Source: an uncultured virus (IMG/VR IMGVR_UViG_3300046168_000024)
Taxonomy: Duplodnaviria; Heunggongvirae; Uroviricota; Caudoviricetes
Virus record (IMG/VR): IMGVR_UViG_3300046168_000024
DNA length: 20,000 bases
Direction: 5' to 3' (one strand)
Part shown: one piece after another, positions 1-20,000 of the stretch
How positions within the stretch are numbered: position 1 is the stretch's first letter
Layout: the number at the start of each line of letters is the position of its first letter
Translations under genes and position numbers: made by a program
The notes under the pieces: generated by a model
What the model was told of the DNA's origin: nothing
The model's input: the letters and a program-made list of their open reading frames with translations, nothing else
Database searches by the model: none

Positions 1-1
1 T

Positions 2-292
2 CTACTAGAAAAAGATTGTCTAGGTTTGAAAGAAGTTGCAGATTATAATAATATGCTAAGAAAAGGGTACAGTTTAAATGTGCAACATAAGTGGGCTATG
101 AGAGATTATTTAAATATTCCAATCAGTGTTCAACTCGGAATACCTTGGGACTGTTATACTCGTTTGATTGATTCTATTCCTATGCAATTTAGAAATGCAA
201 GATTAAATGAACAGATGTTGACAAAAGCGTCGAAACAGAAAGCAACGCTTGGAAAGTTATTACAAACAGGATTTAAACTAGGTAAACTTTAA
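2..292 (+). CDS. 5'-truncated hypothetical protein, last gene of a convergent transcription unit
   Basis: The frame is open from position 2 (LLEKDCLGLKEVAD...) to TAA at 290-292. It overlaps the 3' end of the minus-strand GT29-like gene by 15 nt. No recognisable motif. Confidence 0.65.
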   Translation, partial: LLEKDCLGLKEVADYNNMLRKGYSLNVQHKWAMRDYLNIPISVQLGIPWDCYTRLIDSIPMQFRNARLNEQMLTKASKQKATLGKLLQTGFKLGKL

Positions 293-928
293 TATCTCAT
301 TTTCAAGGTCTGACAAAATTTTCCACTCTATCAATCCCTGATTTTTCATATCAATTACAAGTTCTTTTTCTTTTTTGGAATGAATATTTACTTTTTGAGT
401 ATTGACTGGCATATGCCAACTCGAAGGATTATCTTCTCCTGTTTTGAAAGGCAACTTCTTAGAAAAGAAATCGAAACCTATCAAAGTTATACTTTTACAC
501 TCACACTTTAACAAGAAAAATAATATTGCCATAAATCCTTGTGATGGTCTCCATCCTACAGGTTTATTCGGCACAACTCCTAACTTATCATGAATATCTA
601 TTATTTCTTCATCAGAAAACATATCCGTATATTTAAAATCTTTAGGGAGTATAGTAGTCGAAGGTTTGTTCATATGAATACGACTACGATTAAAAAGAGT
701 AAGACAGTCAAAAAATTTTCTTGCATTTACACGAAGAAATCCTGTTACCCATATATCAGTTCTACTACCTAGACTACTTGTATAGTCATAAGGAGCTCCC
801 CTTCCAAAACGAACAACAGTATCAAAAGATTCTATATAATCTCCATACTCGTATTGTAGAATCTCTACTGAGTTTCCTACAAGTATTAGTGTTTTATTTT
901 TAGTAAGTTGTTGTAATGTTTTTTCCAT
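278..928 (-). CDS. GT29 (sialyltransferase-like) glycosyltransferase
   Basis: Sialylmotif L-like LILVGNS...YIESFDTVVRF...LGSRTD; motif S-like RPSQGFMAILFFLLKC..ITLIGFD; C-terminal SWH and H...E (motif III/VS-like). Confidence 0.75.
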   Translation of the reverse strand: MEKTLQQLTKNKTLILVGNSVEILQYEYGDYIESFDTVVRFGRGAPYDYTSSLGSRTDIWVTGFLRVNARKFFDCLTLFNRSRIHMNKPSTTILPKDFKYTDMFSDEEIIDIHDKLGVVPNKPVGWRPSQGFMAILFFLLKCECKSITLIGFDFFSKKLPFKTGEDNPSSWHMPVNTQKVNIHSKKEKELVIDMKNQGLIEWKILSDLENEILKFT

Positions 929-1554
929 TCGTTTGAGTAAAGTATATTATCATGTATGTCTTGCCACGGTCCACCATCTGTAAAGTGTATTGCTTTAGGA
1001 CTAGGAAAATTATAGTAATTTACCATAGCATTATATTCTGCTGGTAACTCACCAATTTCATCCGCCCACTCCATTTCGTGTAATTGTTTGCCAGTCCAAT
1101 AGTTAACTGACCTACTGGATAGTTGAAGACATTGTGCGTTATTAAAGTACATGAGAGATGACCAATACTTTTTTGGATATGACATATTTGCTTTGCCATT
1201 CATCTTCTCACTAGGTGTTGTTAGAAATTGAGGGTGTTTAACTACCCATACAGTTGGAGATTGAGAACTTTGTTTTACATAATCTTCGATTTCTTGTGGG
1301 TCACATCTCCACATAAAATCTCCATCACAAAAAAGACTGTGACCTGTCCAATCAGACAGTTTAGGAACGAGGAAACGAGTGAAAGCAAACTCTGTGCTCT
1401 CACCCTGGTACTTTCTTGAGTACATTCCTTCATCCTCTAATTTGCTTTTGATAAGAGGTATAATCTCGTGTTTTGTACTGAAGCTACGAATAGATTCAGC
1501 ACATACTTCAAATGCTTCAGGATATTCACTTTCATATCCTATGAAGATTTTCAC
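886..1554 (-). CDS. GT8-like nucleotide-diphospho-sugar transferase (CDI-like)
   Basis: MKIFIGY start, STEFAFTRFLVP, DxD motif (FCDGDF), YPKKYWSSLMYFN and IHFTDGGPW, all typical of the CDI-like GT-A family. Confidence 0.8.
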   Translation of the reverse strand: MKIFIGYESEYPEAFEVCAESIRSFSTKHEIIPLIKSKLEDEGMYSRKYQGESTEFAFTRFLVPKLSDWTGHSLFCDGDFMWRCDPQEIEDYVKQSSQSPTVWVVKHPQFLTTPSEKMNGKANMSYPKKYWSSLMYFNNAQCLQLSSRSVNYWTGKQLHEMEWADEIGELPAEYNAMVNYYNFPSPKAIHFTDGGPWQDIHDNILYSNEWKKHYNNLLKIKH

Positions 1555-1739
1555 GACTTTAGTCTTTCGCCTAAATCATTCACATATGCTTGACGAGCTG
1601 TTTTTAAAGCAGCTAGTGTGTTTTGAACTTCTGCTGATTTAACATCACAAAACTTTATCGCTTGTACTAATGCTTTTTGGTCGTCATCCATATCTTCTAC
1701 GAGATAGTCCTTATCATCAATTTTAATTGAATTATCCAT
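1551..1739 (-). CDS. small coiled-coil protein, DUF6447-like
   Basis: Pattern IKIDDKDY..EDMDDDQKALVQAIKFCD...LAALKTARQAYVNDL; coupled to both neighbours by start/stop overlap. Confidence 0.65.
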   Translation of the reverse strand: MDNSIKIDDKDYLVEDMDDDQKALVQAIKFCDVKSAEVQNTLAALKTARQAYVNDLGERLKS

Positions 1740-2698
1740 TATTTAAATACATCCTGCCAATTTCCTTGTGTACTAGCCTTTGCATACTCGGTAGCACGGT
1801 TTTCAAAAAAGTTGGTATGCTCAACTGCGTTGACTTGCATGTCAATCCAAGGCAATGGATTTTCTGTACTATGAAATATTTTCTTCATACCGATACCCAA
1901 TAACCTTCTGTCAGCAATATATCTAATATATTCCTTGACTTCTCTTGCTGTCAAATCTGGTATATCTGCTTTATCAAAACAAATATCAATAAAGTTATCT
2001 TCTAACTCTACTGTCTTTTCTGCAGCACAGTATATTTCGTATTTTAACTTATCAGTCCATAACTCAGGATTTTCCGCAATGAAAGTTCTAAATAGTTTTG
2101 ACAATCCTTCAACATGTAATGATTCATCACGAATACTCCATGTAACAATTTGTCCCATTCCTTTCATTAAGTTATGTCTAGGATAGTTTAGAAGGATAGC
2201 AAAGCTACTAAATAACTGTACTCCTTCTGTAAATGCACTATATACTGCCATAGTTTTTGCCATATCAAATGGAGTGTTCATACTGAAATCTTGTAGATAT
2301 TCATGTTTCTCCATCATGGCGTTAATATCAAAAAACTCTTGGTACATGTCATCTGACTTACCTAAAGTTTCTAATAATAAGGAGTATGCTTCTTGATGCA
2401 CTGCTTCCATAGCAGCATAGCTAACAAGCATCATTCTTACTTCTGGTTGCTTAAATGTAGGTAAGTAATGGTGGGCATAGCCTCCACATACATCTACATC
2501 AGCTTGTGTAAAGAACTTAAATATGTTATCTAACAATGTTCGTTCTCCATCACTTAACTTTAAATTATAATCTTTAATATCATCTTGTAGTGGTACTTCA
2601 TCTGGTAACCAATGCATTTGCTGTTGTTTTTTATAGTTTTCAAATGCCCACGGATATTGAAAAGGTTTATAATATTCTCTTTCTTTTAATAAACTCAT
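1739..2698 (-). CDS. nrdB: ribonucleotide reductase class Ia beta subunit
   Basis: Dimetal ligands and radical Tyr: FFTQAD, MEAVHQEAY, TEGVQLFSSF, DESLH; C-terminal NFFE.RATEY. Confidence 0.97.
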   Translation of the reverse strand: MSLLKEREYYKPFQYPWAFENYKKQQQMHWLPDEVPLQDDIKDYNLKLSDGERTLLDNIFKFFTQADVDVCGGYAHHYLPTFKQPEVRMMLVSYAAMEAVHQEAYSLLLETLGKSDDMYQEFFDINAMMEKHEYLQDFSMNTPFDMAKTMAVYSAFTEGVQLFSSFAILLNYPRHNLMKGMGQIVTWSIRDESLHVEGLSKLFRTFIAENPELWTDKLKYEIYCAAEKTVELEDNFIDICFDKADIPDLTAREVKEYIRYIADRRLLGIGMKKIFHSTENPLPWIDMQVNAVEHTNFFENRATEYAKASTQGNWQDVFK

Positions 2699-4474
2699 TT
2701 ATCCCTCACAACTTAGACAATCTTGGTTTTCAAAGATTATCTCCCTTTTAGCTTGGGAAGCAACATTATCAGCTCTACTGATAGCTTCACTCCTCAAGTA
2801 ATATAATGTTTTTAAATTTTTTGCCCATGCTAACATATGTATATTATGTAGCTCTCCTTTATTTATGTCAGGAGGAAAGAACAAATTAAGACTCTGAGAC
2901 TGACAAATAAATGGCTGTCTCTCAGAAGCATGTTCTATTAGCCAGGCTTGATTAATCTCAACTGCTGTTTTGAACACATCCTTTTCCCAATCATCTAGTA
3001 TATCTAAATGTTGAACACTACCTCTGTTTGCAACAATATCTTTCCAAGTTTGATTGTATATATCACTATGTCCTATTTTATTCATAAGAAGAGCGTCTAA
3101 GTATTTGTTTTTAACTAGATTACTTCCTGACTTAGTTTTCTGTGTATATGCATTTGCTCTAAATGGCTCAATACTTGGAGAAGTATTACCACATAAAATA
3201 CTAGAGCTAGCATTAGGTGCAATAGCTAATAAATGAGCATTTCGCACAGAAGCAGTATCATCATCTGGACATGCTCCTCTTTCTATTGCTAATTCTCTAG
3301 TTGTTTTATCTGCGTTTGATTTTATATAACCAAACATTTCTAAGTTTATTTGAGCTGCCATTGCACTCTCAAAAGGAATATTATTCTTTTGTAGAAATGC
3401 ATGGAAACCCATTGCGCCAAGCCCTATACTTCTCTCCCGGAAAGCACTAAACTTAGCTTTTTCTAACTGACTTGGTGCTGTATTGATAAATGATTCTAAC
3501 ACATTATCAAGCATACGAATCAAGTCAGGTATAAATGCAGGGTGGTTTTTCCACTTATCGTAGTACTCTAAATTTACACTAGAAAGACAACATACTGCTG
3601 TTCTTTCTTCGTCTGTTGCAAGTGTAATTTCACTACATAAGTTACTGTGATGTACTTGTAATCCTTTTCTTTTCTGAAAGTCGGGCAGATCATTTTGAAC
3701 TGCGTCTTCAAACATTAAGTAAGGCTCACCTGTTTCCATTCTATTTTGTAAGATTTTTACCCATAATGCTCTGGCACTTACAGTCTTAACCACTCGTTTG
3801 GTATGAGGGTCAATAAGAGGCCAACTATCATCGAAATTATCAAGTTTGGTAGCACTATGAATGAGTTCCATAAAATCATCTGGAACCACCACAGCATGAT
3901 GAAGATTGAGGCACTTACGATTAGTGTCGCCACCAGTAGGTTTACGAACATCTAAAAACTCCTCTATTTCGGGGTGTGACATATGTAGATATGAAGCATA
4001 ACTTCCCCGTCTAGTTACACCTTGGCTAAACGCCAGCATTTCTGCATCTACTACTCTCATAAAAGGTATTGCTCCAGTGGACTCTGAGCCTTTTGATGTT
4101 TTAGTCCCTGCTGAACGAACATCACTCCAAGTACCCCCGATACCACCACCAAAACTACTTAAGAAAGCATTTTCAGTAAAGTGGTCTGTTATACCCTCTC
4201 TACTATCATCAACATAATTAAGAAAACAACTTATTGGTAAGCCTCTTCTCGTACCACCATTAGACAATACGGGAGTTGCAAACATAAACCATAGATTACT
4301 TACATAATCATATAAACGCTGTGCATGGTCATCGTCATCTGCAAATGTTTCTGCAGCACGAGCAAATGCTTCCTGTGGTGAGTTCTCACCTGGAATCATG
4401 TATCTATCTTTTAGAGTTGCCATTGCAAAATCGTCTAAAAGTTCATCTTTACTATAATCTATCTTCACTGACAT
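2699..4474 (-). CDS. nrdA: ribonucleotide reductase class Ia alpha subunit, no ATP-cone
   Basis: ATPVLSN, PISCF, active-site NLCSEI, VCCLSS, IAPNASS, KTLYY and C-terminal CLSCEG. Confidence 0.97.
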   Translation of the reverse strand: MSVKIDYSKDELLDDFAMATLKDRYMIPGENSPQEAFARAAETFADDDDHAQRLYDYVSNLWFMFATPVLSNGGTRRGLPISCFLNYVDDSREGITDHFTENAFLSSFGGGIGGTWSDVRSAGTKTSKGSESTGAIPFMRVVDAEMLAFSQGVTRRGSYASYLHMSHPEIEEFLDVRKPTGGDTNRKCLNLHHAVVVPDDFMELIHSATKLDNFDDSWPLIDPHTKRVVKTVSARALWVKILQNRMETGEPYLMFEDAVQNDLPDFQKRKGLQVHHSNLCSEITLATDEERTAVCCLSSVNLEYYDKWKNHPAFIPDLIRMLDNVLESFINTAPSQLEKAKFSAFRERSIGLGAMGFHAFLQKNNIPFESAMAAQINLEMFGYIKSNADKTTRELAIERGACPDDDTASVRNAHLLAIAPNASSSILCGNTSPSIEPFRANAYTQKTKSGSNLVKNKYLDALLMNKIGHSDIYNQTWKDIVANRGSVQHLDILDDWEKDVFKTAVEINQAWLIEHASERQPFICQSQSLNLFFPPDINKGELHNIHMLAWAKNLKTLYYLRSEAISRADNVASQAKREIIFENQDCLSCEG

Positions 4475-5309
4475 AATTTTCTACCAATTTTATTATTTCT
4501 TGTCCATGCCCTAGTAATGCGGCATCAACATCATATGTTAAATCCATAAGTTTGACTCCAGTTTCAAGTCCTTCACTTCCAAACTCGTTTAAGTTCTGAA
4601 TGAATTTGTACTTTCCTTCTATCGGCAAACTCGCCATAATATCAAAAACATCTCCATATTGTTCTATTAATTGAGTAGCACGCTTTGGTCCGACTCCATC
4701 AACTCCTGGAACGTTATCTCCTTTGTCTCCTGTTAAGCACTTATAAGTAAGAAAGTACTCAGGGTCAAATTGATAATGTTCATCCCAATTATGGACTGTT
4801 GTTTCTTTTCTAGTTACTGTCGAAAAACGACTTATTTTAGGGTCAACTAGTAAATCCCAATCTTTGTCTGAAGATATCATCCATATTTCATCAATACCAA
4901 GATTCTCTCTTTGTTGACAAATATGAGCTGCTATATCATCAGCTTCTACTCCCTGATATTTGAGAGTAAGATACCCCTTCTCTTTTAGAGTATTCATTGT
5001 TAGTTGAAACTCCGCAAGAAAATCTAAAAACTCTTGTTCTTCTTCGGGGGTTTGTTCTGCATATCGTTCCTTACGATTTGCTTTGTACTGTGGGTCAATA
5101 GACTTTCGATAGTTACTACCACCATCTCCAAGTACTACTATTTCTCCACAGTTATAGGACTTTGCAAGGGATTGAACTGTACGAACATAATCATGTTCAA
5201 AATCCAAATTACCTTGATGTTTCCATCGAAAAGCTAAGTTGAGTCCATCAACTATTAATAAGTTCCCATTCGGGATCGGCTTTCCATGGCTCGTAAATTT
5301 TATCGCCAT
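4452..5309 (-). CDS. flap endonuclease / 5'-3' exonuclease (T5 D15-like)
   Basis: NLLIVDGLNLAFR, YKANR, GVEADD, SSDKDW and H3TH GDKGDNVPGVDGVGPKRA. Confidence 0.95.
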   Translation of the reverse strand: MAIKFTSHGKPIPNGNLLIVDGLNLAFRWKHQGNLDFEHDYVRTVQSLAKSYNCGEIVVLGDGGSNYRKSIDPQYKANRKERYAEQTPEEEQEFLDFLAEFQLTMNTLKEKGYLTLKYQGVEADDIAAHICQQRENLGIDEIWMISSDKDWDLLVDPKISRFSTVTRKETTVHNWDEHYQFDPEYFLTYKCLTGDKGDNVPGVDGVGPKRATQLIEQYGDVFDIMASLPIEGKYKFIQNLNEFGSEGLETGVKLMDLTYDVDAALLGHGQEIIKLVENYVSEDRL

Positions 5310-5736
5310 TTGTAAATTTTATTTCCTCTGTTTCTAAATATTTTTCAGCTAAAGTGACATAGCACCCTAACCAGTTTATGTACATATGTTTTTTGTAAAG
5401 TGGCTTTCTTGTCGTTGCCACATACCATTGAGAGTGATTTTCTTTGAATATAAGCAAAGGTTCTTGTTTCATTTCCTGTGCTTGTTTACAAAGTTTTGAC
5501 CACCACCCAACAAATTGATTACTCTTTTGAGTAAATATTTTGTGATTGAAAGCCATATCACGATAGAACTTAACTTCTATTGTAAATATGTTATGCTTAT
5601 GTGGTATATAAAGGTCTCCTTTTATTTTACCACTACCACTTCCTGGAGTCTGTGTGAAAGTCAGACCAGTATGTCTATGTAACATGGCAGCGACTTTTAA
5701 CTCTGCGTCATGTCCTTTCCTTCTAGAATTAACCAA
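5248..5736 (-). CDS. PD-(D/E)XK Holliday junction resolvase-like nuclease (T5 D14-like)
   Basis: SRRKG..AE, TPGSGSG.IKGD, IEVK; lies directly upstream of the D15-like gene as in T5. Confidence 0.85.
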   Translation of the reverse strand: MVNSRRKGHDAELKVAAMLHRHTGLTFTQTPGSGSGKIKGDLYIPHKHNIFTIEVKFYRDMAFNHKIFTQKSNQFVGWWSKLCKQAQEMKQEPLLIFKENHSQWYVATTRKPLYKKHMYINWLGCYVTLAEKYLETEEIKFTNGDKIYEPWKADPEWELINS

Positions 5737-5950
5737 TCATCTTCTCCAGCTCTACATAACCTCCAATCTTCTCTCCATCCACAATAATCTGTGGAAATGT
5801 TCGAGCTGTCGGGAATAGTGTTTTTACATCTGTTGCTTGAAACTCTTCTCCCATCATGTTATAAATTACTTCGTGTCCTTTGTTCGTTGCTAAGTTCTTA
5901 GCTTTGACACAGTAAGGACAGTTTGGTATACTATATATTTCTACTATCAT
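5729..5950 (-). CDS. dithiol glutaredoxin
   Basis: CPYC active site, RTFPQI and IGGY. Confidence 0.95.
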   Translation of the reverse strand: MIVEIYSIPNCPYCVKAKNLATNKGHEVIYNMMGEEFQATDVKTLFPTARTFPQIIVDGEKIGGYVELEKMIG

Positions 5951-6381
5951 TTCATTGTCTCCTCAATGAATTTTCCTATTGTGTTAATCTCTTGTTCTGA
6001 AAGCATACCTGCTTGAGCCCACATTGTAGAACTCATACTTCCGACTTCTCCTCTATTTTTATATGTATTGAGTCGGTCGATTATATACTCGGAACTTTGG
6101 CCTGCCAGTTTAGGAAATACTGCCATGCCTTGACCTTCGTTACCGTGACAAGCTGCACAACCTGCCCATAAACTTCTAATAGAACTAAATTCATCTGCAC
6201 TTGCAAGTTCTTTTTTCTTCTGTTCTATCTGTGCTGGTGTACCATGAATCTTTACATATTCTGCATAACACTCGCCTGTGCAAGAGTGTGCTCCTGAGTA
6301 TCCTTTATACTCTAGATTGTTATATGCTAAAGCTATGGTACATACCATAAATGTTACTATTGATAATACGTAAAACTTCAT
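5947..6381 (-). CDS. exported monoheme class I cytochrome c (c553/c4-like)
   Basis: Hydrophobic N-terminal signal/anchor, CAACH heme motif, FPKLAGQSSEYI, distal Met candidates (SMSSTMW) and C-terminal LSEQEI helix. Confidence 0.9.
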   Translation of the reverse strand: MKFYVLSIVTFMVCTIALAYNNLEYKGYSGAHSCTGECYAEYVKIHGTPAQIEQKKKELASADEFSSIRSLWAGCAACHGNEGQGMAVFPKLAGQSSEYIIDRLNTYKNRGEVGSMSSTMWAQAGMLSEQEINTIGKFIEETMK

Positions 6382-6770
6382 GCTTCTTTATCTATATCCC
6401 ATCTTACCATGTTTGGTTTTGTTCTTCTTTGCCAAAACTTCCATGACTTTTGTTCTTTTCTCCACTGTAGTAACCAGGGAGCATGGTCTCTTTCTGCATC
6501 TGCAAACACTGCGTTTGTGAATGCAAGAGGTAGTAATATACATATGTGGACAATTATACTTGTTACTGTGCTATACCCTAGCCAACCCATATAGTAGGTT
6601 GCTACAAATCCAAAGTATACACTCCACATTGTAAATAATACTAACATAAAATAAGTCTGTAGACTTGGGTCGGGAATATATTTTAGTGGATTGTATCTAG
6701 CATCCATAATCACTCTCCAACTATCAACTACAAACATTATTAATCTTCTATGTATTGGTGGTTGTTTCAT
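6378..6770 (-). CDS. two-helix membrane protein of unknown function
   Basis: SWRVIMDARYNPLKYIPD followed by two hydrophobic segments, the second containing a His; ATGA overlaps on both sides. Confidence 0.8.
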   Translation of the reverse strand: MKQPPIHRRLIMFVVDSWRVIMDARYNPLKYIPDPSLQTYFMLVLFTMWSVYFGFVATYYMGWLGYSTVTSIIVHICILLPLAFTNAVFADAERDHAPWLLQWRKEQKSWKFWQRRTKPNMVRWDIDKEA

Positions 6771-6958
6771 ACTGCTTTTCCTATTAAGTAAAATGCCATC
6801 AGCATAGAGCCGAATACAAGTAACTGCACAATAGCCATAAAAGCTACTAACGGTATCTGTATCTCAGCCCACCAGTTAAGTTCTTTCTCTTCCCACTCCT
6901 TAAATTCTTCAGGTGTGGCGTCTCTAGGTTTGAAGTTTAAATTTAACTGCTGAGGCAC
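6767..6958 (-). CDS. small membrane protein
   Basis: Charged N-terminus and long C-terminal hydrophobic stretch; fills the gap between sbcC and the next gene. Confidence 0.7.
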   Translation of the reverse strand: MPQQLNLNFKPRDATPEEFKEWEEKELNWWAEIQIPLVAFMAIVQLLVFGSMLMAFYLIGKAV

Positions 6959-8760
6959 GATATATTATCTTCTTTAATTATCTCTATCTTTTCAAGCAAT
7001 GGATGAGTCCAACCGTGAGAAACTAAATATGTATTTAGGTTTTCTTCTTTCAGTAGGACTTCCACTACTTTTTCTTTTCCTTGTTCATCTAATGCTTGAT
7101 TAACTTCATCAAGAAAAAGAACATTGATTTGACTTCTACTAATCGAAGTCATTAACTTTCTAATTGCGACTAGCGTTGCAATATTTACTCTTGCTAGCTC
7201 ACCTGAAGAAAGTGCTAGAATATCAATAATGTTTCCATTATCAGATACTTCTACATTTAATTTGTCGTTCTCTACAACAAAATTTATACTGAATCTACCA
7301 TCACTGAACTCTGCGAGATACTCATTAGTAAGTATTTCTAGTTCTTTGACAAGTGATTCTATTTTGTATGCAAGGAGACCGTTTGTGCTAAACGCCTTTT
7401 TAAGTATTTCAAGAACCGCAAGTTTGTTTTCTGAACTCTCAAGTCTAAGCTCGTGTGCGTCAAGTTGTTCTTGAAACTGCTGAGTTTGCTCTTGTATAAT
7501 TCCAATTCTTGTGTTGTGTCGTTCTCTTCTCTCATTCTCATCTACTACCGTCTGAATAGAGTCCCTAATAGCGGCAATCCTCTCGCGAAGCGTTTTAATC
7601 TTATTCCCCAACTCTTCTCCGTTGATAACTTGTGTAGGGAGTTTGTTGTCGATACTCCTGTAGAGATTTTCCCAATCTTCGATGTTTTTGGTTGCTGTCC
7701 TATGTATCTCATTATGTTCTTCTGCCTCTTTTAATTTTTCTCTATCTTTCTCTGCGAATTTTTCACATTGTTCCATTCTTTCTGTGTGTTCTTTTATTGA
7801 CATATTTACAAAGGTTTGGTTAATGTCTTGACCACAAGTAACACACTCTGCGTTTTCCATACCCGCTAGGGCTTGGTATTTTTCTAACATCTTTTCCTCA
7901 TGTATACCTTCTGACTTCCATGCTCCTAAACGAGTTAGGTGAGGAGCTGTATCTATGAGTTCTGTATGCTTTGCTAATAATCTTTTATTTTCGTGAAGGT
8001 CAATTGTTTTTAACTGTTCCTTCAGATTATTATTAGTATTTATATTTTTGTTCTTTTCCGAGATATTTTCAAACTCTATTTGTAAAGAACTTAAAGACTT
8101 TTCGTCTTCTTCTGACTGAAATGGTAAATCCATTTTTGTAAGTAGTGTCGTATCTTCCAAAAAATTATCTTCCAACCATTTCTCAATAGTTGAGATTTTG
8201 GCGTTGGTTACTGTAATATTACTTGAAGCTACTCGTACTGCCTCCTTGAAACTCTCAAAGTACGACACATATTCGTCTAGTTTTAAGAGGTCAATTAGGA
8301 ACTTTTTCCTGTTTGTATCTGTGGCAGTAAGAAACTGTAAAGATGCATTTGTATTCTGATATACTAACTGTGAGAAAGTCTTGAAGTCAATTCCAAGTAT
8401 TTCTCCCAAACTCTTATATGTATTAGAAGCAGTATGTGAACTTATATCCTCTCCATTCTTCGTTAGCTTACATTTAAGTGTAGACCTACGACTAACAGAA
8501 ATGCAATAAGAATCACTGTCAACACTAAACTCAAGAGATATATCGTATCCTTGATTAACATATCTATTAGCGATGTCTGCTTTTTTAACATTTTTACTAT
8601 TCTTATTAAATAAAACTTCTTCTAATACTAAAGGTATAGAAGATTTACCTACTCCGTTTGTTCCAACTAATTGTGTAAGTGTAGACTCGGATAAGTCTAT
8701 TTCGTTTCCTGTTCCATAAGAGAAACAGTTATCCCACTTCAGTTTTTGCAGAATAATCAT
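6943..8760 (-). CDS. SbcC/Rad50-like recombination ATPase (T5 D13-like)
   Basis: Walker A GTNGVGKS, coiled coil with CVTC zinc hook, LSSGE signature, Walker B LFLDE and VSH. Confidence 0.95.
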   Translation of the reverse strand: MIILQKLKWDNCFSYGTGNEIDLSESTLTQLVGTNGVGKSSIPLVLEEVLFNKNSKNVKKADIANRYVNQGYDISLEFSVDSDSYCISVSRRSTLKCKLTKNGEDISSHTASNTYKSLGEILGIDFKTFSQLVYQNTNASLQFLTATDTNRKKFLIDLLKLDEYVSYFESFKEAVRVASSNITVTNAKISTIEKWLEDNFLEDTTLLTKMDLPFQSEEDEKSLSSLQIEFENISEKNKNINTNNNLKEQLKTIDLHENKRLLAKHTELIDTAPHLTRLGAWKSEGIHEEKMLEKYQALAGMENAECVTCGQDINQTFVNMSIKEHTERMEQCEKFAEKDREKLKEAEEHNEIHRTATKNIEDWENLYRSIDNKLPTQVINGEELGNKIKTLRERIAAIRDSIQTVVDENERRERHNTRIGIIQEQTQQFQEQLDAHELRLESSENKLAVLEILKKAFSTNGLLAYKIESLVKELEILTNEYLAEFSDGRFSINFVVENDKLNVEVSDNGNIIDILALSSGELARVNIATLVAIRKLMTSISRSQINVLFLDEVNQALDEQGKEKVVEVLLKEENLNTYLVSHGWTHPLLEKIEIIKEDNISCLSS

Positions 8761-9680
8761 TAAACACTCCCATAATATTTCTTATTTTATCATCATCTAA
8801 TGATAGTATTTCTTTCAAGTAAATACCTAGTTCATCAGACATTGTCATTTCTGCGTGTAAATTTAAGGTTGCTTCAACCGTTCGTCTTACTACTTTCTTG
8901 TCTAGTAGTTCTGAGTTTTTAACTTTTGCTAAGTCTTGCACATCTCCTTCTAGTTCGTATATAGTATGGTGAAAGTCTGTTTGTACCATTTCATCGGGAC
9001 TATCAACAGTCTTACGAATAAGTTGTGGTAGTTCAAACTTGTGCCATGTCCAATCAAAATTATCATCAATAGTTAGATAACCTGTTTTTACTATATTTCT
9101 ATGAAAAGATGTAGTCATTGGACTTCCTGGGTACACAATATTTCGTTGAGTATTCTCGTGAGCATGTAAGTCTCCAGCAAAGACAGTTTTAAACTTATCA
9201 AATCTTTCTAAATCTACTTCTGGTACTAACATGAGGTGGTATCTCTCCACGAACATGAGTAAATAATAGTCCGCATCAATCGTTTCTATACTATTCTTTT
9301 TATGCAAATCAGCATAAGGCAGTATCGCCCAGTCATCCTCATAGTATGTTTCTGTAATTACTTCTACTAGAGCCGTTCAGTCTGTAGTTGCTTTCTTTAA
9401 GTTAGTAAAGAAAGTCTTGTTTTTCCTAGTAGCTTCGTGATTTCCGTCATAAATAATAGTAGGATTCGTTACTTCCTCTTTTACAAATCAAAGTAAAGAG
9501 TAAGTTCATCCATAGAAGGGACTCGATCAAACAAGTCCCCTCCAATGATATGTAACTTACATCATGTTTGTTATAGCTCCTGTACTTGTTCAAAGAACAT
9601 CTGATACCTGGACAGCCCATCGGTACTGGTACATTCTTTTGTCCGAGTTTTATATGCCAGTCTGCTGTAAATAAAATCAT
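8729..9680 (-). CDS. SbcD/Mre11-like nuclease (T5 D12-like), broken by several indels in this sequence
   Basis: The motifs ADWH, IIGGDLFD, DGNHE, THVRGEIPPHV, GDLH and YPGSP are all present but lie in different reading frames between about 9220 and 9625. Confidence 0.9.
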
Positions 9681-10222
9681 GCTACGAAGTCATCTCCTGG
9701 TGTCCATTCACAACCTGTGAGACCACCTGCTTTTAATGCTTGTAAAGTTCTAAGAACTTCATTTGCATTTCTGCCTGTGTTTAGAGCGTTAACAGATACA
9801 TGCTGTATTATTCCTTCTGGGTCAAGTATGTAGGTTGTTCTATAAGGAACACCTTCATCACTTACAATTCCTAAAGCTGTTGCAAGATTGTTATTGCAGT
9901 CAGCTAAAAGTGCATGTTCTACACCATAAAGAGGTGCATGTTCATCACCTGTTTTCCACTCCCATTTACAATATTCGTTATCAGGACTTATGCCATAAAC
10001 TTCATCAGTTTCTGCCATTAAGCTATCCATACCTACTATCTCAGTAGGGCAAATAAATGTAAAGTCTTTTGGGTAAAAGTAAATTACAGACCAGTCAGAT
10101 AAATCCCAACTATTAACTTTAATAAAGTCATGGTCTGCGTCTTTCCAATCTTCGTTAAAACTCATGTTACCACTTACACCGTTAAGTGTAAACTCTGGAA
10201 ATTTATCTCCTACTCCAATCAT
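9677..10222 (-). CDS. ahpC: 2-Cys peroxiredoxin (AhpC/Prx1)
   Basis: FYPKDFTFICPTE peroxidatic motif, GRN..EVLR.LQAL and C-terminal GCEW.PG. Confidence 0.93.
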   Translation of the reverse strand: MIGVGDKFPEFTLNGVSGNMSFNEDWKDADHDFIKVNSWDLSDWSVIYFYPKDFTFICPTEIVGMDSLMAETDEVYGISPDNEYCKWEWKTGDEHAPLYGVEHALLADCNNNLATALGIVSDEGVPYRTTYILDPEGIIQHVSVNALNTGRNANEVLRTLQALKAGGLTGCEWTPGDDFVA

Positions 10223-10851
10223 GATACGTCAAACTCGTCAGAAACTTCTTGTGAAGGTTCATCGCCTTGATTATTCACTCTTCTTAGTAACTCTAATTGT
10301 GCATCTGCGGTTGGTCTTGGTAAGACATCATCCATAGATTTTAGACTTGCTACTAAGTCTTTTTCCCAATCCTCAAGTTCTCTTGGTTTACACTTTAGAA
10401 CTTGTAATTGATACTCAACATTAAACACCTGTGGACCTGTTTTCTTTCTCTTGAAATGAATGTCATATCCTGTTACAGGGTCTGTTGGGTCGCCTAACTC
10501 TTCCATAGCTACAATCATTTGGTCAAATAGTTTTCTCTTAAGATTAAGAACTTTAACTGATTTGTCGCCGTAGTCTATGCATTGGACAGCGTAAGACCAT
10601 CCACATTTTAAGTCAGGGTAAAAGTCACGAACATGGTCATGTTCTTTGTTGTTAAAGGTTTCAGAGTTTCTATCGAAAGATAAACACTCCATAGGAATAT
10701 TCTTGTTATTCTCTCCTTTAATCCAATAGACATATCTAGGTAGTAAGTCTCCAACCATTCTTAGGTGGTGGTCTTCTTTACCTGCATAGTTATAGGTTTC
10801 GATTTTTTCTTTTTGGGCTGAGCCCTTGGTTTGGTTAAATCCAATTGCCAT
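10219..10851 (-). CDS. ssDNA-binding protein (T5 D11-like)
   Basis: LPRYVYW, LKCGWSY, VLNLKRKLF, LGDPTDP.TG and acidic tail (SDEFDVS). Start moved to ATG 10851 because AAGGAG lies at 10858-10863. Confidence 0.85.
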   Translation of the reverse strand: MAIGFNQTKGSAQKEKIETYNYAGKEDHHLRMVGDLLPRYVYWIKGENNKNIPMECLSFDRNSETFNNKEHDHVRDFYPDLKCGWSYAVQCIDYGDKSVKVLNLKRKLFDQMIVAMEELGDPTDPVTGYDIHFKRKKTGPQVFNVEYQLQVLKCKPRELEDWEKDLVASLKSMDDVLPRPTADAQLELLRRVNNQGDEPSQEVSDEFDVS

Positions 10852-11245
10852 TTTTTTCTCCTTGTGTCTCCTCAAACATAAAGTGAATCCGACCTTCCTT
10901 TATTTTGAGCAGTCTGTTTGCTTTTATTATATCTTCTGAAATTGGACATTCCAGAAGGTCTAGTGTGGTGTCTTTACTATTAACATAGTTGTGATAATTG
11001 CGAAAGGATGCGACACCTGCATACTCTGCTACTTCTTTATCACTATATGACCTACCGACTTCCATCAAATCTTTCGGATTCTTCAGAAATGATTTCCCAC
11101 CAAAACGGTACTTATAAAATTTAAAAGTCTTATCGTAATAGTTTTTCGGTTGGATTTTGTATGTAATAATTCTAAGGATTGTTATGATATCTCCAACATT
11201 CCCTTTGCTTATTTTTACAATCTTATCCCAGTTATATAGTAACAT
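10835..11245 (-). CDS. hypothetical protein at the T5-like position between helicase and D11
   Basis: 136-aa ORF with GKSFLKNP and EYAGVASFRNY; synteny with T5-like replication modules as recalled. Confidence 0.75.
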   Translation of the reverse strand: MLLYNWDKIVKISKGNVGDIITILRIITYKIQPKNYYDKTFKFYKYRFGGKSFLKNPKDLMEVGRSYSDKEVAEYAGVASFRNYHNYVNSKDTTLDLLECPISEDIIKANRLLKIKEGRIHFMFEETQGEKNGNWI

Positions 11246-11247
11246 AT

Positions 11248-11276
11248 ATTATATCAAATTTTTGAGTTTGTGTCAA
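11248..11276 (-). promoter_or_regulatory. consensus sigma70 promoter with extended -10
   Basis: Minus strand reads TTGACA (11276-11271), a 17-nt spacer ending TGA, then TATAAT (11253-11248), inside the 34-nt intergenic gap. Confidence 0.9.
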
Positions 11277-11279
11277 GAG

Positions 11280-12176
11280 TTATTTTTCTGAACTCTCATT
11301 CTGCTTATTCTCTAAGATTTTATCAGCATCCTCAGGTGCGATTGTCGCATGAACACCCATATGTGCCATGTCAATCATTCTACCTTCAAAGATGTAGCTG
11401 CCAGAATGTGTAAGTTCAATCATTGGTAATGCCCATATGTCAATACCAATCTTTCTACAATACTCGGAGAACATGTAATCTTCACTTAGATATCTGTTCT
11501 GCTCGTTAATTATACAGTCAAAAAAAGCGTGTATTGTTTCGTCTCTTTGAAAATCTCCTTCACGAATGTGGTCGGGAGTATATTCTAACTCGGGGTATGC
11601 GTCTGCATATTCCTTAAATACTGACTTTTCTATCATCATAAATCCAGTTGCTCCCTCTTTGATCTTTACAGGTTCAAAGACAGGTGCTTTGCCATCTGGA
11701 TATTCCTCAGGCAGTGGATTAAATACCATATCTCCAGCTACTTTAGATAGTAGAGAAGGGTTTTGTTTTATATGCTCGTGTCCTTGTTCTGCAACATGCA
11801 AAACTTTTTCCCAAGCAATAGTTTTCTTTGGGTATAAACCAGTTAATATTCTTATGTCATCTGTAGTTGCCATAATGTGAGCCATATACATTAAATCCAT
11901 AGCTCTCCATGAAATGTCACTATCAATGAACATTAAGTGAGTAGCGTCAGATTTAAGAAAATTTGCAACACAATAGTTTCTAGCTCTAGTAATCAAAGAT
12001 TCATTAAATAAATAATAAATCTGTGTACTTATACCATGATTCATAAATGTACCAGTGGTATCCATAAGAGACTTAGTGTATAACCCATGACACATACCGC
12101 CATACATTGGAGTCGCAAACATTATGTTCATCTTCTGCATTTCAGGTATGTTTAGTTCAATTTTAGTTTCATTCAT
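11280..12176 (-). CDS. GT-A fold glycosyltransferase-like protein
   Basis: ATPMYGG, NESLITRARN, LMFIDSD (DxD), ATGFMMI, YLSEDY.F and LTH.G. Confidence 0.8.
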   Translation of the reverse strand: MNETKIELNIPEMQKMNIMFATPMYGGMCHGLYTKSLMDTTGTFMNHGISTQIYYLFNESLITRARNYCVANFLKSDATHLMFIDSDISWRAMDLMYMAHIMATTDDIRILTGLYPKKTIAWEKVLHVAEQGHEHIKQNPSLLSKVAGDMVFNPLPEEYPDGKAPVFEPVKIKEGATGFMMIEKSVFKEYADAYPELEYTPDHIREGDFQRDETIHAFFDCIINEQNRYLSEDYMFSEYCRKIGIDIWALPMIELTHSGSYIFEGRMIDMAHMGVHATIAPEDADKILENKQNESSEK

Positions 12177-13453
12177 AATACATTTACCTCGTATCCTTGT
12201 TTTATATAATAGCCCATTCTAGCACTTGCTTGTCGAGCTGCTGTTTTACCTTTTAGATTAAAGTCAACCACTACTGGTTGTTTCTTTCCATCTATTTTTC
12301 TTATTATCCTACCAATAAGCTGTGTGAGTAAGGGGTCGTTATTTACTGGTGTTCCCAACACTAAACAACTAAGCTCATTGATAGATATGCCTTCCGAGAA
12401 GATTGACTGTGTTCCAAATAAGATTTGTTTATCTTTTCTTATCATATCCATAGTCTCTTCTCTTTCAGCAAAATCCATATCCCCTGTTATTGAAACTGCT
12501 TTATCTCCTACTAGAGCTGCACAGTTTTTTAGAAATGCTACTCTATCTGATACAACAAGAACTTTATGTCCTTCTGCAGCGTAACGAGCAGCTGTCATTG
12601 CTACACCATGTACATACTCCGCATCTCTTGTTAAGTGATTTATGCGTTCTGCCCATGGAGTATAACTACCATCTAAAAATCTAATATCTGTTTTATAAAT
12701 ATCAATTTTAGGAACTAGATAGTTTTCTTTTGGCGGTTTCATCACATTGCTACCGAAATAATCACGGAAAACAACATGTCTGCCATCTTTTCTTTCAAGA
12801 GTTCCAGTAAGTCCTATCTTGTAACGACACGGCATTTCATCTATAATCCTCGTAAAGGTTGGACTACTAACATGATGCATTTCGTCTAATATAATTGTCC
12901 CGAACTCCTTTTTTATATCGTCCATTCGACGGTATAAAGTCTGAATATTCCCGCAGACGATAGGAGCATCTATATTACATTGACCACTACCTATTCTCCC
13001 TGCTGTATATCCAAAGCATTTCTTCACCTCTTTTTCCCACTGATTTCGTAGGTTAGTCGTGTGAGTAACTACTAGTGTTTTTTGACCTAGCTTTCCTGCG
13101 ATTGCTAAACCTGTAAATGTCTTTCCCCAACTTACCCAAGCGTTAATTATACTATTGTCTTGTACCTCATCATAAACCGCCTGTTGGCTTGGTCGTAAAT
13201 CAAACTTAAACTCTGGATGTTCGATTTCATTTACCACTCGTTTATCTACTATCTCGTAATCGGATGGGATTAAATCTTCTCTCCCCATTGGTAAAGACAC
13301 CAAACCCTCTCTAACATATCGAAATGTTTTGAACACGATAGGTGGGTCACTAGGTATTCGAGGAGCAATTGTATAAGTCAGTTCTTTTTCTAACTCATTA
13401 GTTTGTTCTTTATTAACGGATAAATATATTCTATTACTTAGTACTGCTTTCAC
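12173..13453 (-). CDS. SF2 DNA helicase (T5 D10-like)
   Basis: LRPSQ, WGKT, ILDEMHH, GLTGT, SEGI and QLIGRIIR. Confidence 0.95.
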   Translation of the reverse strand: MKAVLSNRIYLSVNKEQTNELEKELTYTIAPRIPSDPPIVFKTFRYVREGLVSLPMGREDLIPSDYEIVDKRVVNEIEHPEFKFDLRPSQQAVYDEVQDNSIINAWVSWGKTFTGLAIAGKLGQKTLVVTHTTNLRNQWEKEVKKCFGYTAGRIGSGQCNIDAPIVCGNIQTLYRRMDDIKKEFGTIILDEMHHVSSPTFTRIIDEMPCRYKIGLTGTLERKDGRHVVFRDYFGSNVMKPPKENYLVPKIDIYKTDIRFLDGSYTPWAERINHLTRDAEYVHGVAMTAARYAAEGHKVLVVSDRVAFLKNCAALVGDKAVSITGDMDFAEREETMDMIRKDKQILFGTQSIFSEGISINELSCLVLGTPVNNDPLLTQLIGRIIRKIDGKKQPVVVDFNLKGKTAARQASARMGYYIKQGYEVNVL

Positions 13454-13835
13454 TAATAAGTCTCCTTAATCCTGAACTAGAAAAAGAGTGCTGTCTATTA
13501 GTATAGTATACTTCATGCAATCCTTTTCCTGTAAAATGCTTGTCTGCCCAATCCTCTCCTATAAATCTCAAATGTATTTCTGTTGATTCTAGTAAATCTA
13601 TCAGACTTTGTTCTGTATCGTAAGGAATAATTTCATCTATGTACTTTATAGCTTGTAATTGCATATATCTTTCGTATACAGACTGAACAGGTTGATTTTT
13701 CTCCTGTCTATCTATACTCGGGTCAGTTTGTAATCCTACTATAAGATAATCGCAATTCTCTTTTGCCTCTTTCATCATTACTACATGACCTGCATGTAAT
13801 AAATCAAATGCTCCGCAAGTAAATCCTTTTATCAA
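13434..13835 (-). CDS. TagD-like (glycerol-3-phosphate) cytidylyltransferase family protein
   Basis: GAFDLLHAGH, LIVGL, ER, GEDW and R.HSFSSS. Likely start is TTG 13835, which overlaps the upstream TGA and follows AAGGA. Confidence 0.9.
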   Translation of the reverse strand: MIKGFTCGAFDLLHAGHVVMMKEAKENCDYLIVGLQTDPSIDRQEKNQPVQSVYERYMQLQAIKYIDEIIPYDTEQSLIDLLESTEIHLRFIGEDWADKHFTGKGLHEVYYTNRQHSFSSSGLRRLISESSTK

Positions 13836-15337
13836 CTTAGTTCCTTCATGTACTGCCAATCTGCAATTCTCCATTCTTTTTGTATTCTTGGGTGGTTGTT
13901 ATCCCAAGGACTGCTCCAGCCTGTCTTTTTCTTTCTGTCTATAATATGTTTTGGTAACATATCCCCCATAACTTCTCTAAGTAAGTATTTATATACTCCT
14001 GTGTCCCATCCAAATCTTTGTTTAAATTTTGTCATACCATCAAATTCATAACAATATCTAACAAAATTTTGACCTAAATATACAGGTCTACTTTCCATTC
14101 CAAACATTCCGCAGGTTTGGTCAGTTGCTAGTATATTCTGCTCGGATGTTATCATCAAATCACAAATCAACATATTGTTCCATTTATCGTCTGAAAACTG
14201 TATCTTAGGAAGCCATGGCTCTGATTTATAGTATTCTAATTTATGTTCACAATATCCTTCTATCCAATACTTATGATGATGTAAATATCCAGAGAACAGT
14301 TCATCTGCACTATCTCCTGTAATTATTACTTTACAACCATCTTTAGCAGCTTGTTCTGCTAGAAAGTATCTTGGTGCTCGTCTATTTCTATCTGACCAAG
14401 GGAATCTAGCATTATTTAGCCATCTTCTATCGTAGTCATATATTTTGTCTTGTTGTAGTACAACTACTTTATGTTTTACACCCCATTCTTTACAAGTTTG
14501 TGCAGCTAATTTAGCCTCTAATCTAAACCCATTATGGTCATTATATAGTCCTTTTGTGTTATCATAAGCACATATGTATACAGTAAGGTCTAAATCCATA
14601 TCTTTTACTACTGATAGAGCAAATGTACTATCAAATCCCCCACTCAAAAATAATCCTGTCTTTTGTTTATTACTTGCTATCTTTTGTATATTTGATATTA
14701 GTCTTGTTCTAAACTCTTCTTTATTAAACGGATTACTTTTTATTTTAAAATTATTCCAAAGATTCTTAAATATTATTTTATCTGTATTGAAATCAAATAT
14801 TACATACTCTCCAGCAGCTACTTTCATAACATCTTTGTAAGGACTCTCATGTCCTTGTAATAATGAGTTTATTACATATCCTTGCTTTGTTTTTGTATTT
14901 TCTTCTAAATTTGACAAGCTTCTTAGACTTGTAGTAACAGTAACATTTTTACCTTTTTTATGTATCCATAAAGGTTTGGCTCCAAAGTGGTCTCTACATA
15001 TAACTAATTTTCTTTTCTCTGGTTGATACCATGCTAAACTTCCATGCCAATCATTCCACTCTAAAAACTTAAATCCATATGTTTCTAGTCCATCAGCTAA
15101 GTACTTTGTATCATTCTGTATATTAGTATCATACATCTCGCCATTGAATACTAAATAATTATTCTTTTTGGTTTTATATGGTTGTAATTGTTTTTCTCCA
15201 TTGATATCTAGTAATGCGTGAGCCATAGCAATATCTTTGTTTTTCCACATAGACATTGCATCGGGACCACGAAACTCTTGTCGTTTCATCATCTCACCAC
15301 AATTTTCAGTATCTGTTGTTACTACGAATCCGCACAT
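13832..15337 (-). CDS. asparagine synthase (glutamine-hydrolysing)-like amidotransferase
   Basis: N-terminal MCG nucleophile, RGPD, FNGEMY, RDHFGAKPL, PP-loop LSGGFDS, TGDSADELFSGY and KYLLR...RKKTGW. Confidence 0.92.
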   Translation of the reverse strand: MCGFVVTTDTENCGEMMKRQEFRGPDAMSMWKNKDIAMAHALLDINGEKQLQPYKTKKNNYLVFNGEMYDTNIQNDTKYLADGLETYGFKFLEWNDWHGSLAWYQPEKRKLVICRDHFGAKPLWIHKKGKNVTVTTSLRSLSNLEENTKTKQGYVINSLLQGHESPYKDVMKVAAGEYVIFDFNTDKIIFKNLWNNFKIKSNPFNKEEFRTRLISNIQKIASNKQKTGLFLSGGFDSTFALSVVKDMDLDLTVYICAYDNTKGLYNDHNGFRLEAKLAAQTCKEWGVKHKVVVLQQDKIYDYDRRWLNNARFPWSDRNRRAPRYFLAEQAAKDGCKVIITGDSADELFSGYLHHHKYWIEGYCEHKLEYYKSEPWLPKIQFSDDKWNNMLICDLMITSEQNILATDQTCGMFGMESRPVYLGQNFVRYCYEFDGMTKFKQRFGWDTGVYKYLLREVMGDMLPKHIIDRKKKTGWSSPWDNNHPRIQKEWRIADWQYMKELS

Positions 15338-15459
15338 ATATAAATTCCATGAAATGTATAATCACATACTTGTTTAACTTTTACTTGTTCATACACAGTC
15401 ATAGACACTAGCATTGCTAGTATTATCCATACTGGTATAAAACTTTTGTCAAAATTCAT
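15322..15459 (-). CDS. 45-aa membrane microprotein absent from the ORF track
   Basis: MNFDKSFIPVWIILAMLVSMTVYEQVKVKQVCDYTFHGIYICADS*. Its ATG overlaps the upstream TGA (ATGA) and it ends inside the start of the AsnB-like gene. Confidence 0.7.
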   Translation of the reverse strand: MNFDKSFIPVWIILAMLVSMTVYEQVKVKQVCDYTFHGIYICADS

Positions 15460-15695
15460 TCTACTACTTTAAACCCTTGTATTGAATCAACTCGTAAGTC
15501 TTCCCATTTTTTAAATTCTACATCATAACATATCACAGTATCTCCACTCTGATTTTTTATATGATTAGGAACTTCCATATATTTCTCATTTAAAGTATAC
15601 TCTCTATCGTAAACTTTTCCTGATTTTAAACTTTCAAATTCAATTAATACTATATTTGTTGCTAATTTATCTCTTAATTTTTCGATGTCAACCAT
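15456..15695 (-). CDS. small SH3/Sm-like beta-barrel protein (WYL_2/DUF2693-like)
   Basis: Pattern L...IVLIEF....G...R.YTL...CYDVEFKKWEDLRVDSI. Confidence 0.65.
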   Translation of the reverse strand: MVDIEKLRDKLATNIVLIEFESLKSGKVYDREYTLNEKYMEVPNHIKNQSGDTVICYDVEFKKWEDLRVDSIQGFKVVE

Positions 15696-15871
15696 CTCCA
15701 TGCCCTCTCGTGATAGACATATGCTACTATTTTAATAACACTGTCTGCTACAGCTATACTAGCTGCTAGTTCATAACTTCCTGTTACAGTTACTGCAATT
15801 ATTGCAGTTACACTCATAGCTATAATACGCCATGATAGTGCTTTGTACCAGTCTCTTTCTATCTTATCCAT
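15674..15871 (-). CDS. DUF2061 small membrane protein
   Basis: KALSWRI...VTGS..LA.SIA..D..IK...Y.YHERAW signature. Confidence 0.85.
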   Translation of the reverse strand: MDKIERDWYKALSWRIIAMSVTAIIAVTVTGSYELAASIAVADSVIKIVAYVYHERAWRWLTSKN

Positions 15872-16350
15872 TTTATTCCTTGGAGTTCTTTTATATCACT
15901 CCACACAAACCATGCATACTCTTGTGAATCAGTTCCTGTCCCTGTAAATGAAGGTCTTTTGCTTAGTACAAATAACCCATCAGGCGGAAACTGTTGCCAA
16001 AAATCGTACCTCTTTTGACTACTTAAAAAATTTATTCTTAATAACATTATTACTGTAGTTGATAATCCCATTGCATGTTCAATAAACTCTTGCGCTATAC
16101 TAAAGGGTGGATTTGTAAATATTAAATCAAACCCATGATCTTCTGTAAAATCATGTCCATAGTCAAAAAAGTCTTTATCATGCTGTATTTCACAGGTAGA
16201 TACTTCTATTCCTTTATTTTGTAAAAACTTTGTTATTCTACCATCTCCTTCACAAGGTTCCATTGCAGTTTTAAACTGACTCCAATCTATCGGTAAATTT
16301 TCATAACACCATTCTGGTGTGGGGTAGTAATCATACGGACTTCTACTCAT
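15859..16350 (-). CDS. small amino (probably N6-adenine) DNA methyltransferase
   Basis: DYYPTP, SAM-binding EPCEGDG and catalytic FTNPPF. Start at ATG 16350, overlapping the upstream stop. Confidence 0.85.
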   Translation of the reverse strand: MSRSPYDYYPTPEWCYENLPIDWSQFKTAMEPCEGDGRITKFLQNKGIEVSTCEIQHDKDFFDYGHDFTEDHGFDLIFTNPPFSIAQEFIEHAMGLSTTVIMLLRINFLSSQKRYDFWQQFPPDGLFVLSKRPSFTGTGTDSQEYAWFVWSDIKELQGIKWIR

Positions 16351-16819
16351 ATTTTTCTCCATGTATCTTTTTTCTTTTCTTCACAATACTCCCATATCTT
16401 CCACGGAATACCCTTTTGATATAGTACTCCTGCCCAGCTACTACCTTTCATAGGAGGTCTTGCCTCTACAAAAGGAATGGCACATCTTTTAGCCATACTA
16501 CTGTTGCTATATCTTTCTTTTCTACTTTGCGAATCTTATGGTATTTTAGTGGTGTTGTCTTTGTCTTTTCATCATACCAATAAACTCCATCGCTGTCTAT
16601 AAAATGTTTCCCCCTGTGTTTCATCATACCTACTTCATTATCTACTTGATATCGAAGTGGATATACACTTTTCATTGGTGTCTGTAATCTTCTCATACCA
16701 ATAGTTTTACCACTCATGTTTTTATCATCAACTATTTGGTCACCAATAAGCACTAGCCCATCAATTTCTTCTGGCTCTTCTGAAAGTACATAGATTGGAA
16801 ACTTAATTTTTCGGTTCAT
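16347..16819 (-). CDS. T5-like conserved hypothetical protein, single frameshift
   Basis: KFPIYVL...VDDKNMSG.TIG.RRLQTP...FIDSDG. A frame change near 16470-16476 continues FVEARPP...WAGVLY..GIPW.IWEYCEEKKKDTWRKI* to TGA at 16347. Confidence 0.8.
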
Positions 16820-17297
16820 AATACATATATTTTCTTGCAAAATTACTTGCTAAATCTTTATAAGGCATATCAAAACAAGATAGTTTAAATAATACTCTTT
16901 CATTGGCTAGTGGAGCGACTCGATGCTCTTTACTTGTATCTACAATCGCCATCTCATACTTGTAAGACTTATCTCTAAATTCTATAGGGTCATCCCCACT
17001 CATCTTCCATATTATTGCTGATTTTGTACCTTTGTCTACATGCCAGTCTAAACGAGTTGTTGGCGATAAGAATATAAATTTCATATTAAATCTACCCTTT
17101 ATACCAAACATTCCAACAAACTCTCCTTCAAGTAAAGCATTACTCCAAGGAGCATAATGATACCCATGTATCTTTTTACCTTTGAAATAAAACTCTTTTC
17201 TTGGCAAAGTATATGCTACTTCTTCTAAGTATTCTTTGTCTAATGCATAATTTATATGTAAACAATTAGGCGGTATTTTGTCTAATTTTTGTCGCAC
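16803..17297 (-). CDS. 2OG-Fe(II)/cupin-like dioxygenase
   Basis: HxD...H triad (WHVD ... EHRV) followed by NERVLFKLS. Confidence 0.65.
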   Translation of the reverse strand: MRQKLDKIPPNCLHINYALDKEYLEEVAYTLPRKEFYFKGKKIHGYHYAPWSNALLEGEFVGMFGIKGRFNMKFIFLSPTTRLDWHVDKGTKSAIIWKMSGDDPIEFRDKSYKYEMAIVDTSKEHRVAPLANERVLFKLSCFDMPYKDLASNFARKYMYYEPKN

Positions 17298-18027
17298 TTA
17301 TATCCTCTATATCTTTACTAAAATGTTCTTGTTCAATAACATACCCAACCTTTCTTCCATAAGTAATATTTACTATATTTGGAACAGATTTAATTTGTAC
17401 TATACCAGCTAAATGTGCTAGTTTCTTTTTTAATTTTTTCTCTATCTCATATGCAGAATATGGATTATTTTCGTCCCATTCCATACTTCGAATCTGCACT
17501 TCTACTTGTGGCTCTTTCTCTAGACATCTTTCTAGTAATGCCTCGTGTCCTTCATGCCATGGTTGCCACCTACCTAGCATTTGTACTGTGGGAGTTTCAT
17601 CTTTCCATATTCTATGTCCTATACTCCAACATACATCAACAGGGTCATCATCATCCCACTCATGTATATCGTAATCATACTCCGTCCACTCAGGCCACTC
17701 AAATATTTTGTTAGTATCTTCATACTTACTCTCTACTACTCCTGACATAAATATAGTCAGGTCAGCATCAAACTGCTCTCTACCTGACTTGAATGGACAT
17801 ATAAAATCTACTAATGCAATTTTACCACTATCTGATACTGCATTTGCTTTATCCAACATTCTTCTAAACTGTCTCCAACGACCCTGTTCTGAGAAATCCC
17901 AGTCATCGGCTTCGTGGCGCATTTGGTCTGCGTTTATATGAACAACTCTGTCAGTCATAATCTTCTTTATATTCTTACAAAGAGTTGTTTTACCTGCTCC
18001 AGATTGTCCAAAAATTAATACTTTCAC
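17266..18027 (-). CDS. adenylylsulfate (APS) kinase-like P-loop domain fused to an HxGH nucleotidyltransferase domain
   Basis: N-terminal GQSGAGKTT, NADQMR, DFSEQGR and VDFICP; C-terminal GRWQPWHEGH, NPYS and ISATKIR. Confidence 0.85.
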   Translation of the reverse strand: MKVLIFGQSGAGKTTLCKNIKKIMTDRVVHINADQMRHEADDWDFSEQGRWRQFRRMLDKANAVSDSGKIALVDFICPFKSGREQFDADLTIFMSGVVESKYEDTNKIFEWPEWTEYDYDIHEWDDDDPVDVCWSIGHRIWKDETPTVQMLGRWQPWHEGHEALLERCLEKEPQVEVQIRSMEWDENNPYSAYEIEKKLKKKLAHLAGIVQIKSVPNIVNITYGRKVGYVIEQEHFSKDIEDISATKIRQNTA

Positions 18028-18766
18028 TTCAATAAATCCTTATAATTTTTTCCTACTTTTACTTTCAACCATGCATTTTCTGCTGTTTGTTTTGCTGCCT
18101 TGTACTCTATACATTTAGCACACTTACCGCAAGGCAACCATCTTTTATCTTTTTTACTTGTACTGGTTGCATACAAGTCCATGCATAATCTACTAGGACA
18201 GGATATTTTCTCATAATAAATGAGTATATCTCTGACTTTGTATTATGCTCAAATGGAAATAACATTAGGGGTGTACCTAATTTCTTTTCCCACTGCAACC
18301 CATGTATTTCCCACTCTTGATTTTTTATCATTTCTACATTTCTTTGTACATTTTTTAACATACCTCTTTGTTGTCCACTATCATCAGTGTTCGTTCCAAA
18401 TACAACATATTCTATAGCCCACTGTGGGTTTCCTACTATTAGTTTTACTACATTATCAATGTTTAAAAACCCTGCAGGTATGTTTATAGATTTCATAGGT
18501 ATTGAATTAGTACTCAATACAAATGGCACTTTAAAATAGTCTGCTGACTTTCTAGCAGCAAGAACTAAGTTATGTGCTCCAGGCACTTCTGCAATTAAAT
18601 CTGTCCAAACAATAGGCTTTTTACCTGTATCTATTGCCCATGCCAAAGCTGCTTGGCTTTCTATTCCACCACCGTGAGGTATAATAGTATCTATATTCTC
18701 AAAATCAGCTACGCCCTCGCCTTTATGCTGTCTATCCTCGAAATCTAAGTAAGTCTTAGGCTCCAT
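18024..18766 (-). CDS. QueC-like PP-loop ATPase, single frameshift
   Basis: PP-loop variant HGGGIES, FGTNTDD, PF...TKSEI and WTC. One extra base in the 18150-18155 homopolymer restores WLPCGKCAKCIEY and a TGA at 18024 overlapping the next GTG. Confidence 0.75.
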
Positions 18767-19415
18767 AATAAAAATCCTCAAAATCTTTTTTGTAATACTC
18801 GTATATTAACTCTTTGTTTTTATCTGTCCATTCATAAGGTCTGCTTTGACTTACATTCTTTCTAGCTTCTTTTATCTTTAATTCTTTCCAAATAGTTTTA
18901 TCTTCTAACTTATGAACTTCTACTCCTGGTCTTATCCATTGCCATTGTGGTTTCATAATTATACTTGGGTCAAACGATGGTTTCATTAGATATAATTCAT
19001 ACAATGCATCTTTATCATCTATACACTTGTTCCACTTACCCTCTTGCATACAAGCAATAGCGTAAGGAACCCAATCTTTAAAAGGTGTATCTACCAATTC
19101 AATATCTGATAGATGATTCCATGCACTACGAAACTTAGTATATGGGTGGCGTACTTGTGTAACATATTTCCAATCAGGATATTGTAAGGCATACTGGTCG
19201 TAAGTTGCATGCATATTCATAGTATACATTTTATAGGGTGGATGATTTCTCCAACCTCTTATATAATGAGTTGCAAAGCCTTGGCTCCAAGTCTGTGTTC
19301 CCACTCGCATTTGTGGGTCAGTTGGAACACCATACTTACTTAAATACTGAGCTGTGATGGCAGTTCCGCCACACTTTGGTATATGTATAAAGATTGTTTT
19401 GTCACGACAAATCAT
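18756..19415 (-). CDS. PAPS-dependent sulfotransferase (Sulfotransfer_2-like)
   Basis: 5'-PSB motif FIHIPKCGGTAI, 3'-PB motif VRHPYTKFRSAW, PQ and C-terminal YKKDFEDFYY. Confidence 0.88.
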   Translation of the reverse strand: MICRDKTIFIHIPKCGGTAITAQYLSKYGVPTDPQMRVGTQTWSQGFATHYIRGWRNHPPYKMYTMNMHATYDQYALQYPDWKYVTQVRHPYTKFRSAWNHLSDIELVDTPFKDWVPYAIACMQEGKWNKCIDDKDALYELYLMKPSFDPSIIMKPQWQWIRPGVEVHKLEDKTIWKELKIKEARKNVSQSRPYEWTDKNKELIYEYYKKDFEDFYYGA

Positions 19416-20000
19416 AGAGCTTTTCAAACTTTCCTAAGCTATAATCATCAGCTACATCAAAGTCACATCCAATCGGGGTTCCTGGCACAGAAAGACCACG
19501 GTCTCTCTGTATAAATTCTTTCAGTTTTGCACTATATAATTCTACTTCATCAAGAGGAACTTCTGCTAACACAGAGTCATGAACAAGTGCAAATATCTTT
19601 GACTTCATTCCTGTCTTGACTATATACTTCTGCATCTCTATCGCTCCGAGTAAGTTTACATCACTTGCTACGGATTGAACGAGAGCATTTACACCACTTC
19701 TTACTTCATGTGATGCAATACCTTTGTCTTGTGAGAATACATTTGGTAGTCTTCTCTTTCTGCCGAAATGACTGTATATAAAGCCATTCGCTTGTATAAA
19801 TTTCTGTGTGTTATTGAGCCACCCTTTTAGTTTAGGGAAAGCTTCGAAGTAATCATCAATAGTATGTTTAGCTTCTGCAGGACTAAAGTATTTACCTGAA
19901 TCCTTGGTAACCTGTTCACTGATTTTTGCAGGGCCAGCTCCATACATTATACCGAATGTAACTGCCTTTGCTTGTTGTCTTTCTGCTGTGTAGTGTTCTG
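19402..20000 (-). CDS. polA: family A DNA polymerase, C-terminal part
   Basis: Frame is open to the window edge; motif B RQQAKAVTFGIMYG, FGRKRR, NALVQS.ASD and motif C VHDS. Confidence 0.97.
   Translation of the reverse strand, partial: EHYTAERQQAKAVTFGIMYGAGPAKISEQVTKDSGKYFSPAEAKHTIDDYFEAFPKLKGWLNNTQKFIQANGFIYSHFGRKRRLPNVFSQDKGIASHEVRSGVNALVQSVASDVNLLGAIEMQKYIVKTGMKSKIFALVHDSVLAEVPLDEVELYSAKLKEFIQRDRGLSVPGTPIGCDFDVADDYSLGKFEKLYDLS

Follow-up and report, generated by a model that had tools for sequence, protein, structure and literature searches.

Can a single small phage protein carry out both steps of sulfate activation? To our knowledge, only two enzyme designs activate sulfate, Sat and CysDN. 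A 20,000-nucleotide stretch of DNA from an uncultured virus of the Caudoviricetes (IMG/VR record IMGVR_UViG_3300046168_000024), referred to here as the window, raises the prospect of another. On its minus strand (17266..18027), this marine phage encodes a protein with a miniature APS-kinase-like domain at its N terminus and a miniature HxGH nucleotidyltransferase domain at its C terminus. The sequence-only reading of the locus had proposed that the kinase and a minimal ATP sulfurylase together make one small PAPS synthase. We find this to be the best explanation, on the grounds of comparative genomics and not of any likeness to Sat. Domain identities, conservation, gene linkage, and phyletic pattern all lead us to predict that the fusion protein is a compact two-step PAPS synthase, and we consider it probable that its first step is catalyzed by a new, NMNAT-derived ATP sulfurylase.

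A large and conserved two-domain family

The gene, delimited as an open reading frame and by profile matches, begins with a GTG codon, ends at a stop codon at 17266-17268, and encodes 253 aa. Its initial description, a kinase joined to a domain of about 110 aa with HxGH and ISATKIR motifs, is confirmed, the former motif reading HEGH. From 4478 candidates we recovered a fusion family of 3827 proteins at E <= 0.001; most of the 120 matches listed are 250-290 aa long, with four in the range of 150-241 aa. When 30 members are aligned, 50 columns are invariant, and these are distributed across both domains. Given these columns and the 3827 relatives, the gene is not a chance open reading frame, and the two-domain unit constitutes a large, highly conserved family. 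The AlphaFold model of the whole protein has a pLDDT of 90.1 and a pTM of 0.86. A literature search on phage APS kinases and sulfotransferases and on PAPS in Pelagibacter, made by titles and abstract openings, returned no published description of the fusion, and we found no paper in the literature searched that treats SAR86 and sulfotransferases together.

A lid-less relative of APS kinase

Residues 1-141 (17605..18027, minus strand) form a lid-less relative of APS kinase, as identified by Pfam, a PDB profile search, and Foldseek. Residues 3-86 match the Pfam APS_kinase model PF01583 with an E value of 1.8e-11 and 44.7 bits (cut-off 21.1). The family profile likewise matches APS kinases in the PDB (2yvu, E 6.8e-11), and a Foldseek search with the whole model returns the APS kinases 7yq1, 8a8h, and 5cb8 at E values of ~1e-5 (7yq1_C, E 7.8e-6 and rmsd 1.7 over 101 columns; 8a8h_A, TM 0.74 by target; 5cb8_A, TM 0.68). 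As modeled, the kinase half has the APS kinase fold. T4 polynucleotide kinase occupied the top Foldseek rows for the whole model and was discarded (rmsd ~19 Å, TM 0.3).

The Walker A P-loop (G7-QSGAG-K13-T14; 17986-18009, minus strand) is present, with G7, G12, and K13 invariant in 30/30 members. When aligned with the Penicillium chrysogenum APS kinase (1d6j), the phage domain keeps K13, D34 (=D63), R37 (=R66), F45-S46 (=F75-S76), and R50 (=R80), while Q53 replaces N83; every one of these residues is invariant in the same 30 members. We take the residues kept from the P. chrysogenum enzyme to be contacts to APS. The DGDxxR motif is not intact. In its place stands N32-A-D34-x-x-R37 (17917-17934, minus strand, placed by the 1d6j alignment), in which D34 and R37 preserve the second Asp and the Arg, and an invariant Asn (N32) occupies the position of the first Asp. 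This position corresponds to D87 of human PAPSS1, and PMC8528679 reports that the human enzyme requires both Asp residues of this phosphotransfer motif and that D87A abolishes its APS kinase activity.

The phage kinase thus resembles CysC (PF01583, TIGR00455) in its P-loop, in the second Asp and Arg of DGDxxR, in the FS...R...RR and xFxxP segments, and in a fold that matches solved APS kinases. It differs from CysC in length, at ~125-140 aa against 172-211 aa in most solved APS kinase chains; in matching only positions 5-92 of the 152 in the Pfam profile, whose C-terminal half with the mobile lid finds no match in a domain that ends at about residue 140; in the substituted first Asp; and in scoring 43.6 bits against the NCBIfam equivalog TIGR00455, under the cut-off of 138.7.

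A minimal nucleotidyltransferase nearest to NMNAT and PPAT

Residues 142-253 (17269..17604, minus strand) make up a minimal nucleotidyltransferase of the HIGH superfamily, 112 aa long, as judged by profile, model, and VIA-align comparison. Its translation contains HEGH (H158-E-G-H161; 17545-17556, minus strand) within GRWQPWHEGH, and ISATKIR (I243-R249; 17281-17301, minus strand). The catalytic signatures of the superfamily, H158xGH161 and S244xT246xxR249, are invariant in 30/30 members, and for that reason the domain is likely an active enzyme.

Known nucleotidyltransferase families are matched weakly by this domain: NF002243 at E 3.7e-5 and 23.4 bits (cut-off 127), TIGR01527 at 18.7 bits (cut-off 181.2), and PF01467 at 17.1 bits (cut-off 21). 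Its own profile is more informative when searched against the PDB, where it matches NMNAT 1f9a (E 1.3e-7) and NadM 2qjt (E 4.4e-7). With 1f9a it has in common GRxQPxHxGH (G152-RWQPWHEGH-161), an NPF motif, and a terminal SxTxxR (S244-ATKIR-249). The match spans residues 5-68 of the 168 in the NMNAT chain, and the likeness is limited to roughly the first 60-70 residues of the small domain plus the final SxTxxR. Archaeal/NadM NMNATs are 168-181 aa long, and their middle segment is missing here.

Because the kinase half dominated the whole-model Foldseek search, we modeled the small domain separately (pLDDT 90.5). PPATs are its top structural matches in Foldseek (3pxu, E 3.2e-4), and in VIA-align the PPAT, NMNAT, and NadR structures reach Z scores of 9.5-10.4 (PPAT 4nah, 10.4; NMNAT, 10.2; NadR, 10.0). 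As for the superfamily kinship with Sat on which the original proposal drew, the Thermus ATP sulfurylase 1v47_B aligns over 110/112 residues at Z 8.6, a score that PPAT and NMNAT exceed, and other sulfurylases reach only Z 5.2-6.4.

Sat and the small domain belong to a common HIGH nucleotidyltransferase fold superfamily and would catalyze the same reaction, yet we detect no sequence relationship between them. Neither profile nor phmmer searches of the PDB linked the small domain to an ATP sulfurylase; none is present in the set of 34 sequences matched at E <= 10 or in the Foldseek matches listed, the Sat family model PF01747 does not match the fusion protein, and in the whole-family PDB profile search sulfurylase entries were matched through their kinase domains only. 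The catalytic domain of Sat covers 176 residues in the aligned range, compared with 112 here. The HxxH nucleotide-binding motif of Sat is present as the invariant H158-E-G-H161. In Sat this motif is immediately preceded by QxRN, which binds sulfate or phosphate; QxRN is not found as such in the small domain, which reads L-G-R-W-Q-P-W-H, with Arg and Gln in the NMNAT register. In sequence and modeled fold, then, archaeal/NadM NMNAT and PPAT are the nearest kin of the small domain, which is not of the Sat type. The NMNAT-like or cytidylyltransferase alternative named in the sequence-only reading was therefore right as regards ancestry and is probably wrong as regards function.

Like metazoan PAPSS1/2, the phage protein is a single chain with an N-terminal APS kinase and a C-terminal adenylyl-transfer domain, and the proposed product is the same. 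The ATP sulfurylase step of human PAPSS also relies on an HxGH motif, HNGH in PAPSS1, according to PMC11697783, which also gives 623 aa for PAPSS1 against 253 aa here. The two designs part in the transfer domain, which in the phage is not of the Sat family (there is no PF01747 match, PUA-like domain, or QxRN), and in the kinase, which is lid-less and carries NAD at the DGD position. CysDN is an unrelated design, CysD being a PP-loop protein with a GTPase partner.

Sulfotransferases in the window and in other phages

The sulfotransferase claimed to lie two genes from the fusion is indeed there. Located at 18756..19427 (minus strand), two genes upstream, it is of the Sulfotransfer_2 type, carries IPKCGGT in its PAPS-binding loop, and narrowly passes the Pfam cut-off (PF03567, E 9.7e-5, 23.0 bits versus 22); its orthologue at locus L005 scores 38 bits (E 2.7e-9). 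This enzyme is the likely consumer of the fusion protein's product. Between the two genes lies a QueC-like PP-loop ORF (18107..18781, minus strand), which DNA alignment with the near-identical contig L003 reveals to be shortened in the window, where a run of A residues differs in length by 1 base; the intact L003 protein has 252 aa and matches QueC PF06508 weakly (E 0.015). A 164-aa ORF (16803..17297, minus strand), which overlaps the fusion gene at its 3' end, is conserved downstream of it within the lineage of the window (cluster c36, 5 loci), and a profile search found no family for it. Farther along, a DUF2061 small membrane protein (15674..15871, minus strand; PF09834, E 2e-17) belongs to a gene type that recurs near the module in 13/79 viral loci and stands between the kinase and transferase genes in the SAR86 loci L127 and L151; a search for longer fused forms with DUF2061 gave one match, which was uninformative. 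The nearest virus record contains neither Sat nor PAPS_reduct, which shows little because the record is a 24.7-kb fragment with a CheckV value of 23%.

A sulfotransferase lies within 6 kb of the fusion gene in 25/79 viral loci, and several families are represented: Sulfotransfer_3/1 in 13 loci, Stf0-like in 7, and Sulfotransfer_2 in 5. A Sulfotransfer_3-type query across 50,697 phage records gave 10 matches only. In three proteins of 470-497 aa (P0122-P0124), the association is one of triple fusion, in which a part with a Stf0-like sulfotransferase fold precedes the kinase and the small domain. We base the identity of this N-terminal part on an Atlas feature and structure look-up, weak Pfam hints, and its link to neighbor cluster c54 (94%). 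A profile search of it against the PDB returned nothing relevant, and hhalign against the Sulfotransfer_3-type phage proteins gave 54% probability over 31 columns only. No tie to sulfotransferases was obtained for the P-loop-like neighbor clusters c63 and c46, which we left out of the counts.

The full fusion is also encoded in 12 cultured-phage records, from phages of Xylella, Stenotrophomonas, Xanthomonas, and Clavibacter. In the two of these that we inspected, Salvo and DLP6, no clear sulfotransferase lies near the fusion. Salvo has a Sulfotransfer_4 hint below threshold (20.1 versus 22.8 bits) and a NADAR gene two genes upstream of the fusion.

The module in SAR86 and other bacteria

Sulfotransferases adjoin the kinase and small-domain genes not only in phages but also in SAR86 and other marine bacteria. 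In SAR86 the two domains are encoded by separate genes that overlap by ATGTTTGA, often within a sulfotransferase-kinase-transferase operon. In 5/5 SAR86 genomes the kinase gene of the module is the sole APS_kinase match and strong Sulfotransfer_3 genes are present, whereas ATP-sulfurylase PF01747, PAPS_reduct (CysD/CysH) over its cut-off, and AprA over its cut-off are each found in 0/5. Dupont et al. 2012 (PMC3358033) describe SAR86 as devoid of sulfate uptake and assimilatory sulfate reduction, and it is reported to have no sulfate transporters. For SAR11, a table in PMC5069961 lists strains that have cysC and cysQ and are without cysD, cysN, and cysH, the exceptions being HIMB59 (cysD and cysN) and HTCC7211 (cysN).

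Of 151 genomes of the SAR86 order, 70 match the small domain strongly and 80 match Sulfotransfer_3, and 67 have both (Fisher p 1.5e-25, uncorrected for phylogeny). By their coordinates, at least 20 genomes of the order have a sulfotransferase gene immediately upstream and in the same orientation, leaving enough space for the kinase gene in the interval. A strong CysD-type match occurs in none of the 70 genomes with the small domain and Sat in only one, G012, which has both. Sulfotransfer_3 without the small domain is found in 13 genomes of the order, mostly drafts, 11 of them without a recognized ATP sulfurylase. The distribution of canonical ATP sulfurylase relative to the small domain (counts 1/69/4/77) does not reach significance (p 0.37), canonical enzymes being very scarce in the order. 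Elsewhere, five gammaproteobacterial genomes carry a kinase-only relative beside a TPR-sulfotransferase; all five have CysD- and CysH-like genes and none has the small domain. At loci L092 and L099, the fusion is followed by an Inositol_P gene for a CysQ-like PAP phosphatase. Among housekeeping enzymes, a separate full-length CTP_transf_like protein is found both with and without the module.

Weighing the explanations

The ancestry of the small domain makes salvage of NAD the most obvious competitor: as in NadR, the P-loop half would phosphorylate nicotinamide riboside and the small domain would adenylylate NMN to NAD+, for instance to refill the pool during infection. The archaeal NMNAT and NadM are its best sequence relatives, down to the common GRxQPxHxGH and NPF, NadR itself aligns with it nearly as well as any structure, and phage NadR/NadM systems have been described (PMC9503650). 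To these can be added the NADAR gene of Salvo, a PnuC-type NMN/NR transporter that 5 SAR86 loci carry at a distance of ~6 kb, and our failure to see a NadD equivalog over its cut-off in the SAR86 genome G002. The kinase half nonetheless matches APS kinases and not the NadR kinase, NadR entries matching the transferase part only (E 0.006-0.024); the transferase is far shorter than an NMNAT and resembles it in part; NadV/NAMPT is absent among the recurrent neighbors annotated; the module occurs in just 70 of the 151 SAR86-order genomes; and its genomic company is sulfotransferases, to one of which it is fused, and not NAD genes. We regard NAD salvage as unlikely. A CoA-type pair, in which a phosphopantetheine adenylyltransferase would be followed by a dephospho-CoA 3'-kinase, has the identical chemistry of adenylylation and then 3'-phosphorylation to recommend it, as well as the PPATs that head both structural comparisons of the small domain. 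We judge it highly improbable: SAR86 already possesses canonical CoaD (190 bits, cut-off 103) and, in 5/5 genomes, CoaE; CoaE is not among the matches of a kinase that instead resembles APS kinase; and the module has strong linkage to sulfotransferases and none to CoA-related genes.

A slightly better candidate than NAD salvage, though still a doubtful one, is that only the kinase half takes part in sulfur metabolism, converting APS from an unrecognized source to PAPS, while the small domain adenylylates some other acceptor or serves to regulate or scaffold. Fungal ATP sulfurylases bear a noncatalytic APS-kinase-like domain, so pairs of this kind can be regulatory. Kinase-only relatives do exist and do adjoin sulfotransferases, and the small domain lacks a sequence match to any ATP sulfurylase. 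The kinase-only forms, however, reside in genomes with CysD, whereas the two-part form occurs in genomes that yielded no Sat, CysD, or AprA, and the invariant HxGH and SxTxxR argue that the small domain is active. We favor PAPS synthesis by the two domains together because of the sulfotransferase linkage, the CysQ-like neighbors, the triple fusions, and the occurrence of the small domain in genomes that gave neither Sat nor CysD, together with its absence from those with CysD. The two modules keep together and are linked to users of PAPS: they are fused in phages, overlap as genes in SAR86, have a sulfotransferase fused on in P0122-P0124, and co-occur with one in 67/70 genomes. Weighing against this reading are the closer kinship of the small domain to NMNAT and PPAT, its lack of QxRN as such, the Asn at the first Asp of the kinase motif, the lost lid, the two cultured phages inspected, the nearby PnuC genes, the genomes with Sulfotransfer_3 but not the small domain, the presence of Sat in G012, and the reported lack of sulfate transporters in SAR86.

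A proposed route to PAPS

We propose that the small domain derives from an NMNAT by loss of the middle segment of the full-size enzymes. It would transfer AMP from ATP onto sulfate, the presumed acceptor, to yield APS and PPi; the invariant residues R180, R225, and K171 are candidates for its anion pocket. The lid-less kinase would then use a second ATP to phosphorylate the 3'-OH of APS, yielding PAPS, and the formation of PAPS may pull the unfavorable first step forward. PAPS would feed the phage's own sulfotransferase, most likely for the sulfation of glycans. On balance we lean toward the broader proposition that the small domain is an ATP sulfurylase of a third class, one that evolved independently from an NMNAT and is smaller than any other known, and that together with the lid-less kinase it activates sulfate purely for sulfation in phages, SAR86, and SAR11.

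Should this prove correct, sulfate activation would have a third design, three-fold smaller than those known and derived from NMNAT, in a clear case of nonorthologous replacement. Enzymatic sulfation, too, would gain a convenient tool in a 253-aa, one-chain generator of PAPS. The widespread phage genes called "kinase" or "cysC" would gain a meaning, one that points to sulfated products during infection. The orphan "cysC" of SAR86 and SAR11, bacteria considered not to assimilate sulfate, would be explained along with many "cysC" auxiliary genes of viromes, and the sulfur biology of these very abundant ocean bacteria would have to be reread.

Gene content of the window and conservation of the two-domain family

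The window, phage DNA of ~35% G+C, encodes a family-A DNA polymerase, a ribonucleotide reductase, an SbcC-like protein, a helicase, and many sugar-modifying proteins, nearly all on the minus strand. Its glycan-type genes, scattered between replication genes (278-1554, 11280-12176, and 13434-15337, all (-)), comprise a GT29 (sialyltransferase-like) ORF, a GT8-like ORF whose family is also a recurrent neighbor of the fusion gene at other loci, a further putative glycosyltransferase, a TagD/RfaE-like cytidylyltransferase, and an asparagine-synthase-like amidotransferase. Two other ORFs read, by translation, as unusual phage cargo: a putative cytochrome c-like protein of 144 aa with a signal-like N terminus and a CAACH heme-binding-type motif (5947-6381, (-)), and a putative peroxiredoxin-like protein of 181 aa (9677-10222, (-)).

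Translation together with Pfam and NCBIfam profiles confirmed what the sequence-only reading had described, namely, a 253-aa protein with an APS-kinase-like part and HEGH and ISATKIR motifs (17266-18027, (-), GTG start) and a sulfotransferase gene two genes away. That upstream gene (18756-19427, (-)) is of the Sulfotransfer_2 type, scoring 23 bits against a Pfam cutoff of 22, and its orthologue at locus L005 scores 38 bits. A QueC-like PP-loop ORF lies between the two (18107-18781, (-)); it spans 224 aa in the window versus 252 aa at L003 (3946-4704), on a contig that is otherwise identical, and a single A differs in an A-run (A6 versus A7). The shortened ORF has lost both its C-terminal CxxCxxC tail and its GTGA overlap with the start of the fusion gene, and the length difference could be a real frameshift or a sequencing error.

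By sequence comparison, the two-domain family is large and conserved. At an E value of <=0.001, 3827 of 4478 candidates are relatives, and among the 120 matches listed most are 250-290 aa long, with four at 150-241 aa. When 30 relatives sharing 41-93% identity with the window protein are aligned, 50 columns, drawn from both halves, are invariant. Those of the kinase half include P-loop residues G7, G12, and K13, followed by N32, D34, R37, D42-W-D-F-S46, R50, R52, Q53, R56, T105, N106, and F109, and those of the small domain include G152, R153, Q155, P156, H158, G160, H161, R180, N188, P189, G224, R225, S244, T246, and R249. Twelve cultured-phage records carry the full fusion (Xylella phages Sano, Salvo, and Bacata and phages of Stenotrophomonas, Xanthomonas, and Clavibacter), annotated as "kinase," "hypothetical," or "adenylylsulfate kinase," and the match in three Ralstonia jumbo-phage records is confined to the kinase part.

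Predicted folds of the two halves

The whole 253-aa model is confident (pLDDT 90.1, pTM 0.86), and both profiles and model identify the N-terminal half as a relative of APS kinase. Residues 3-86 match Pfam APS_kinase (E value of 1.8e-11, 44.7 bits) over profile positions 5-92 of 152 only, and the TIGR00455 model of NCBIfam scores 43.6 bits, below its equivalog cutoff of 138.7. The family profile finds 2yvu (6.8e-11) and many more APS kinases in the PDB, and Foldseek aligns the model with 7yq1_C (rmsd of 1.7 across 101 columns) and 8a8h_A (TM of 0.74 by target). Alignment equates D63, R66, F75, S76, and R80 of Penicillium chrysogenum APS kinase with window D34, R37, F45, S46, and R50, whereas N83 becomes Q53 and D61 becomes the invariant N32; the window kinase also lacks the lid half of the canonical enzyme. 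According to a report on human PAPSS1 (PMC8528679), the DGDN motif needs D87 as well as D89 for kinase activity, so N32 is a genuine deviation from canonical APS kinase.

The small domain (residues 142-253) carries G152-RWQPWHEGH-161 and I243-SATKIR-249 and is matched weakly by NMNAT and cytidylyltransferase models (NF002243, 23.4 versus 127 bits; PF01467, 17.1 versus 21 bits). Its profile best matches archaeal NMNAT 1f9a (1.3e-7) and NadM 2qjt and 2qjo in the PDB, with PPAT far weaker, and none of its 34 PDB matches is an ATP sulfurylase. When the domain was modeled separately (pLDDT 90.5), Foldseek placed PPAT and NadM on top (E value of ~3e-4), and an exhaustive VIA-align comparison ranked PPAT 4nah (Z of 10.4), NMNAT 1f9a (10.2), NadR (10.0), and NadM (9.9 and 9.5) ahead of Thermus ATP sulfurylase 1v47_B (8.6, with 110/112 residues aligned) and other sulfurylases (5.2-6.4). 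Unlike NMNATs, the small domain has no ~50-residue middle part. Because of these profile, Foldseek, and VIA-align matches, we describe it as a minimal HIGH-fold nucleotidyltransferase core with its origin in the NMNAT branch; modeled structure alone does not give the substrate that it would adenylylate.

Cellular relatives and their sulfur genes

The family occurs on cellular chromosomes as well: relatives are encoded in 571 of 600 scanned stretches of the species-genome collection, and the best 80 of these are mostly from SAR86, with further loci labeled Pelagibacteraceae and SAR116. The SAR86 kinase (136 aa) and small domain (about 129 aa) are separate genes, overlapping by ATGTTTGA. We checked five SAR86 genomes, one a complete 1.33-Mb chromosome, for sulfur genes: all five have strong Sulfotransfer_3 genes and the module kinase as their sole APS_kinase match, and none has ATP sulfurylase (PF01747) or an above-cutoff PAPS_reduct (CysD/CysH) or AprA match. 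Across a sample of 151 genomes of the SAR86 order, 70 have a strong small-domain match (three extra weak matches were dropped) and 80 have Sulfotransfer_3; 67 have both, 3 only the former, 13 only the latter, and 68 neither (Fisher P of 1.5e-25, a value that ignores shared ancestry and draft-genome gaps). Coordinates of the matches listed place a 363-399-aa sulfotransferase directly upstream on the same strand, with a gap that suits the kinase gene, in at least 20 of these genomes. Strong CysD-type matches occur in four of the 151, none with a strong small-domain match, and Sat occurs in one (G012), where the small domain is also present.

Elsewhere, the fusion is followed at L092 and L099 by a CysQ-like Inositol_P gene and preceded at L090 and L091 by Sulfotransfer_1 genes. 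SAR86 is described as having no known sulfate uptake (PMC3358033), and the SAR11 table of Smith et al. 2016 (PMC5069961) gives cysC, cysQ (7/7), and aprA for most strains, cysD plus cysN only for HIMB59, cysN for HTCC7211, and cysH as absent.

Five gammaproteobacterial metagenome-assembled genomes (MAGs) encode a kinase-only relative (138-161 aa; ~8001-8417 at L103-L111) that keeps the NAD...DWDFS motifs, near a TPR-sulfotransferase gene with a single transporter gene between. Neighbors at these loci are BCCT transporter, 690-740-aa TPR-sulfotransferase, and TonB receptor genes. All five MAGs have CysD- and CysH-like genes, and none has Sat or the small domain, the 151-genome search serving as the positive control for the latter query.

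Weighing the candidate functions

In the module, a kinase that looks suited to APS is always accompanied by a catalytically intact adenylyl-transfer domain, and the kinase stands alone where CysD is present. The simplest account, and one we hold to be probable, is that the small domain has a putative role as the APS producer: it would make APS out of ATP and sulfate, and the fused or paired kinase half would then act on the APS. This is suggested because the pair accompanies PAPS users and a PAP phosphatase, because it occurs where no known ATP sulfurylase or APS reductase was found, and because the kinase is alone where CysD exists. Obligatory pairing of kinase and transferase also fits the well-established unfavorable equilibrium of sulfate adenylylation, which the PAPSS1 report (PMC8528679) mentions too. 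Our search at title and abstract level, covering phage, SAR86, and Pelagibacter literature, found no description of the fusion or of the small domain as a sulfurylase.

A NadR-like role in NAD metabolism has some support from the NMNAT ancestry of the small domain, the NADAR gene of phage Salvo, PnuC ~6 kb away at five SAR86 loci, and the lack of an above-cutoff NadD equivalog in G002, the complete SAR86 genome. The module, however, tracks with sulfotransferases rather than housekeeping genes, and other genomes have a 227-aa NadD-like ORF. In addition, 62 of the 151 genomes, some with the module and some without, encode a further protein of 372 aa whose C-terminal part is a complete CTP_transf_like domain (motifs GRFNPIHSGH ... 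ISSTILR; in G002 at C1:523130-524245, -, or L164:28-1146). Since no above-cutoff NadD equivalog was seen in G002, this protein may be the unrecognized NMNAT of that genome; its N-terminal half has no family match. A CoA-type role for the pair is unlikely given that canonical CoaD and CoaE are present, and the reading that only the kinase half works in sulfur metabolism, which we consider improbable, would require an unrecognized APS source.

A glycan-tailoring setting in phages

ORF calling recovered the fusion gene in 79 of 80 fetched viral loci, whose neighbors we clustered, annotating the recurrent ones. Glycosyltransferases, epimerases, UDP-glucose dehydrogenase, FkbM methyltransferases, cupin/2OG oxygenases, MazG, and SAM synthetase are frequent, and this company is a glycan-tailoring setting. 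A sulfotransferase lies within 6 kb in 25 of the 79 loci (Sulfotransfer_3/1 in 13, often directly upstream; Sulfotransfer_2 in 5; and Stf0-like in 7, an assignment that is the weakest link in this linkage); for scale, a Sulfotransfer_3-type query matches 10 of 50,697 phage-collection records. Salvo and DLP6, the two Xylella- and Stenotrophomonas-type phages examined, have no clear sulfotransferase near the fusion. Upstream of the Salvo fusion, at L001 6647-7677, are the NADAR-domain gene (E value of 3e-25), two genes away, and a 192-aa ORF with a subthreshold Sulfotransfer_4 match (20.1 versus 22.8 bits). A DUF2061 membrane protein (65-71 aa) recurs beside the module in 13 of the 79 loci, occurs in the window (15674-15871, (-)), and is encoded between the kinase and transferase genes in SAR86 L127 and L151 (about 8402-8617); one could guess at a putative role in sulfate supply, and a search for fused DUF2061 forms gave one uninformative match.

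In three longer relatives, P0122-P0124, a single chain of 470-497 aa carries the kinase and the small domain behind an N-terminal domain of ~210 aa. In an Atlas look-up, feature values of 0.94-0.97 group this N-terminal domain with Stf0/Sulfotransfer_3 clusters, and structural comparison does so at a TM of ~0.7, with one row reaching the bar for PF09037. Each of these proteins would be an entire "make and use PAPS" unit as one polypeptide.
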